A stretch of DNA of 64,000 nt from Leptospiraceae bacterium (GTDB lineage Bacteria > Spirochaetota > Leptospiria > Leptospirales > Leptonemataceae). The stretch is from the NCBI GenBank assembly GCA_040217195.1, contig JAVJNR010000001.1, forward strand, positions 32,001 to 96,000, read 5' to 3'. Under the pieces are notes generated by a model. It searched no databases. It was not told the DNA's origin and was given only the letters and a program-made list of their open reading frames with translations. The translations under genes were made by a program, and so were the position numbers. Shown piece by piece: positions 1 to 64,000 of this stretch (its first letter is position 1; each line of letters begins with the position of its first letter).

Positions 1-898
1 ATTGAATGGCATCGGCTTTGTTGAAGTATTCGATAGAAGACATGGGGCCAATAAGAGGCTTTCCGTAAGGATGATCTCCGTACACTTCCATCAGAAAGTT
101 TTCCATCAGTTTGCTTGAGGCTACGTTTTCTACACGCATCCTTCGCTCTTCTGCTACTACATCCCTTTCAGTGTAGAACTCACGGAAAACGGAGTTCTTC
201 AAACGATCTGCTTCTATGGCAGCCCATACTTCGATTCTGTTGGATGGTAATTGAATCTGGTAGTTGGTCAGATCTCTAGATGTATAGGCATTGTATCCTC
301 GCTGACCGTGCCGCGAATAGAGCATTGAGTCTTCTTCTGGAATGCGAAACCTGGATGCCTCTTTTATGGCCAGTTGTAGTCTAAACTTCCAGAGCTTGAC
401 TTTGCTTTCAGCTTCCTTGATGGCATCATCATCGTTTCGTGCTCTGGCCTGCTCTAGTTTCTTTCGCCATTCATCCAGATCCCTGGACCAGGTCTGAATC
501 AATTCCAGATACTTTTGTTCTGACTGATAGTTTCTGGTGCCGATTCTTTCTGTACCTTTGAAGAGCATATGCTCCAGCATATGAGCAATGCCTGCCGTTT
601 CTAAGGTTTCATCTGCTCCACCGGCCAGAATCTTAATGTAGAGTGCAGACACCGGGGCCAGTTCCTGGTCCAGCATTATGATCTGCAGTCCATTGGGAAG
701 TTTCTCCAGGCGAATGCGATTCTCTATCTGCTTGAACAGATCCTGAGGGGCTTCGGCGGTTTCCGATGTATCCAGAGATGCCTGAAGGTTCTCAATGGGA
801 ATTGCTGCCAGACCAGAAAAAGAGGTCAAAAGGACAATTATAGTAAACAGGATGGATAGGTTTTTAGAATGCGATGGGGGATTCCCTGTCAAAGACAT
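1..898 (-). CDS. M16 (insulinase/pitrilysin) family zinc peptidase, 3' end outside the window
   Basis: Manual minus-strand translation from ATG at 898: hydrophobic signal region, then LPNGLQIIM...GGADE...GIAHMLEHMLFKGT (inverted HxxEH zinc motif), NAYTSRDLTNY; open to position 1. Confidence 0.9.
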   Translation of the reverse strand, partial: MSLTGNPPSHSKNLSILFTIIVLLTSFSGLAAIPIENLQASLDTSETAEAPQDLFKQIENRIRLEKLPNGLQIIMLDQELAPVSALYIKILAGGADETLETAGIAHMLEHMLFKGTERIGTRNYQSEQKYLELIQTWSRDLDEWRKKLEQARARNDDDAIKEAESKVKLWKFRLQLAIKEASRFRIPEEDSMLYSRHGQRGYNAYTSRDLTNYQIQLPSNRIEVWAAIEADRLKNSVFREFYTERDVVAEERRMRVENVASSKLMENFLMEVYGDHPYGKPLIGPMSSIEYFNKADAIQ

Positions 899-1105
899 AG
901 GTCCAGGCTGCCGGCCGGCAGGTACTGATACAAGTAGAAAGAAGGGCGAAAATGGAAAAACGCAGAGTCGCAAGCAAGGTCCATTGTTCCTGATCTGAAT
1001 CTATTTTATGTGTATCTCCGATTTCAGGTCCCGGTACGGGCTGTGTTTATCCGGTTTTTTCAGGGTGCATCGGCCAGGTATTCTGTCTGCAAGGCAGGGC
1101 GAGGA

Positions 1106-1870
1106 TTAATTGGTTACCTGAACACAGAGCAGACGGGCAACCTTGGATGCTCCGGCCCCAAAATTGTTATCACAGGGGCGGTTACTGTTATGAGCCAGAA
1201 AGGCGCTATTTAAACTTGTGGATCTTCCGGTTAGTCCGCTTCCAGAACCGCCGTTGGTCCAGTCCGAGCAGTTATCCGGCGATCCAGTCCAGTCCGCATC
1301 CACTCCAGTCCAGAACTCCGCCGATGCCATGCCGTACCGGATAGAGTTCTGTAATTCCAGGCTATTGTCTGGATCGAAGATTGGATTGGCCCCTGTTATG
1401 AAGATGGTGGTTCCACCCTCATCCAGGTAATTCGTATTCGGTTCGAGTACCCAGTCAGATTGATTCGTGCAACCTGCGCCGCAATCTGCAGTATCTGTGG
1501 CATTGCGACCTCCACCGGAAATAAAGGCTTTGAACGTAGATGTGATGGGACTGGGATTATTGGAATCGAGCATACAATAGCAATCAGCTCTTTCAATTGG
1601 ATCGGAGTAGCTGGCATCGCAGGTTGATTCGCCACCAAATCGAATGTCTCCATCCGGCTTGGAAGTAGTTAAATAAGCCAGATAGTCCTTTTGTATTAGA
1701 GGTGTAGTGGGCCCGCCACCGGGATCTAAGGCAGATGGGGAAAGTAGGCCCAACAGCAGTGCATTTTCTTCGCTGCTTTCTGAGCCTCCACCGAATACCG
1801 CTGCATAGAACGGAGTACATTGCAACAATGTGGCGAAGGAGAGAATCTGTATCAGGTTGAACCAGCGCAC
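1106..1870 (-). CDS. DUF1554 (leptospiral endostatin-like/Len-type) surface lipoprotein
   Basis: Spirochaetal lipobox-like LLQC; ADCYC, FKAFIS, DWVLEPNTNY, FWTG..ADW...NCSDWT, terminal LLCVQ. Confidence 0.75.
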   Translation of the reverse strand: MRWFNLIQILSFATLLQCTPFYAAVFGGGSESSEENALLLGLLSPSALDPGGGPTTPLIQKDYLAYLTTSKPDGDIRFGGESTCDASYSDPIERADCYCMLDSNNPSPITSTFKAFISGGGRNATDTADCGAGCTNQSDWVLEPNTNYLDEGGTTIFITGANPIFDPDNSLELQNSIRYGMASAEFWTGVDADWTGSPDNCSDWTNGGSGSGLTGRSTSLNSAFLAHNSNRPCDNNFGAGASKVARLLCVQVTN

Positions 1871-2030
1871 AATCGTTCCTGTAACGATAACAGCTTAAAA
1901 TCCACAGCATTGCACGCAATTTTTGTTTTTTGCTTCAAATAAACAGAGAAAAAATTGTGCGAGTCGTCCCTGTGTGGAATTCTGTGGTTATCGGTCATAG
2001 GATGCATCGGTGGAGGAGTTTGGCAATTAA

Positions 2031-2489
2031 GTGAGGCATATTTTACGGGCGATTTCTTTGTCCATGTTGTGTGTAACGTTCAACTTTACAGTGAATTGCA
2101 GTTCCACACAGCCAGCAGTGCTGGTTAACCTTGATATGCTTGCAAGAAGCCACGTTTGCGAGCAGCCAAGAGATTATCGCGCCTACTGGTGGCTATACGG
2201 AAGTCTGCCGCTTTCATTACCGGATGAGTATGCTGCCTCGAAAGAGCCGGGCACATTACATGTATTTCAGCAAAAGCGTACCTGGACGGACTACTCCTTG
2301 ACCGTGTTGTTGGGTACGCTTTTTTCGATTACTACTGCCAGAATTGAGGTCCGTAAATGCACCGCTGCCGGAGATGGCAGTCTGCTGAATATTCAAAAGG
2401 AAAGGGATGCTGCCCTGGAAGAACGAAGAAGAGTGGAAGAAGCGGAAACCAGGGCCCGCGAGCAGGAAAGTAAAAAAGCGCAGAAATGA
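2031..2489 (+). CDS. Putative lipoprotein/exported protein (Bor-like WWLYG and LLGTLFSITT segments, charged C-terminal coil)
   Basis: GGAGGA upstream of GTG start; signal-like N-terminus ending TVNC; stop overlaps next start (ATGA). Confidence 0.55.
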   Translation: MRHILRAISLSMLCVTFNFTVNCSSTQPAVLVNLDMLARSHVCEQPRDYRAYWWLYGSLPLSLPDEYAASKEPGTLHVFQQKRTWTDYSLTVLLGTLFSITTARIEVRKCTAAGDGSLLNIQKERDAALEERRRVEEAETRAREQESKKAQK

Positions 2490-3079
2490 AACGAATCCCG
2501 GTTTTGATACTCTTTTTCTGTACAGGCTGCGCAGGCCTGTGGTCTGAAGACCCGTCCTTTCGCTGCATCTCCGGAAACTGTATGAACGGGGCCGGTAAGA
2601 TTAAGCTTGGAGAGTCAGTGTATTCCGGCCAGTTTTCGCAGGGGTTACCCCATGGGAATGGATCGCTTCTGCAAAGAGGATTAGAGATTTATTCTGGTGG
2701 CTTCCGGGCTGGTCTTTTTGAAGGGCAGGGAGTCTTTCAATTCCAGGATGGAAGCGTTTATCGCGGAGAGTTTCAGAACGGGCAGTTTCATGGTTCCGGG
2801 GAGCTGGATCTTTCCTCGGGAAACAGTTATCGTGGAATGTTTCGCAACGGGAAGTACCATGGCTCAGGTAGATTCGTATTCCTGGATGGCTCTCTTTATG
2901 TAGGAGAGTTTCGCAACGGCCGTCCAGAAGGACAGGGCAAGTATGAATCCTATCAGGGTGGTCTGATGCAGGGGCAATACCGAAATGGTAGATTGAATGG
3001 TAAAGCCAGGGTGGATCTTCCCGGCGAACCAGAATTTCAGGGCAGGTTCCAGGATAGTCAACTCAAGGAGTTACTCTAA
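2486..3079 (+). CDS. MORN-repeat exported protein/lipoprotein
   Basis: Repeated YxGxFxxGxxHGxG units after CISGNCMNGAG; N-terminal signal with Cys. Confidence 0.9.
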   Translation: MKRIPVLILFFCTGCAGLWSEDPSFRCISGNCMNGAGKIKLGESVYSGQFSQGLPHGNGSLLQRGLEIYSGGFRAGLFEGQGVFQFQDGSVYRGEFQNGQFHGSGELDLSSGNSYRGMFRNGKYHGSGRFVFLDGSLYVGEFRNGRPEGQGKYESYQGGLMQGQYRNGRLNGKARVDLPGEPEFQGRFQDSQLKELL

Positions 3080-4579
3080 ATGCAGTGGCGCCCCAGACTT
3101 TCTCTACTCATCGGGCTGCTCTATACGGCTCTAGCAGCAATTAACATTGCATTTTTTGTATTTATGATTCTGGAGAATCAGACAGATCTGCTTCAGAATA
3201 CATTTCGCTACCATTCCAGATCCCTGGTTCAGGAAGTGATGACGGGTAACACTTCCAGAGCTCCGGCCCAATCCGATTCGGATTATTTTGAATCGATAAA
3301 GGATTCTCTGAAAGGATACGACCCTCGTTACGGAATCATCTTTGATTCAGATGGTCAGGTCCTGTATCGCTGGGACGGTTCTCAAGATGCTCCGGAAGCG
3401 CCCAATCCCTATATCCTGGAACGAACCAGCGAGATGGCCGGCCGAGATCTGATATTCAAGGAACCGTTTTCTCTGGAACTGAACGAAGAGGACTGGACTG
3501 CAGATATCATACTTCCCCTGGACCGACCGGGCAAATCTGCCTTCTTGAATATAAGACTGCAGATCGCCGCCATTCATGAGCGAATGGATGAGATTCGATG
3601 GCAGATCCTGCTGGCTATACTCTGGGGAATCATCTTCCATGTACTGTTTGGACTATTCGTTTACAAAATCATTTTTCGTCGTCTGACTCTGTTGAAGGAT
3701 GCAAGCGCCGAGATGCAATCCGGTAATCTGTCTGGCCGCGTGACCTGGAACTTCAGTCGAGGGGATGAGCTGGATGATCTGGGGCAGAGCTTTAATCAGA
3801 TGGCCGGCACAATTGAGGAGAAGGTTTCAACCATTGAATCTCAGCTGCAAACCATCTCCAGACTAAATCGAACCATGCAAAATGAGCTGGAAATCGGAAA
3901 AGATGTACAGCGAGCCTTTCTGCCCGATTTTCGCAATTTCCAGTACCTGAACCCTGCTTTCGTTTATCTGCCATTGCGAGAAGTAAGCGGAGATATGTGC
4001 CATCTGTATCCATTTGGCTCAGAGGAACTGGGAATCTTTCTGGGAGATGCGGCCGGTCATGGAGTATCGGCAGCCCTGGTAACGGCCATGGTAACGTCGG
4101 CCATGGATGCAGCGGTGCAGACCAACAGGCAGCCAGGAGCACTCTTCGAAAACATCAATGCTGAGCTCTGTGGCCGTCTTACATCTCTATTCTATTCCAC
4201 AGGGATTTTTGTTCTGAAAAAGCCCGGGACCCTGGTTCATACCGGAGCCGGCCATGTGGACTGCTTGCTATATCGGCGAAAGGAAGAACAATTCATCTCT
4301 CTGGAATCCCAGGGCACTCCTATTGGACTTTTTCCGGACATGAAATATCCTGAAGTGGAGACCCGGTATTCTTCAGGGGACCGTCTGGTACTTTTTTCGG
4401 ATGGAATTACGGAAGCCTGGTCCGGCTCCAGGGATTTTGGCTCCGAAGGTGTGCGTTCATTGATCCAGTCCACGATCCATCTGCAAGGGGAGGAGCTGGC
4501 TGATCGGATTCAATCTTCGATTCAAGAATTCAGGGAATCAGCAACCGATGACGTAACCGTACTCGTTCTGGATCTATAA
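3080..4579 (+). CDS. Membrane HAMP + SpoIIE/RsbU-type PP2C phosphatase
   Basis: Two TM segments flanking a periplasmic region, HAMP (DELDDLGQSFNQMA), PP2C motifs VSGD, GDAAGHG, FSDGITE, DDVT. Confidence 0.9.
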   Translation: MQWRPRLSLLIGLLYTALAAINIAFFVFMILENQTDLLQNTFRYHSRSLVQEVMTGNTSRAPAQSDSDYFESIKDSLKGYDPRYGIIFDSDGQVLYRWDGSQDAPEAPNPYILERTSEMAGRDLIFKEPFSLELNEEDWTADIILPLDRPGKSAFLNIRLQIAAIHERMDEIRWQILLAILWGIIFHVLFGLFVYKIIFRRLTLLKDASAEMQSGNLSGRVTWNFSRGDELDDLGQSFNQMAGTIEEKVSTIESQLQTISRLNRTMQNELEIGKDVQRAFLPDFRNFQYLNPAFVYLPLREVSGDMCHLYPFGSEELGIFLGDAAGHGVSAALVTAMVTSAMDAAVQTNRQPGALFENINAELCGRLTSLFYSTGIFVLKKPGTLVHTGAGHVDCLLYRRKEEQFISLESQGTPIGLFPDMKYPEVETRYSSGDRLVLFSDGITEAWSGSRDFGSEGVRSLIQSTIHLQGEELADRIQSSIQEFRESATDDVTVLVLDL

Positions 4580-6210
4580 TGGGCTCTTTTCGATCCTACA
4601 TTTCTTTGAGTAGCCTTGCATTGCTGGTATTTGCCGGAGTCACTCTATTTCTATTCCACGGAATGGCCGGCATTCTGGATCTAAAATTTTTACAGATCAA
4701 GCAGGCAGTGGAAAGAGAAAGAATCATGAATCTGGAGCTTTCCTCCAGAGCTCTGCGTTCCAGAATGGATAGAATCCGTCAGGAGAATGCAGGACTGAAA
4801 AGAGAGCTCAGGCAAAACCTCCTGGAATCCAGGGTATTGAATACCAGCTCGGAAGAACTGGATCAATCGGACGACTTGCCCATTGCGGCGCTGGTAGTAA
4901 CCAATGCAGTGCGACTGCTCACCCTCAAGGAACCGTTAAAGCTGGAAGCCGATCATGAAAAACTGATGGCATTGAAATTGGCTTTCTATTTTGAACGCAG
5001 CCGTAAGTACGATGAGGCGCTTCGCATCTACTCCAGACTGAACCCCCAGGACTTTCCTGATCCCTTTCCTGCATTCCTGGGATTGCATATGGGGTTTTGT
5101 AACCTGGCCCTGGGAAAATGGGAAAAGGCACAGCTGCATCTGGAATCTGTAATTCAAAACTATCCGGCCACCCATTTCGGTCGAGCCGCTCGATTTCTGC
5201 TGGAACTCTTGGAAAATCAGAAAAGGGCTGAATTAGAAACCGGAGCCGATCTAATTGAGCAGGCGGATATGCTCTTCGAAGCAGGAAACTGTCCGGCCAC
5301 CGTGCAGACCCTGAATCGACTGCGAAAGCAAGGGCCACTATCCACTTTTCATCTTTATCGACTGGGTCTCTGCCTGGAAGAGACCGGCGAGGTGGACCAG
5401 GCCACGGTAATCTTTCAGAAACTAGCAGCCAGCCCGGGCCCCTATGCAACGGAAGCTAATCGTAGATTGCTCATGATCGGCTACTTTTATGGAGGAGGCA
5501 AACAGGTTCGAAAGGATGCAGAGACCAGAGCTATTCGCCAGGGGGATTCCCAAACGTTAAAGGAAGTGATCCAGACATCTTCTGAGACCAGAAAGCCCCG
5601 GGTGGTGGAGGAAATCAAGGAATGGAACAAGCAATCCAGCCAGGACCAGGGCATTCTCAGAGATGTGCTTAATGACCCGGACCCTTCCATGCAAAGAGAA
5701 CTGGAGGCGCTGGACCTGAATCAGTCTGCTGGTGTGGATGGTAGTGAAACTCTTGATCAATCTGAAATTGAGGAGTCCTCCCGGGATTCGGCGGAGCCTG
5801 AAGTAGTTGCGGATCCAGATGACAGGCCGGAACCGGACCAGCGGAAAGAAGAGATTCGCATGGGTAGACTGGAAGCTTTGATGGCGGCCGGGGATTCCAG
5901 AAATTCCGACCAGTATGAAATTAGCAGACCAGGCGTTCAGCGCTGGCCAGCCACCCTAAAAAGCGATGGGAAGTTAGTTCGTATTCTATTGCTCACTCAA
6001 CGGACTCGAGGAGTATTTGAATCTGCGGACGGAACTCAATTCAGTCTATCCGAATGGAATCTTGCGGCTCATCCATCCGGACATCTATTGGTTCGATTGC
6101 GCGATAATCGCAGTTTCCTGGTAAAAGAAGCCCGGATAAGAGATGGGATGCTACTGTCCGGAAGCTTTAACATTTCCCTGGATCTAGTGTACCAGATTGC
6201 AGCCTACTGA
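4579..6210 (+). CDS. Membrane-anchored tetratricopeptide-repeat protein
   Basis: N-terminal TM, several TPR-like helix pairs (YRLGLCLEETGEVDQA), acidic linker; TAATG coupling to the upstream gene. Confidence 0.7.
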   Translation: MGSFRSYISLSSLALLVFAGVTLFLFHGMAGILDLKFLQIKQAVERERIMNLELSSRALRSRMDRIRQENAGLKRELRQNLLESRVLNTSSEELDQSDDLPIAALVVTNAVRLLTLKEPLKLEADHEKLMALKLAFYFERSRKYDEALRIYSRLNPQDFPDPFPAFLGLHMGFCNLALGKWEKAQLHLESVIQNYPATHFGRAARFLLELLENQKRAELETGADLIEQADMLFEAGNCPATVQTLNRLRKQGPLSTFHLYRLGLCLEETGEVDQATVIFQKLAASPGPYATEANRRLLMIGYFYGGGKQVRKDAETRAIRQGDSQTLKEVIQTSSETRKPRVVEEIKEWNKQSSQDQGILRDVLNDPDPSMQRELEALDLNQSAGVDGSETLDQSEIEESSRDSAEPEVVADPDDRPEPDQRKEEIRMGRLEALMAAGDSRNSDQYEISRPGVQRWPATLKSDGKLVRILLLTQRTRGVFESADGTQFSLSEWNLAAHPSGHLLVRLRDNRSFLVKEARIRDGMLLSGSFNISLDLVYQIAAY

Positions 6211-6352
6211 TCTGGAGGCCAGGATCTGCAGCCCCTGCCCATAACCGATGGACAGACTATTGAATCCCTGCATTGCCACTGCGCCAATCCGAAATGCAGG
6301 CAACCGCTGCTTCCGGCTAAAACGGCATAGAGCTTCCAAGTCCAGGGTTTGC

Positions 6353-6862
6353 TCAGTCTTCTTCGTCCCTTTGTGATTCGGCCGGGTTGGAATTTTCCGG
6401 TGCAGTGGGTAGCTTTTCATAGTGGGCTCTGGCAGCCCCTTCCTTGTAGACCAGCAGTCCTCCTTTATGGGCTGCATCCAGCATAAAGAAAACCAGACCT
6501 ATCTGAGCAAGCACCGTTAACCATCGGGATGGACTTCTTCCTTTCCACGGTTTGAGGCCGGCCAGACTGATCAGGAAGGGCACCCAGCTAAAATAGAAGA
6601 AATACTCCGCTGCATGTTCATGGGCTTCCAGTGCTTCATGAGATACTACCTGTTCCACCAGTTCTTCATCCTGTTCGCCGGTGAAAAGGGCGCCGTAAGA
6701 AATAACGATCAATAGCAGGGAAAGTGCAGGTACCAGCACCCAGGCTTTCTGTCGCTGGTCTTTTGCACCCATCCAGAGAAGTAGTGCTGGAAAGAGAATC
6801 AAAAATAGTATGGTGAGTGCCACCGGGAAATGGACAATTACAGGGTGCAGAGGTAGATCCAT
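6353..6862 (-). CDS. DUF2231-type membrane protein
   Basis: Start re-called to MDLPLHPVIVHFPVAL; four TM segments; TGE, HE..A, AHKGGLLVY motifs. Confidence 0.75.
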   Translation of the reverse strand: MDLPLHPVIVHFPVALTILFLILFPALLLWMGAKDQRQKAWVLVPALSLLLIVISYGALFTGEQDEELVEQVVSHEALEAHEHAAEYFFYFSWVPFLISLAGLKPWKGRSPSRWLTVLAQIGLVFFMLDAAHKGGLLVYKEGAARAHYEKLPTAPENSNPAESQRDEED

Positions 6863-6901
6863 AGAGCACAGGTATTTCTTGTTTCTGAGTTGTAAATCAA
6901 A

Positions 6902-6929
6902 TTGACTTGAAATGCCAGGTATGCATACT
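6902..6929 (+). promoter_or_regulatory. Candidate sigma70 promoter (TTGACT-N16-CATACT)
   Basis: Hexamers in the 74-bp divergent gap; ATG at 6937 lies 7 nt after the -10 box. Confidence 0.35.
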
Positions 6930-6936
6930 GTGGGGT

Positions 6937-7410
6937 ATGTCAGCTCGAATTCTAACTGCAATTACAATGATTCTGTTTACCGGTAGCCTCTGGGCCGCGG
7001 AAGGGGACCGTCCCTGCGCCAGTGGATTGAATGCATCCACTGTTTCTGACCAGATTGCCGGAGCTCAGTGCGCCGCCGAAAAAGGGGCGGAGGATTATAG
7101 CTCCGAACTGCTCAACCTGCTTACTTCGGAGAATCCCGATGAAGTGAAACTGGAAGCAGCTTATGCTCTGGCTACCATCGACGATTCCGATAAAAAAGAT
7201 GCTGTGGCTTCTGCTCTGATTGAGGTAGCGGGTAGCTCTTCTGAGTCCCCGGTGATTCGCTACGCATCTGCACTTACCCTGCATGTGATGGTAGGAGCCG
7301 GTGACGATCGTGGCCAGGAAGTAACGGAACTATTATCCGAACTTTCTGGAGAGCGCGATGATCTGCTACAGGATCTAAGCTCCAAACTTGCTGCAGCTCG
7401 CAGCAAGTAA
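6937..7410 (+). CDS. Exported HEAT-repeat protein
   Basis: Signal peptide (start re-called to MSARIL), HEAT-like DEVKLEAAYALA and PVIRYASALTL. Confidence 0.65.
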   Translation: MSARILTAITMILFTGSLWAAEGDRPCASGLNASTVSDQIAGAQCAAEKGAEDYSSELLNLLTSENPDEVKLEAAYALATIDDSDKKDAVASALIEVAGSSSESPVIRYASALTLHVMVGAGDDRGQEVTELLSELSGERDDLLQDLSSKLAAARSK

Positions 7411-7422
7411 TTCCGGCATTCT

Positions 7423-8277
7423 ATGCTGGATTCCGGTGAACTCAGCCGCTATTCCCGAAACATTTTGCTTTCTGGAGTTGGGCGAGCCGGACAGGAAGCT
7501 CTCAAATCCTCCAGTGTTCTGGTGATTGGTGCCGGCGGGCTTGGCTCGCCGGTTTTGCTTTATCTGGCTGCGGCCGGAGTAGGAAGGATTCGCTTTCTCG
7601 AATTCGATGACCTGGACCTCACCAATCTTCAGCGCCAGGTCCTTTATTCCAGTGCAGATGTTGGCTCCTCTAAAGGTGAAGCCGCTCGAATCCGACTTCA
7701 GGAATTAAATCCATCCATCACTGTGGAGCACTGGGCCAGGCGATTCACTGCCTCCAATGCAATGGAGGCTTTGCAGGGTATGGATCTGGTTCTGGAAACT
7801 ACAGATTCTATTCCTGCCAAATTTCTTACCAACGATGCCTGCTATTTTGCAGGTATTCCCTGTCTGATTGGCGGTATTTTGCGCTATCATGGCACTATCA
7901 TTGCCCCGGGACAACATTTGCAGGACCGGGCCATGCCCATGGGTCGTCCATGCTATCGCTGTCTTTTTCCCGGGCCTCCCTCAGAAGATGCAGTGCCCAC
8001 CTGCGCCGAGGCAGGCGTTCTGGGCGCCATGGCCGGGGTAGTAGGTTCAACCATGGCCGCCGAGGCACTGAAAATGCTTTTGAAAGCCGGAACATCCCTT
8101 GCCGGAAGATTGATTCAGTTCGAAATGCTTGAATCCAGATTTAGAACCATTTCCTTTGCGGCCGATCCACATTGCCCATTATGTGGCCAATCCCCCTCCA
8201 TTCAGGAACTCAGGGATGAGATTCAGTCCATAGAGGGAAGCTTTCTGGACCGTTTACCTTCCCGGTCGGACCTTTAA
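7423..8277 (+). CDS. moeB: HesA/MoeB/ThiF family adenylyltransferase
   Basis: RYSRNILL, GAGGLGS, SNLQRQ-like TNLQRQ, CYRC and CPLC zinc pairs, TCAEAGVLG. Confidence 0.85.
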   Translation: MLDSGELSRYSRNILLSGVGRAGQEALKSSSVLVIGAGGLGSPVLLYLAAAGVGRIRFLEFDDLDLTNLQRQVLYSSADVGSSKGEAARIRLQELNPSITVEHWARRFTASNAMEALQGMDLVLETTDSIPAKFLTNDACYFAGIPCLIGGILRYHGTIIAPGQHLQDRAMPMGRPCYRCLFPGPPSEDAVPTCAEAGVLGAMAGVVGSTMAAEALKMLLKAGTSLAGRLIQFEMLESRFRTISFAADPHCPLCGQSPSIQELRDEIQSIEGSFLDRLPSRSDL

Positions 8278-8394
8278 AAGCGCAGCCCGAAAGGAAAGGC
8301 CCGGGAATATTAAGCTGGACCGGGAAAACTCGGTGCAGCAGTGTCAGGTTTTTTCGTTGTGGCCATAGGGTCTGTTTCAAATTTGGACGCCGAT

Positions 8395-8580
8395 ATGATG
8401 GATGAAGAATTCGACCAGGAATTAGACGAATGGGAAGAGGATGAGCGGACCGATCTGGATATCGTTAGTTTCGTTTGCGAAGATTGCGATTACCGATGGG
8501 AGGAGCCGGCAGCAGAAGAAGTGGACACCGATGTCATGGTCTGCCCAATGTGTGGTAGCGTGAACGTCACTCAGCTCTGA
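8395..8580 (+). CDS. Small acidic zinc-ribbon protein
   Basis: CEDC...CPMCGS motif in a very Asp/Glu-rich 61-aa ORF; start re-called to 8395. Confidence 0.7.
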   Translation: MMDEEFDQELDEWEEDERTDLDIVSFVCEDCDYRWEEPAAEEVDTDVMVCPMCGSVNVTQL

Positions 8581-8585
8581 TCCAA

Positions 8586-8807
8586 ATGCCTGTTCGATTT
8601 ACACTGATTCTGGCAGCCTTTCTTGTACTATTCTTGATTGTACTTGGAAACCCTGCACCAGTTACATTGCAGCTTCTATTCTGGAGAGCCCAGCTTAGAC
8701 TGTACGAAGTGATAATCGGAGCGGTGGTATTTGGTATTATTTTTACCTATATATATCTGGGACACTGGAAGTATCTGCGTAAAGTTCGAGATAAGAGGTG
8801 GGATTGA
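8586..8807 (+). CDS. LapA/DUF1049-like small membrane protein
   Basis: TM-N..PVTLQLLFW-TM pattern, basic C-terminus. Confidence 0.7.
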   Translation: MPVRFTLILAAFLVLFLIVLGNPAPVTLQLLFWRAQLRLYEVIIGAVVFGIIFTYIYLGHWKYLRKVRDKRWD

Positions 8808-9442
8808 AGGTTGCCCGAATTTCCATAGGGCAGGGCCAATTCAAGGGCCGATCCATACCTCTGCCCCCGGCCGTTTCCGGACACAGGCATTTTACACCTT
8901 CCCTTCTAAAGGAAGCTGCCTTCCAGCTTCTTGAAAATACAATTACACCCGGTGCATTCTGGGATCTTTGCTCTGGCTCCGGCCAGATGGGTCTGGAGGC
9001 TCTGAGCCGTGGTTATGATCCAGTCCACCTTGTGGAACTGGATCGATCCAGATTTCAGTGGCTGAAAAATCGGGTATGTCCGGATTTCTCAGTAACATTG
9101 CATAATAAAGATTTTCTGAGGCTGGCTCCAATCCTGGCCGGCCAGCAGCAGAATACGGTCTGTTTCATCGATTTGCCCTACAGTTTCTGGAAAAAGGACA
9201 GAACTTGCGAGAAACTGGAAAGCTTCATGGGAAATCTCAGGCGAAGTCAGGAAGACAGAGTCTTACCATATATATTGGTACAGGCACCGTGCCTCTGGAA
9301 GATTGGAAGCGAAGAGATTTCGCAGTGGATTCAAAAGGCCTTTGATTTACAGCAGAGGGATTACAGAGGCCAGCATTTAATACTGCTATCTCCGGTGCGG
9401 ACAGAGAGTAACTCCACCGGCGCCGATTCTGCAGATCCATAG
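8804..9442 (+). CDS. rsmD: RsmD-family RNA methyltransferase
   Basis: RI..GQFKGR, LKEAAF, DLCSGSGQMGLEALSRG, FIDLPY; TTG start overlaps upstream TGA. Confidence 0.75.
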   Translation: MKVARISIGQGQFKGRSIPLPPAVSGHRHFTPSLLKEAAFQLLENTITPGAFWDLCSGSGQMGLEALSRGYDPVHLVELDRSRFQWLKNRVCPDFSVTLHNKDFLRLAPILAGQQQNTVCFIDLPYSFWKKDRTCEKLESFMGNLRRSQEDRVLPYILVQAPCLWKIGSEEISQWIQKAFDLQQRDYRGQHLILLSPVRTESNSTGADSADP

Positions 9443-9592
9443 GCCCGGGATTGATCCGAATAGAATGACCTGAGTACTCTTTTCTAAAGATCTACATACT
9501 TTACCGGATATCTCCTTCGCACATTCCAGCCCTCTTGAAGGAGTTGACCGTACAGGGCCCTCCTGCGAAGTGGTCACAACTGCAGGACCCCT

Positions 9593-11173
9593 ATGGATAC
9601 GATCGCTGTCTTAATAATTATTATATATTCCTTCGATATTGTGGCGCTATTTGTTTTTGGCGTTCATGCATATCTTATGGTCTTTCTTTATAGAAAGAAC
9701 CATGAATACTGCCTTTCCGATGTAGATCATGAACCCATCGATCTAAAGAAGACGCCTGCAAAGGATCTACCGAAAGTGGTGATCCAGCTACCCATCTACA
9801 ATGAATTCTATGTAGTGGATCGATTGATTGAATCTACCACAAGACTTCAGTGGCCCAAAAGCAAACTTGAGATTCAGGTCCTGGATGATTCCACAGATGA
9901 AACCCGGGAAAAGGCAGAAAGTCTGGTTCAGTCTTATAAAAGAGAAGGCTTTAATATTCAGCATATTCATCGTGTAGATCGACAGGGTCATAAAGCAGGA
10001 GCTCTTCGAGAAGGCCTGGAAAAGACCAATGCAGATTACATTGCAATCTTTGATGCAGACTTCCTGCCCGCGCCGGACTTCTTGATCAAAACCATGCCTT
10101 ACTTTGTAGACCCTGAAATCGGAATGATTCAGACTCGGTGGGGCCACATTAACGACAATTATTCTCTACTTACCATGGCCCAGTCCTTTGGCATTGATGG
10201 TCACTTCGTGATCGAGCAGGTTGCTCGAAACGCCACCAAGCTCTGGATGAACTTCAATGGCACTGGTGGTATCTGGAGAAGGCAGTGTATCATGGATGCC
10301 GGTAACTGGCAGGCAGATACATTGACAGAAGATTTTGATCTTTCTTATAGAGCAGAGCTGGCCGGATGGCAATTTCGGTATTTTCGCGATGTGGTAAATC
10401 CTGCAGAGCTACCTGCTACTATCTCAGCTTTCAAGTCTCAGCAATTTCGCTGGTGTAAGGGAAGTATTCAAACCGCTCTTAAGCTAATACCCAGAATCTG
10501 GCGATCCGACTTCAGCTGGAAAATCAAGGCTGAAGCGATAATCCATCTACTCAGCTATTCCGTGCATCCTTTGATGATTCTGAATATCTTTTTGGCTATG
10601 CCATTATTGCTTATGGATCAGTGGACTGGCTTTAGCATTTATGATGTTTCCATGTCTGTGCTATTTGGTGCAGCCACCTTTCTCAGTATCTCCACTTTCG
10701 GGCCTACATTCTTCTACGTTTACTCTCAAAGAGAGCTGTATCTGAACTGGAAGACCAGAATTATCTGGATACCTTTTCTGATCATGATTGGAACCGGTAT
10801 TGCAATCAACAATACCAGGGCTTTCTTTGAAGCTCTTATAGGAATTAAGTCTGGCTTCAAGCGGACTCCCAAGTATCGCATTGAATCATCAGCTGATCGA
10901 TTGCTGCAACGTATGAAATATCGGATTCCTCTGGACCCGGCCGTATTTCTGGAGCTGGGTATGGGCATCTATTGCATCGTCTGTATCTACTTCTCTGTTC
11001 TGGTGGAAAAACCATTTCTGATTCCATTTATGGCAATCTATGCAGCAGGATTTCTGTACATCTCCTTCAATGCAATTCTGGAGCATTTCGATATGCCCAT
11101 TCGACTGCCTGTTAACTACGAAAAGCGACTGCAGGCATTGACACATCAGCAGGCCCAGGCTCAGGAAACCTGA
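9593..11173 (+). CDS. Processive GT2 glycosyltransferase (cellulose-synthase-like)
   Basis: QLPIYNE, LDDSTD, HKAGAL, FDADF, LTEDFDL, QQFRW motifs plus multiple TM segments. Confidence 0.9.
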   Translation: MDTIAVLIIIIYSFDIVALFVFGVHAYLMVFLYRKNHEYCLSDVDHEPIDLKKTPAKDLPKVVIQLPIYNEFYVVDRLIESTTRLQWPKSKLEIQVLDDSTDETREKAESLVQSYKREGFNIQHIHRVDRQGHKAGALREGLEKTNADYIAIFDADFLPAPDFLIKTMPYFVDPEIGMIQTRWGHINDNYSLLTMAQSFGIDGHFVIEQVARNATKLWMNFNGTGGIWRRQCIMDAGNWQADTLTEDFDLSYRAELAGWQFRYFRDVVNPAELPATISAFKSQQFRWCKGSIQTALKLIPRIWRSDFSWKIKAEAIIHLLSYSVHPLMILNIFLAMPLLLMDQWTGFSIYDVSMSVLFGAATFLSISTFGPTFFYVYSQRELYLNWKTRIIWIPFLIMIGTGIAINNTRAFFEALIGIKSGFKRTPKYRIESSADRLLQRMKYRIPLDPAVFLELGMGIYCIVCIYFSVLVEKPFLIPFMAIYAAGFLYISFNAILEHFDMPIRLPVNYEKRLQALTHQQAQAQET

Positions 11174-11357
11174 GCCTCTGGGACCTACCAATCGGACCTA
11201 TCAATCCTACCAGGATCTATCGGGGCTAAACGCCCCGGGTCTCTCCAGACTACTTTCTGATGACCTCTGACATGGAAGCCCTCCTTCTGCTGCAGCCAAT
11301 TTGTACCCGGGAACAGATTGCTTTTGACATTCCTGAACCCGGGCTATGTGTGGTTGC

Positions 11358-11735
11358 ATGAGCGGAGGATCATTCTTCAACGAATCGTTGCATTTCCGTG
11401 ACCCGGCGCAGCAAAAAAGAAAGAAAGCAAGAGCACAAATCCAGGCGGAAGCTGAGTTTGCACTGAATAACTCCGGCGGTTTTCAAACCTGCCAGCTGGT
11501 TGACATCGGAATTGGTGGTCTTTCCTTCACAAGTCGCTCCACTCTATATCAGGGTGATAGACTTTCCATTCGGTTCCGACTTCTGGAACGTCAGGTGGAA
11601 TTCGGCGGGGAAGTGAGCCGCGTATCCGGAAAATACGTAGGAATGGCCTTCATTGAACCGGCCGAAGAAGACCTGGAGCTCATTCAGAAATATATTCATT
11701 CAAACTTTTTTGATAAGGAAAGGAAGAAGCCTTGA
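11358..11735 (+). CDS. PilZ-domain protein
   Basis: RKKAR (RxxxR) and DIGIGG (D/NxSxxG variant), G.V.R and GMAF strands. Confidence 0.8.
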   Translation: MSGGSFFNESLHFRDPAQQKRKKARAQIQAEAEFALNNSGGFQTCQLVDIGIGGLSFTSRSTLYQGDRLSIRFRLLERQVEFGGEVSRVSGKYVGMAFIEPAEEDLELIQKYIHSNFFDKERKKP

Positions 11736-11798
11736 CCGTGAAGAGCTTTTCTGGATGATGGCGTTTCAACCTCCAGAATCGGAAATCAGGGAGTCATT

Positions 11799-12095
11799 AT
11801 GTCCACTGGCGAAAAAGTATACTGCGCCAACTGTGCCCACTGCATTGTAGTAAGGCAGTATGAGGCCGAACAAGATAAATACATTCTTCGCGTTCGCTGC
11901 AACAAGAAGAAGTGGTCCAAGCGGTCCGGTGAAGAGAAACTTTATAAGTACTTCACTGTAGCTCGACGTATGATGCCCAATTGCGAGCATTACAAAGAAA
12001 TGGGAGATCTGCTCCCTTATATCAAGAATCTCAAGAAAGAACTTCCCATTAAAGACGAGATCTACACGGTTAAGAAACCCGCCCACAGAAGCTAG
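11799..12095 (+). CDS. Small basic Cys-containing hypothetical protein
   Basis: GGGAG RBS; YCANCAHC...C...C pattern; natural-looking ORF. Confidence 0.7.
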   Translation: MSTGEKVYCANCAHCIVVRQYEAEQDKYILRVRCNKKKWSKRSGEEKLYKYFTVARRMMPNCEHYKEMGDLLPYIKNLKKELPIKDEIYTVKKPAHRS

Positions 12096-12137
12096 GTCAG
12101 CCGGAGGCTTTTGGCCTCCCGGGTGAACGCTGCAACC

Positions 12138-12614
12138 ATGGAACTGCAGGAATTATTAACCTCACAGAGTGTATTTCGCTACGAAGATGTTAGCGTTGAT
12201 AAGCTCGAATTCATGAAAGATATGCTGGGTCGTACCGTGTCCGGTACGCCCATGGAGAGCAATCTGGAAAGAATCTGGGAAGGTCTGCGAGAAAGGGAAG
12301 TGTCCATGTCCACCGGTATTGGTCTGGGTGTGGCTATTCCCCATTGCTCATCAGAATGGGTGGAAGATGTAGTGGTATCTCTGGCTGTGCTGGGAAAGCC
12401 ACTGGAATTCCAGGCCGTAGACGATGAGCCGGTTCAGATCGTGGTGCTGCTTCTCATGCCGCGAAATCGATTCGATCGTCATATTAAGACTCTGGCCTCC
12501 ATTGCTCGCATGTTCAACGATGAAGCCTTTCGAAAGAAGGTCATCGATGCGAAAGATGAAACGGAAATATTCGAACTCATTCAGGCTTTCCAGGATCCAG
12601 CCCGCGATCAGTAA
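12138..12614 (+). CDS. PTS EIIA (PtsN/fructose-type) protein
   Basis: ERE..MSTGIGLGVAIPHC with the phospho-His; HIKTLASIAR. Confidence 0.85.
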   Translation: MELQELLTSQSVFRYEDVSVDKLEFMKDMLGRTVSGTPMESNLERIWEGLREREVSMSTGIGLGVAIPHCSSEWVEDVVVSLAVLGKPLEFQAVDDEPVQIVVLLLMPRNRFDRHIKTLASIARMFNDEAFRKKVIDAKDETEIFELIQAFQDPARDQ

Positions 12615-12858
12615 TTCCCGGCTTCATGCTTCAGGGCCTGCCAATCATTAAATATTTTATCGCTATTTGCTGATTACCATGTAGATGCCAAACGGTTTCC
12701 AATCCGCCAGGTACAGCGCCATGCGATTGTTAGTGTAGTTCTGTAGCTACCGAATCAGTCCATTCGACAATAAACGCGCCAGGGAACCCCGGTAATTCTG
12801 AAAGGGCAGGCCGCGCCCGCAGGCACGGCTCGATGCTGATTAAAAAAGAAATCTGAAA

Positions 12859-13446
12859 TCAGGCTGGAAAGGATTCCATTACAGAATCGATAATTCCGTA
12901 ATCCACCGCTTCTTTGGCAGTCAGATAGAAGTCCCGGTCTGTATCCCGTTCTACCTGCTCCAGAGGTTTTCCTGTGGTGTCTGCGATCATGCGGTTGATT
13001 TCTTCTCTGGTCTTGCGAATCTCCTCTGCATGGATCTTAATGTCAATGGCCGGAGCAACAATCTGTCCGCTAATTAATGGCTGGTGAATCATTATTCTGG
13101 CATGAGGCCAGGCCATTCGTTTTCCTTTGCTACCTACCGTGAGCAATACCGCACCCATACTGGCGGCCAGACCCATACATACAGTAGAAACATCCGAAGA
13201 AATCATATTCATTGTATCTACCACAGCCATACCAGAGGTAATTACGCCTCCAGGACTGTTAATGAACATGGTGATGTCCTTTCCTGGATCCAGGGCTTCC
13301 AGATACAGCAACCGATCGATGAGATATCTTGCTGAATCATCATCCACGCCTCCCCAGAGATAGATCTGTCGCTTCTCCAGGAATTTCCGTTCAATCTCAG
13401 AATGAACGGGATTAAATTGATCCAGCAGGTCGTTTTGTTTGCTCAT
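12859..13446 (-). CDS. clpP: ATP-dependent Clp protease proteolytic subunit
   Basis: INSPGG, GLAASMG (catalytic Ser), RIMIHQP (His), DRDF (Asp). Confidence 0.95.
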   Translation of the reverse strand: MSKQNDLLDQFNPVHSEIERKFLEKRQIYLWGGVDDDSARYLIDRLLYLEALDPGKDITMFINSPGGVITSGMAVVDTMNMISSDVSTVCMGLAASMGAVLLTVGSKGKRMAWPHARIMIHQPLISGQIVAPAIDIKIHAEEIRKTREEINRMIADTTGKPLEQVERDTDRDFYLTAKEAVDYGIIDSVMESFPA

Positions 13447-13499
13447 TTCTTCCTCTCGTATAAATTTCGGGCAGCTTCTAGCGCTGCCAGGGGGAAAGA

Positions 13500-13973
13500 T
13501 CAGGACTCGTTCTCTGTTTGCGGTCCAGTCTCTTCCTGTAAATGAATTTCCGTTTCTGGATTCTTCATGTTCATAGCACTCTGTCGTTTTTGATACGCCA
13601 GAGTCAGTGCCAGAGCCACCAGAGCTCCAAAAAGAGTGCCAAAGCCGTACAGGGCTCGAATCTGATTCAATCCGGTAATATGCAATTCCGTTTCCGGCTG
13701 GTTCACCGGTTCTTCCTTATCGAACTTCAGGATAATAGCTCTCTGATTTCCTTTCTGCTCTTTTTTCTCATCCCCTTGCTTCATCAGATAGTAATTCTCT
13801 CGCAAAAGCCGATTTTCGGTTTCCAGCTCTTCGATTTCCTGACGCAGCATGGCCAGACGATTTTGTAGATCCTTTCTGTGAAAATAGCCCGCTTCACCCA
13901 GCAACAATACATAGATCAGGCCAGACAGTCCCAGCCATAGCATGAGGATTTTAAAAGGCAGGCTCTTTAGCAT
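13500..13973 (-). CDS. ftsB: FtsB/DivIC-like septum formation initiator
   Basis: N-terminal TM, GEAGY, leucine-zipper coil; lies downstream of eno; atypical second TM. Confidence 0.55.
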   Translation of the reverse strand: MLKSLPFKILMLWLGLSGLIYVLLLGEAGYFHRKDLQNRLAMLRQEIEELETENRLLRENYYLMKQGDEKKEQKGNQRAIILKFDKEEPVNQPETELHITGLNQIRALYGFGTLFGALVALALTLAYQKRQSAMNMKNPETEIHLQEETGPQTENES

Positions 13974-13982
13974 TGGATACTC

Positions 13983-14024
13983 CCCGGACTTATCGAATTC
14001 AGACTTTAGTTCGATAAGTCCGGG
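13983..14024 (-). other. Perfect 15-bp intercistronic hairpin between eno and ftsB
   Basis: CCCGGACTTATCGAA-N12-TTCGATAAGTCCGGG, no U-tract. Confidence 0.8.
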
Positions 14025-14036
14025 TGGTTTTGGAAT

Positions 14037-15455
<1,419 letters not shown>

Positions 15456-15467
15456 CTATAGGCGCCT

Positions 15468-15968
15468 ATGACCGTCCACGATATAACGCGATTCCAGACC
15501 GTAGAGGCCAGCATCGATTCCTGGATGGAATTCGTGGAGTATGCCCTTGCCTCAGAGTTTTACAAAGAGGCCAGGGAGAAGCTGGGCGATGATAATCGAG
15601 CCAGCCGCATTACGCTGCTGTGGACCTATTTGAATACCTTTTCAGAGAAAGATCGAGAAAGAGCGGAAAATGATCCAGAGTTCTTTTTCTTCTACGCCCG
15701 TGGATTCATTGATGAGCTGGCCACCTGTCGGTATCGCAAAGAAGGCTATTACGATCGGGATACCAGGTCTCTATTTCTGGGTAAGATCAAAGCAGTGCTT
15801 CGTGCGCAGACCGAGGATGGATCGGTAATTCGTCCGGTTCGATATATGTTTCTTACTCATGTGGTCCGTTTCTGCAGCAATCTATCTTTCATTATCGAAA
15901 GCTACGATATGTACAAGGATTACATGTTCCGTCTCCGATCCCGCGTGGAAAGACCACGGGGACTCTAG
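15468..15968 (+). CDS. Hypothetical all-helical protein
   Basis: Long ORF divergent from eno; TTGAAA-N17-TAGGTT at 15424-15452 upstream. Confidence 0.7.
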   Translation: MTVHDITRFQTVEASIDSWMEFVEYALASEFYKEAREKLGDDNRASRITLLWTYLNTFSEKDRERAENDPEFFFFYARGFIDELATCRYRKEGYYDRDTRSLFLGKIKAVLRAQTEDGSVIRPVRYMFLTHVVRFCSNLSFIIESYDMYKDYMFRLRSRVERPRGL

Positions 15969-16187
15969 CGGCTTCGGTCCAGTTTCACATTCGATCCAGA
16001 GGTTTTACCGGGCCTATTCCATATCGAGAACCTGGATGGATCTGCTTTTTGGAGCCGGCTGCAAGCCAGGTCACCGCGAGGGAAGGCGCCTCTGTCTATA
16101 AATCAAGAACCGATGTGCTCCCAACGGGATTGCAAGCCTCGTGCGGGGGGCGAATCCCCTGCTGCGAAGAGTTTCTGTCAATTACGT

Positions 16188-17801
16188 CTAGCGCATGGCA
16201 GCCAGTACAAGATGCATTCCCTGCACAAGTGCGATGATAAGTATTAGACTAACCGGATAAACGGCAGAATACGCAACAACTGGCTTTTCTGTACTGTCCA
16301 CCTGTCGAATTACATCCAGTCCCGGGGTAAATGTCATTCCTCCGCATATTACGCCAAAGCATTCGCTAATGGAGATTTTCATTACTAAATGTCCAAAGGC
16401 CAGGCTGGCGGCCATGGGAACAACGGCCAGTAACACGGCAAACGCTGCATACAGGATGACTTCCGGGCCCAGATTATTTATAAAGCTCTGTCCGGTGTCG
16501 AATCCTACCTGAACAAAGAATAATGCCAGGCCCAGGTCTTTTAGAACGGCGGTAGCGTTGGGGGGGAATCTACCGATCAAATTTCCGATCCTACCAAAAT
16601 GTCCGAAGAGTAATCCACTAACCAGGGCGCCTCCTGCAAGCCCCAAAGAAAAAGGTCCCATGCCAGGTATAGGAATTATGATTCCTCCAATAAAGAAAGC
16701 CAGAAACAGGGTGGCTGCCATGGAAGCAATATCCACCCGCGGAACTACGGAATGAGCCTCATTGCCCAGAAACATTCTTAGCTGCTCAAGCTGATACGGA
16801 CTGCCTACTGCATGAACTACATCACCATATTCAAGCCTCAAATCCTGGGACGGAAACATCTCTATCTCTGATCGAACAATCCTTGCAATAGAGGCATTGA
16901 ATCGAAGTCGAATTCCCAGTTCTTTCAAAGAGCGATTGATTACGCTCATGTTTTCCACAACAATGCTGCTGGTACTTAAATCCCCATCCAGAGCAATTTC
17001 CTGGTCAACGGATACTCCAACCTGGTCTCCTACGGTAGCTACATCTTCTTCGCTTCCTTCCAGGCGAAGAAGATCTCCCAGTACAAGATTCGTTTTGCCG
17101 CTGGCAGCCAGCAATGTCCCATCTCTGAGAATGCCTGTGACTACAACTCGATTGTCATGGAATAGATCCAGGTTCTTCAACAGTTTGCCTTCCATTTTCT
17201 CATTTTCCATGCGATGCACAGCGGTGAAAATCTTACTCTGTCCTGCCAGTTCCCGGTCCATTCGAGGCCTGAGAAATTTCATGGCAATGTTGATAAAAAC
17301 GATTACACCTAGCAGGCCAAAGGGATAGGCAACTCCATAGCCAAAAATCACTTCACGTTCAGGATTGAATTGCATGGCGCTAATGAGAGCAGGCGAGGAA
17401 GTAAAGGAACCTGCAAAAAGACCCAGACCAATGCCACTATTAATTCCAGAAATCCAGAGAAGTAACACCGTGAAAATTCCTGCGAATAGTAAAAGTGCCA
17501 GAACGTTAGAAACAAAGGAACGGCCATGCTTTTTGAAGGCTCGAAAGAATCCCGGACCGGCTTCCAGACCTACACAGAGCAAGAACAATACAATGCCCAG
17601 ATCCTGCAGAATGGGGATTGGTTCAAACTGAAAGAAATAGCCTCCCACCATGGCAACAACAAGGGTTCCGGAGCTTGCAAATCCAACTCCTTTGATCTGC
17701 AACTTACCAAAGAGCAAACCAAGCAATGTGATTCCAAAAGTTACCAGCAGTTCTGTGGATTGAAAAAAGATCTGAAATTCAACCAGGTTCTCTTCGGCCA
17801 T
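16188..17801 (-). CDS. AspT/YidE/YbjL (aspartate:alanine exchanger family) transporter with TrkA-C domains
   Basis: Duplicated membrane domains (LFLLCVGLEAGPGFF, YGVAYPFG; LFFVQVG, YSAVYP) around two RCK_C-like domains. Confidence 0.9.
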   Translation of the reverse strand: MAEENLVEFQIFFQSTELLVTFGITLLGLLFGKLQIKGVGFASSGTLVVAMVGGYFFQFEPIPILQDLGIVLFLLCVGLEAGPGFFRAFKKHGRSFVSNVLALLLFAGIFTVLLLWISGINSGIGLGLFAGSFTSSPALISAMQFNPEREVIFGYGVAYPFGLLGVIVFINIAMKFLRPRMDRELAGQSKIFTAVHRMENEKMEGKLLKNLDLFHDNRVVVTGILRDGTLLAASGKTNLVLGDLLRLEGSEEDVATVGDQVGVSVDQEIALDGDLSTSSIVVENMSVINRSLKELGIRLRFNASIARIVRSEIEMFPSQDLRLEYGDVVHAVGSPYQLEQLRMFLGNEAHSVVPRVDIASMAATLFLAFFIGGIIIPIPGMGPFSLGLAGGALVSGLLFGHFGRIGNLIGRFPPNATAVLKDLGLALFFVQVGFDTGQSFINNLGPEVILYAAFAVLLAVVPMAASLAFGHLVMKISISECFGVICGGMTFTPGLDVIRQVDSTEKPVVAYSAVYPVSLILIIALVQGMHLVLAAMR

Positions 17802-18038
17802 GAAATCAATCTGTGGAATGTAGTTCAGAGATCAAGGAATCCCCAAATTGAAAATCAGCAAATCAGTCGATTCTGCCCTGGCAGCCGGAAAATGTCCGGC
17901 CCAGACGTATGGTGCTTGAACCGGGGAGATGGATTGGCAATAACCGGGTCTGCTAAAAGAAGCAAAGAGCCGGACTAAACTCTAGAAATTCAAACCGGAA
18001 ACCACAGCCGGATTCTGGCAAGCTGGAAGTCTCGCTCA

Positions 18039-18887
18039 TTACTCAGAATACCCGAATCGTGAAAAGTAGTCCGGCAGATCGGGCAGTTTTGCATCTGTCC
18101 AGGTCCAGGGACCAACCACTGAAACAATGGGGCCATCGCCATTTAGTAATTGAATTAATCCCCTGGTTAAGTCCGCACGCTCGGTCCTTCGATAGGCCTC
18201 GGAGAACTGCTGTCCCAGGGCTTCCTTTTCTCGTCTCGAAGCATACTCCAGGAAAAAATCCAGAAAGCGTAGTCCTGAACCTGCGAATTCTTCTTTCATC
18301 TTGAGTAACTCCGGATTGGATGTACTCTTCATCAATCTTTGAAGCAAAAGCGAAATACCTCTCACGCTTTTGGAGTAGAAGGTTCCACCCCGGACAAGAG
18401 CTCGCCGTTCAGGATTTGACAGGCACCAGTCTTCCATTGCTTTCTTTACATAGCCCAGGGCGCCGTAAAATGCAAGTGTATGCGAAAGCCAGTATAGAGC
18501 GCTGTAACCCACGGTAAGGCCGGGCTTTAGATCCTTTTCCAGTTCCAGCATAGGATAGAAAGAAAACTGGGCTGCCTGTTCATATTGTTCGGCGGTGGTG
18601 TCCTGAATCGGAAATCCTGGTTCTCCCATGGCCGGTGTGAAAATAAGTAAATCGATGGCATCTGACTTTTCTTTCAAGGCATCGCGCAGGTTTGCGGACA
18701 GGCTGGCATCGATTTCAATCCCATGGATCGTCTCATCCGTACCTGGAACGGTTTGATCGGATCGAGTGCTGGCAATTACATGGGCGTTCGGGGAATGATT
18801 TCTTACCGCATCGATGGCGCTTAGCCCGGCCTCGCCGGTGGCTCCAACGATCAATATATTCTTTAATTCTGGTCGCTCAAAGGGCAT
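18039..18887 (-). CDS. SDR-family oxidoreductase, possibly enoyl-ACP reductase-like
   Basis: Rossmann ILIVGATGEAG; YGALGYVK has the FabI-type YX6K spacing. Confidence 0.55.
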   Translation of the reverse strand: MPFERPELKNILIVGATGEAGLSAIDAVRNHSPNAHVIASTRSDQTVPGTDETIHGIEIDASLSANLRDALKEKSDAIDLLIFTPAMGEPGFPIQDTTAEQYEQAAQFSFYPMLELEKDLKPGLTVGYSALYWLSHTLAFYGALGYVKKAMEDWCLSNPERRALVRGGTFYSKSVRGISLLLQRLMKSTSNPELLKMKEEFAGSGLRFLDFFLEYASRREKEALGQQFSEAYRRTERADLTRGLIQLLNGDGPIVSVVGPWTWTDAKLPDLPDYFSRFGYSE

Positions 18888-18976
18888 ACCGAAAGATGGA
18901 ATCTACGGCGAAACTGTAAAGCCTTTCATGAGTTCAGGCCCGATGAGCAGGCCTGAACGGTTCGGGCTGATTGGTT

Positions 18977-19771
18977 TTATGCAGTGGCAGGAGAAGCGCT
19001 GGAGATCAATGACTGAAAGATCTGGATCGCTTTTGAGTAATCACCATTGAATAGATGGGCCATGCCCAGGTCCATGCGAAGTGAAGTATCCATTTTTCCA
19101 GATTTTTCCATCTTCTTCAGTTCTGGCAGTTTTTCATTGTACCGCTTTCTATACTCATTCAGGTTTTGACTGTACGGTTTTCCGGAAATGGATTCATACA
19201 GTCGCAGTAGCATATTCTCTGCATCCTGGTTTCTATTTAGATGAATATAGGATAGGGCCACTCGATGTAGCACCGAAGTTTTCTTGATTTCTTTTCCAAA
19301 AGATTCAAAACCCTTGATCACCTGGTCATGACGTCCGGATTCATGGGCACCCAGCAGGAATCCACCAAGAATGGTAGATTGTCTGTGCCCGGTTTTCATC
19401 AATTTAGAACAAACTGTATAGATTAGATCGTATCGTTTGCTGTGTGAACAGGCAAAGGTGAATCGGTCCAGAGCAAGTTCACTGTAATAGCCTTTATGCA
19501 GTAGCCATCGCGAAAAGTCCATGGCAGCTTTTTCATAGTAGCGCTCATGGTAATGCTTCATCGCCGAAAGTAGATCGTTGAACAACCCGGTTTCTGGAAG
19601 ATTTTGAAGTGGCTTCCCCAGCTCAAGTCGGGCCAGGTTCACGAGCTCCAGACAATCTATGTCCATTGATTCGGCATCTGATACCATTTCTTCGAAATTC
19701 TGGTCACTGTAGAGCTCCCAGAGTTGTTCGATCACATCGGATTCGGTCTTATGTTTTACTGCAGGATTCAT
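18977..19771 (-). CDS. Tetratricopeptide-repeat protein
   Basis: TPR-like motifs, e.g. LGMAHLFNGDYSKAIQIF. Confidence 0.65.
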   Translation of the reverse strand: MNPAVKHKTESDVIEQLWELYSDQNFEEMVSDAESMDIDCLELVNLARLELGKPLQNLPETGLFNDLLSAMKHYHERYYEKAAMDFSRWLLHKGYYSELALDRFTFACSHSKRYDLIYTVCSKLMKTGHRQSTILGGFLLGAHESGRHDQVIKGFESFGKEIKKTSVLHRVALSYIHLNRNQDAENMLLRLYESISGKPYSQNLNEYRKRYNEKLPELKKMEKSGKMDTSLRMDLGMAHLFNGDYSKAIQIFQSLISSASPATA

Positions 19772-19813
19772 AGGATCTCCTGCCTATTTTTTCGACCTGT
19801 TTGAGGGATTCTT

Positions 19814-21082
19814 TCATCCATTTTCCAGCGATTTACGGTCTATTCCGTACTGCTGAATCTTATTTCGAATGGTATTTCGATGCACATCCAGAAGCTCCGC
19901 AGACTTGCTTACACTTCCAGCGGTGCTTTCCAGAGCCCTGCGAATCAGAAATTCCTCTGCCTGGGCAATGGTAGGAAGGCCCCGGCGGGCTTCAAAGGCT
20001 CCCTGGAGGCTCTTACGTACAAAATCCCGGGAAAAACCCGGTCCATCGGTATTTCCGAAATTCCCTGCAGCTGGATCCATATCACGGTCTTTCGAAGTTT
20101 CTGGCCTGGTATCGGGCTTACCTGAATCGACTAAAGGAAGGGATTTTTGAAGGGAGGGGGGTAGATCTTTCAGTTTCAAGTTGCCGTCTTCGGACAGAAC
20201 GCACAATCTTTCCAGGCAGTTCTCCAGCTCTCGAATGTTTCCAGGCCAGGGATAATCCGCCATTTTTTGAGGCAACATGGGATCTTCCGGGATGAAGATT
20301 CGACCATACTTCTTTTCGAACTCTTTCAGGAAAAAGTCAAAAAGAAGCGGGATATCCTCCTTTCTCTCTCGCAGCGGAGGCAGTAGCAATGGCACCACAT
20401 TTAAACGAAAGTACAGATCCTCCCTGAATCGCTTTTCTCGAACGTCTTCTTCCAGATCTCGATTCGTGGCTGCGATCAGGCGAACATTCACATATACTTC
20501 CCGACCGCTACCCAGAGGTTCTACCTTCTTTTCCTGGATGGCACGAAGTAACTTCACCTGCAGGTTCAGGGGCAGTTCACCAATTTCGTCCAGAAAAAGG
20601 GTTCCTCCTCCGGCCTTTTGAAATCTACCTTCCCTGGTTCTGGAAGCGCCGGTATAGGCTCCTTTTTCCACACCAAATAGTTCCGACTCCAGGAGTGCTT
20701 CCGGTATGCTTCCGCAGGAAACTACAACAAAAGGGCCTTTGTTTCGCAGACTATGAGTATGAATCCATCGAGCGAGTCTGGACTTACCCACACCGCTTTC
20801 GCCCAGGATCAATACATTGGAATCGCTTCTTGCCACCCTGGCTGCCGTAGCATGAATGTCCTGCATTCTTGGATCTCTGGATTCCGGCGGACCCTCACTT
20901 ATGGCTTCCAGACTGGCAAGCAGTGGCTCCAGTTCTTGAATGTCCCGTGGAGAAACCCATTGCCTTTCACGGAGTGTGTCCATTAGCTGTTGATGGGTTT
21001 CAATGGGCTCGTCCAGAAGCGATCGGAACTGCTTTCTGGAAATGAAACCGAACCTTAGAATCAGGTTGAGTATTGCTTCCAT
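19814..21082 (-). CDS. Sigma54-dependent enhancer-binding protein (AAA+ and Fis HTH)
   Basis: GESGVGKS, ESELFG..GAYTGA, LFLDEIG, REDLYFRL, WPGNIRELEN, C-terminal HTH. Confidence 0.93.
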   Translation of the reverse strand: MEAILNLILRFGFISRKQFRSLLDEPIETHQQLMDTLRERQWVSPRDIQELEPLLASLEAISEGPPESRDPRMQDIHATAARVARSDSNVLILGESGVGKSRLARWIHTHSLRNKGPFVVVSCGSIPEALLESELFGVEKGAYTGASRTREGRFQKAGGGTLFLDEIGELPLNLQVKLLRAIQEKKVEPLGSGREVYVNVRLIAATNRDLEEDVREKRFREDLYFRLNVVPLLLPPLRERKEDIPLLFDFFLKEFEKKYGRIFIPEDPMLPQKMADYPWPGNIRELENCLERLCVLSEDGNLKLKDLPPSLQKSLPLVDSGKPDTRPETSKDRDMDPAAGNFGNTDGPGFSRDFVRKSLQGAFEARRGLPTIAQAEEFLIRRALESTAGSVSKSAELLDVHRNTIRNKIQQYGIDRKSLENG

Positions 21083-22068
21083 AGCTCCGGAAATTTCTTT
21101 AGCTGATGTTGTAGACTGCCTCTGGATATTCCCAGCAGTCTGGCAGTCTGGCGTTGATTTCCGCCAGTTACATTGAGTGCTGCTTGCAGCAGTTCCTTTT
21201 CTTCTTTTTGTAGTTCATCCCTCAGTTCCTCCACTTTTCGGCGTCGGTATTCCAGGTCATTGGTCCTTACCTGCTCGGGCAGCTGATCTACTGCTATGGT
21301 TTTGGTCGGACTGAGCAGGGCGCAGCGAAAGATTAGATTCTCAAGTTCTCGAACATTTCCTGGCCAGCTATACTGCATGAGTAGTTGCCTGGCATCTTCG
21401 GCGAATGTAAGTCCCGGTCGATCGAACTGTTCAGTGGCCAGCCAGAGATAGTGCTGGATTAACAATGGGATATCCGCCTTTCGCTCACGAAGGGGAGGCA
21501 ATCTCAGCGAAAAGGTCTGAATCCTGTAGAACAGATCGCTTCGAAAGGATCCTCTATCTACTTCTGTGGCCAATTGCTGGTTTGTTGCGAAGATAAATCT
21601 TACATCGGCTTTCACTGTATCAGAAGAGCCCACCTTTTCGAACTCTCCTTCCTGTACCAGCCGCAAGAGCTTCACCTGCTGCATCAAAGGCAGATCACCG
21701 ATTTCATCCAGAAAAAGAGTGCCTCCGGAGGCGCGTTGCACGTAACCTTCCGTGTCGGCATCGGCACCTGTGTAGGCTCCCTGCACATGTCCGAACAATT
21801 CATTCTCTACCAGTTCGGCGGGTATGGCCGAGCAGTTCAAGGCCACAATCGGTCCGGCCCGGCTGCTCAATCCATGAATAATTCTTGCAACTCTTTCCTT
21901 ACCTGTGCCCGTTTCTCCTTCAATCAGTACAGGATGGTTATGTTCTGCAAATCGCTCGGCCAGCTCCAGGATCTCTGCCATGGCTCCGCCGGCCTCAAAG
22001 ACAAAAGTGACGCTCGGATCTACCTTATGGGAAGAATGGGATGGGATGGCTCTGGGATAAAGAGACAT
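21061..22068 (-). CDS. Sigma54-dependent enhancer-binding protein with no N-terminal sensor domain
   Basis: GETGTGKE, ENELFG..GAYTGA, LFLDEIG, WPGNVRELEN, GGNQRQTARLLGISR HTH. Confidence 0.92.
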   Translation of the reverse strand: MSLYPRAIPSHSSHKVDPSVTFVFEAGGAMAEILELAERFAEHNHPVLIEGETGTGKERVARIIHGLSSRAGPIVALNCSAIPAELVENELFGHVQGAYTGADADTEGYVQRASGGTLFLDEIGDLPLMQQVKLLRLVQEGEFEKVGSSDTVKADVRFIFATNQQLATEVDRGSFRSDLFYRIQTFSLRLPPLRERKADIPLLIQHYLWLATEQFDRPGLTFAEDARQLLMQYSWPGNVRELENLIFRCALLSPTKTIAVDQLPEQVRTNDLEYRRRKVEELRDELQKEEKELLQAALNVTGGNQRQTARLLGISRGSLQHQLKKFPELWKQYST

Positions 22069-22225
22069 GACTTATCCTAAAGAGGAGGCACCGTCGAATA
22101 AGTCAAGTGGTGCATGCAAGCATTAGACTCCAGCCAGAGGGAGGATCGTAAATGCGACTCAGGCTACAGTGGCTGAATGAAAATGCGCAGACCAAAATGC
22201 AGGATGAATACATCGCAGGAGCGCC

Positions 22226-22501
22226 TCACCGGGAATAGGTTATATCAAAACCACTATATTGCTGGGGAGTTACTTCCTGCTGGTCCAGACGGTCCACCCT
22301 TGCCAGAGCCGGTCCTTTATGTAGTTCAGCGAGAAATCTCTGGAGAGCAGATGGATCTCCCTGAACCCTGCATTCCACAGAACCATCCGACCGATTTTTC
22401 ACCCAGCCCCGCAGGGCCAGTCTGCGAGCTCTGGAGGCAGTGAATTGCCTGAATCCCACTCCCTGAACTCTTCCGATTACCTGGATATGCAATTCCTTCA
22501 T
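22226..22501 (-). CDS. acyP: Acylphosphatase
   Basis: Start re-called to MKELHI; GRVQGVGFR and GWVKN..DGSVE motifs. Confidence 0.93.
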   Translation of the reverse strand: MKELHIQVIGRVQGVGFRQFTASRARRLALRGWVKNRSDGSVECRVQGDPSALQRFLAELHKGPALARVDRLDQQEVTPQQYSGFDITYSR

Positions 22502-22628
22502 TCTAACCCAGGGTACAGGGGCCCCCGGAACTGATGCAAGTAGGATCTGGGGTCGCTGAACGGGAGCAGGTGCTGTGCCGATACCTGCAAATGGATTGCC
22601 CCTGGCAAAGCAGCCTCCAAAAAGGCCT

Positions 22629-23384
22629 ATGGCCGTCATACTGGATAAATCCACTCTATCACGCAGCCTTTCGGTGAATCTGGACCATATGGCCACCCTT
22701 CGACAGGTGCGCAAAACCAGTTATCCTTCGCTTACCACCGCTGCCGGAATCTGTGAAGTTGCCGGTGCCGATGGGGTGACCCTTCATTTAAGAGAGGATC
22801 GACGGCATATTCAGGATCGAGATCTTGAAATCCTAAGAGAAACCTCATTGCTTCCTATAACCCTGGAGATGGGTTCTACAGATGAAATGGTATCTATCGC
22901 ACTGCGAACTCATCCACATGCAGTTACCCTGGTGCCCGAGCGACGGCAGGAATTAACCACTGAGGGCGGTCTGGATGCCATTGGTCTGGAAAAGCAATTA
23001 TCCGCTGTGGTAGGCAAACTAAAGGAAAAGGGAATTGTAGTGTGCCTTTTTCTGGAGCCAGATGTGGACCAGATTCAAAAAGCGTATGACCTGGGCTGCG
23101 ATTCTGTGGAATTACATACAGGGGCCTATGCTCTGGATTGGGAGCAGTCCCGTACTCAGGCCATCGAGAAGCATCTGAGTAGAATTCAATCTTCCGTGGA
23201 GCGTGGATGTGAACTGGGGCTTCAGATGAATGCAGGCCATGGATTGCATTATCAAAATATACGACCTCTGTCCGCTCTGCCAGGTCTTACGGAATTTTCC
23301 ATAGGTCATTCGATCATATGTAGATCTCTATTTGTGGGTCTGGAAAAAGCCGTACGGGAAATGGCAGATCTGATTCGTTCCTGA
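22629..23384 (+). CDS. pdxJ: Pyridoxine 5'-phosphate synthase
   Basis: LSVNLDHMATLRQ, HLREDRRHIQ, LVPERRQELTTEGG, ELHTG, NAGHGL, SIGH. Confidence 0.96.
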   Translation: MAVILDKSTLSRSLSVNLDHMATLRQVRKTSYPSLTTAAGICEVAGADGVTLHLREDRRHIQDRDLEILRETSLLPITLEMGSTDEMVSIALRTHPHAVTLVPERRQELTTEGGLDAIGLEKQLSAVVGKLKEKGIVVCLFLEPDVDQIQKAYDLGCDSVELHTGAYALDWEQSRTQAIEKHLSRIQSSVERGCELGLQMNAGHGLHYQNIRPLSALPGLTEFSIGHSIICRSLFVGLEKAVREMADLIRS

Positions 23385-23437
23385 TGCCAGATACAATCTG
23401 AATCCGGTTCTAACATTATTTCTGGAATGCGAAACAA

Positions 23438-25261
23438 TTGGATATTCTGAATATACTGATAGATCGAGTTGAGAACGTAAATGTTTTCAATTTAATCCAG
23501 GGCCGAACCCCTGGCCGTGATACGCATTTGCATACAAGCGTGGATCAAGATTTGATTCAGGAATTTCTGGAAGAACTGGAAAGAATTGCTCATCTTTCGA
23601 ATCAGCTGGAAGGTGGATTAACCTTTGAATTGAATCTATCCCGGCGTCTGCGAAATGCAGGCCAGACATTCTTCGATCAGTTCTTTCCGGATCCCATTCA
23701 GGAAAAGTTGCGAAACAGCGAAGGCGGATTCCTCTTTTTTCATGTAGACCAGACCCTTGCCAGTCTGCCCTGGGAACTTCTATACGAAGGCACCTGCTTT
23801 CTTGCAGATAAGTTCTCCATAGGAAAAAATATTGCAGGGTTCTGGGCTGAATCGCAACGGGCGGAAAGAGATCGTCTGCGCGTTTTGATCATCGCAGATC
23901 CTACCGATGATCTGGACTGGGCCCGCCAGGAAGGGGAGGGATTACTGGAATCGTTGAATGCAGATGTTAGCTCGGATCGCATTGATGTTGAATTGTTAAC
24001 CGGTCCCAGACTGGGAAAGATGGAGCTTCTAGAGGCCATTCGAGACAGAGATATAATTCATTATGCCGGGCATCTGCACTATGATCCCCGTCAAAAAGAA
24101 AGTGGATGGCTGCTACCCGAAGGAAAGATCCTGAGAGCCCGGGAAATTGAAAAGATGGGCTCTCTTCCGGGGCTGGTATTCTCCAATAGCTGTATGAGTA
24201 TGCCAGATCATTTACGCAGACAGGAGGTGTCTGGCGACGATGATTCTGGAAATGAGGGCAGGCGATTCAATCATCTGGCTGGAGCATTCTTGCGAGCCGG
24301 AATTGCCAGCTATATTGGCACCTCCTGGGAGATTCGGGATTCGGATCATACCTTTCAATTTGCTCTGCAATTCTATCGCTCATTATTTGAAGAAAGATCC
24401 GTGGGCGAAGCGATATTCGATGCCAGAAAACATGCAAGACAGCAGTTCCCGGAAAATGATTTAACCTGGGCTGCATACAATCTACATGGAAATCCATTAA
24501 CCAGAATCTTTCGCTCCGGGAATCGACGGACCTTCGACGCCTCCCGTAACATACTTACATCAAGAAGAATTATTCAGCAATATCCATATCCAATCAGCAG
24601 GCTCTATAAGAGTTTTCTGGATGCCCAGGATCGAGGTGAGACGGACAGCGCCTTGATGCTGGAGAAGCTTTCCAGATGCTTTTTTCACACTCTTGGAATT
24701 TGTGGCTCCATCTTATTTTGCAATCTGGAAAGTTTGAAGATTCGCTTACCAGGTTTGAATAATGCTCTGGATTTCCAGGCCTGGACCCATGAAATATTTG
24801 AGGGCCTAAATAAGGTTCATTCCCTGGGAGTGGAGTTAACGGCGCCGGGGCTTGTGGAATCTTTCTTTCTTCACCGGGACAATATTGAAAAGCTTCTGAA
24901 ATGGAGTTCTTCTCTATCCGAAGAGGGAGAACATCCGGATGCTTACATGGTTACCTTTCAATACCTTTTTGACAACCTGCTTACAGATTTATCCTTTCTG
25001 GGAAGGCATAGAATGGTTTATCTGAAAGATGGAGCCGGCGATGCTCTGGAACTGAGAGGTCAGAATCTCACTGAAATGAGAATCCTTCCCAGTCAGATGG
25101 AAAATGTTCAATTATCAAGGTCCATCATGAAGTCTGCCGGGCAGCTCTGCTTTTTCAATACTTCCAGAAGATCGCTACTTTCGCTTTCACCTTACATGCG
25201 ATTCGAACCTTCGGAAAAGGAGCTGCAGTATCCTTTGCTGGGCTGGAGCGATGAAACCTGA
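23438..25261 (+). CDS. CHAT-domain (caspase-like) protein
   Basis: LPWELL, LIIADP..DL..A..E, IIHYAGH (His), VFSNSC (Cys), LAGAFL.AG...IGTSW, WAAY.L.G. Confidence 0.85.
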   Translation: MDILNILIDRVENVNVFNLIQGRTPGRDTHLHTSVDQDLIQEFLEELERIAHLSNQLEGGLTFELNLSRRLRNAGQTFFDQFFPDPIQEKLRNSEGGFLFFHVDQTLASLPWELLYEGTCFLADKFSIGKNIAGFWAESQRAERDRLRVLIIADPTDDLDWARQEGEGLLESLNADVSSDRIDVELLTGPRLGKMELLEAIRDRDIIHYAGHLHYDPRQKESGWLLPEGKILRAREIEKMGSLPGLVFSNSCMSMPDHLRRQEVSGDDDSGNEGRRFNHLAGAFLRAGIASYIGTSWEIRDSDHTFQFALQFYRSLFEERSVGEAIFDARKHARQQFPENDLTWAAYNLHGNPLTRIFRSGNRRTFDASRNILTSRRIIQQYPYPISRLYKSFLDAQDRGETDSALMLEKLSRCFFHTLGICGSILFCNLESLKIRLPGLNNALDFQAWTHEIFEGLNKVHSLGVELTAPGLVESFFLHRDNIEKLLKWSSSLSEEGEHPDAYMVTFQYLFDNLLTDLSFLGRHRMVYLKDGAGDALELRGQNLTEMRILPSQMENVQLSRSIMKSAGQLCFFNTSRRSLLSLSPYMRFEPSEKELQYPLLGWSDET

Positions 25262-25427
25262 GACTCCGGGATTGATGGGCGGTGCAGAATACTTCAGACC
25301 AGAGTGGCGAAGTCTATTGCAGTTGAGCCAACCCGGTCTAAGAAGTATACCTGAGAGTAATTCAGAATCTATTAAGGGCTGATCTCTTCTGGATGGTAGA
25401 GCAACCCATATGAAAGTTCCGTAAAGA

Positions 25428-26147
25428 ATGAATGCCTGTCAGAAAAAGAATGTGTCCTGCTTTGCCTGCTGTGGTGTGGCTAATCTGAATTTATCCGAAG
25501 GGCAAAGGCAAAGAATTCTGGAAGAGAGAACCCGGGAATTCCATACTCTGGAAATGGATTTTCAGCGATTTCCAGAATATAGAGCCCAACGAGAAAAGAA
25601 AGAAAGCTCCATTCAGAGGCATAATCCGGAAACCTATGTTTGTCCCTTCCTGGGCTATATTGAGCCCAATAGACCTGGGTGCATGATTCATCCGGCTCGC
25701 ACCGGGCATCCAACCTCGCAAAACTATTCCTTCTACGGGGCCTCGATTTGTCTGTCCTATGATTGCTCTGCCAAGGATGCAGAAGAAAAATCCGGCAACA
25801 CCGCTTACTCGGATTTTCTGGAGAGGGTGCAACCAGAGAATTACCATCGCTTGATATGTGACAGTGCTCTTTTTAGTTTGCTTGAAACCATACCGGATTT
25901 CCCGGATTCGGTATGCAGAGCCCCGGAAAGGAACTCTGCTCTGGAAAGACTCATTGAATTGCGATTGAATCATCCTGACTCAGAAAGGATTACATCCTTT
26001 GAAAGGCTGATGGTCAGAGCCAGCGACTCCCAGGCTACCATGGAAGAGCTGTTTTTGCCTGAGAATCACCGGGAGGCCCGCCAATGTTTGAATAGTCTGA
26101 AAGTGCTATTTACAGATCGGGTGGATGGAAGTAGTCTGGATCGTTAG
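25428..26147 (+). CDS. Cys-rich hypothetical protein (YkgJ/CxxCC-like)
   Basis: CFACCG, CPFLG, GCMIHP, CLSYDC. Confidence 0.6.
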   Translation: MNACQKKNVSCFACCGVANLNLSEGQRQRILEERTREFHTLEMDFQRFPEYRAQREKKESSIQRHNPETYVCPFLGYIEPNRPGCMIHPARTGHPTSQNYSFYGASICLSYDCSAKDAEEKSGNTAYSDFLERVQPENYHRLICDSALFSLLETIPDFPDSVCRAPERNSALERLIELRLNHPDSERITSFERLMVRASDSQATMEELFLPENHREARQCLNSLKVLFTDRVDGSSLDR

Positions 26148-26233
26148 GACGGTTCGTTCTGATTGGTCGTCATCTTTGGAAAGAGTGAAAATTTGATAGA
26201 GTCAGAGCAATCACAAAGAAATTACAAGATACT

Positions 26234-26854
26234 ATGATATTACCCTGCCATCCAGACAATCCAGAAAAACGTACCATACAGCGAATTGTGGACGGACTTC
26301 AGCGAGAGGAGATATTCATTGTTCCTACAGATACAGTGTATGCATTTATTTGCAGCATGGATTCTCCGCGAAGCATCGCCGAGCTGTATCGGTTAAAGGA
26401 TATTCCGGAAACCCAGCCTCTGAGTTTGCTCTGCAAGGATGTGGCCATGGCATCCCATTACGCCAGAAGCATTCCAAACTATGCATTCAGATTCATTAAA
26501 GCTCATACCCCGGGTCCATACACATTTATTCTAAGCGCGAACCGGGAGATGGATCGCAGGGGAACTGGCAAGCGCAAGGAAGTGGGTATTCGGATTGTAG
26601 ACCATCCTCTTCATAGAGAGATCATGGAAAGAATTGATACACCTCTTGTAAGTACATCCATCATCCGACCGGAGGAATTCTCCACAGACGCAGAATACCT
26701 GGATGAGCAGTTCGGACATCGAATTTCTGCCGTGGTCGAGGGCGGAAGCAGGCATCATAATCTGTCTACCATACTGGACTGTACCGGCAAATCATTCGTT
26801 TTAATGCGGGAAGGGGTAGGAAGTATTGAAGAGCTGGATCTGAATGAGCAATAG
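26234..26854 (+). CDS. Sua5/YrdC/YciO family (threonylcarbamoyl-AMP synthase-like)
   Basis: PTDTVYA, PGPYTFIL, VGIRI, PLVSTS, STILD. Confidence 0.88.
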   Translation: MILPCHPDNPEKRTIQRIVDGLQREEIFIVPTDTVYAFICSMDSPRSIAELYRLKDIPETQPLSLLCKDVAMASHYARSIPNYAFRFIKAHTPGPYTFILSANREMDRRGTGKRKEVGIRIVDHPLHREIMERIDTPLVSTSIIRPEEFSTDAEYLDEQFGHRISAVVEGGSRHHNLSTILDCTGKSFVLMREGVGSIEELDLNEQ

Positions 26855-26976
26855 TTAAGCCACAGAACTGGAACTTAGATTCCAGGAAAACCTAAGTATT
26901 GCAAAATCAAGGTCCAATCATAGATCAACGAAGAGATCAGAATTCATTCAAAGGAAAAAAGGAGAAATAAAGGGCA

Positions 26977-27753
26977 ATGGCAGGTCATTCCAAATGGGCA
27001 AATATTCGTCATAAAAAAGAAGGCGCGGATAAGCGAAGAGGGATCATGTTTACCAAGCTCTCTCGAGAGCTTATGGTATCGGCCAGATTGGGCGGTTCAG
27101 ATCCGGAAATGAATCCCAGGCTACGAATTGCTATATCCAAAGCCCGGTCCGCCAACATGCCCAATGACAACATTGATCGGGCTATTAAAAAAGGGGCAGG
27201 CGAACTGGAAGGTCAGACCTTCGAAGAGGTTGTATATGAAATCTATGCTCCTGGCGGCGTAGGTTTGATTGTAGAAGCGCTCACCGATAAAAAATCCAGA
27301 ACGACTCCAGAAGTAAAAAGTATGGTAAACAAGCATGGTGCAAACCTGGCGGAGGCCAATGCAGTGAGCCGTTTATTCGAAAGCAGAGGGCAGATCATAA
27401 TCGCAAAAGAGCAAGAAGATGGAGTTACTCTGGAAGAAGACCAGGTGATGGAAGTTGCTCTGGAAGCGGGTGCCGAAGATATGAAATCGGATGACGATAG
27501 CTTTGAGATTCTGACCACTCCCAATAATTATGCGCAGGTTGCAGAAGCCATTAGTAATGCAGGCTGGCAAACCAGTGAATCTGGAATACGTTATCTTCCC
27601 ATGGAAGGAACTGAAATTCAGGTGGATGCAGAGAAAGCTCGTAACATCTTCGACTTTCTGGAGAAGCTGGAAGAGCATGACGATGTTCAATCCGTGTATC
27701 ACAATATGCATCTTTCCGATGAGCTATACGCAGAAATGGAGCAGATGGCTTGA
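26977..27753 (+). CDS. yebC: YebC/PmpR family protein
   Basis: MAGHSKWANIRHKK, NPRLR, YEIYAPGG, LEEHDDVQSVYHN. Confidence 0.96.
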   Translation: MAGHSKWANIRHKKEGADKRRGIMFTKLSRELMVSARLGGSDPEMNPRLRIAISKARSANMPNDNIDRAIKKGAGELEGQTFEEVVYEIYAPGGVGLIVEALTDKKSRTTPEVKSMVNKHGANLAEANAVSRLFESRGQIIIAKEQEDGVTLEEDQVMEVALEAGAEDMKSDDDSFEILTTPNNYAQVAEAISNAGWQTSESGIRYLPMEGTEIQVDAEKARNIFDFLEKLEEHDDVQSVYHNMHLSDELYAEMEQMA

Positions 27754-28565
27754 AAATTCTGGGGCTGGACCCCGGGTTTGGGATCACCGGCTGGGGCTTC
27801 GTATCCTTTCGCGGTTCTTCCCTGAATCAGCCCACGCTACATAGCTATGGAGCTCTTACCACTCCGACAGGGCAGCCTTTATCCCTTCGCCTGGCCCATC
27901 TTCAAAATCAGTTTGTTGAACTACTGGATCGATTGAATCCAGATCGAGTGGCCATGGAGCGCCTCTTCTTTGGTAGAAACATTACCACAGCCGAAGGAGT
28001 TTATCAGGCCAGAGGAGTCCTTCTGGCTGCCATGGGACAGAAAAGCATCGTGCCCATTGAACTTACTCCCAATCAGATCAAACAATCCATAACTGGATCT
28101 GGAAAGGCTCGAAAGCCTGAAATGATGCGAATGGTTCAAATGCTTCTAAACATCGATGAACCAATTCGTCCCGACGATGCGGCGGATGCTCTGGGATGCG
28201 CCATCGCTGCAAGTGCAATCTCCAATCTGGAGTATCAACAGCTTCAGCATCCTCCGCAAGAGGTGCCGTTGACCGGTGCCGAACTGGCGAAAGAGTCTAT
28301 GACCGATCCTGTGGCCTGGCCTGGACCATCGATTCCTATAGAGGATTCGGCCCGGCCCCGAAGGCGAACTTCTTCCATGGAAAACCTGATCTCCGACTCC
28401 GATCAATTTGCAGCTATGCTTCAGGCAGGCAGCGAAATTCGATTTGCCACCTCGGAAAAAAAAGGCAATAAAAAAGGCTCAACTTCGGCTTCTAAGAAGA
28501 AGCAAGCTATAAAATCCAATTTAAGTGCTCGATCTAAAAAGGGCCATGGCAAGGGACGTTCATGA
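27750..28565 (+). CDS. ruvC: Holliday junction resolvase RuvC with C-terminal extension
   Basis: ILGLDPG, AMERLFF, IKQSITGSGKA.K, DDAADAL. Confidence 0.93.
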   Translation: MKILGLDPGFGITGWGFVSFRGSSLNQPTLHSYGALTTPTGQPLSLRLAHLQNQFVELLDRLNPDRVAMERLFFGRNITTAEGVYQARGVLLAAMGQKSIVPIELTPNQIKQSITGSGKARKPEMMRMVQMLLNIDEPIRPDDAADALGCAIAASAISNLEYQQLQHPPQEVPLTGAELAKESMTDPVAWPGPSIPIEDSARPRRRTSSMENLISDSDQFAAMLQAGSEIRFATSEKKGNKKGSTSASKKKQAIKSNLSARSKKGHGKGRS

Positions 28566-29248
28566 TTTCAGGGATTCGCGGTGTTGTGAGTAGAAAGGCA
28601 GGCACTCGACTGTTTATAGATACTGGAGCCGTGGAATATGAAATGATCGTTCCTCTCAATGTTCTGGATGCAGTGGAACGCAGATTGTATCAGGAACCTG
28701 AGGCTCAGCTGTTTTTTCATGTTCATCAGCAAATCCTGCCTGAAGAGCACAGGCTTTATGGATTTCTGGATCCGCAGCAAAGGGAATTATTTCGCACGAT
28801 TCAGGACATTAAAGGCTTTGGCAGCTCACTTGCTTTAAGTATACTCAGCCATCTGGATACCCGGGGACTTCTGGGTATTTGCGAAAGCGGAGATACAAAG
28901 GGCCTGACTCATATCCCTCGAATCGGTAAATCTACAGCTGAAGCTTTAATTTTCGAAGTTAATCGTAAGAAGAAGCGATTTCTGAAGCTCCTGGAGCTGG
29001 AAGAGGGAGCTGCACGGGCCGGTCTCTCTGAAGCCGGAGAACTGGTGGCCGAGCCAGAGGATGAGACCTCTGAACTGGTAAAACAGGCTTTGCTGCAACT
29101 TGGATACAAAGAAGCCCAGGTACTGAAAGTGCTACAGAAGCTGGAAAAGGAACGCCTGGCCGCAGAAATATCAGGTAGCGATGATAATCAACTGGATGCT
29201 GAGTCATCCACCGCTGACTGGATTCGCAAAGCTTTGCAATTGATGTAG
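28562..29248 (+). CDS. ruvA: Holliday junction branch migration protein RuvA
   Basis: LYGF, IKGFG...AL.IL, IPRIGKSTA HhH motifs, ALLQLGY, IRKAL. Confidence 0.9.
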   Translation: MISGIRGVVSRKAGTRLFIDTGAVEYEMIVPLNVLDAVERRLYQEPEAQLFFHVHQQILPEEHRLYGFLDPQQRELFRTIQDIKGFGSSLALSILSHLDTRGLLGICESGDTKGLTHIPRIGKSTAEALIFEVNRKKKRFLKLLELEEGAARAGLSEAGELVAEPEDETSELVKQALLQLGYKEAQVLKVLQKLEKERLAAEISGSDDNQLDAESSTADWIRKALQLM

Positions 29249-29440
29249 TCCACGCAGCGTTAATTTTCCAGGCGCCGTGCGCCCCGTTACATCAGCAAAA
29301 CAAATCCGAATCTTAGAACGATGCGGCAATATTCTAGCAGATCCGGCCAGGGCGAGCTTTCTGGCGCGTACCTCTCTTCATTTTGTTCTCCGGAATGAGG
29401 CCGGCTGTACCGATTCCGCCAATCCATCGGTAACTAACTA

Positions 29441-30094
29441 TTAAAAACAAACCGTGTAATCCAGCGCCGGTGGATTGGTTCCACTATCGCCGGTGGATAT
29501 TCCTATGAAGTCGGCCGAGCCATCGGCATTGGATGTGGCCCGAATTCGGTACTGACTTCTGGTCCTGCCTGCAAGCAGATCAGCCTGCAGGAAAGGACTG
29601 ACATCGAAAGTCTTGAAGGATGCATTTGTCACATTGGTGATTTCATGAAACCCCTGGGTCAGAGCCGATGTTCCGAAGTCGGATGTGTCCAGGGTACCAA
29701 AATCTAGATGATCTACAAAGAATGGAGTGATGTTGGACGGAGTGCCATTGGAGCTACCCTGGTAAATGGATACAGTGGCCGAGCTCATTAGTCCGCCCTG
29801 AAGAGCACTTATATCAAAGCTCAAGAATAGCTGGATTACGGTTGCATCTGCCAGGTCACCGATATTTACGATTCCACCGGATGTGGAAGCGGTGAGTGGA
29901 GATTCTGTTACAGTTCCATCTTCAGCCGCCAGGCTTATCAGCTGCCCTGAACTCTGCGAACATCCTCCGATGAGAATTACTGGCAGGATGGCAGGAATGC
30001 AATTTGGATCTTCACTTCTGCATTCCAATTCTGCGACTGTGCATTGAATACAGATGAATATCAGAAAGATTGATGATAGTCCAGTAGTCTTCAT
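29441..30094 (-). CDS. Lipoprotein with DNRLRE-like beta-sandwich domain
   Basis: Lipobox-like CIQC; FLSFDIS, SATVSIY, FDVS, STGDSGTNPPAL. Confidence 0.55.
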   Translation of the reverse strand: MKTTGLSSIFLIFICIQCTVAELECRSEDPNCIPAILPVILIGGCSQSSGQLISLAAEDGTVTESPLTASTSGGIVNIGDLADATVIQLFLSFDISALQGGLMSSATVSIYQGSSNGTPSNITPFFVDHLDFGTLDTSDFGTSALTQGFHEITNVTNASFKTFDVSPFLQADLLAGRTRSQYRIRATSNADGSADFIGISTGDSGTNPPALDYTVCF

Positions 30095-30316
30095 AATCCG
30101 TGAATCAAGAAGAAATCAGGACCAGTTATAGATTCCCGCTCCAGGATGCCACCGGGATTTAGCAGAAGAACGGATATTTATAAGAAACAGTGCGTAAAGC
30201 GGTCTGTTTCCATTTCCATATAGTAATTTGGTCTGACCGATAGTATGATGTGTCGGGCTTTTTGCCCTTTAGGATTCGCGCAACTGCATGTAGACCGGGA
30301 CCTGAAGCGCTGGATT

Positions 30317-32347
30317 CTAAATATATCTGCTACTGAATCGCAAAAATTGATTCAGGCTCTTGCTCAGATTCTTTCGGTAAACACCGTCTGCCCGTTCTTC
30401 GCTGAGCTTTTCTGCATTTCTACTGATATAGACTTCCGTTTTTCGAATGAGTGCCCTTAGCTCAGGAAATTTCTTCCAGACATCTTCCGACTCCGTGGCG
30501 CCGGATTGATTATTGTATAGATTAAGAAGTAAATTCTGTATTGTCCGGAGCTGCCCGGTGTCAGTCTCAGTGAAAGACTTTCCGGGGGTCTGTGCATTCC
30601 TGAAGGAATCCAGTAAATCATGTCTGATGGCTGCATTCAGTTTCTCACTGGAGTGGATTTCTGCCAGGGGATTTTGCATGCGAAGATTGTTCATTCCTTC
30701 TATCCTACTTCCGCTTCTGGACAGATTAATGCAATTTACCGGGTCCTCCTCTTTCAATGATTCAATGGATTGTTCGAACCAGCTACGATACAGGCTTAAT
30801 ATGAAATCACCGGGAATGCTTTTTTGGTCTACAGAAGGTACCGGCACCAGATCACGCTTTTGCATCACTCGCTCATTGATGCTTTCCAGACTGAGTTTGC
30901 GATGGATCATATAGTTCCAGCGCTCATAATGGTGTGTATTCAATGCATGAAGTTGGCGAAAGGTCCAGGCCAGGTCCTGACCGGCAAAGTAAATGGTGCG
31001 AAATCCAAGAAAACGCAACAGATCAAAGGCTGACGTTGCCACCGAACCTCCAGACTGGAGACGACCCTGTGGGCCGCAAATTTCTTCCAGCAGCTCTGTT
31101 CCAGGTGTGCGAAGCTCTTCGGTGCTTCCATCCGGTCTGTAAATGAGGCGGGCGGTGGAGGAGAAAATCCAGCCTGCAGGGCTTAAATGGCGAATCAGAG
31201 AAGGATGACAGACCAGATCTGCAAATAAAATTAGATCGGAAAGATCTTCATTCAGGAAGTGCAGCAGGGTTTGCTTCTGAGCATCCAGGATATGCGCTCC
31301 ATGAGGACGAATCCCGGCTCGAAGAAGAGGCTTCAGTGCAGTATCGCAGGCCAGAATAAAGAATTTTTCCTGGTGTTTCTGTATGAAGGGCAGGGTCTCT
31401 GTGAGACTGGGACCGGCTGAAACCAGTAATGCTGGTTTGTCTGTCCATCGATTCTGCCAGTAAATCAGGTTGGATGGATGATTCGAGCTGCGTGCATACT
31501 GACTGTTTATTAATGTATTTCGCAGCCACAATGGTTCGAATTCAAATCTGGTGAGTAGATCGGACATCCTGGATTGCAGGATGCCACGCATTCTGGCTTC
31601 CACATATTCATAGAAATCCGGCGCCTGGTCAACGGAAGACCGGTGCCGGAGGAATCGAATCCCCTGGAAATTCTCTGCCGGAAGACCTTCCAGATAATGC
31701 TCGAGAGAAATCAGGGTTTCTTCTCCAAAGAACAGATGGCATCCAGGGGTATTGAGATATTGCTTAAGTGTAGAAAACTCCGGACCGCTGGCTTGAGATA
31801 TCGGTTCTTCCTTTCCCTGCCTGGGAGGATCTCCATCCGTATTCCATTCATCTGCAGAGGTGCGCTGCTCTGGTTTATTCGGATTTTCTTCTATTATAGT
31901 GCTGCCTGGTGTCTCAATACTGGCATCCGTATCCTTCCATTTGCGTTCGGAATCCTGGAAGGGTGGCCATTGCTGGTCTGATCCCGGAGAGGCCTGGACC
32001 GCCCCGGCAGCCAGCTCTGTTTCCAGAAGCCTCTGGAGATAGAAACCACCTAGAGTGAGTCGATGATCCAGGATAAGACAGATCTGTCCCGGTAAGAGGG
32101 ATTTATAGGCCCGGAAGATTTCTGGATTCCCGGCTCCCAGTATTACAAGAATCTGCGTGCGCTTTAAGCCCTGAGCTCCGGAAAGAATCCGCTCCGCCTC
32201 TTTCTCAGGTCCATACCGGGTGCATAGAGGCCTGCCATCTTCGGCAGGAATAGCGGTTCCGTCCCGGGCAGTCTGAAGGGTCAGGCCCGGTGACGATTTT
32301 CCACGCAGGAATTGCAGATAGGGCTTTCTTCTGAACACTTCTTCCAT
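30317..32347 (-). CDS. Motility-associated factor (Maf)/DUF115 MptE-like protein
   Basis: Start re-called to MEEVFRR (longer ORF runs antisense into smc); CTRYGPEKEA, VSAGPSL, ACDTA, GGSVA, AGQDLA. Confidence 0.8.
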   Translation of the reverse strand: MEEVFRRKPYLQFLRGKSSPGLTLQTARDGTAIPAEDGRPLCTRYGPEKEAERILSGAQGLKRTQILVILGAGNPEIFRAYKSLLPGQICLILDHRLTLGGFYLQRLLETELAAGAVQASPGSDQQWPPFQDSERKWKDTDASIETPGSTIIEENPNKPEQRTSADEWNTDGDPPRQGKEEPISQASGPEFSTLKQYLNTPGCHLFFGEETLISLEHYLEGLPAENFQGIRFLRHRSSVDQAPDFYEYVEARMRGILQSRMSDLLTRFEFEPLWLRNTLINSQYARSSNHPSNLIYWQNRWTDKPALLVSAGPSLTETLPFIQKHQEKFFILACDTALKPLLRAGIRPHGAHILDAQKQTLLHFLNEDLSDLILFADLVCHPSLIRHLSPAGWIFSSTARLIYRPDGSTEELRTPGTELLEEICGPQGRLQSGGSVATSAFDLLRFLGFRTIYFAGQDLAWTFRQLHALNTHHYERWNYMIHRKLSLESINERVMQKRDLVPVPSVDQKSIPGDFILSLYRSWFEQSIESLKEEDPVNCINLSRSGSRIEGMNNLRMQNPLAEIHSSEKLNAAIRHDLLDSFRNAQTPGKSFTETDTGQLRTIQNLLLNLYNNQSGATESEDVWKKFPELRALIRKTEVYISRNAEKLSEERADGVYRKNLSKSLNQFLRFSSRYI

Positions 32348-32516
32348 AACGTGGCCAGTGGACCTTATGTCGTCAGCATATCTGGTGGCCTCTGACGGTC
32401 CAGCCATCCCCAACTGCTTGACAGTCAGGGTTGGCGTCGGCCTGCTGAATCCTTCCTGGATCCGGCAGGATCGCTTTTCCGAACCAACGGGCCTGCTTTG
32501 CAGGTAGAGGAATTTC

Positions 32517-35294
32517 ATGCACGTAAAAAGAATACGCATGGTAGGATTTAAATCCTTCGCGGATGAAACCGTGATAGAGCCTGGCACCGGCATAACTGCG
32601 GTGGTGGGCCCAAATGGATGTGGAAAATCCAATATTGTAGATGCCGTGCGCTGGGTGCTGGGAGAGAAATCCGGTCGGGCCCTTAGAGGAAAGAACATGG
32701 AAGATGTTATCTTCCTGGGTTCAGAAAAGAGAAAGCAGGCTGGCATGGCCGAAGTGGAGATTGCTTTCGATAATTCAGATCGGTCCCTTTCCGTGGACCA
32801 GGATGAAGTGAGCATCGGTCGAAGACTGTATCTAAATAGTGCCAGCGAATACATACTAAACGGCAAGCGCACCACTCGTAAGGAAATCGAAAAGGTGCTC
32901 ATGGATACTGGCATTGGCAAAACTGCCTACTCCATCATGGAGCAGGGCCGAATGTCCGAGATTCTTCGTGCCAGTCCCGAAGACCGCCGGCTACTTTTCG
33001 ATGAGGCTGCTGGAATCTCCCGCTTCAAGGCGGAGCGCCAGGAAACTCTGAAACGTCTGGATGATACGGAGCAGAATCTGCTTCGTCTGGGTGACATTCT
33101 TAAAGAGAAACAAAGAGAGCTGGAAAACCTGGAAAGGCAGGCCCGAAAGACCAGACAGTATCTGAAATTGAAGGAGCATCTGGACAAGCACGACAAGAAT
33201 ATTCGCTATATTAAGATATCCGATAATCAATCCAGACAGAAGTCCATTGAAGAGAAGTTACAGAAGCTTGCTGAAAAGAAACAGGCCATCCTGGATAGAA
33301 TCGAAAAATCCGAGTCCCAGGCCCAGGATCTAGAGATTCAAAACCAGGATGATCTGGAAAAGCGTCATGCTCTGGACAGACAGTATCATCAGACTCTATC
33401 GGTCATTGAATCCCTGGAAAAGAATCAACAGCGGGTAGCCGAAGAAATCGATGAACGTACGCGGCAGAAAGATCAAATCCAGGAGCGTCTCAATGCGGAG
33501 GATAAATTTCTTAAAGCCTCCCGCAGTAAGTTAGAACAATCCATGCAGCTTGAACTGGATTTAAGCTCCGAGATTGAAAATCTAACGAAGAAGTCTGCAG
33601 ATCTCCAGAAAACCGTGGATGAGCTAGAAATCCAGGTGCAGGAATCTCAAAAGAAAGAAGAGGCAAATGTAAGCGAAAGCGAACAGATTGAAAAAGATCA
33701 GAAAGCAGTGATGGATCAGTTACGAGCCCTCACCGAGCAGTTGATCAATGATCTGGAAGCTAGAAAGAAAGACATTGAGGCTGCGGAAAAAAGTCGCAAA
33801 GCGTTGTCCGATGAGATGCTGTCCAGGATTCAGGAAGGAAAATCCACAGTCGATTCTCTGCTTAAAGATCTGAAGTCTACGGATGAGCCCGATGAGATGA
33901 AGCAGAAGAAATCTACCTGGATCAAACAGGTGGAGGGCCTTTCTTTTTCCGTTCTATTAAAGGACTTCGATCAGTACCAGAAGCTGGATGCGGAATTTCG
34001 CTCCCTTTTCTTTGGCGAATCAGGCTTAATTTCCAGAAAGGAAGAGCTGGATCAAAAAATGAATGGATTCAACCAGAGAAAGGTTGAAATACATAAAGAA
34101 AACCAGAAGTTACAGCAGCTAAGAAAACAGAATCTGTTGCGAATTGAAAAAGAGAAGAATCGGCGCGTAGAACTGGAACTGCAGATTCGGGATTATCAGG
34201 CCAGAAAAGATTCCTCTCAGGAAGCCAGAGACCAGCTAGAAAACCAGATTGAACAATCCAGCGCTCGATTAAACTACTTAAGCGATGAAATCAAAAGTGT
34301 AGATGCTTTGCTCTTGAAGCTCACTGAAGAGCAGAAGCAACAAAAAGAGGAACTGGAACGAAATAATAAAGAAACCAGAGAAAAAGCCAGCACTCTGGAA
34401 AGCATGCAGAAAAACATCGAAAAGGTGCGAAATCGAATCGCCGAGCTAAGAGAGAAAACTCGCAAAGATCGGGACTCCATTGAGCGATTATTACCCGAGA
34501 TGTCCAGAGAGGAAAGAGCCCAGGAAAACATCAATGTAGCTCTGCAGACTCTGGAAGAAGAGCTATACAACGATTTTCAGATGAGTCCTGGCGAGCTGGA
34601 AGAGGAATGTGGAAATCGTCGACTGAACAAGGAGACGGAACAATCCGAATATCGCAGAATCAAAGGTGAGATCCAGGGGCTTGGACAGTTCAATGCACTG
34701 GCCATCGATGAATATGCTAGATGCGAAGAAGGCCTGAACGAACTATTAAAGCAAAAGCAGGATATAGAAGAAGCTCGTAAGAATATACTTTCCATACTTC
34801 AGGAAATCGATGATAGTTCTAGAACTCTGTTCCGGGATACATTCGAACGGATTCAAAACAATTTCACCGAAGTATTCCAGACTTTGTTTGGAGGAGGCAA
34901 TGCCAGCCTGACTCTTACGGATGAAAACGATCCAATGAATAGCGGCGTAAGTATTATGGTTCAGCCTCCAGGAAAGAAAAACAGTTCTATTACTCTTCTT
35001 TCTGGCGGGGAGCAGAATATGACTGCCATCGCTCTTATGTTTGCTACCTATCTGGTTCGACCGTCACCTTTTTGCCTGCTGGATGAAATTGATGCACCTC
35101 TGGATGATAGCAATGTGCATCGATTTCTGAAAATGCTGGGCAGTTTTGCCCCCCGAAGCCAATTTCTTGTAATCACTCATAATAAATTAACTATGGAACG
35201 GGCCGGAGCCATTTTTGGAGTTACCCAGGAAGAACCTGGCGTGACTCGTATTGTCTCTGTGCGATTTCAGGATAAGAAGCAGACAGTATCCTGA
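32517..35294 (+). CDS. smc: Chromosome segregation protein SMC (short spirochaete type)
   Basis: GFKSFA, GPNGCGKSN, long coiled coil, LSGGE, LLDEIDAPLD, VITH. Confidence 0.95.
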   Translation: MHVKRIRMVGFKSFADETVIEPGTGITAVVGPNGCGKSNIVDAVRWVLGEKSGRALRGKNMEDVIFLGSEKRKQAGMAEVEIAFDNSDRSLSVDQDEVSIGRRLYLNSASEYILNGKRTTRKEIEKVLMDTGIGKTAYSIMEQGRMSEILRASPEDRRLLFDEAAGISRFKAERQETLKRLDDTEQNLLRLGDILKEKQRELENLERQARKTRQYLKLKEHLDKHDKNIRYIKISDNQSRQKSIEEKLQKLAEKKQAILDRIEKSESQAQDLEIQNQDDLEKRHALDRQYHQTLSVIESLEKNQQRVAEEIDERTRQKDQIQERLNAEDKFLKASRSKLEQSMQLELDLSSEIENLTKKSADLQKTVDELEIQVQESQKKEEANVSESEQIEKDQKAVMDQLRALTEQLINDLEARKKDIEAAEKSRKALSDEMLSRIQEGKSTVDSLLKDLKSTDEPDEMKQKKSTWIKQVEGLSFSVLLKDFDQYQKLDAEFRSLFFGESGLISRKEELDQKMNGFNQRKVEIHKENQKLQQLRKQNLLRIEKEKNRRVELELQIRDYQARKDSSQEARDQLENQIEQSSARLNYLSDEIKSVDALLLKLTEEQKQQKEELERNNKETREKASTLESMQKNIEKVRNRIAELREKTRKDRDSIERLLPEMSREERAQENINVALQTLEEELYNDFQMSPGELEEECGNRRLNKETEQSEYRRIKGEIQGLGQFNALAIDEYARCEEGLNELLKQKQDIEEARKNILSILQEIDDSSRTLFRDTFERIQNNFTEVFQTLFGGGNASLTLTDENDPMNSGVSIMVQPPGKKNSSITLLSGGEQNMTAIALMFATYLVRPSPFCLLDEIDAPLDDSNVHRFLKMLGSFAPRSQFLVITHNKLTMERAGAIFGVTQEEPGVTRIVSVRFQDKKQTVS

Positions 35295-35319
35295 GTTCTT
35301 TCCGCTGTAGTATTTCGCG

Positions 35320-37095
35320 ATGCCCCGGGACCGGCCTTGCATGATGGTAACATTAAACAGAAAAGGAAGCAAGGCAAACATTGGAACCAATGCAGGTTTG
35401 CTCCGATCCGGATCAGGGGCTAAGAAGGCATCGTTACCATTGCGATTTCTGTCTGGTTGCCTGACTGCGATCCATTTATGGTTTATTGTAATTCCTCTGA
35501 CATTCTCAAGCCTGAAAGCTGAAGATATTCCTGTGGTCACCGCCAGTCCTGTTTCGCGTAGCCTGAAAATCATTCCATTTGTTAATCTTACAGGATCCAG
35601 CAATCTGGATTATCTAGAAACTGGTCTTCCACAGATGATACTTAATGGAATGACGCTTCCAGTGTTTTTGAGGGATTTTCGACCTCCAGACATTGTTCTT
35701 GATCCTTCCGGAGAGGCCAGCGTTCAAAGTCCTTACTCCAGTCCGCAGCTGGCCGAAAGTGTCATCGGAACCACTCGCCAGAAGATTCGTCTGGAAGGCA
35801 ATGTTCATCGCTGGGGCCCCAATGAAGGAAACCTGGTAGAACTTGAATCCGGGTTTCCTGTGGCAGCAAGCATCAATGCTGACTATTTGATTCAGGCAAA
35901 GATACGCGGTGATCGGAATAATCCGGTGCTGGAGCTGGAATTCTATGATGCGGTCTGGGGCAAAAAGTCAGTAACCATAATCAATCTACCTGCAAGAAAT
36001 CCATACGATGAGGCCACTCTGTTACGCATTCGAAGGTTCATTAGCAGCCGATTACCGGGCCTGGGATCGGGCAGGATTCGAGTGAATTCTGAAAAATCGG
36101 GAGCCCTGGTATTTCTGGATGAAGTGTATCTTGGTAAGACTCCTTTGAATGAATCCGTGGCCCCGGGTACCTATGATCTGCGTGTTAGTCATGAAGAATG
36201 TGAAGATGAAACTAAGAGCGTCGATCTAAATTCACAGCAGGCGTTTCGTTTCGAATGCAGGCCGCGGCAAGGAAATGCGACTCTGGTGGTGGACAGTGAC
36301 CCTCCCGGTGCAAGCGTGTTTTTAAATGTTGAGTTTCTGGGAAAGACCCCCCTCAAAGTGGAAAATCTAAAGGAAGGAACTCACCGAGTTCGAATCAGTC
36401 TGGATAAGCATATAGATCGATTCAAAGGAGTGGAGCTTAAATCCGGCCAGACTTCCACGGTTTCCGTCAATATGGACGAAGGCGACACAGAACAGTATTT
36501 CCGTGATCCCGGTTATGTTCTGGGTGACTGGACGCATCATGATCTGGCTCTTGGACTGATGATTCAGAGCCTGGCTCTTGGCGGTGGCTGGGCCTATAGC
36601 TCTATTCGAGCCAACGATGTCCGGGACTCCATCCGAAGTCAGATACCGTCTCTGGCAATTACAGATGTTCCTTCTTTTTCCATCTATCAGTTCCAGCAAA
36701 TCGAATCCAACCGACTGGATGCAAAGGCCTGGGATAATCGGGCCAATCTTTTTTCCGGTGCTGCCATAGCTTCTCTAACTTTTGCTGGAATATTTCTCTG
36801 GCTTGGGTATGAACACGATGATAAGGAGTTCGGTGAGCTTAGCCTTCTGGAGAATCATCTTCGCAGACAGTATTCAGAATCCGGTGATCTTTCGCATACC
36901 GAACTGAAGGATGGCGGATTCTACAGTTCAGGCAACGGAAATCCTCAATTTTCTGGCTTTCTATGGGATATGAAAGGGATGGGCCCAACTACTTCAGACT
37001 TTGGAGGTATGCAGAATCATGGCCCGCCTACCTTCTCGAATTCCAGTAAAAATAACGAGTTCCAGCATCGTCTGGGCATTCGGTTGAATTTTTAA
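35320..37095 (+). CDS. PEGA-domain membrane/exported protein
   Basis: Two PEGA repeats (GALVFLD..YLGKTPL; SDPPGASVFLN...GKTPL), CsgG-like IIPFVNLTG, C-terminal hydrophobic segments; exact start uncertain. Confidence 0.8.
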   Translation: MPRDRPCMMVTLNRKGSKANIGTNAGLLRSGSGAKKASLPLRFLSGCLTAIHLWFIVIPLTFSSLKAEDIPVVTASPVSRSLKIIPFVNLTGSSNLDYLETGLPQMILNGMTLPVFLRDFRPPDIVLDPSGEASVQSPYSSPQLAESVIGTTRQKIRLEGNVHRWGPNEGNLVELESGFPVAASINADYLIQAKIRGDRNNPVLELEFYDAVWGKKSVTIINLPARNPYDEATLLRIRRFISSRLPGLGSGRIRVNSEKSGALVFLDEVYLGKTPLNESVAPGTYDLRVSHEECEDETKSVDLNSQQAFRFECRPRQGNATLVVDSDPPGASVFLNVEFLGKTPLKVENLKEGTHRVRISLDKHIDRFKGVELKSGQTSTVSVNMDEGDTEQYFRDPGYVLGDWTHHDLALGLMIQSLALGGGWAYSSIRANDVRDSIRSQIPSLAITDVPSFSIYQFQQIESNRLDAKAWDNRANLFSGAAIASLTFAGIFLWLGYEHDDKEFGELSLLENHLRRQYSESGDLSHTELKDGGFYSSGNGNPQFSGFLWDMKGMGPTTSDFGGMQNHGPPTFSNSSKNNEFQHRLGIRLNF

Positions 37096-37126
37096 TAAAT
37101 TTTGATTCGCTGATGTTTCTTCGTGC

Positions 37127-37275
37127 GCATCTTCGCATCTTTGCATCTTTGCATCTTTGCATCTTTGCATCTTTGCATCTTTGCATCTTTGCATCTTTGC
37201 ATCTTTGCATCTTTGCATCTTTGCATCTTTGCAGCTTTGCAGCTTTGCAGCTTTGCAGCTTTGCAGCTTTGCAGC
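37127..37275. repeat. 8-bp tandem repeat (VNTR): GCATCTTC + (GCATCTTT)12 + (GCAGCTTT)5 + GCAGC
   Basis: Counted directly in the intergenic sequence. Confidence 0.97.
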
Positions 37276-37495
37276 GCGGCCAGAGCCTGAACCGAAGAAA
37301 CACTCCCGGGAATTGCTTTCTAGAACCGGGCTCTGCACCAGGCGCGGCAGAGGAAAATGAAAGATTCTACGGATAGGGAGGTATTGAGATCAATTCTGAT
37401 TATCCATACTTACAGGAATTCGAATTCATGAGCTTATCGCTAAGTCTATTTTAGTTTTCCGGTTTTCTATCTGACTGCTCGCTAAAGGGTGCACC

Positions 37496-39595
37496 ATGGC
37501 ATCACAATTGCGCGAAAGCGTTCCTACCGAAAATATAGGAATGAAACCCAATTCACTTCTTTGCGACAATGAACTTGACTTTAATCGTCCTGTGGAAGTG
37601 GCTCCGAATATCTTCTGGGTTGGAATCTATCTGGAAAACGATCCTTTTCAATGTCACCCTTACTTCATTGAGAACGGAAACGAATCTATCCTCATCGACC
37701 CGGGTTCCATGCTTCAAAGGCAGGACATTGTTCGAAAAATAGAAATGGCCTGCGATCTAAAGGATGTGAAGTATATCATCCTGCATCATCAGGATCCGGA
37801 CCTATGTGCTGCGGTGCCCTACCTGGAGAAGCTCATCGACCGAGCGGATTTGCAGATTGTGACACATAGCCGAATGTCCGTATTGATCAAGCATTATGGT
37901 TTGAAATCCAGCTATTACAACATTGACGAAAATGACTTTCAGCTCAAGGCCGGGAATCGTCTTCTTAAGTTCTATACCACTCCTTACTGTCATTCACCCG
38001 GTGCCTTTGTTACATACGATGGGCAGACCAGGGTGCTTTTCTCTGGTGATATCTTTGGCGGGCTGGAAGACTCCTGGCATTTTCTTGCGGATGAACATTA
38101 TTTCAGACACATCGAAGGCTTTCATATGGCCTACATGCCCAGTCGAGATATCCTGAACTATGCTCTGCGAAAGATTGAATCTCTGGATATAGATCTAATA
38201 GCTCCGCAGCATGGATCCATAATCCAGCGAAAGTATATTTCAGAGCTGATCCAGAAGATGAAGCAGATGGAATGCGGGCTTTACATTGATCGAAAGTACG
38301 GTCAGGATCTGATGCGAACCATCGAAAAGCTAAACAATCTGCAAACGGAATTTGAAGTATCTCTGGATGAAATCAAGAAGCTAAAGAGAAGTCAGGATGG
38401 AGACTATTTCCTCACAACTCTTCTGATGAAGCCATTAATGAATGAACTGAATAGAAGTCAGGAAGTGAATACCGATTGTGTACTGATTCAAAAGAAGGCT
38501 TTCCTGTTCAAAGAGCGGTTCCAGCATCTTGGCGGAGATTTCAACATGACCGGGCAGCTTAACTTTGCAGGTGAAGACTATGTAATGTTTTTCAATGGAG
38601 ATGGAATGGGAAAATCCATGCAGGGTGCCGGAGGAGCTCTTGTAATGGGCACTGTTCTAAACTCCTTGATAACCAGAGCCACCGGTTCCGGTCAGGTCCT
38701 GGCTCTTTCTCCGGAACGCTGGCTGGAAGATACCTATAAAGAAATTCAAACCCTATTCTTATCTTTCGATGGCGCTATGATGTTTTCTGGAATTCTGGGC
38801 CTTATAAATGAACGATCGGGAGAGCTATTTTTCATAAATGCGGAACATCCGTTCTTGATACTGTATAGAGGCGGTCATGCAGAGTTTATTGAATCCGAGC
38901 TGACCATGCGAAAGTTTGGCTGTCCTTCCGAGCTGGGTTTTCATTTGCAAAGGTTCAGGCTGGAACCTGGAGATGTGCTGATAGCTGGATCGGACGGAAA
39001 AGACGATATCAATCTGAAACCGGGCACGGAGGTGCCGGAAATAAATTATGATTACCGGTTAATTCTTGGTCTGGTGGAGAAGAGCCAGGGAAAGCTAAAG
39101 AAGCTGGTGAAGTCTATCTACCATACCGGGGAGCCCACCGATGATCTATCGTTGATTCGCATAGGGTTTCAGGAAAGTCAGCACAATACCGAAGATCATC
39201 GAATCGATGATGATTTGATTTACAAACTAAAGATCTCCAGTTTCATTCGGAATCGAAATTACGAGAAAGCTCTGGAACTGATGGAAGGGGATTCAGAAAA
39301 ACAGAATGCAGAGATTCTAATGTATCGCGGCTACTGCTTGATTCGCGAAAGGAGATATCTGAAATCATTAAAATACCTGACCCGGGCCCTGCAATTGAAA
39401 GAGGATTACTTTCCTGCATTGAAGTATGCCGGAATGGCCCATTACTTTCTGGGCAACTACAAGAAGACCGAAGATTACTGGTCCGCTGCGTTGTCTCTGA
39501 GACCCGAGGATTCTCTTCTGAAAAAAAGATTTCCGCAATTACTCCATCGGCTGGAGAAACAGAAGGTGCTTCTGGGACAAAGGCAAATGAATTGA
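37496..39595 (+). CDS. ODP-type metallo-beta-lactamase-fold sensor fused to SpoIIE/PP2C phosphatase and TPR
   Basis: QCHPYFI..LIDPGS, HHQDPDL, HSPG, FSGDIFG, IAPQHG; then GGDF, GDGMGK, SDG.DD, DDLS; C-terminal TPRs. Confidence 0.85.
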   Translation: MASQLRESVPTENIGMKPNSLLCDNELDFNRPVEVAPNIFWVGIYLENDPFQCHPYFIENGNESILIDPGSMLQRQDIVRKIEMACDLKDVKYIILHHQDPDLCAAVPYLEKLIDRADLQIVTHSRMSVLIKHYGLKSSYYNIDENDFQLKAGNRLLKFYTTPYCHSPGAFVTYDGQTRVLFSGDIFGGLEDSWHFLADEHYFRHIEGFHMAYMPSRDILNYALRKIESLDIDLIAPQHGSIIQRKYISELIQKMKQMECGLYIDRKYGQDLMRTIEKLNNLQTEFEVSLDEIKKLKRSQDGDYFLTTLLMKPLMNELNRSQEVNTDCVLIQKKAFLFKERFQHLGGDFNMTGQLNFAGEDYVMFFNGDGMGKSMQGAGGALVMGTVLNSLITRATGSGQVLALSPERWLEDTYKEIQTLFLSFDGAMMFSGILGLINERSGELFFINAEHPFLILYRGGHAEFIESELTMRKFGCPSELGFHLQRFRLEPGDVLIAGSDGKDDINLKPGTEVPEINYDYRLILGLVEKSQGKLKKLVKSIYHTGEPTDDLSLIRIGFQESQHNTEDHRIDDDLIYKLKISSFIRNRNYEKALELMEGDSEKQNAEILMYRGYCLIRERRYLKSLKYLTRALQLKEDYFPALKYAGMAHYFLGNYKKTEDYWSAALSLRPEDSLLKKRFPQLLHRLEKQKVLLGQRQMN

Positions 39596-39718
39596 TCTGG
39601 CGAAACGGAGAGGCTCAGGCCAGTGCTGGACTACAGGTATTCAGTCCAGGGAACTGATTTGCACCGCTTCGGCACCAGGTCAGTCTGGCTTCAGATCGAA
39701 GTGCCTTACTCTAGATTG

Positions 39719-40558
39719 TCAAAGCTGTCTTGCACGGGTTTTTCGCGGAACCTCTCTTCCTCTGGATCGTCTTTCCGGATGGAGGGTTAGAGCATAGACC
39801 TGCTTCTGAAGGTCTTCGGTTAGAGCCCTTGCAGCTGCCTTTTCACCCAGTTCCCTGTCTGGAAAATCGGAGGGCTGGATTGGGTTTCCAATGTTATAGT
39901 AGATGCCTCTTTGAAACGCTTCTCCGGATAGAAAGGTTCGAACATCTGAGAATCCATGTGCACCTCGAATTCCACTGGGAATAACAGGAACTCCTGCTTT
40001 CAAAGCCAGTTTGGCTGTAAGTGGTTTGAAAGGGGACATGACTCCGGTGTCACTTCTGGTGCCTTCTGGAAAGATGGATAATAAATGGCCTTCTTTCAGC
40101 AATTCCAGCATTTGATCTTCAACTTCCTGATAGTAGGCCACTGCATCCCGGGCCGAATCCCCTTTGAAGGCCCTCCGAATGGGATGCCCTCCCCAGGTTT
40201 CCATCTGGCTTCTGTGATATAGACCGTACAACTTCAGCATTCCTTCTACAGTAAGCCGAACCGGTGAAAAGATTGGATGGCTCCATCCCGGGGCCTGGGA
40301 CAGGGTTTCCAGAATTTGATCATCCGGACGAAAAAGCTCTTCTTTGCCCAGGAAATGAATTCTGCGATCGCTGTACAGCCCCTGTATCATGGGATCCAGG
40401 TAATCTGTATGGTTGCAGACCAGGATAGCACCGCCGGACTCCGGAATATTCTCCATTCCGGTAACTTCTACATGAAATAGCTGGTCCAGGGCTGTACGGA
40501 GTATGTCCCGTACTGGCTCAAAGGGTATGGTAGCCACGGTAAACTGTGTATCTGTCAT
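39719..40558 (-). CDS. plsC: Lysophospholipid acyltransferase (PlsC family)
   Basis: NHTDYLD (HX4D), FLGKEELF, FPEGTRS, VPVIP. Confidence 0.88.
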   Translation of the reverse strand: MTDTQFTVATIPFEPVRDILRTALDQLFHVEVTGMENIPESGGAILVCNHTDYLDPMIQGLYSDRRIHFLGKEELFRPDDQILETLSQAPGWSHPIFSPVRLTVEGMLKLYGLYHRSQMETWGGHPIRRAFKGDSARDAVAYYQEVEDQMLELLKEGHLLSIFPEGTRSDTGVMSPFKPLTAKLALKAGVPVIPSGIRGAHGFSDVRTFLSGEAFQRGIYYNIGNPIQPSDFPDRELGEKAAARALTEDLQKQVYALTLHPERRSRGREVPRKTRARQL

Positions 40559-40597
40559 CTGGTTGCCTGGAATTCCTGATTTACCCCTGAACGGAGA

Positions 40598-41176
40598 GTG
40601 ATTCGATGGTACGTTGTGGGTTTTCTAGAGCAATCGAAATTTCCGCCTGTTGGTCTTTTCAGCCTTCTGCTTTTCACTCTATCCTGCGGGTTTTACAATC
40701 CTGAGGTGTCCGGACAGGGGCAGGTGTTTCGTCCGGAAGTGGATCTGGTGGGTGAATCCAGGGGCCGCCGAATTGTATACGATCGTAATGATTCCATAAT
40801 CGAGACAGCCATCATAAATCGTAGTTGTGAACTGGTGGATGGTCCGGTGGTTTCCTGCAAGCTGGACATACTGTACGAAAGAAGCGGCGATCGAGTGGTG
40901 CTGAACCGTTCTTATGCATTGAAATACCGGGAAGCGCTGGATGCATCTATCCATCTTACAAGCGAACGAGAGGACCTGACTGGAGAGATCCATGGAGCCG
41001 CTTTTCACCTGACCGGCACCGGAGAGGTGCCCGGTTCATCGGAAGAAGTTAGTCAAGAGATCCGTTTCATTTCCCTGTCTGAGGGAGAAGCGCTGGAGAC
41101 TATCCTGTATAGTTATCTGGGATTGAGGTCTGGTAAGTCCGTGACTTTCTGGCAAAAAAACAATCGGGGGCAATGA
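40598..41176 (+). CDS. Hypothetical lipoprotein
   Basis: Hydrophobic segment ending TLSC; stop overlaps glpX start. Confidence 0.55.
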   Translation: MIRWYVVGFLEQSKFPPVGLFSLLLFTLSCGFYNPEVSGQGQVFRPEVDLVGESRGRRIVYDRNDSIIETAIINRSCELVDGPVVSCKLDILYERSGDRVVLNRSYALKYREALDASIHLTSEREDLTGEIHGAAFHLTGTGEVPGSSEEVSQEIRFISLSEGEALETILYSYLGLRSGKSVTFWQKNNRGQ

Positions 41177-42132
41177 TGCCGGATAATACCTGGATAGAAC
41201 GAGGCAAGGAACTGGCCGGAGTCACAGATGCAGTGGCTCGAGCTGTAATTGAACTGTCCGGAAAGAATGAGAAAAACAGAGCCGACCATATCTGTGTAGA
41301 GGCCATGCGCGAAGGATTGAACAGCCTTCCCTATAATATGACGGTTGTCATTGGTGAAGGGGAGAAGGATGAAGCTCCCATGTTGTTCTCCGGTGAGGAG
41401 CTGGGAGCAGGCGGTGAGGCCCTGGATTTGATTGTGGATCCTCTGGAATGCACCACAAACTTTGCTCGTGGTTTACCAGATTCCATGACTGTTATCCTGG
41501 CCGCAGAGAAGGGATCGGTCATCCATGTTCCCGGAACCTATATGGAACAGATTCTACTGCCCATTCAAGCAGACCCGGGGCCTGAAATCTTTGACATGGA
41601 CAGAAAAGAGATTCTAAAGCGGGTTTCGACTTCCCTGGATGTGCCCCTTTCCAGTCTTACCGTAATTGTCCAGGATCGCCCCCGTCATGAAAAGTTGATA
41701 GATGAGATTCGAAGTGCAGGCGCTTGCGTAGCACTGATTGAATCAGGTTCGATTTCAGCAGCCTGTGATATCTTTGCTAGACCTCAGAATCGATATCATA
41801 TGCTATGGGGCTCCTTTGGCGCTCCAGAAGGTCTGGTTCTTGGGTTTCTGTCCAGGGCCAATGGTTATCGTTTCTATGGAAGAATTGATCCCCATAATGA
41901 AAAAACCGAAGCAGAAGCCCGGGAACTGGGAGTGCTTGGAAAGGTGCTTCGCGGGGATCAATGGATTGCAGGCTCAGGAGTTCTGGTTATGACCGGGCTG
42001 CACGATTCTACCTGGTTGCGAGGAGTTCGAAGGAGCTACAGTGATGGCCAGGTGGATCATACAACTACCACGGTAATCTGGAGTCTGGGAAACAAACTGG
42101 AACTGGAATGCTTCAACGGGCGCTTTCATTAA
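41173..42132 (+). CDS. glpX: Fructose-1,6-bisphosphatase class II
   Basis: VVIGEGEKDEAPML, VDPLECT, YMEQ, DRPRH, GAPEG. Confidence 0.9.
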   Translation: MMPDNTWIERGKELAGVTDAVARAVIELSGKNEKNRADHICVEAMREGLNSLPYNMTVVIGEGEKDEAPMLFSGEELGAGGEALDLIVDPLECTTNFARGLPDSMTVILAAEKGSVIHVPGTYMEQILLPIQADPGPEIFDMDRKEILKRVSTSLDVPLSSLTVIVQDRPRHEKLIDEIRSAGACVALIESGSISAACDIFARPQNRYHMLWGSFGAPEGLVLGFLSRANGYRFYGRIDPHNEKTEAEARELGVLGKVLRGDQWIAGSGVLVMTGLHDSTWLRGVRRSYSDGQVDHTTTTVIWSLGNKLELECFNGRFH

Positions 42133-43445
42133 TCGGTGAAAGCAGACGTCTGGGCAAGATCGCCGGGCTTTTTCTTTCCCGTTCATTTCATTCATTCAGC
42201 TCACTGGTGTTTTCGCTGGTGGTGGGCAAACTTCTCATCGTGGAAGATCACGGTGTTTACGGTCAGTTTGTAGCCCAGGTAACTGTAATTCAGGCAATAA
42301 CCGAGGCCGGATTGCAGTATTCGCTCATTCGATATCTGTCTCGCAGTCTTCATCATGGTCATCATGGAGAAATGGCCTCCATTCTGCGGGCCTCTCTATC
42401 ACTGAAATTCTATGCATTCTTAATAGCATTCATTCTCATTGCCTCCTGGGCCACGGCCGGATTTTTTCCCATTCTTGGCGGCCCCTTGAGGCTGGCGCAT
42501 TCGCCGGATCATCTTTCCATTTTACTGATGGTTCTTCTTTCCGGTTTTGGAATGAGCATCTTTTCCTTTCTGGATGCCATACTTGTGGCGCATCAAAAAT
42601 ACAGGGAGCTGGTTTACTGGATTCCTTCCACGGGTGTAGTAAGACTTACATTATTGACTCTATTTTATTTCGGGGATTCAGGACATCTGACGGTTCAGCA
42701 AGCGCTCTTTAGCTTTATGGCCGGGCCCTACATCTCGGTGGCCATTTTCTTTGCCATATTTCCAGCGTCCTTTTTTGAGCAGTCTGCGCCCGGGGATCAC
42801 CGTTTTTTTTGGATCAAGAAGCTCTTTTCCTACAATCGATGGCTCATAGCTGCCAGCTTTTTCTCTATATTAAGTGATTGGATGGAGGTTCTAATCCTGG
42901 GCCAGAGAGCGGATGCAGCGTTCTTTCATGCGGCGCGAATTCCCATGCAGGGATTTCTCATACTTCTGGCCACCATGCAAAGTGTAATCCTGCCGCGGTT
43001 CAGTGTTCTGGAGAGTTCCAGCCAGTACGCAGAAAGCTTCCGGCAAATCTATAAGTACATCATTCCCGGCCTAATAGCATTGATCCCGGGTTTCTGGATT
43101 TTTGCCTGGTTTTTGCCATTCTGGTATGGAGAAGAGTACATTCGATCCGTCTCTGTATTCTGGATTCTGTATCCTGGATTCTTGCTCAGGCTGGTTTTTG
43201 CTCCTCTGGGAACAGCATTGCTGGCCCTGGACCGTCCCGTGGTGGTTGGTCTGGAAGCGGGCCTACGTATGGTTTCAGGTATTCTTTTCAATTCTATATT
43301 GATTCCGGCTTACGGAATTCATGGGGCAGCCTGGGCTTCTTTGATTTCTCAGACCCCTGGATGGATCTTTTTACTCGTTCTCTTCTATAGATACTTCCAG
43401 TCTGGTGTGTTTCCTCGTATTCTGGGTGGAAAGCTGGTTGAATAA
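42108..43445 (+). CDS. Oligosaccharide flippase (Wzx/MOP family)
   Basis: About 12 TM segments, LIPAYGIHGAAWA motif. Confidence 0.8.
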   Translation: MLQRALSLIGESRRLGKIAGLFLSRSFHSFSSLVFSLVVGKLLIVEDHGVYGQFVAQVTVIQAITEAGLQYSLIRYLSRSLHHGHHGEMASILRASLSLKFYAFLIAFILIASWATAGFFPILGGPLRLAHSPDHLSILLMVLLSGFGMSIFSFLDAILVAHQKYRELVYWIPSTGVVRLTLLTLFYFGDSGHLTVQQALFSFMAGPYISVAIFFAIFPASFFEQSAPGDHRFFWIKKLFSYNRWLIAASFFSILSDWMEVLILGQRADAAFFHAARIPMQGFLILLATMQSVILPRFSVLESSSQYAESFRQIYKYIIPGLIALIPGFWIFAWFLPFWYGEEYIRSVSVFWILYPGFLLRLVFAPLGTALLALDRPVVVGLEAGLRMVSGILFNSILIPAYGIHGAAWASLISQTPGWIFLLVLFYRYFQSGVFPRILGGKLVE

Positions 43446-43474
43446 TGCGCTACCCTGGCGGAGCTTGACGCTGC

Positions 43475-46171
43475 ATGGCCAGCAAGGATCCATCGGACCG
43501 TTCAAATCCACGACCCAGGGGTACTTCCAGTAAAAAGGGCAAGTCCTCTAAAAAATCGGACCCGGTTCCATCCACCACCAGAAAGAAAGCCTCCATCGGC
43601 AAGTCGAAGACAGCTGCAGGAACCAAACCTGCTTCCGGCAAAAAAGCCAGATCGTCGGTGAATCAACCCGGTCCGCAGAAAAGTATTCGGAGTGGAAGAG
43701 CCATCCAGGGAGTTGTGGATGTTGAATCCTATCGGCAGGGTGTTTTTGATCCTCCGGAAGGAGTGGGTCTACTAAGCCGAGTTTTCTTTTTCTCCATAGG
43801 CGGAAAGCTTGAGAAACTGGCCCGGGGATCATTGCTTCGCGCCCTTGTTTTTACCGGCCTGGTCGGATCAGGAATTATCTTCTGTATCACATTTACCTTT
43901 GCAGATCCATTTCTGGTCTGGAACGATGCCGGTTACGATGAACCTTCTTCCCTTTACGGCGTAGGATTGGATGGAAAGCCAGAGCTTATTGCACGGTATG
44001 TGCGTAGCGACTCAGGTAGAGAGATCATTGATCTGAAAGAGGAAGATCTAAAACTTCCTGTGGCCCGAGCCTTTATTGCCACCGAAGACAACAATTTTGA
44101 AGACCACTGGGGTCTGGATTTATACGGTATAGCCCGTGCCGCTGTGGTGAACTTTCTGGCCGGCGGAATCAGGGAAGGGGCTTCAACAATCACACAGCAG
44201 GTGGCCCGTTTAAGATATTTAAGTCGGGAACGATCCATTGCGCGAAAGGCCCGGGAGGCCAGTCTGGCTCTTTTTCTGGAAGCTCGATTGCCCAAACATG
44301 AAATCCTGGAACTCTACTTTAATGAAGTGCCCCTGGGTCATGGCACAAACGGAGTGCAGGCAGCCAGTCAGTTCTACTTTGAAAAGGATTTCAGAGATCT
44401 GAACTGGGGCGAAGTGGCTGTTCTTTCTTCTTTAACCACCAGGCCCAATGATTTGAGCCCGCTAAAATATCCATCGGATTCAGCCCGAAAGATTCGTGTG
44501 GTCTTCCAGCGATTAATTGAAACCGGAATGATTACACCCCGGGATGCCACCGAAGCACACAATTACCTGGCTACTGAATACTATCCGTCTTTGTTTAACC
44601 GCTACCCGGATGAAAATTATTTTGGTGTGAGGACCAATCGATTTCCTTATGCTACTGCTTACGTACTGGATCAGCTTTCCAGTCGGCTACGTCGAAAAGT
44701 GTACACAGGTGGGTATCGCATTTACTCCACGATCAATGTACAGCATCAACAGGCTGCTGAAGATCAGATGATTCCCTGGCTGGAAAGGCTTAATGAAAGA
44801 CCCAAAAGGTCCGCTTTCAAGCGGTATGAAATATTTGATCGAGAAGCCGGGGATTTCATGCCCCTGGTTCAGAAACTGTTTGGGCTGCCTGATTATTCGG
44901 TGAAGCGTACCCGGGCGCAAAGAGATTTCTCTCTGGAGCTGGCCCGTAACTGGAGAAATGAATTTACAATGCTTAATCTCCTGACTGGAGGGGAGAATGT
45001 GGCTCGTGCTTTTGAAGAAGAGCTGAGAAGTTCCAACGAAAGCAATGATGATGACGATAAGGGCATTCAAGGAGCTTTAATCAGTCTCAGACCGGAGACA
45101 GGGGCCATTACTGCAGTGGTAGGTGGTACCGGCTTTGAATCCAGAAATCAGCTACTTCGCTTTGATTCTGCACAGAGGCAGCCAGGTAGCTCTTTTAAGC
45201 CAATTGTATATGCGGCTGGTATTGATTACACCGGCAGAAATCCAGGTGCAGACAGAAAATTGACTGCCAGCACGGTCCTGGATGATTCGCCACAGCACTG
45301 GTTATCCGCAGATTTATCCGAATACTCACCAGAGAATTACAGCGGAAGTTATATGGGCCCAATTCGAATGCGACCGGCACTGGTCCAGAGTCGCAATACA
45401 TGGGCCATCCAGGCATTCACTTATATGCAGCCAGCCAGATTGTTACCTGGTATTGCGGCCATAACTGGTGTGGCAGAAGATCAATTTCCCAGGAACGCTA
45501 CACTGGCTCTTGGCAGTAAAGAAATGACTCCTCTACAAATGGTTCAAGCCTATGCGGTGTTTGCATCCGGTGGTTACCGGGTTGAGCCTTACCTTATTCA
45601 GAGAATTGAGGACCGAAACGGAACAGTAATATATGAAACTGATCCGTCCGGTCAGAGAAAAGAGCGAATATTGCTGGAAGCCACTGTATTTATCATGACA
45701 TCGTTGCTCCAGGATGTGGTCCAGGAAGGCACCGGCACTGCAGCAAGACTCTACGGTCGACCGGCTGCAGGCAAAACTGGAACAACAGATAGATCCACCA
45801 ATGCCTGGTTCGTAGGCTATACGCCCAATCTTGTTACCGCTATATATATTGGTTATGATCGTAACATCAGTCTTGGTCGTTCCGGCACAGGTGGAGGCAT
45901 GGCTGCCCCCATCTGGGGAAGATATATGAACCGAGCTCTTGAAGGGGAGCCGGTTATGCGATTTCCAGGACCACCGGAAGGCGTTGTTCAAGCTACGGTT
46001 TGTGAAACTTCAGGCAAACGACCACTTCCTCAGTGTCCAAAAACTATTACGGAATATTTTATTCGAGGAACCGTTCCCGATGAACCATGTGATGCTCATT
46101 CGGTGGAAGGAACCTCACCGGTTATTATGCCGGAATCAACAGAGCCTGTTCTTGATGAGGATGACTTCTAA
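43475..46171 (+). CDS. Class A penicillin-binding protein (PBP1A)
   Basis: TEDNNF..HWG, GASTITQQ, RK.RE transglycosylase motifs; QPGSSFK, SRN, KTGT transpeptidase motifs; Lys-rich N-tail. Confidence 0.93.
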   Translation: MASKDPSDRSNPRPRGTSSKKGKSSKKSDPVPSTTRKKASIGKSKTAAGTKPASGKKARSSVNQPGPQKSIRSGRAIQGVVDVESYRQGVFDPPEGVGLLSRVFFFSIGGKLEKLARGSLLRALVFTGLVGSGIIFCITFTFADPFLVWNDAGYDEPSSLYGVGLDGKPELIARYVRSDSGREIIDLKEEDLKLPVARAFIATEDNNFEDHWGLDLYGIARAAVVNFLAGGIREGASTITQQVARLRYLSRERSIARKAREASLALFLEARLPKHEILELYFNEVPLGHGTNGVQAASQFYFEKDFRDLNWGEVAVLSSLTTRPNDLSPLKYPSDSARKIRVVFQRLIETGMITPRDATEAHNYLATEYYPSLFNRYPDENYFGVRTNRFPYATAYVLDQLSSRLRRKVYTGGYRIYSTINVQHQQAAEDQMIPWLERLNERPKRSAFKRYEIFDREAGDFMPLVQKLFGLPDYSVKRTRAQRDFSLELARNWRNEFTMLNLLTGGENVARAFEEELRSSNESNDDDDKGIQGALISLRPETGAITAVVGGTGFESRNQLLRFDSAQRQPGSSFKPIVYAAGIDYTGRNPGADRKLTASTVLDDSPQHWLSADLSEYSPENYSGSYMGPIRMRPALVQSRNTWAIQAFTYMQPARLLPGIAAITGVAEDQFPRNATLALGSKEMTPLQMVQAYAVFASGGYRVEPYLIQRIEDRNGTVIYETDPSGQRKERILLEATVFIMTSLLQDVVQEGTGTAARLYGRPAAGKTGTTDRSTNAWFVGYTPNLVTAIYIGYDRNISLGRSGTGGGMAAPIWGRYMNRALEGEPVMRFPGPPEGVVQATVCETSGKRPLPQCPKTITEYFIRGTVPDEPCDAHSVEGTSPVIMPESTEPVLDEDDF

Positions 46172-46366
46172 GAAGAAAGCTTTGTTAATCTAAAAAATTG
46201 AACAGTGGATGCTGGCTTTACCTGTAAAGATAGGTTTTTTGTTGTAAAGATCTCGGCAGGGTGCTTTCGCATATGGTGGATTTAAGAATGAAGGGAAACA
46301 GCTTCCGATAAAGCGGTGCTTATGTCCCGGAAGGAGAAGCAAATCCATCAAAAATTCTTTTTTTTC

Positions 46367-46395
46367 TTGAAAAGAAAAGCGGCACAGCCCATTAT
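46367..46395 (+). promoter_or_regulatory. Candidate sigma70 promoter for cfpA (TTGAAA-N17-CATTAT)
   Basis: Hexamers about 60 nt upstream of GGAGG RBS (46447) and ATG 46457. Confidence 0.45.
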
Positions 46396-46456
46396 CCGAT
46401 AAAACAGAAAACCGGGTGAACCCGTTTCCACCTGTTATACCTTGATGGAGGAAAAT

Positions 46457-48514
46457 ATGGCAATGGGGCAGTTCCCAAAGAGTCCAAATAAAATCGACCC
46501 AACAGTTCCCAGCGCGGTGACTTCGCGTACCTCACTTGTATGGGAGGGTCGAAATAAGATCGCAGAATCAAAGAAAATTATCGATGATGCTGCGAATCGA
46601 GTAAAAGGGTTTGTACAGACTAAACTTCCGCCTGAGGTCCTGAAAGATGTGGATATCATGGCGAGTATCGAGGACAAGGTTTATAACTATGTAAACCAGG
46701 CCTATGTTAACATGTTCAATCGCTACACTGTAACGGTTGAAGATGAAATGGTGAAGAAGGTTCGTGATTTCATCGACAAAGAGGAATTGCGATCCCTGGC
46801 ACGTTACACTCCGCGTGAAATCGTGGAAGTGCTGGATAAGCTGGCCGGACCGGACAAGTTTAACACCGGTGAGATTGAAAAATCCATCGTAAACATGTAT
46901 GGTCACCTGCAAGGGCACATCCAGCGGGGCGTAAACGACCTTGAAAACGAAACTAACTCCATTCTTCGTCAGAAGACAGATGTGGGTGCTTTCGTTCGAG
47001 GTGAGAATGCCTACTCAATTGTGAAATGCGTTTTCAAAGACAATGCGTACAAGCCCAAGACTGTAACGGACATCAAACTCTCCATCAACATCCTGGACTC
47101 TGAGCTTATCAGTCCTATCTTTCACTATCAGACTACTGTAGAGTATCTGCTGAAAGATAACCTGGCCAATCACATTATGGAGCTGATTGACCGGGAGATT
47201 GAAGCTCTCAAAGAAGAGATCGTGGATAGTGGTCGGGCAGAATTGACCGACAACGAGGTGATGTTCGAGCGCATCAAGCTGGTGGATAAGTTCACTGATG
47301 ACAATATTTCTGATCCAAATTCTCGTCGTTACACGGTACTTGGTAAGAAATTTATCGATAAAATCGAGGGTCTGAGAGCTGAAATCGACCAGGAGGACTA
47401 TGATCCTCTGAACATGCGTGAGGCGATTAAAGAGATTATCGACTCAGAAAACATTCGAAACCGAGGTTTCAATACTGCAGTTAACACCCTGACTTCCATT
47501 CTGGATACGTCCAAGCTTGGTTATCAGGTATGCGACAACAAGAAGAATGCTCGCGACTGTTACATCCGAGAATACGAGGATGAAGATGAAACCCAGCTTC
47601 CGGATGAGAGATATTCAATCCGACTGGTGTATTTCGATCAAAGCCAGATTCGAGAACTGAAGCGTATCTTCGATACCAGAATGTCTGCTTTCATGCGAGA
47701 AGTGGATGCTGCGTGGGAAGTAGTGCATCAGATCTACGATCAGAAAAAATCCAAGTGGCTCGGTCTTAAGAAGACTGTGCTGGATTTTGAAGATCTGGCC
47801 AACAATGTAATGCCCAAGAAGTGGAACAAAGAGCGAAAAGAGCTCCACTCCGATCCAGATGAACTGAAATGGGATCATCTGAATTTCCGGGACACTACCA
47901 ACACCTTCGTAGAGAAGAATAACCGTACCTACACTGTAGAAACGCGAAACACTGCTCAGAAGATTCGCTACCTACGGGAAAAGCTGCAGGATATGTATGG
48001 TTACCAGAATCCGGTAGAACGAGTGGTTGTGGATGAGCGACTGACCATCCTGGAAAATCAATTCCACAAGTTCACTTACGAAATCAACCCGCACCATCTA
48101 CAGCCAGGTCTGTTGCTTGATGTGGATCTTGCTACCAGTAAGCGTAAGCAGTACATGCTCAAGGGCATGGCAAACGTTCTCAACGAATTCCTGCACGGGG
48201 TTTCTCGAGGATTCGCGGATGCAGCTTTTGCAACCTTCAAGCGTCGTCGATCCACTGTTCGTGGTGATGAAGAGATGTCTTTTGCCAGTCTGCCAGGTGG
48301 TGACGAAGGTCATCACGGTGGAGGCCACCATGGCGGAGATGATGAAGGCCATGCTCAATATGCAGCACCTTCAGCAGGGGGCGCCAATACGGACCCGGCT
48401 CCTTCGCCGTCGAGTTCCTCTGAAAGCTCCTCCGGCGGGGTAAAGGGATCAGCCGATGTGACTCCCAAGTCCTATGAGGATAAACTGAAAGACATGGGTC
48501 TTAAGGAACTTTAA
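46457..48514 (+). CDS. cfpA: Cytoplasmic filament protein CfpA
   Basis: Matches my recall of treponemal CfpA: PKSPN..P..PSAV.SR, NMFNRY..T.EDEM.KKVR, DKFNTGEIEKS.VNMYGHLQGHIQRGVN.LE, GAFVRGENAY; start re-called from GGAGG RBS. Confidence 0.9.
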   Translation: MAMGQFPKSPNKIDPTVPSAVTSRTSLVWEGRNKIAESKKIIDDAANRVKGFVQTKLPPEVLKDVDIMASIEDKVYNYVNQAYVNMFNRYTVTVEDEMVKKVRDFIDKEELRSLARYTPREIVEVLDKLAGPDKFNTGEIEKSIVNMYGHLQGHIQRGVNDLENETNSILRQKTDVGAFVRGENAYSIVKCVFKDNAYKPKTVTDIKLSINILDSELISPIFHYQTTVEYLLKDNLANHIMELIDREIEALKEEIVDSGRAELTDNEVMFERIKLVDKFTDDNISDPNSRRYTVLGKKFIDKIEGLRAEIDQEDYDPLNMREAIKEIIDSENIRNRGFNTAVNTLTSILDTSKLGYQVCDNKKNARDCYIREYEDEDETQLPDERYSIRLVYFDQSQIRELKRIFDTRMSAFMREVDAAWEVVHQIYDQKKSKWLGLKKTVLDFEDLANNVMPKKWNKERKELHSDPDELKWDHLNFRDTTNTFVEKNNRTYTVETRNTAQKIRYLREKLQDMYGYQNPVERVVVDERLTILENQFHKFTYEINPHHLQPGLLLDVDLATSKRKQYMLKGMANVLNEFLHGVSRGFADAAFATFKRRRSTVRGDEEMSFASLPGGDEGHHGGGHHGGDDEGHAQYAAPSAGGANTDPAPSPSSSSESSSGGVKGSADVTPKSYEDKLKDMGLKEL

Positions 48515-48537
48515 TTCCCCATGACCTCCGGGAAAAG

Positions 48538-48567
48538 GCCCGCATCCTACGATGCGGGCTTTTTTTT
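48538..48567 (+). terminator. Rho-independent terminator after cfpA
   Basis: GCCCGCATC-ctac-GATGCGGGC followed by T8. Confidence 0.9.
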
Positions 48568-48666
48568 GTAGTCCTAATGAGCCAGGTCCGTTTTTGGTTG
48601 AAGGATCTGTGATTTGTGCAAAATAAAGGCCTGCGGAGCCAAGGCTCCCATCTAGGAGATGTGCCA

Positions 48667-49614
48667 ATGAATCCCAAACTTTTTAGCTCTTTGAGTACGC
48701 GTACCAGCTTTAATAAAGTACTGCGTCACCTGGTAAGTGTATCCGGACTGATCGAAGCCATAGATAGAAATGAGAATCTGGCAGATCATCTCAACGGAAT
48801 GCTTGAGTCTGGACAGATCCAGAAGAACCAGGTTGGAGCCATTGTTAATGTTATTTTAAATAGTAGATTGCAGCTGCCCTTTCAGAGCAAGAATATGGAG
48901 GAGAGCATTTCTAGCTTTGTTCCTATTGTTACTTCCTTCTCTCGATGGAACGGAGTTTCTTTGACTCTAGTATACTATCATCCCACTCTAGGACAGCTAC
49001 TCGTTAATCCTGCCAATGAGGAGCACTGGGCTTCAGTGCAAGAGCTCAAAAAAGATGAACTGATTGTTGTATATGCTCGATCCAGGGATGGAAAACGCGA
49101 AACCGCTGAAAAAGCTCTAGAGGCTTTTTATCAACTACTGGCGGGAAAAGTACCGGAAGAAGCAGCAGGGTTTATCGACACCTCTGCTCCGGAGCCAAAG
49201 CCGGAGCCCAAACCTGCGGCTCAAGCGGCGCCTCAGCAGGCCGGCCCATCTGCCCAGAAGGCTGCAGCGCCGCCCACCGGGAAACGAAATATTACTCCCA
49301 AGTATTCTGTGCAGGTTACCAATGAGCTTTTCCACAATGGAAATGTGGAGGCCTGGAAAAACATTATTGAATCCTATGAAGCGAAGCATGCAGGAAACAA
49401 GGTAATTGTTTACCATGAAGGGGAACTGATTCAGGATTTGAATGCTCTTTTCAAATGGGGCAAGGTCAAGCATGGAGGGATCATCATGTTTCAGGTGGCC
49501 GGAGCACAGATCAAAGGTGTGAGCCGCTTGCAAAAATACCTGCATGAAGGTGCTTCTTCCAGGTTTGAATCATTTATGAAGCATGACATGAACAAAGTGC
49601 TGAATCTGTTTTAG
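48667..49614 (+). CDS. CfpA-associated protein with Pro/Ala linker and putative HPr-like C-terminal domain
   Basis: AGGAG RBS at 48654; N-domain, PEPKPEPKPAAQ linker, then YSVQVTNELFHNGNVEAWK...VIVYHEG...KHGGIIMFQVAG. Confidence 0.8.
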   Translation: MNPKLFSSLSTRTSFNKVLRHLVSVSGLIEAIDRNENLADHLNGMLESGQIQKNQVGAIVNVILNSRLQLPFQSKNMEESISSFVPIVTSFSRWNGVSLTLVYYHPTLGQLLVNPANEEHWASVQELKKDELIVVYARSRDGKRETAEKALEAFYQLLAGKVPEEAAGFIDTSAPEPKPEPKPAAQAAPQQAGPSAQKAAAPPTGKRNITPKYSVQVTNELFHNGNVEAWKNIIESYEAKHAGNKVIVYHEGELIQDLNALFKWGKVKHGGIIMFQVAGAQIKGVSRLQKYLHEGASSRFESFMKHDMNKVLNLF

Positions 49615-49634
49615 GAGGTGCCGAAGTTTAGAGT

Positions 49635-50360
49635 ATGTTTTCTGAACATTTTGCCCGCCAGACCGATGAGCTCAAAGGAGCCCTTGATAAACGCCTTACG
49701 GCTCGTGGTACAGCCGCGTTACCAGGTAAGGAAAAGGACCTCCGGATCTATAAAGAGTTCTATGAATATGTCAGGGATTTATTGCCCCCCTTGTTTTCTG
49801 TGGGGATGGGAAAGGTTCGAAGCAAGAAGCATGTTCTAAATCGTACGGTAGATCTAATCATATTCCAGAAATGGTGTAAGCGATTTCTGGATCTAACAGG
49901 TGGATACGTTCTGGCAGATCAGATCTTTGCTTTCGGAAGTATGGAAACGGATCTGGAAACCAGGCATATTTACAATCACTCTTCCATTACGGAAGCAGTG
50001 AAGACATTGTATGCACAGGATGCAGAGTTGGAAGAGAATGATCTGGTACCATGCTTTTCCATCCTGCTTTCCTTCAAATCTTCGATTCCGCTGCTTTCTC
50101 ATAAGAAGGCTCTGGAGGACATCGCTGTGGAGAAGGATATTGCATTGAATAGAGAGACAGACCTGGTTTGTGTGCTGGGTCAGGGGATCATTGTTAAGGA
50201 CTGGGAAAACCAGGGAGCCTTCAAGGTCATTGAAACCGGGGAGGACACTCTGATGTGGCTATACATTCTGTTACTCGAATATCTTGACAGAGATGGAAAC
50301 CTGGGCTTTGATCCAAGAGACTATATAAAAGAAAACAAAGATTACAGAGAGTATAGCTAA
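49635..50360 (+). CDS. DUF6602-like protein (restriction-endonuclease-like fold, apparently degenerate)
   Basis: VRDLLPPLFSVGMGKV...VDLIIF pattern; the expected EVK position reads SME; later DLVCVLGQG. Confidence 0.55.
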   Translation: MFSEHFARQTDELKGALDKRLTARGTAALPGKEKDLRIYKEFYEYVRDLLPPLFSVGMGKVRSKKHVLNRTVDLIIFQKWCKRFLDLTGGYVLADQIFAFGSMETDLETRHIYNHSSITEAVKTLYAQDAELEENDLVPCFSILLSFKSSIPLLSHKKALEDIAVEKDIALNRETDLVCVLGQGIIVKDWENQGAFKVIETGEDTLMWLYILLLEYLDRDGNLGFDPRDYIKENKDYREYS

Positions 50361-51544
50361 TGGGGGCCAATTTGAATGGCAAAGGGAAAACCTTAATCAG
50401 GTTTGCAGTATTTTTTCTACTAATCGGCCTGACTCAGTGCGGAGAGGAAGGTCGAGATTTTTACATGGTCATGGATACATCCGGATCCATGTCATCGGGC
50501 ACAATGGATGATGTGCACAAATCTCTGCCGCAAATCACTGATCTTCTAAAGAAAGGGGACCGGGTGCACCTGGTGCGATTTGATGAGTCCGCCTATCTGG
50601 AAAAGTCCATAGATATTGAAGGGGACCTGGATAAAGCCGAGGTGCTGAGCTGGGTAGACAAGCTTAAAGCGAAAGGTCGCTACACGGACATTGCCGTGAT
50701 GCTGCAATCCCTGAAGAAGATTCAGGCCGAGAACACTCCAGAAGGCAGAAAGTCATTTTTCATAGTCTTGAGTGATGGAAAAGACGATCCCGCGCCTGAT
50801 TCCAGATCGGACAGAATCAATCTGAAGGATTTTGAAGCCACGGATGCTCCTCCAGGACCCAAAAAAAGCTTTGTATACTACATCAGTCTGGGACCGGAAA
50901 AGAGCAAAGAACTGGAAGAGGGTCTAAAGGGAATCAGTCCAGATGTAAAAACCGTTGATACTTCCAGGCAGAATAAGCCCGGTACAGACGGACAAACGGC
51001 TGCCACCGGCGACGGAGATCAAGGCCAGAACGCTATGGATACCACCCGGGATGGTCCTATCGACCTTTCCGGCGCAGCCGAAGATATTGAAGAAAAATCT
51101 TCAAGCGTCTGGGATGGTCTCTGGAACAAGATCAGGGCTAACTGGAAATGGGTTGCAGGTGGCCTGGCTGCTCTACTGGCCCTGCTACTTTTAATCTGGC
51201 TGCGGATTCGTGGCAAGCGAGCCCACGTCTTAAAAGGGCAGCTTCACTTCTGGGAAGCCAGTACTCATCCGGATCTAGGTAAAACTGTGCGACTGAACAA
51301 GCTGGCCGGTAAAAAAGTGACCGTGGGAGAGAAGCCAGGAAGCAAGATACGAATTAAAGACCTGGGAGCAAGCCAGGTAGTTCTAAAAGGAACAACTAAA
51401 AAGGGAATACCCGTCCTGAAACCTGCGGGAGCAAAGGGCATTGAATTCTCTTCGCAAAAGACAAAAGGGATGATTTCTCCAGGAGATTCATTCCAACTGG
51501 GAAACTATAAATTCGAGTACAAAGATGGCAACGAAAAGGGATAG
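50360..51544 (+). CDS. vWA-domain membrane protein with C-terminal FHA-like cytoplasmic domain
   Basis: Signal/lipobox-like LTQC; MIDAS DTSGS...T...LSDG; TM WVAGGLAALLALLLLIW; ending PGDSFQLGNYKFEY. Confidence 0.8.
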   Translation: MGANLNGKGKTLIRFAVFFLLIGLTQCGEEGRDFYMVMDTSGSMSSGTMDDVHKSLPQITDLLKKGDRVHLVRFDESAYLEKSIDIEGDLDKAEVLSWVDKLKAKGRYTDIAVMLQSLKKIQAENTPEGRKSFFIVLSDGKDDPAPDSRSDRINLKDFEATDAPPGPKKSFVYYISLGPEKSKELEEGLKGISPDVKTVDTSRQNKPGTDGQTAATGDGDQGQNAMDTTRDGPIDLSGAAEDIEEKSSSVWDGLWNKIRANWKWVAGGLAALLALLLLIWLRIRGKRAHVLKGQLHFWEASTHPDLGKTVRLNKLAGKKVTVGEKPGSKIRIKDLGASQVVLKGTTKKGIPVLKPAGAKGIEFSSQKTKGMISPGDSFQLGNYKFEYKDGNEKG

Positions 51545-54110
51545 AAAATTACCTTCGGAATATCGTGGTCCAGAAAGGGCCTTTCAATTCGATCGCGATA
51601 CCTTTCTGATATATACGGGCATCCACGATGCGGACATGCGTCCGTTTTCGCGGATTGGTGCGGGAACTTCCGTACCGGCAGGACTGCTTCCGCAGATCGA
51701 GAACGTAGTCGTTCCGGAAGAAAATCTGTGGAATGTAGGTCTGGAGGCTGCCTGGCTTAAAGAGTCTCTTGCAGCCGGGTCCGGACATATTCGCTACGTG
51801 GGCTCCAAAGAGAGGACCACTCAGCTACATCGGTATCTGGATCCAAACGAGGATGAAATGTCCGGGTCCAAAGAGGATGCCGGTAATGATCCAGTGGAAT
51901 ATTCCTCCTATTCGGCTCCGGAAAAAGGGGTGTCTCAGAAAGACCGATGCACCATTACCTATATGGCCACCGGTGAATACCAGGTGACTGTGGGAGGCTC
52001 CAGAGTGCTGGACTCTCAATCCCTGAGCCGAGGGCGTATGGGCCTGGACCGGGAGTATGAACAGGTAAACAAGATTCTGTCCAAGCAAGGTCGACGGATG
52101 GAGCATGGTTGGTCCTTCTTTCCTCTGCAAACCGATGGAGATATGCTATCTGTGTACTGGGGTCTGCAGGGTAAAGGTCTGGCTCTTAACCCTCCTGTAG
52201 ATGTCCATTATCACTTCCTGGCAAATGCAATTGATCCAGAAAGACTGCAGATGGTTATTGCAGAAACGGCCGAATTACCCGGGCTTGCAGAGCAGTTTCG
52301 CAGAAACAATACACTGGAACGCCAATTCGGTGCTTATTGCCCGGAAATGGAAAGAATCATTCATCTAAAGCGGATGTATAATCGGGCTCAGGTGAAGACT
52401 TTCGATGATTCCAGAACCCTGCCATTCTCTAAAGAGACTGTATTCTTCTGCTCTCGATCCAAGAGTCATGGTGCTTTCGCGATGAAGGCAAATCCGGAAG
52501 CGGAATACCCGATGCAGATCATCTTTCCACTGCAAAAGGGCAAACAATCCCGCTCCTTCGATTTTACCAAAGGGCCTTTTGACCTAGAAATCATGCGCCT
52601 TGAGGAAGGGCAAAAGTTCGAAGGAGCCGGCTCCTATCTCACATTGATAGGTCGAGGTCATGCTTCGCCAAAGAAATTTAGCAAGTCTAAACTAAAAGGA
52701 GCAGCTTTTCCTCTACTGTCCGGAAGCGAATACAGGCTGCAGCAAATTGTAAATCTGTCCAATCTGGCCGATGAACTGTCCCTGGGCCTGAAGGGTAGTG
52801 AATTCGAACAAACCGTGCCGGAGCTACTGTCTCTGATGGGCCAGAGTGGCCCGAACCTGGATGAAGAGGCGGTACTGGATCTGCTTTATCGAATTCGAAC
52901 CCAGGCAGTCCCGGATAACATTCTGCTTCGAATTAATCTAGGGGAAGCCACTCGTGCAGTCCATAGTTACCTGGGTACTCTGAAGGATAAGTTCCCAAAA
53001 GTGGCCAAACTGTCCGAGAAGGTTTTCAAACGCTATTCAACCGATAAACTCAAGGTCCGAGACCTGGAAGCTCTGGAAGGGGCGGTGGCCTTTGATGTAT
53101 ATGCGGTACAGGCTCGAATCAGCATTCTGCAAGTTCGTCCGGTGCATGCACCTCGAATTGCCATTGTATTCCCTCCGGAAATCGATACTATCAAGGCCGA
53201 GCAAAAGGAATACAGGAAGTATCTAAAGGAACAGAACCGTATTCTGGACAAAGGCGACGAGTCTCCTTCGGAGCGAGCCACACTGGAGTTTCTAGAGAAG
53301 CTACTGGAAGAGAGACTGCATCTTGCAGAAGAAAGGGAACGGCTGGGTGATCTGCTCCAGGATCTGGATTTATCGGGGCCGGTGGAAGACAAGGGTGATC
53401 TCCCTTTCCACATGAAGCTGCCTTACTGGTTACGAAGAACCTTCGAATTCCTGCGAATTCCAGAATTCGTTGAATGGGTGAAAGGCCTGTTCGGTGGAGG
53501 CAGCAATCGAGAAAAGGGATCTCTGACAACCGGGCTGTCTGCCTGGCTACTGATTCCTCTGGCGGCGGTTTTGCTTGGACTACTCGGGTTGGGCCTGTAT
53601 GCGACCACTGATAATGAGACCGGAGAGAATTCGGTGGTAACCATGGTCAAAGGCTGGTTCTCCAGCGATGAGGCACCTGAATCTGAGGATCCGCTATATC
53701 TCACAGACTCCTCTTCCACAGATCCGGGAACACCCGAGGTTGCTGGACTGGATCCAGCCCTGAGCATTGCCGCTCCAGGAGGCATCCAGGAGAATCGAAC
53801 TGTTCCGGGAGAAGAGGATGTTCAGGTCACAGATCAGGAAGTCTTCCAGTTCTCCAATCTTCTGGCTCGAAGAAATGGGTTTGCGGCCCTGCGTGAACAA
53901 GACCCGGATCTGAGAAATCCGGACCTGGTCTTTCCGGGAGATCGATTGAACCTGCCGGATGGAAGAATCCTGCAGATTACTCCAGGAGAATATATCTGGG
54001 AGATATCAAGGAAGCAGTATAGAAAAGATATGGCCAGACTGCAAATCCTGGATCGGCAGGTGCGAAACCTGGGCCAGGAGTATCAAAAAAAAAAGAGCCT
54101 GATGTCCTGA
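51525..54110 (+). CDS. Large single-pass membrane protein with C-terminal LysM-like segment; possible -1 frame extension to 54211
   Basis: About 670-aa N-region with coiled coil, TM (AWLLIPLAAVLLGLLGLGLY), NPDLVFPGDRLNLP and PGEYIWEISRKQY. Confidence 0.75.
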   Translation: MATKRDRKLPSEYRGPERAFQFDRDTFLIYTGIHDADMRPFSRIGAGTSVPAGLLPQIENVVVPEENLWNVGLEAAWLKESLAAGSGHIRYVGSKERTTQLHRYLDPNEDEMSGSKEDAGNDPVEYSSYSAPEKGVSQKDRCTITYMATGEYQVTVGGSRVLDSQSLSRGRMGLDREYEQVNKILSKQGRRMEHGWSFFPLQTDGDMLSVYWGLQGKGLALNPPVDVHYHFLANAIDPERLQMVIAETAELPGLAEQFRRNNTLERQFGAYCPEMERIIHLKRMYNRAQVKTFDDSRTLPFSKETVFFCSRSKSHGAFAMKANPEAEYPMQIIFPLQKGKQSRSFDFTKGPFDLEIMRLEEGQKFEGAGSYLTLIGRGHASPKKFSKSKLKGAAFPLLSGSEYRLQQIVNLSNLADELSLGLKGSEFEQTVPELLSLMGQSGPNLDEEAVLDLLYRIRTQAVPDNILLRINLGEATRAVHSYLGTLKDKFPKVAKLSEKVFKRYSTDKLKVRDLEALEGAVAFDVYAVQARISILQVRPVHAPRIAIVFPPEIDTIKAEQKEYRKYLKEQNRILDKGDESPSERATLEFLEKLLEERLHLAEERERLGDLLQDLDLSGPVEDKGDLPFHMKLPYWLRRTFEFLRIPEFVEWVKGLFGGGSNREKGSLTTGLSAWLLIPLAAVLLGLLGLGLYATTDNETGENSVVTMVKGWFSSDEAPESEDPLYLTDSSSTDPGTPEVAGLDPALSIAAPGGIQENRTVPGEEDVQVTDQEVFQFSNLLARRNGFAALREQDPDLRNPDLVFPGDRLNLPDGRILQITPGEYIWEISRKQYRKDMARLQILDRQVRNLGQEYQKKKSLMS

Positions 54111-54220
54111 ACCGGATCAAGGCATTAATAAACGTGATGGATCGGCTGGCCGTTACCGAGCGTATGCGCAATCTGCAAAATCAGACTGCCCGGTACGCCC
54201 GGTCCCTCTGAATCCCCGAG

Positions 54221-54415
54221 TCAGGAATTCCCTTGAGAGTTATTTTCAACCAATTGAATGATATCGTCTATGAAGACTCTGTGCTCCACAAGCATGCCAT
54301 GGAGCCTTTGATGTTGTCCGCTGTTAATAAGTCCAGTTACAAGTTCGCCCAGATGTTTTCGTATAATTGCATCATGCTGGCTGGCTTCATCCTGAGATTG
54401 ACTTTCCGGTTGCAT
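54221..54415 (-). CDS. Small hypothetical protein
   Basis: Amphipathic helical 64-aa ORF that fills the gap between the extended upstream gene and the cyclase. Confidence 0.4.
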   Translation of the reverse strand: MQPESQSQDEASQHDAIIRKHLGELVTGLINSGQHQRLHGMLVEHRVFIDDIIQLVENNSQGNS

Positions 54416-54489
54416 ACATCTAATCATCGGCAGAAGCGCACATTGAAAAGTATTTTTCTAAACGATTCCAGCCTGGAAAGGTGCCAACC

Positions 54490-55542
54490 ATGACTGTTTC
54501 CGAACTGGATCGACTGAAGCAGGAGAATGAAAAGCTCCTGGAGACCCTGGAAGTAAACCGCGTGGTCTCTTCCAGTTTGAATCTGGAAGTGGTGCTTGGA
54601 ACCTTGATGGAAAAGGCCAAGACACTCCTGGAAGCAGAAGCATCCAGCTTGATGATGGTCGATGATGAGGTGCAGGAGCTGTATTTTCATACCGTCCGTG
54701 GCGAAAAGAGCGATGCGGTGCGCAAAATTCGACTGAAAATGGGAGAAGGCATAGCTGGATGGGTGGCCCATGAAGGAAAACCTGTGCTGGTGCCTGATTG
54801 CTCCCAGGACCCCAGGTTCTATAAGCGGGCGGACCAGCTTACGGAATTTGTAACGCGCAGTATGATGTGTGTACCTCTGAAAGCCAGGAAGCGAATCATC
54901 GGCACCGTGCAGGTCTTAAATAAGACAGGCGAAAGGCAATTCGATGAATGGGATTTGAAGATATTTGAAGTGATGGCCGATCAGGCTGCTGTGGCCATTG
55001 ACAACGCCAGATTACATGAAATGGCCACTGTGGATGCCATGACCGGCCTTTACATGAAAGCGTATTTCCTTGCAAGGCTGGATGATGAGGTAAAGAGATT
55101 CAAAAACCAGGGAGTCCCTGTGGCGCTGCTGATGAGCGACATTGATCATTTTAGAGTGGTGAACAATGAATACGGTCATCAGGCTGGAGATGCGGCTCTG
55201 GTGGAACTGGCACAGGTTATTCTGGATACGGTACATGAGCTGGGCGGTGAGGATATGGCCGGCCGTTATGGCGGTGAAGAATTCTGTGTACTTCTGCCTG
55301 AAACCGGTCCAGAGCGGGCCATGGAAGTGGCCGAAAGGATCAGGAAAAACATCGAATCCAGGCCCATACCGATTGACGGCAAGGATGTGCACATTACCAT
55401 CTCCATCGGAGTTTCATGCCTGCCTGAGCATAGAGACCATTTGCAGGTATCCGAGGATATGGTTAAGTTTGCGGACGAAGCACTTTATATCTGCAAGGAC
55501 AACGGACGAAATTGTGTTGCCCTGTATGAACAACGGAATTGA
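54490..55542 (+). CDS. GAF-GGDEF diguanylate cyclase
   Basis: GAF (GEGIAGWV, RSMMCVPL, NK), DAMTGL, DIDHF..VN..YGH..GD, RYGGEEF. Confidence 0.93.
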   Translation: MTVSELDRLKQENEKLLETLEVNRVVSSSLNLEVVLGTLMEKAKTLLEAEASSLMMVDDEVQELYFHTVRGEKSDAVRKIRLKMGEGIAGWVAHEGKPVLVPDCSQDPRFYKRADQLTEFVTRSMMCVPLKARKRIIGTVQVLNKTGERQFDEWDLKIFEVMADQAAVAIDNARLHEMATVDAMTGLYMKAYFLARLDDEVKRFKNQGVPVALLMSDIDHFRVVNNEYGHQAGDAALVELAQVILDTVHELGGEDMAGRYGGEEFCVLLPETGPERAMEVAERIRKNIESRPIPIDGKDVHITISIGVSCLPEHRDHLQVSEDMVKFADEALYICKDNGRNCVALYEQRN

Positions 55543-55574
55543 AATAAAAGATCATTTTGCGATAGGAGATAGAC

Positions 55575-58172
55575 ATGCCTGATTTTTATCCATTTAGCCA
55601 GAAGGGATGCACAAACGACGAAGAAGTCTGGGAAAAGTCCGGACGCCGTGGACAGCGAGCCTTTGAGCTGGCAGCCATGGGCCTTCCCATCGTCCCCGGT
55701 TTTGTACTGGATTCTGGACTCACCCCTAACATGGCCAGTACGAACCTGGCCCCCATAGTTAAAGAAGGTGTTGGTGCCATCGAAGAGGGAATCGGCCGAA
55801 AGTTTGGCGATATTTCCAATCCATTGCTGGTGAAGGTAGTTGTAAGCTCCAATCTGAGCCTGCCCATCTATCCCACAGTATTTAACATAGGTCTGTCCCC
55901 TGTAACCATGGCTGGCTTTGCATCATTGATTGGCGAAAAGTCTGCCTGGTTCGAGTATTGCTATCTTCTGCGAACTGCAGGAACGAAAATCTATGATATT
56001 GAAGCAGCCCGATTTGATGAAATCCAGAAGAAATATCCGGATACCGTAGAAGGGCTGAAATCCTGTGCTCAGGAAATGCTCGGTCTGGTTGGCAAAGATA
56101 ATATTCCCGACGACCCGTTGGAGCAACTGGCAGTAATCTGTAAGAACCTGGCCAAGCGCTATTATGATCCAGAAATGGATTCTGAAGATCCGGCAGCCCT
56201 GATAGTACAGGGAATGGTATTCGGCAATCTGGGCGAAGATTCTGCAGTGGGTATGTACAATACTCGCAACATCGTATCCGGTGACAATAACCTGGATGGA
56301 AGCTTCCTTCGCAATGTTTACACCCTGGAAAAGAAAGGGGACGATATCCATCAACTGGATTCTGCCTATCTGGACGAGCTAAAGAATATTGGCTCATCTC
56401 TGGAGAAGAAGTTCCGGGAAATCCGAGAAGTTAAATTTATCATCGAAAAGAAGAAGCTATGGCTTCTGAATCAAACCACAGTAGATCGAAAGTCCACTCA
56501 GGCTCATCTGCGAACCTTACTGGATCTTCTGAAAGAGGGTGTTGTAGAAGAGAAATGGGTCGTGGAGCAAATCCCTCCTGGTCAGCTGGCTACGCTTCTA
56601 CACTCCGTTGTGGATCCTGAGACCATGGAAAAGATGCCCACCATTGCCGGTGGACTTACCGGTGCTCCAGGAGCGGCAGTTGGTCGAGTATTCTTTACTG
56701 CAGACCGATTGATGGAGGTACATCGTGAGGCGATTCAAAAAGGTGAGGATACACGTCTTATTCTTGTTGTTTCTGCCTCCTATGCAGAGGACGTAAAGGC
56801 CATCGAAGTGGGCCAGGGTGTAATATCCAATGAAGGTGGATATTCGTCCCACGCTCCTGTAGTGTCCCGATCTCTAGGAAAAGTGAGTATTGTTCAGCCT
56901 GAGATGAAGATCGGAGCTGATTACCTGGAAATTGACGGCCATCGCATCAATGAAGGTGATTACGTAACCATGGATGCGCCGGTTTACAAGGCTCCTACCC
57001 TGGGAATTGGAAAGGCAGATCTGATCAGTCCAGATATCCATACAAATGGACTGGTAGAGTTCATTGCCATAGTTAAGAAATACATCACAGACGATTTTCT
57101 GGTTCGTGCAAATGCCGACCTGGGCCGGGATGCCAGGACAGCCAAAACCATGGGTGCCTATGGAATCGGGCTGTGTCGTACCGAGCACATGTTCTTTGCA
57201 GAAGATCGTATTCAGAGATTCCGGGAAATGATTCTCTCCAAAACCGAGGAAGAGAGACTGAAGGCTCTGGAAGACCTGCGGCCCATGCAAAAGCAGGACT
57301 TTACAGACCTTTTTGCTACTATGGCTCCTCATCATGTAACCATTCGATTACTGGATGCTCCTTTGCATGAATTCCTGCCACGCAGTGAAGATACTTTGAA
57401 CGATTATCTGAAGTATCTATCTAACAAAGGTGCCACCGCAGATAAGAAAGAAATCGAAGAGAGAATTGAAAGACTTCATGAATTCAATCCGATGCTGGGA
57501 CACCGAGGATGTCGAGTAGCGGTAACGTATCCGGAAATCTATCATATGCAGGTTAAGGCTATCTTTGAGGCAGCCTGCGAACTCAAGAAGCAGGGAACAG
57601 ATATCATTCCTGAAATCATGATTCCTATTGTGATGAACCCCAATGAGCTGAAGTTTATCAAAAACGGAAAGGTCATCGAGGGTAAATCGATCAAGGGGAT
57701 TCGAGATATTGCCAAAGAGGTCTTCACGTCCATGGGAATCGAAGTGCCTTATAAAGTTGGAACAATGATTGAGCTGCCTGCAGCCGGTCTGCTTTCCGAT
57801 GACCTGGCCCAGTATGCAGAATTCTTTAGCTACGGAACCAATGACCTGACCCAGACTACCTTCGGTTTAAGCCGGGATGATGCTAACTCCTTCTTCCCTG
57901 CTTATACAGAGTTTGACCTACTGGCAAACAATCCATTCCAGGTGCTGGGTAAGCCAGTTAAGGAATTGATTGGTATTTCTGCGGAACGGGGGCGGATTGT
58001 TCGACCGGACTTGAAGCTGGGTCTTTGCGGCGAGCATGGAGCCGATCCGGAAAACATTGAATTTTGCGTGGAAGCCGGACTGGATTACGTATCCTGCTCT
58101 GCTTACAGTGTGCCCATCGCATTGCTCTCTGTGGCTCAGCTCAATCTCAAGCGCGAAGCAGAAGCGAAATAG
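55575..58172 (+). CDS. Pyruvate phosphate dikinase-like PEP-utilising protein with degenerate nucleotide-binding domain
   Basis: Intact GGYSSHA (His426), GIGLCRTEHMF, IRLLD, NPMLGHRGCR, GTMIE, GTNDLTQ, GLCGEHG; ATP-grasp motifs substituted. Confidence 0.88.
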   Translation: MPDFYPFSQKGCTNDEEVWEKSGRRGQRAFELAAMGLPIVPGFVLDSGLTPNMASTNLAPIVKEGVGAIEEGIGRKFGDISNPLLVKVVVSSNLSLPIYPTVFNIGLSPVTMAGFASLIGEKSAWFEYCYLLRTAGTKIYDIEAARFDEIQKKYPDTVEGLKSCAQEMLGLVGKDNIPDDPLEQLAVICKNLAKRYYDPEMDSEDPAALIVQGMVFGNLGEDSAVGMYNTRNIVSGDNNLDGSFLRNVYTLEKKGDDIHQLDSAYLDELKNIGSSLEKKFREIREVKFIIEKKKLWLLNQTTVDRKSTQAHLRTLLDLLKEGVVEEKWVVEQIPPGQLATLLHSVVDPETMEKMPTIAGGLTGAPGAAVGRVFFTADRLMEVHREAIQKGEDTRLILVVSASYAEDVKAIEVGQGVISNEGGYSSHAPVVSRSLGKVSIVQPEMKIGADYLEIDGHRINEGDYVTMDAPVYKAPTLGIGKADLISPDIHTNGLVEFIAIVKKYITDDFLVRANADLGRDARTAKTMGAYGIGLCRTEHMFFAEDRIQRFREMILSKTEEERLKALEDLRPMQKQDFTDLFATMAPHHVTIRLLDAPLHEFLPRSEDTLNDYLKYLSNKGATADKKEIEERIERLHEFNPMLGHRGCRVAVTYPEIYHMQVKAIFEAACELKKQGTDIIPEIMIPIVMNPNELKFIKNGKVIEGKSIKGIRDIAKEVFTSMGIEVPYKVGTMIELPAAGLLSDDLAQYAEFFSYGTNDLTQTTFGLSRDDANSFFPAYTEFDLLANNPFQVLGKPVKELIGISAERGRIVRPDLKLGLCGEHGADPENIEFCVEAGLDYVSCSAYSVPIALLSVAQLNLKREAEAK

Positions 58173-58274
58173 AAATGATCTACAGGTATGGCGATCCGGC
58201 AACGGATGGCCATGTCCGGGTCATAGGGAAATAAATTGAACTGCCGGTCCAATCATTCGGACCGGGTATTAGGG

Positions 58275-58301
58275 AAAGGCGGCTCCCGGAGCCGCTTTTT
58301 T
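58275..58301. terminator. Probable bidirectional Rho-independent terminator
   Basis: AAAG-GCGGCTC-ccg-GAGCCGC-TTTTTT between convergent genes. Confidence 0.75.
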
Positions 58302-58340
58302 ACGTTTCACCGTCAGAGGGCCGTTCTGTAGAGCTGAAAC

Positions 58341-58523
58341 TCATTGATCGGCATTGCCAGTTGCTGGTTTGTTTATTTGTCGCATTCCATGCAGAAGCAT
58401 CCCGGTCAATTCCAGCAATTCCTCTCTGGTGAGCTGCAATGAAACACTACAAATATTTAATCGAAGATGGCCACAGTCGGCTCGGCAGAGGCTGCCAATC
58501 TCGCTTTTTGACAGAGCTCTCAT
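58341..58523 (-). CDS. Small Cys/His protein
   Basis: C.ADCGHLRL.I..VSLQL; ATGA overlap with the upstream paralogue. Confidence 0.65.
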   Translation of the reverse strand: MRALSKSEIGSLCRADCGHLRLNICSVSLQLTREELLELTGMLLHGMRQINKPATGNADQ

Positions 58524-58714
58524 AGTCTTAGCTCCCTGGCATCCTGAGCTTCCCAGTCCACGGATTGCATTGCATGGGCCATGCTGAAAAACTGCACCGC
58601 ACTTAGATGTATTGTGGTTCTACCCACGGATAAATGATACTGCCCACAGCTGCAACGATCGATCTGACAGCTGGCATTTCGATGTAAATTCTGCACTTTA
58701 TGTTCTGTTTCCAT
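58520..58714 (-). CDS. Small Cys/His protein
   Basis: AGGAGG RBS (58719-58724), METEHK start; CSCGQYHLSVGRTTIHL. Confidence 0.75.
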   Translation of the reverse strand: METEHKVQNLHRNASCQIDRCSCGQYHLSVGRTTIHLSAVQFFSMAHAMQSVDWEAQDARELRL

Positions 58715-58732
58715 AGACCCTCCTGAGAGGCT

Positions 58733-58783
58733 ACTATGAGCAACACGCAGAAATCCGTCAATTAAAATGAGACTCAGTCTCAT
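58733..58783 (-). promoter_or_regulatory. Sigma70-like promoter (TTGACG-N17-CATAGT) with adjacent perfect 8-1-8 palindrome ATGAGACT-C-AGTCTCAT (Fur-box-like)
   Basis: Palindrome at 58767-58783; -35 at 58761-58756 and -10 at 58738-58733 on the minus strand. Confidence 0.65.
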
Positions 58784-58951
58784 AAAGTGAACTGCCGACA
58801 CCTCTGTATCTTCCCGGATGTAATCGAAGGGCAGGGGGATGAAAGTCAAAGTCCAGGATTCGGATAGGACCCTGCCGCTAATGCCCGATATTCGGCTGCA
58901 GTCGCGGCAGGGTAAACTAAGACGGGCCAGACACGGCCCGAAATCGAAGTG

Positions 58952-59845
58952 CTAGGTTGTGGCGGATGGAGGGTGCTTCAACTGATAGCTCTTCACCATT
59001 CGTCCGAATATTACCACGGCAACGAATCCAGTGGCAAACATGACCAGGCTGTATATAGCAGGGGCCAGGGCCATCTTGGAATTCTTAATAATTTCAGCGG
59101 CGATGGCAATACCCAGGGTTCCATTCTGAAGGCCAGATTCCATGGATATGGAAACACCCATGCGTATATCCTTAAGTAGCAGCCGGGCTGAAAGAAATCC
59201 TAATAGCATGGTGGCGATGTTCAAAGCCAGGGTAGCAGGCCCCAGTGTCCTGAAGGCATCCACGATAATATCTTTTTCCTGAAGGATTGCGCCGGCGACT
59301 ATCAGGATTAAGAGGATGGTGGAGAGTATGCGGACCGGCCGTTCTGCTTTGTGGGAAAGAGATGGCTTGAAGTATCGAAGCAGCATACCAATGGAAATGG
59401 GTAGAATCGTAATTCCTATCACTTTCAGCACTGTTTCAAGAACATCGATTTGTTTTGCCTCGGCTCCCATGAACTCCCCAATGGCAAAATTTACAATCAA
59501 TGGTATGGTCAATACAGCCAGGCAACTGGAAAGTGCAGTGAGCGTGATGGACAGAGCAGTATTCCCGCGAGCCAGGTGTGCAAATAGATTTGAAGTTACC
59601 CCCCCGGGGCAAGCAGCCAGAATCATGATACCCACGGCATGCTCGGGTTCCAGATCAAATGAGGTCGCTATTGCGAAGCCAATAAGGGGCAGCAGAATGA
59701 TCTGATTGGTGAGGCCCAGAAAAACAGGTCCCGGATATTGCAATACTCTCTTAAAATCGTCCAGCACCAGGGTAAGGCCCATGCCGAGCATGATAATGCC
59801 CAGGGCCACCGGTAGGCCCACACTTGTTAAAAAACTCTCTTCCAT
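58952..59845 (-). CDS. Bile acid:sodium symporter family protein
   Basis: IMLGMGLTL, CPGGVTSN, GN.ALS, SMESGLQN. Confidence 0.93.
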   Translation of the reverse strand: MEESFLTSVGLPVALGIIMLGMGLTLVLDDFKRVLQYPGPVFLGLTNQIILLPLIGFAIATSFDLEPEHAVGIMILAACPGGVTSNLFAHLARGNTALSITLTALSSCLAVLTIPLIVNFAIGEFMGAEAKQIDVLETVLKVIGITILPISIGMLLRYFKPSLSHKAERPVRILSTILLILIVAGAILQEKDIIVDAFRTLGPATLALNIATMLLGFLSARLLLKDIRMGVSISMESGLQNGTLGIAIAAEIIKNSKMALAPAIYSLVMFATGFVAVVIFGRMVKSYQLKHPPSATT

Positions 59846-60065
59846 TAGTTTTTCCTTATTTGAATAGTTTTATATTTCAGTTCTGTTTCCGCTCAATTCG
59901 TTTCGGTGCAGATTCCAGACTCTTTATTTGAAATCATTCATGGACTGTGGCAAGCAAAATGTAACGCATTGAAGCCTCAGGCCTGCCTGCAACAGTTGTC
60001 TGCGCGTGTGTAGAATGGGGGATAGGAAGGCCTGGTAGCAAGGAATTACAGGGATGGGAATTAAT

Positions 60066-60090
60066 GAAGAAAGGGCCGGATAACCGGCCC
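60066..60090 (-). terminator. Probable terminator after aroF
   Basis: GGGCCGG-N4-CCGGCCC followed by TTTCTTC on the minus strand. Confidence 0.5.
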
Positions 60091-60136
60091 CTGGAATGCT
60101 CCCACTGGATGTGGAACCTTTGAATATGTCTCGAAA

Positions 60137-61210
60137 TTAGCGAGCCGGAGCCGCTTCATGAGGAGCATAGACCTTCTGATACTTTCGCACTCTCTGGTAG
60201 ATTTCTCGGGCATCCTTGATTAGCTCGGCCAATGTATCTGGAGTAATTGCCTGTTTTGGATCATCTCCGATGCCATGCTTGGGATCCACATGGGATTCAA
60301 TGCATAGACCATCTGCACCGTAAGCCACAGCAGCCAGTGCAGAATGGGGTACATAGATGGATCGGCCCACGGAATGGGAAGGGTCCACTACCACAGGGGC
60401 CCAGGTTTTCTGTTTCAATAAAGGAGTGATGCTTTCATCCGGATGATTTCGGTAGCCGTCCAATCCTGGAACCGTACCCCGGGGGCAGAGCATTACATTC
60501 GGATTGCCAGCTGCCACGATGTATTCTGCCGCACAGATGAATTCACTGATAGGGCCCATATGCATGCTTCGCTTTAGCAATATCAATGTTCCCTTGCCCC
60601 GGGTCATGGAGCCTATCTTCTTGAGTAGAGAGTAATTAAGAGCATTGCGTGCTCCTACCTGTATCATTGGAACACCGGCATCCACGGCAATGGCCAACTG
60701 CTCCTCATCCATTACCTCGGTGTTCACCGGTAGACCTGTTTCCTGAGCAGCCCGGAGTAAAATATCTATCGCTTCATTCGATCCCTGGTAGGTATGAGGA
60801 CTTGTTCTGGGTTTCCAGATACCTCCTCGAATTACATCCGCTCCTGCTTCTTTCACTGCATGTGCTGTTTCCAGAAAGTAGTTTGGATTTCTGGGATCGA
60901 TGGTACATTGTCCGGCCACCACAAGCAAATCTCTGGTTAATACCTTGCCTCCAATACCAAACTCATGATTGTACAGTTCCGACTTAATATCCATAAGTTT
61001 GTAGGCGGACTGGATGGTATCCACCCGGGAAACATAGGACAAACCTTCCAGCCGGTTTATCATCAGCTCATGGCGTTCATCGCCACGAATCGCATAGATG
61101 GTGCGAGTGGTTCCCGGTATGGTACCCAGAGAACAGGAAAATTCGCTAAGAATTTCTTCCACTTCTTTAAACTGTTCTTCGGTGAATCTATCTTCTACGG
61201 GGATAATCAT
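60137..61210 (-). CDS. aroF: DAHP synthase (type I-beta) with N-terminal regulatory domain
   Basis: AGQC, RGG.WKPRTSP..YQG, QVGARN, LLKR, VDPSH, GADGL.IE.H. Confidence 0.9.
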   Translation of the reverse strand: MIIPVEDRFTEEQFKEVEEILSEFSCSLGTIPGTTRTIYAIRGDERHELMINRLEGLSYVSRVDTIQSAYKLMDIKSELYNHEFGIGGKVLTRDLLVVAGQCTIDPRNPNYFLETAHAVKEAGADVIRGGIWKPRTSPHTYQGSNEAIDILLRAAQETGLPVNTEVMDEEQLAIAVDAGVPMIQVGARNALNYSLLKKIGSMTRGKGTLILLKRSMHMGPISEFICAAEYIVAAGNPNVMLCPRGTVPGLDGYRNHPDESITPLLKQKTWAPVVVDPSHSVGRSIYVPHSALAAVAYGADGLCIESHVDPKHGIGDDPKQAITPDTLAELIKDAREIYQRVRKYQKVYAPHEAAPAR

Positions 61211-61344
61211 TTAATACTCCAGGGCCTATCCAATTTCAGGAAAAGGTAACAGTGCCTTCCACGACGACCTTTTTTCCGGTACAGGGGACTTACTCAATTA
61301 TCGAAGACTACAAACTTCTTCTGCAGTCCTTTAACTCTCAGAGC

Positions 61345-62634
61345 TCAGGCAGATGGCAGTGCTTGAGTTCGCTGCGCTGGCAACCCATTTCGATCGCGGT
61401 TTTCGATTCTCTGCATCCATTCAGGGCCGGCCTTCTGGAAGACTCGGAGCTCTCTCTGACTGGCTGCATTTTCAAGATCTGATACCAGGTCCCGGGAATC
61501 ACCAGCGTATCCTTTCCTGGCCAGACGGTAGAAGTAGGTGTCCAGGGAATTCAGGCGATTCTGCATTCCCAGGGCAAAGTACTCATATCCGGTACTTCTA
61601 CAATGAGACTGCAGCCCGGTACCGCCTCCATCGCTTCCCAGCAGCAGTAGATCGTTCTGCGCAGCCGACCCGGCCAGAGCTACGGCCAGACCAGCCAGGT
61701 TGCCCACAGGATTGGATATGCATTGCCAGTCCTTTTGCTGTTCGGCTGGAAAATCCGATTCGTAGAGTACCTCACTTACTGTAAGAGATCTATGATACCT
61801 GGGTCCTGCAGAATAGGTTAACAGTTTGCAATTCTCATCCAGTTGCCCGGGCGGATACTCCGTGGACTGGGAAAAGGCATACTCTGCCTGAAGTAAATGG
61901 TAGCCGGTGGCCGGCGAAGGATCCACAGATAGTACAAAGTCTGGAATTAATCCTTTTGTCAGGCAAAAGCCAAGTGCCGTATCAGAGCAGAGCAGAATAT
62001 AGAGTCTTCTATATTGCCGTAGCCAGGAAAATGGGGCTGATTCCAGGGCAGGGGCTGCACCAATAAATACAAAGGAGCTGTTTTCAGGCATACGAATGAA
62101 GGTATGCATCTCCTTACTGCGAATTCGGAAGTTCCTGGTCCAGACAGGCATCAATTTCTGGACGGTGTTTTCATTTCTGTCCGGCTGAAATGAGGCCTGG
62201 ATTTCTGGAAAATGTCGCTGGTAGGTCGGCAGAATTCGCACTACAAATTGAGAGGGCGGATTCTGCCAGACTGCAGAATCCAGGTAATGGATATCTTTAC
62301 GTTTGAGTAATTCCTCTAACTTTTTTTCAAGACCGACTCTGGAAGAGTTTCGCAGCTCCCTGCAGGGCTCATAGAGATAAACTGTGTGAGACTGGCAGAG
62401 AGAATCCAGAGCCGGTGTATTGGTAAGGAATGCATCAAGGACATATCCCAGTCCCAGTCCACAAAGCAATAGTGAGCCCCGGGGGCGGCTTTCCCTGGAT
62501 CGAGAGGGGGATGCTAATTCTTCAAGCAGGCGATCTATAAATCGATGCGCTTCTTTCAGGGGGGCTCGGCTGGAATGAATACTGTGGCCGGCAATCTTCA
62601 GTTCAGGGCCAACCGGACCGGGAAGAATTTCCAC
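61345..62634 (-). CDS. Second, divergent Maf/DUF115 MptE-like protein
   Basis: IHSSRAPLKEA, GLGLGY, FIGAAPAL, CSDTA, PDFVLSVD, LGSD, SHC...YE. Confidence 0.7.
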   Translation of the reverse strand: MEILPGPVGPELKIAGHSIHSSRAPLKEAHRFIDRLLEELASPSRSRESRPRGSLLLCGLGLGYVLDAFLTNTPALDSLCQSHTVYLYEPCRELRNSSRVGLEKKLEELLKRKDIHYLDSAVWQNPPSQFVVRILPTYQRHFPEIQASFQPDRNENTVQKLMPVWTRNFRIRSKEMHTFIRMPENSSFVFIGAAPALESAPFSWLRQYRRLYILLCSDTALGFCLTKGLIPDFVLSVDPSPATGYHLLQAEYAFSQSTEYPPGQLDENCKLLTYSAGPRYHRSLTVSEVLYESDFPAEQQKDWQCISNPVGNLAGLAVALAGSAAQNDLLLLGSDGGGTGLQSHCRSTGYEYFALGMQNRLNSLDTYFYRLARKGYAGDSRDLVSDLENAASQRELRVFQKAGPEWMQRIENRDRNGLPAQRTQALPSA

Positions 62635-62663
62635 CGGTCCTTGGATCTCAGGAAGAGAAAGAC

Positions 62664-63152
62664 TCAGTCGTCCTCTTCCTCCTCATCGGTGTCGCTATCA
62701 TCACTATCATCGTCATCATCAGAATCGTCCGAATCATCATCATCGTCGTCGTCATCATCATCAGAATCGTCTGAATCCTCGGCATCTTCAGTACCTTCAG
62801 AGAGCACATCCACAGGTTCTGTTTCTCCGATTTCATCCAGATCCTCTTCGGAATCATCGGTGACTGGAGCAGCGCTGGTGAGGATATCCATGGCCTCAAT
62901 GCTGTCTTCATCCTGCAATTCTTCTCTGAGTTGCTGCCTGGCTTCATCGGTGATGAAACTATAACGGATCATGTCTTCAGAAAGGGCCATCATGGCCTGA
63001 ACAGCAGGCTTTCGGTTCTTCCATTTACGGGGAATGTCAAGACGCTCAGCCTGATCAATTACCTCAAAGGCAGCCACTGCGGTGGCGTACTTATCGTTGC
63101 GGGTAATCTCTAGAAGTTTAAATATTTCGAATTCGCGGGGTTCTTTTGCCAT
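62664..63152 (-). CDS. rpoZ: RNA polymerase omega subunit with long acidic tail
   Basis: DKY..AV.A and KPAVQAM.AL omega-like motifs in the first ~70 aa, then an Asp/Glu/Ser tail. Confidence 0.6.
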   Translation of the reverse strand: MAKEPREFEIFKLLEITRNDKYATAVAAFEVIDQAERLDIPRKWKNRKPAVQAMMALSEDMIRYSFITDEARQQLREELQDEDSIEAMDILTSAAPVTDDSEEDLDEIGETEPVDVLSEGTEDAEDSDDSDDDDDDDDDDSDDSDDDDDSDDSDTDEEEEDD

Positions 63153-63358
63153 AGAAAGACCTGAAAGGACGGGCTATGCCATGGGTGGAACGTCCCTTGC
63201 AGGAGTCAACAGGTTTTCCACATAATCCAGCATTTGAAGGGCCTGCAGGGTCTTCAAATGCCCTGGCAGATCCCCGCTACCCTGAACGGGGCAGCGGGGA
63301 TTAAGAGAAATTCCATGCTTATCTTAGAGTTATGGGGACAGGATGGATTGCTTGCGCA

Positions 63359-64000
63359 CTATTCCTGTTCGGAAAGCCAGCGTTCTGCTTCCAGAGCCGC
63401 CATACATCCGGAGCCAGCCGCCGTAACGGCCTGTCTGTATTTCTTATCCTGAACATCGCCCGCGGCATAAACGCCTTCTATGTTGGTCTGGGTGGTTCCA
63501 GGTACTGTTTTGATATAGCCTTCTTCATCCAGGTCAATTTGACCTACGAAAGGATCTGTATTGGGTTTGTGGCCGATGGCAAAAAACAGACCTCCCACAT
63601 CCAGGGTCTTTGAGCTTCCATCCTTCACATTCTTTACCTGAATGGTGCGGATTTGCTTATCATCCCCTTCAGCGGCTTCTATGACACTGTTCCAGAGCAT
63701 TTCCACTTTAGGATGTTCCACCAGTCGTTTGGCCATAATGGCTGAAGCTCTCAGTTCATCTCTTCTATGAACCACATAAACGGTGGAGCCATATTTAGTA
63801 AGATAGGTGGCTTCCTCGGCCGCTGAATCGCCGCCACCGATGACCGCAAGCGGTACATCCCGGAAAATAGGCAATGCGCCATCACATACAGCACAGGCGG
63901 AGATGCCTTTTTGCCAGTAGTTATCCTTACCCGGAATTTCTAGGGTCTTGGCGGTGGCTCCGGTGCTAATAATGACAGATCGTGCCAGAATGGGATCCTT
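63359..64000 (-). CDS. trxB: Thioredoxin reductase, 5' end outside the window
   Basis: IISTGA, GISACAVCDG, VIGGGDSAAEEA, HRRDELRAS, AIGHKPN, AAGDVQD..YRQA. Confidence 0.96.
   Translation of the reverse strand, partial: KDPILARSVIISTGATAKTLEIPGKDNYWQKGISACAVCDGALPIFRDVPLAVIGGGDSAAEEATYLTKYGSTVYVVHRRDELRASAIMAKRLVEHPKVEMLWNSVIEAAEGDDKQIRTIQVKNVKDGSSKTLDVGGLFFAIGHKPNTDPFVGQIDLDEEGYIKTVPGTTQTNIEGVYAAGDVQDKKYRQAVTAAGSGCMAALEAERWLSEQE

Follow-up and report, generated by a model that had tools for sequence, protein, structure and literature searches.

A candidate PEP-driven phosphohistidine relay encoded with the cytoplasmic filament gene cfpA in spirochaetes

We analysed a 64,000-nucleotide stretch of the genome of a Leptospiraceae bacterium (GCA_040217195.1, JAVJNR010000001.1:32001-96000; the window) and found that its gene for the cytoplasmic filament protein CfpA belongs to a three-gene core that recurs across Spirochaetota. 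The other two members are the gene at 48667 (here X), which encodes a TP0747-family protein with two predicted HPr folds, and a PPDK paralogue; together they make up the core cfpA-X-PPDK. Judged by its residues, the paralogue is a PPDK homologue that has lost its nucleotide site and kept its PEP and His sites. We give a little better than an even chance to an Enzyme I-like relay, in which phosphate would pass from PEP to His426 of the paralogue and on to His223 of the TP0747-family protein, in the service of the CfpA filament. A broader proposal is tentative and has the balance of probability against it: that in spirochaetes possessing cytoplasmic filaments a dedicated phosphohistidine relay, fed by PEP and derived from PPDK independently of the PTS, controls the filament, and that a pseudo-RNase Z/LysM membrane protein and other dead enzymes are its long-sought anchors and bridges.

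An ORF check of positions 46457 to 58172 confirmed the claim of the first-pass annotation that seven genes lie here on one strand (plus), three of them overlapping; coordinates and strand agreed, as did both overlaps, a single nucleotide at 50360 (TAATG) and 20 nt at 51525-51544. The cfpA gene (46457..48514, 685 aa) starts with the ATG at 46457, has the ribosome-binding sequence GGAGG in front, and was correctly named in the same annotation, its product scoring 869.6 bits against NCBIfam NF040882 (cut-off, 500). Between cfpA and X, on the same strand, lies an intrinsic-terminator-like hairpin with a U-tract (48529..48568; -27.9 kcal/mol; z, -5.72; equalled in stability by 0 of 200 shuffles), which was absent from the list of a consensus terminator scan. 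Because of this strong hairpin and of a 371-nt gap between the 51525 ORF and the following cyclase gene, the run is probably not a single transcript. A promoter scan of the locus gave 11 sites versus 13.5 in shuffles and thus no excess. RNA-run contigs (one run) cover cfpA, the vWA gene, the 51525 gene and the paralogue, and such contigs cannot show transcription or co-transcription. Among the fetched loci, the seven-gene order is typical of the window's own family; the closest named relatives of the window's genome are Leptonemataceae and Leptospiraceae MAGs, in the order of Leptospira.

To follow the core across the phylum, we surveyed 401 Spirochaetota genomes. cfpA was present in 148 of them and the 48667 protein in 145, and the paralogue clade comprised at least 141 members (140 matches of at least 579 bits among the best 150 matches listed, plus a shortened copy in the complete genome G347, leaving out broken copies in six draft genomes). 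The co-occurrence that the first-pass annotation had offered as a check on its proposal was evident: of the 150 genomes with one or more of the three genes, at least 138 had the full set, a count that overstates the number of events because kin genomes are not independent. In 65 cfpA-centred loci picked to span families, the order cfpA-X-PPDK was intact and adjacent in 60, and the X-PPDK pair lay away from cfpA in 5; the paralogue directly followed X in 64 of 66 X loci. Neither cfpA nor X was found in family f2 (0/75), by kinship apparently the Leptospira family, or in family f17 (0/38), and family f19 had cfpA in 14 and X in 13 of its 50 genomes. The core genes are thus absent jointly, both from whole families and within f19; they are jointly present and jointly absent even where unlinked, and their linkage outlasts reshuffling of the other genes of the locus. 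Homologue searches also returned a protein named as Lambdaproteobacteria, from outside Spirochaetota. A CfpA fusion among the representatives (P0379) was rejected as an artefact, being a gene model of an animal genome.

The cfpA gene of Treponema pallidum presumably adjoins a hypothetical gene, ppdK and a vWA-protein gene, as the first-pass annotation had stated. This order fits the 1.14-Mb genome G102, which has the gene order expected for T. pallidum TP0746-TP0750. The Pfam family name TP_0747_N agrees with the T. pallidum order as well, and the gene names in an excerpt of a T. pallidum source (PMC8525777) are consistent with it.

The paralogue (55575..58172, plus strand; TP0746 clade) has the full three-domain length of PPDK and matches solved PPDKs with an E value of 7e-156. 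It nevertheless falls short of the PPDK family TIGR01828 (675.6 bits; cut-off, 843.45), and its PPDK_N match (16.2 bits) lies below the cut-off of 27, whereas PF02896 (PEP-utilizers_C) and PF00391 (mobile His domain) are above theirs. A Pfam search found no match to PF05524, the helical HPr-binding domain of Enzyme I, and the score against Enzyme I (TIGR01417) was 102.5 bits, below the cut-off of 341.7. In a tree, the 65 paralogues separate from eight canonical spirochaete enzymes; the printed support of 0.415 belongs to the rooting node, and we do not rely on it.

We compared the residues of these 65 paralogues with those of the eight canonical PPDKs, using the numbering of Clostridium symbiosum PPDK. 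At the equivalents of R92, D321, E323 and R337, which we take to be ATP-grasp catalytic residues, the window's paralogue has V89, E285, K287 and T302. Throughout the clade, the R92 equivalent is V or I (65/65) and the E323 equivalent is K or R (62/65), D321 survives in 4 and R337 in 1 of the 65, and the K22 equivalent is R. In Flaveria PPDK, Arg95 and Glu324 take a direct part in binding ATP (PMC5507339, excerpt). The equivalents of His455, R561, R617, E745, N768, D769 and C831 are kept in all 65 paralogues; the phospho-His equivalent of the window's copy is His426 (codon 56850-56852). The regulatory Thr is replaced by Ser (51/65) or Ala (14/65), and a barrel insertion, GKKIEG, is specific to the clade. 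What had been noted for a single protein, a phospho-His and PEP domain kept and an ATP site lost, is therefore borne out across the 65 paralogues.

The first-pass annotation had called the product of X (48667..49614, plus strand) HPr-like. This holds for the fold and, in the model, for the position of a His, but not at the level of sequence, and the protein appears to have two HPr folds rather than one. It had no match in the local Pfam or NCBIfam; a newer Pfam assigns it to PF27497 (TP_0747_N). An AF2 model (pLDDT, 88.7) places a helical N terminus before a first HPr fold (residues 70-161, with no His at the phospho-site position), a linker and a second HPr fold (residues 210-300), with strands and helices in HPr order. 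In this predicted model, domain 1 aligned with HPr over 80 residues (Z, 8.6; rmsd, 2.0), and its five best matches among 48,161 chains were all HPr or NPr. Domain 2, likewise as predicted, aligned with residues 1 to 85 of HPr 1ka5 over 82 residues (Z, 6.6; rmsd, 2.6), and most HPr chains fit the His-less domain 1 better than the His-bearing domain 2. At the sequence level, no PF00381 (HPr) match was found, a profile-profile comparison of both domains with 31 spirochaete HPr sequences yielded nothing (probability under 10%), a PDB sequence search with the family alignment returned matches at chance level only, and no longer, fused forms were found (weak search evidence).

The His of domain 2, His223 (codon 49333-49335), stands just before helix 224-240 and caps the first helix of the fold in the model; the alignment of residues 210-300 on HPr 1-85 gives it the position of His15, where helix 1 begins. 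All 69 aligned sequences share His223 and the invariant stretch FHNGNVEAW around it, and 93 of the 97 distant representatives that cover the site have the His as well. Arg17 has a role in HPr; its equivalent here, two residues after His223, is Gly, and the register of Ser46 is ambiguous. When residues 1-500 of the paralogue were modelled in complex with the TP0747-family protein, the score was 0.05 (mark, 0.32), which we count neither for nor against an interaction.

We propose that the paralogue may be a dedicated PEP:protein phosphotransferase built from PPDK. PEP would phosphorylate His426 with release of pyruvate; the residues are present, and the chemistry is extrapolated from PPDK and Enzyme I, which have a common PEP domain and His geometry (PMC5371819, excerpt). 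With the nucleotide-site residues lost, the phosphate could presumably not go on to AMP or ATP and would be handed to the second HPr fold, at His223, the His-less first fold acting as a putative docking module. The phosphorylation state would then follow the PEP/pyruvate ratio and, as the gene linkage suggests, could control the assembly, bundling or attachment of CfpA. Several observations count against this relay: the His-bearing domain resembles HPr moderately in structure (Z, 6.6) and not visibly in sequence, the Arg17 equivalent is Gly, His223 is missing in 4 of the 97 distant representatives, and the paralogue is without the HPr-binding helical domain of Enzyme I.

The rival that survives best, which we nonetheless judge unlikely, takes the paralogue and the TP0747-family protein for structural partners of the filament ("bridging"), a sensor or scaffold without protein-to-protein transfer. 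PEP binding or autophosphorylation would only switch the conformation of the paralogue, and His223 would be an interface or metal residue. The same core linkage data fit this arrangement, the locus is rich in enzyme folds without catalytic residues, as expected of scaffolds, and conservation around His223 goes far beyond what an HPr would require; the four distant members without His223 and the lack of an Enzyme I docking domain point the same way. Chance, however, hardly explains why a His should occupy the exact HPr phospho-site of a protein encoded beside an enzyme that has kept its phospho-His but lacks any other acceptor site. This rival also has to contend with G347, in which X overlaps the gene for a 586-aa paralogue that has no ATP-grasp domain and keeps the His and PEP motifs, the pair being separate from cfpA. 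This natural case (one genome) indicates that the X-paralogue pair can outlast the ATP-grasp domain.

Somewhat less probable again is a remodelled metabolic enzyme, whose old ATP-grasp pocket would bind another acceptor (a small phosphorylated metabolite or a nucleotide) and which would convert PEP to pyruvate in metabolism, its tie to the filament being no more than docking or shared regulation. The N domain bears on this in both directions. It is the least conserved part of the paralogue (mean, 0.58 versus 0.72 to 0.74) and is the part deleted in G347, but 49 of its 326 positions are conserved in at least 90% of the paralogues, several of them as new basic residues; this suggests a retained ligand site and argues against a simply dead ATP-grasp domain. 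Where the nucleotide used to bind, the clade has conserved residues of its own (R25, K87, H103, R284, K/R287 and K306), in favour of a remodelled enzyme. Genomic context is similarly divided. Genes for phosphoglycerate kinase and for pyruvate:ferredoxin oxidoreductase neighbour the cassette in 28 and 19 fetched loci, respectively (overlapping and kin), and T. pallidum ppdK is highly transcribed according to the excerpt of PMC8525777. In G102, neither a pyruvate kinase nor a canonical PPDK was found, so the paralogue might be needed metabolically there; this genome has GTP-PEPCK and Enzyme I, however, as other PEP exits. A second PPDK-like gene is present in most carriers (among the matches listed, in 125 of the 141 genomes with the paralogue, 8 of them checked residue by residue), and the window's genome encodes elsewhere a canonical PPDK, two pyruvate kinases, Enzyme I, HPr and HprK; the PPDK regulatory kinase (PF03618) was not found in this genome, which is 93.7% complete. 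A metabolic enzyme would also leave the HPr-like partner unexplained.

We hold it to be quite improbable that X and the paralogue do form a relay but one without any bearing on the filament, their linkage to cfpA being an inherited gene order: the terminator-like hairpin between cfpA and X and the five loci with the pair apart would suit this, but the joint presence and absence with cfpA even where the genes are unlinked and the persistence of the linkage through reshuffling would not. An ordinary, divergent PPDK can practically be dismissed, for despite the full three-domain length, the close match to solved PPDKs and the ppdK annotation in T. pallidum (PMC8525777, excerpt), the paralogue is below the TIGR01828 cut-off, has its nucleotide-site residues replaced throughout the clade and shares its genome with a canonical paralogue.

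Alongside the candidate relay, the locus encodes possible membrane partners of the filament. The first-pass annotation had proposed that the membrane proteins anchor it; this gains support for the 51525 protein (51525..54110, plus strand), but that protein is missing from the Treponema-type family. Its residues 1 to 415 were modelled by AF2 (pLDDT, 86.1) as a tandem metallo-beta-lactamase (MBL) fold with a Foldseek match to RNase Z/ELAC2 (E, 1.3e-6), and a structural comparison (Z, 15.0; rmsd, 3.0; 203 residues aligned) likewise places it in the MBL fold. The metal motif HxHxDH is absent in 38 members of the family, one unaligned chance pattern apart. A helical region, a membrane helix near residue 673 (by hydropathy) and a LysM-like tail follow; LysM (PF01476) was detected in 6 of 38 orthologues, the window's copy having only a weak SafA/LysM-type match. 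The earlier label of LysM-like membrane protein thus stands as to the helix and the LysM of some orthologues, but most of the protein is a dead MBL double fold. A PDB sequence search with its alignment gave chance-level matches only, and no Pfam family matches the combination of MBL, membrane helix and LysM.

The 51525 family occurs in 126 of the 401 genomes, 122 of which have cfpA, which makes the protein a candidate anchor. Of the four remaining carriers, one is 71% complete, one has a contig that ends at X and the paralogue, and two are the cfpA-negative genomes described below in which a contig ends at the NucC-like/vWA pair. Since the gene adjoins cfpA or the paralogue in only 18 of 65 loci and lies elsewhere, often far away, in the rest, its co-occurrence with cfpA is independent of linkage. 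It is not a universal anchor, because searches of the 148 genomes with cfpA left 26 without a copy, every one of the 14 from family f19 among them, and because the copies of five close relatives are without the membrane and LysM part. We rate anchoring of filaments by this protein at slightly under an even chance; it would be a likely membrane or peptidoglycan anchor in most lineages outside the Treponema-type families.

At the 3' end of the same gene (54085..54211, plus strand), an A10 run in A_AAA_AAG phase comes with a conserved -1-frame C-terminal extension of the 51525 protein; four assemblies share both the run and the extension. In the -1 frame of the extension, 27 of 44 variable sites fall at third codon positions. 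Runs of at least 10 A/T number only five in the 4.6-Mb genome, and a short-read contig spans the A10 run without a gap. We regard it as a candidate programmed frameshift or slippage site.

The 50360 gene (50360..51544, plus strand) was rightly described as encoding a vWA membrane protein: the product has a vWA domain with a MIDAS-type DxSxS (Pfam VWA and alignment) and one strong membrane helix near residue 265 (by hydropathy), a topology in which the vWA domain would be exported. Its C-terminal domain is FHA/YscD-like by structure (TM, 0.64 to 0.66). The vWA-TM-FHA gene immediately precedes cfpA in 27 of 65 loci, and full-length copies were found in 5 of 30 further cfpA-positive versus 0 of 30 cfpA-negative genomes.

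Next to it, the 49635 protein (49635..50360, plus strand) has no Pfam match itself, but DUF6602 is matched in 37 of 47 orthologues, in keeping with the earlier DUF6602-like assignment. Over its N-terminal 130 residues, its profile matches NucC structures (best E, 6e-11). The active-site motif of NucC is IDx30EAK (10.1101/694703, excerpt); here the motif Asp (D73) is kept in 47 of 47, whereas the ExK columns are variable and ExK is absent. The columns of the cAAA-binding Arg53 and Tyr81 appear not to be conserved (approximate mapping), and no CBASS-type cyclase was found among the conserved neighbours of the locus. The protein is probably a pseudo-nuclease of NucC-like fold. Full-length NucC-like copies were present in 14 of 55 hand-picked cfpA-positive and 2 of 62 cfpA-negative genomes, and in both of the latter the contig breaks off at the NucC-like/vWA pair, just where cfpA would come next. 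We consider the NucC-like and vWA-TM-FHA proteins lineage-limited neighbours of the core, where they may act as accessories.

The 54481 gene (54481..55542, plus strand) encodes a GAF-GGDEF diguanylate cyclase, as first annotated, with Pfam GAF and GGDEF matches, an intact GGEEF and metal/GTP-binding motif and no RxxD site; it scores below the DgcA equivalog cut-off (NCBIfam). Within the window's family, 12 fetched loci have this gene in front of the paralogue; it was next to the paralogue in no other family examined. In four cases the paralogue had moved away from X, and the cyclase moved along in one of them. GAF proteins behind the paralogue in family f46 were discarded as GAF-SpoIIE proteins, not cyclases. 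The suggestion that c-di-GMP provides a second input to the filament system is weakened by this confinement to the window's family; we consider it improbable and regard the cyclase as a passenger at the locus.

Tomography of treponemal filaments (Izard 2004) reportedly revealed bridging and anchoring components, for which the locus names concrete candidates. Loss of cfpA in Treponema denticola leads to filamentation, chromosome condensation and loss of infectivity (PMC3398590, excerpt), which is why regulators of CfpA matter. Cytoplasmic tubule bundles under the flagella of Leptonema illini (PMC3746420, excerpt) would fit the cfpA gene of a Leptonema-related family. If true, a phosphohistidine relay from PEP level to cytoskeleton would put PTS-type chemistry to a new purpose. 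On sequence grounds, T. pallidum ppdK (TP0746), which has been read as glycolytic, probably cannot make ATP and would not be a normal dikinase; this reading would change the metabolic map of T. pallidum, where pyruvate kinase was looked for and not found. As the first-pass annotation had anticipated, our literature search found no description of a cfpA-X-PPDK system, and TP0747 was not mentioned in the literature found on the subject; PMC1665464 and PMC5556012 contributed nothing further. The original cfpA papers (You 1996; Izard 1999, 2001 and 2004) may discuss neighbouring genes. Our analysis adds the gathering of all parts on one strand, the accessory folds and the phylum-wide co-occurrence.

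Among the closest known systems is Enzyme I/HPr of the PTS (also EI-Ntr/NPr), with the same PEP barrel, phospho-His domain and HPr-fold partner and a His at the His15 position. Unlike Enzyme I, the putative donor here is of PPDK ancestry, and in place of the helical domain that binds HPr it retains a dead ATP-grasp domain; unlike HPr, the partner consists of two HPr folds with no sequence-level HPr match; and unlike in the PTS, no EII gene lies in the conserved neighbourhood, and the canonical Enzyme I and HPr sit apart in the genome. PPDK itself (TIGR01828; 1dik, 1vbg and 5jvn) shares the three-domain layout and the His and PEP/pyruvate site with the paralogue, in which the nucleotide-site residues and the regulatory Thr are replaced and GKKIEG is inserted. 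The Treponema cfpA locus (TP0746 ppdK, TP0747, TP0748 cfpA, TP0750 vWA and TP0751) has the same core order, as seen in G102 and relatives, but its short vWA gene lies in divergent orientation, and searches turned up neither MBL-LysM nor NucC-like genes there, whereas the window's family has all parts on one strand. The 49635 protein resembles NucC, a CBASS effector nuclease, in its N-terminal profile and catalytic Asp but has lost ExK, and the 51525 protein shares the tandem MBL-type fold of long-form RNase Z/ELAC2 but not its metal motif. FimV and HubP are LysM-anchored scaffolds, and the 51525 protein likewise has a single membrane helix and a LysM-like tail.

We compared gene content around the cassette formed by cfpA, gene X (the TP0747-family protein) and the PPDK paralogue. 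A 182-aa protein without a Pfam family was found, using a single query, in 28 of 40 cfpA-positive genomes (one match being partial) versus 1 of 40 cfpA-negative genomes. Its gene adjoins the cassette in 16 fetched loci (e.g., L089:13945-14493, minus strand); the copy in the window's own genome is at C3:232731-233396. The protein is a candidate further partner. Genes for a MinD/ParA-type ATPase and a DnaJ-domain protein each adjoin the cassette in 16 loci (L034 to L038, L052, L099, L100, and kin) and are of interest because cfpA mutants show a chromosome phenotype. Upstream of cfpA in the window lies a class A penicillin-binding protein gene (43475-46171), also found 5' of cfpA in 13 related loci of the window's family. 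In NCBI records, many CfpA homologues (P0143, P0145, P0147, and others) bear the name "cytochrome C oxidase subunit II", which is a propagated misannotation.

In locus L098 of the complete genome G347 (G347:C1:2400000-2419990), the paralogue that X overlaps is missing the entire ATP-grasp domain, and the pair lies 160 kb from a divergent cfpA. In another complete genome (G332, L099), a frameshift splits X just 5' of the His motif. The paralogue N-domain carries approximately 100 additional residues in families f21, f30, and f7, whereas in f19 part of the copies are extended at length at the C-terminus; none of these segments (loci L046, L047, L050, L051, and L057 to L059) matched Pfam. In the 1.14-Mb genome G102 (L045), which has the T. 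pallidum-type core order, we found neither pyruvate kinase nor canonical PPDK; GTP-PEPCK and Enzyme I are present.

The 51525 ORF, encoding the membrane protein with a LysM-like tail, ends at an A10 run in A_AAA_AAG phase followed by a -1-frame extension (together window 54085-54211; loci L118, L120, and L121). In L125 and L128 the same gene is interrupted at different A/T runs. Across four assemblies the extension is conserved, with differences mainly at third positions. The A10 site is a candidate for programmed frameshifting or transcriptional slippage, and the C-terminal helix encoded past it in the -1 frame is in frame in intact relatives.

Follow-up and report, generated by a model that had tools for sequence, protein, structure and literature searches.

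Pyruvate phosphate dikinase (PPDK) combines an ATP-grasp domain, a swivelling His domain and a PEP/pyruvate-binding barrel. In the enzyme of Clostridium symbiosum, residues K22, R92, D321, E323, Q335 and R337 serve the nucleotide half-reaction, and we take R92 and E323 to be equivalent to Arg95 and Glu324 of the Flaveria enzyme. These two Flaveria residues are reported to be directly involved in ATP binding (PMC5507339), and K22A and R337A mutants appear among the PPDK titles in the PDB. For transfer from PEP to the His, the barrel and the His domain suffice, with a geometry described as resembling that of Enzyme I (PMC5371819). In Treponema pallidum, TP0746 and TP0747 have been published as a PPDK and a hypothetical protein. 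The former is said most likely to make ATP from PEP, AMP and PPi (PMC10013896) and is listed among the highly expressed genes (PMC8525777).

Here we describe an altered PPDK paralogue of the TP0746 family, hereafter dPPDK, from a Leptospiraceae bacterium. The window, i.e. the whole stretch of DNA analysed, is 64,000 nucleotides long. Searches of open-access full texts turned up no account of the altered site, of the HPr-like partner or of a connection with CfpA, and the available part of PMC8100219 does not mention spirochaetes.

The dPPDK gene and its product

The dPPDK gene (55575..58172, + strand) encodes a protein of 865 aa. It has no internal stop and is preceded by an AGGAG ribosome site, while a promoter scan gave 12 matches against 15.8 in shuffled sequences, i.e. 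not above shuffles. The product aligns over its full length with solved PPDKs and displays the PPDK architecture: an ATP-grasp-fold domain (aa 1-340; 55575..56594), whose nucleotide residues are replaced; a swivelling His domain (aa 356-480; 56640..57014), with many branch-specific conserved positions; and a PEP/pyruvate-binding barrel (aa 505-860; 57087..58154), which keeps the catalytic set and bears a branch-specific insertion at aa 698-703 (57666-57683). The predicted fold matched PPDK structures with a Foldseek E value of 9e-69. In the predicted model the N-domain folds confidently (mean pLDDT 88.7, with blocks at 81-96).

The protein nevertheless fell below the cut-offs of the known families. 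Against the PPDK model TIGR01828 it scored 675.6 bits (cut-off 843.45) and four orthologues scored 609-669, so that all five members tested fell short, whereas the canonical PPDK of the same genome reached 1311.7. The Pfam PPDK_N score was 16.2 bits (cut-off 27). The Enzyme I model TIGR01417 gave 102.5 bits (cut-off 341.7), its best stretch being residues 633-859 only, which is the PEP barrel; by this family match no Enzyme I-type HPr-binding helical subdomain was found. The PEP synthase model TIGR01418 gave 103.7 bits (cut-off 739.75), and the ATP-grasp site does not look like a working one. NF004531, which we take to be the model of the VadK-type kinase, gave 160.6 bits (cut-off 456). When plasmids were searched with dPPDK, the best 10 of 497 matches were ordinary PPDKs at <39% identity.

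Active-site residues

C. symbiosum residue numbers were taken from an alignment with 2R82. In the nucleotide site of dPPDK, K22 is replaced by R25, R92 by V89, D321 by E285, E323 by K287 and R337 by T302, and a different, shorter stretch takes the place of the EDVVAGxRT segment. The first-pass annotation had read all of the nucleotide motifs as lost. This stands for R92, E323, R337 and the EDVV loop, and no member of the branch described below (0/110) restores E323 or EDVV. It does not stand for Q335, which is retained as Q300 in 110/110 branch members and is the sole identical residue among the six positions. Since Q335 is kept and the changes of K22 to R and D321 to E are conservative, the clear losses, as read from the alignment, are limited to R92, E323, R337 and the EDVV loop.

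By sequence, the PEP/His half is intact, as had been claimed. H455 (H426), R561 (R535), R617 (R591), R665 (R644), E745 (E733), N768/D769 and C831 (C818) are all kept, the phospho-His being encoded by the CAC codon at 56850-56852. The regulatory Thr two residues before the His is indeed Ser (T453 to S424), and this column holds S in 99, A in 10 and T in one of the 110 branch members. Control of this site by PDRP was considered and rejected: the genome of the window (93.7% complete) has no PF03618 match, and Ala occupies the position in 10/110 members.

A constrained spirochaete branch of PPDK

A search with the N-domain gave 395 hits, the best 120 of which were used together with the query and 19 locus proteins. 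The set sorted into 110 branch members and 31 canonical PPDKs. Within the branch, the R92 column holds V, I, L or T in 108/110 (two gaps, no R), the E323 column K or R in 110/110, and the K22 column K in 1/110; the EDVV motif is found in 0/110. The R337 column varies, with no R among its six commonest residues. All 31 canonical PPDKs keep these nucleotide-site residues and EDVV. On the PEP side, H455, R561, R617 and R665 are kept in 110/110, and E745, N768, D769 and C831 in all branch members covering them. A second set of 83 full-length dPPDK copies from 100 loci, partly from the same genomes, showed the same pattern. Conservation across homologues, the check that had been proposed, is thus seen for the replacement of R92, E323 and EDVV.

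In a midpoint-rooted tree of the PEP barrel (52 rows picked from 141), 35 branch rows stood apart from 17 canonical rows with 100/100 support. dPPDK is a member of an ancient PPDK lineage of spirochaetes. The relatives of the window's organism carry labels of Leptonemataceae or Leptospiraceae MAGs, and the gene is present in 40 of the 41 other genomes of its family, the exception being 67% complete.

The old ATP pocket has acquired new fixed residues: R25, K87, R284, K/R287 and Q300 in 83/83 copies and K306 in 80/83. Between the window's copy and three close relatives, where dS was near saturation, dN/dS was 0.010-0.014 in the N-domain and 0.022-0.034 in the PEP barrel. Two Treponema copies gave 0.066 and 0.052, respectively. 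At greater distances the N-domain is the looser part: identity within the branch is 41% in the N-domain and 63% in the barrel, compared with 58% and 59% among canonical PPDKs. In the His domain, identity is 61% among branch members but drops to 32% with canonical PPDK, as would be expected of a new partner surface. Compared with the genome's own PPDK, dPPDK shows 50% identity in the PEP barrel and 27-28% in the N and His domains.

Because dN/dS is about 0.01 and new invariant basic residues are present, the N-domain looks rebuilt, with no decay. The "inactivated" ATP-grasp domain of the first-pass annotation was therefore half right: its nucleotide residues are replaced, but the domain looks rebuilt, under purifying selection no weaker than that on the PEP domain, rather than simply dead. 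Nor are the missing residues retained at shifted positions in the case of E323, R337 and the EDVV loop, although K87 may partly replace R92. The full-length ORF had been taken to argue against a pseudogene, and we agree; a pseudogene or a sequencing error is excluded by the intact ORF, the 110 relatives and dN/dS values of 0.01-0.07. That the pocket, the His domain and the insertion are newly constrained suggests that their surfaces serve a ligand or a partner not shared with PPDK.

Linkage to cfpA and the TP0747 family

Upstream of dPPDK, and all on the + strand, lie six genes. The first is cfpA (46442..48514), encoding the cytoplasmic filament protein (NF040882, 869.6 bits, cut-off 500). It is followed by a gene of the TP0747 family (48667..49614; 315 aa; PF27497, TP_0747_N), the likely partner, 6 kb upstream of dPPDK. 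Next come an unnamed 241-aa protein (49635..50360), a vWA-domain protein (50360..51544), an 861-aa protein (51525..54110) that has a hydrophobic segment and, at its C-terminus, a weak LysM-like match, and a GAF-GGDEF diguanylate cyclase (54481..55542) that ends 32 bp upstream of dPPDK. This gene order is that of the window's family. At 80 other loci these last four were found in the cluster 54, 36, 22 and 15 times, respectively, the GAF-GGDEF gene mainly among the window's close relatives.

Among 201 Spirochaetota genomes, 70 carry a full-length dPPDK (branch-profile match >1080 bits, next score 784), and exactly the same 70 carry a TP0747-family gene; cfpA is present in 69 of them. Beyond these calls, 106 low-scoring matches to the dPPDK profile lie outside the listing and could hide further fragments. 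In the genomes outside the 70, neither cfpA nor the partner was matched. In one genome (G067) a contig begins with the 3' portion of a branch gene, and the partner was not matched. The partner lies directly upstream of dPPDK in 64/70 genomes and on another contig in five genomes of one family. A search of 30 genomes of the sister family gave no match to any of the three genes.

The order cfpA-TP0747-dPPDK was found in 19 of 20 fetched loci. In the best 80 of 541 further loci, a PPDK-type match lay within 10 kb in 72 and directly downstream in 57, and cfpA was present in 73; three had no PPDK-type match despite at least 8 kb of flank. At one locus (L102), not counted among the 57, the hit lies 10 kb upstream. 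Co-occurrence and adjacency show linkage only and no mechanism, because related genomes are not independent.

The TP0747-family partner

The predicted structure of the partner has two alpha/beta domains with the same order of elements, joined by a low-confidence linker. The middle domain (aa 70-161; 48874..49149) is predicted to have an HPr fold without the His. The top structural matches of the model were solved HPr proteins, aligned to this domain (Z 8-9, rmsd 1.8-2.4, about 80 residues), and by range offset the His15 position corresponds to Phe84, which is Phe in 120/140 sequences.

The C-terminal domain (aa 207-301; 49285..49569) has a predicted HPr-type topology, with His223 (codon 49333-49335) just before its first helix. 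His223 is kept in 100/100 locus copies, 80 of which came from loci found with this motif, and is the sole His so conserved; it is also present in 120/120 listed search hits. Each chain is displayed with a single best alignment, which is why the structural matches for this domain were other alpha/beta domains (Z at most 6.5) and included no HPr row. The middle and C-terminal domains matched one and the same stretch of BBE-like oxidases.

Profile comparisons gave modest support. When the C-domain profile was widened with 22 distant hits, it could be aligned with HPr across 80 columns, which placed His223 on His15, at an HHalign probability of only 21.7%. The score was 22.2, against a mean of 10.3 and a maximum of 16.6 in 100 column shuffles. 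The stand-alone relatives by themselves scored 14.6 (shuffle maximum 17.1), and profiles of close partner members gave no signal above shuffles in local or global HHalign comparison with HPr. The C-domain gave no signal against the middle domain either, 24 of 100 shuffles scoring as high. Searches of PDB sequences and Pfam with the C-domain profile returned no HPr, the top PDB row being a chance repeat-protein hit; PF00381 (PTS-HPr) matched 0/49 partner C-domains, and the ESM Atlas gave nothing besides the TP0747 family.

Arg17 of the HPr HxRP motif is missing and the motif after the His differs. Eight of the 22 distant relatives keep the His and 14 lack it, so the C-domain fold exists also without it. 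Several of these relatives are stand-alone proteins of 110-130 aa, two of them named from SAR324 or Deltaproteobacteria. A Ser46 equivalent was sought and no claim is made for it: the position holds S in 48, A in 32 and T in 18 (n=100) and is gapped in the HHalign alignment. A complex of dPPDK with the C-domain (aa 205-315) was predicted with a score of 0.13, against a mark of 0.32, which counts neither for nor against an interaction. Overall, the His-bearing C-domain is likely akin to HPr.

Metabolic context and Treponema pallidum

Both a canonical PPDK and a PtsI-like gene, for which the first-pass annotation had advised looking, are present in the window's genome. The former has all motifs; the latter is divergent (228.8 bits, cut-off 341.7). 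The genome also encodes two pyruvate kinases, an HPr adjoining an HPr kinase, and an EIIA. It therefore does not need dPPDK as a PPDK or an Enzyme I, and dPPDK is not the housekeeping PPDK. A further PEP-utiliser gene consistent with ptsI was found in 5/5 genomes tested and pyruvate kinase in 4/5, and most dPPDK carriers have a second PPDK-like match. The predicted misannotation as ppdK is borne out by such labels in databases and papers.

In T. pallidum, one locus (L008) contains an exact TP_0747 match. There, cfpA lies upstream of this gene, and downstream of it is a branch member of 901 aa with the same substitutions. This member was identified as TP0746 by its adjacency and by the published SNV positions, which lie within it (PMC10013896). 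The searched T. pallidum genome (99% complete) has a single PPDK-type match, of the altered kind, and no pyruvate kinase, PPDK_N match or canonical PPDK was found in it. GTP-PEPCK and OadA are present and would allow a bypass to pyruvate. T. denticola holds both kinds of PPDK. Three tags in a T. denticola expression table correspond, by gene order, presumably to TDE0842-0844. In that one table the three are lowered together (PMC3914990). Separately, a single RNA contig, from one run, covers the three genes of the T. pallidum locus; since contigs cannot show a transcript, it is given no weight here.

Because TP0746 bears the same substitutions and neither pyruvate kinase nor canonical PPDK was found in the searched genome, the published view that it completes glycolysis with a yield of ATP (PMC10013896, PMC8525777) is put in doubt.

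A possible PEP-dependent phosphorelay

Taken together, these features lead us to favour, with confidence evenly balanced for and against, an Enzyme I-like relay in which dPPDK passes phosphate from PEP to the TP0747-family partner and is tied to the CfpA filament. PEP would phosphorylate His426 by the half-reaction that PPDK and Enzyme I share, and phospho-His426 would then hand the phosphate to a putative acceptor, His223 of the co-inherited partner. Docking and transfer might take place at the basic pocket of the rebuilt ATP-grasp domain and at the His domain, itself remodelled, and the relay could report the PEP/pyruvate ratio to the filament apparatus. Autophosphorylation from PEP is what we infer most safely, because this step needs only the barrel and the His domain and resembles that of Enzyme I.

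In favour of the relay we count the PEP-site residues and His kept in all members covering them; the canonical PPDK and pyruvate kinases that already cover metabolism in the window's genome; and the co-inheritance, adjacency, joint appearance of TDE0842-0844 in one table, predicted HPr fold of the partner and register of His223. Against it, the clearest HPr match is the middle domain, which has Phe for His, and the HHalign probability is low, Arg17 is gone and dPPDK has no Enzyme I-type HPr-binding subdomain.

The Phe of the middle domain and the loss of Arg17 would suit a PEP/pyruvate sensor without onward transfer, in which phosphorylation of His426 by PEP shifts the swivel state and thereby governs whether the TP0747-family protein or CfpA is bound; the HPr-type folds would then be no more than binding modules. 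The many distant C-domain relatives without the His fit such a sensor, as do the branch-specific conserved surface positions and insertion, which suit protein binding, and PDB titles of solved HPr complexes that show HPr as a binding regulator. We consider it unlikely all the same, for it does not account for a His223 and loop conserved in every locus copy and listed hit, or for the His15 register.

Equally, the ligand of the invariant basic pocket could be a small anion. In a new small-molecule phosphotransferase, phospho-His426 would pass its phosphate to an anion in this pocket (Pi, yielding PPi, is one example) or to a nucleotide bound without the Mg-binding glutamate, so that PEP is turned into pyruvate with its energy conserved. 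The strong purifying selection on the invariant R25, K87, R284, K/R287 and Q300 and the near-invariant K306 speaks for it. So does T. pallidum, where a highly expressed TP0746 without another match to a PEP-to-pyruvate kinase would favour a metabolic role, though PEPCK and OadA offer a bypass there. We judge this slightly less likely still, as it leaves the tight link to cfpA and to an HPr-fold gene unexplained and most carriers have a second PPDK-like match, 4/5 of those tested also having pyruvate kinase.

An ordinary dikinase in which K87 and K287 replace R92 and E323 is very hard to credit. The three domains, the fold, Q335 and the conservative changes at K22 and D321 are compatible with it, and K87 sits two positions away from the R92 column; but E323 is charge-reversed throughout the branch, R337 varies freely, the EDVV loop is gone, the presumed Flaveria counterparts of R92 and E323 are reported to take part directly in ATP binding, and no member tested reached the PPDK cut-off. 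Just as remote is a spare Enzyme I that serves the ordinary HPr and EIIA-Ntr proteins, or a filament component with an inert, purely structural role. The genome's HPr, HPr kinase and EIIA and the divergence of its PtsI-like gene speak for the former, yet all five genomes tested have a ptsI candidate and dPPDK tracks cfpA; the latter is at odds with invariant catalytic residues.

If the relay is real, it would supply a defined signalling input for the poorly understood CfpA filament, and it would show a PPDK scaffold put to a new use, protein phosphotransfer or sensing, from its PEP side, opposite to the case of VadK. A more far-reaching version, which we regard as doubtful, is that spirochaetes independently built a second PEP-driven phosphorelay by turning PPDK into an analogue of Enzyme I; an HPr-fold acceptor would dock in what was once the ATP pocket, and the PEP/pyruvate ratio would be wired to the way in which the CfpA cytoskeleton is assembled or anchored. 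T. pallidum would then have neither pyruvate kinase nor a true PPDK and would obtain pyruvate through PEPCK and oxaloacetate decarboxylase.

Comparison with known systems

dPPDK shares with PPDK (EC 2.7.9.1; TIGR01828; 1DIK/1KBL, 1VBG, 5JVL) the three-domain layout, the fold, the phospho-His and the PEP-site residues. It differs in the replaced R92, E323, R337 and EDVV, in its separate branch and in its score below the family cut-off. With Enzyme I and HPr of the PTS, including EI-Ntr/NPr, it has in common a homologous PEP barrel with catalytic Cys, a His domain, the lack of need for an ATP site, and co-inheritance with a predicted HPr-fold, His-bearing protein. However, dPPDK keeps an ATP-grasp fold where Enzyme I has the HPr-binding helical subdomain, its partner is a two-domain protein of 300-380 aa unmatched by Pfam PTS-HPr, and its cluster has no EIIA or permease and is linked to a filament gene.

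The nearest precedent in kind is VadK (Rv1127c) of Mycobacterium tuberculosis, reported as a PPDK descendant that moved from metabolism to regulation via His phosphorylation (PMC13400623). VadK is described there as truncated, with ATP and His domains, and as autophosphorylating from ATP, whereas dPPDK is its mirror image, with the PEP half kept and the ATP site altered. TP0746/TP0747/CfpA of T. pallidum and TDE0844/0843/0842 of T. denticola are orthologues with the same order and the same substitutions, and differ in that the window's family has four genes between the partner and dPPDK. By its nucleotide residues and the model cut-off dPPDK is placed outside PPDK, and by its architecture outside Enzyme I; by analogy, it likely works in an Enzyme I/HPr-like manner.

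The GAF-GGDEF cyclase encoded at 54481-55542 of the window carries a GGEEF motif, and no RxxD I-site was seen in it on inspection by eye. In the window's family, 32 bp separate its gene from the downstream gene for dPPDK, the altered PPDK paralogue of the TP0746 family. This position possibly links c-di-GMP to the cfpA-dPPDK cluster; the cyclase gene was present in 15 of the best 80 of 541 cluster loci. Between the cyclase and the TP0747-family partner gene, region 49635-54110 encodes three proteins: one of 241 aa, one with a vWA domain, and one of 861 aa whose C-terminus is LysM-like. All three accompany cfpA in many loci and could serve as an envelope anchor for the filament. One homologue of the 241-aa protein faintly matched DUF6602.

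In CfpA, the cytoplasmic filament protein (window 46442-48514), His155 and His159 are conserved in 85/85 copies, a pattern that makes them possible metal or phospho sites. Genome G005 has three cfpA copies. In family f36 (G089, G075, G121, G156 and G068), cfpA, partner and dPPDK were all found on separate contigs, and therefore the cluster appears to be split.

The dPPDK of L014 and L027 (and of G017, G051, G083 and G090) reaches ~965 aa. The first 100-140 profile positions align separately from the rest in these copies, suggesting an N-domain insertion.

The source genome also encodes a divergent PtsI-like protein (L002 8012-9691, minus strand; 228.8 bits, cut-off 341.7), which retains a His motif and the catalytic Cys and whose gene is surrounded by flagellar export genes. 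A 162-aa protein (window 62664-63152, minus strand) with a long Asp/Glu-rich tail had no Pfam match.

Stand-alone relatives of the partner C-domain (108-129 aa; P0522, P0527, P0529, P0532, P0533, P0537-P0540, P0546 and P0547) mostly lack its His223, and two bear names from SAR324 or Deltaproteobacteria. Full-length partner P0237 is named from Ca. Lambdaproteobacteria; the dPPDK-partner system may therefore extend beyond spirochaetes.
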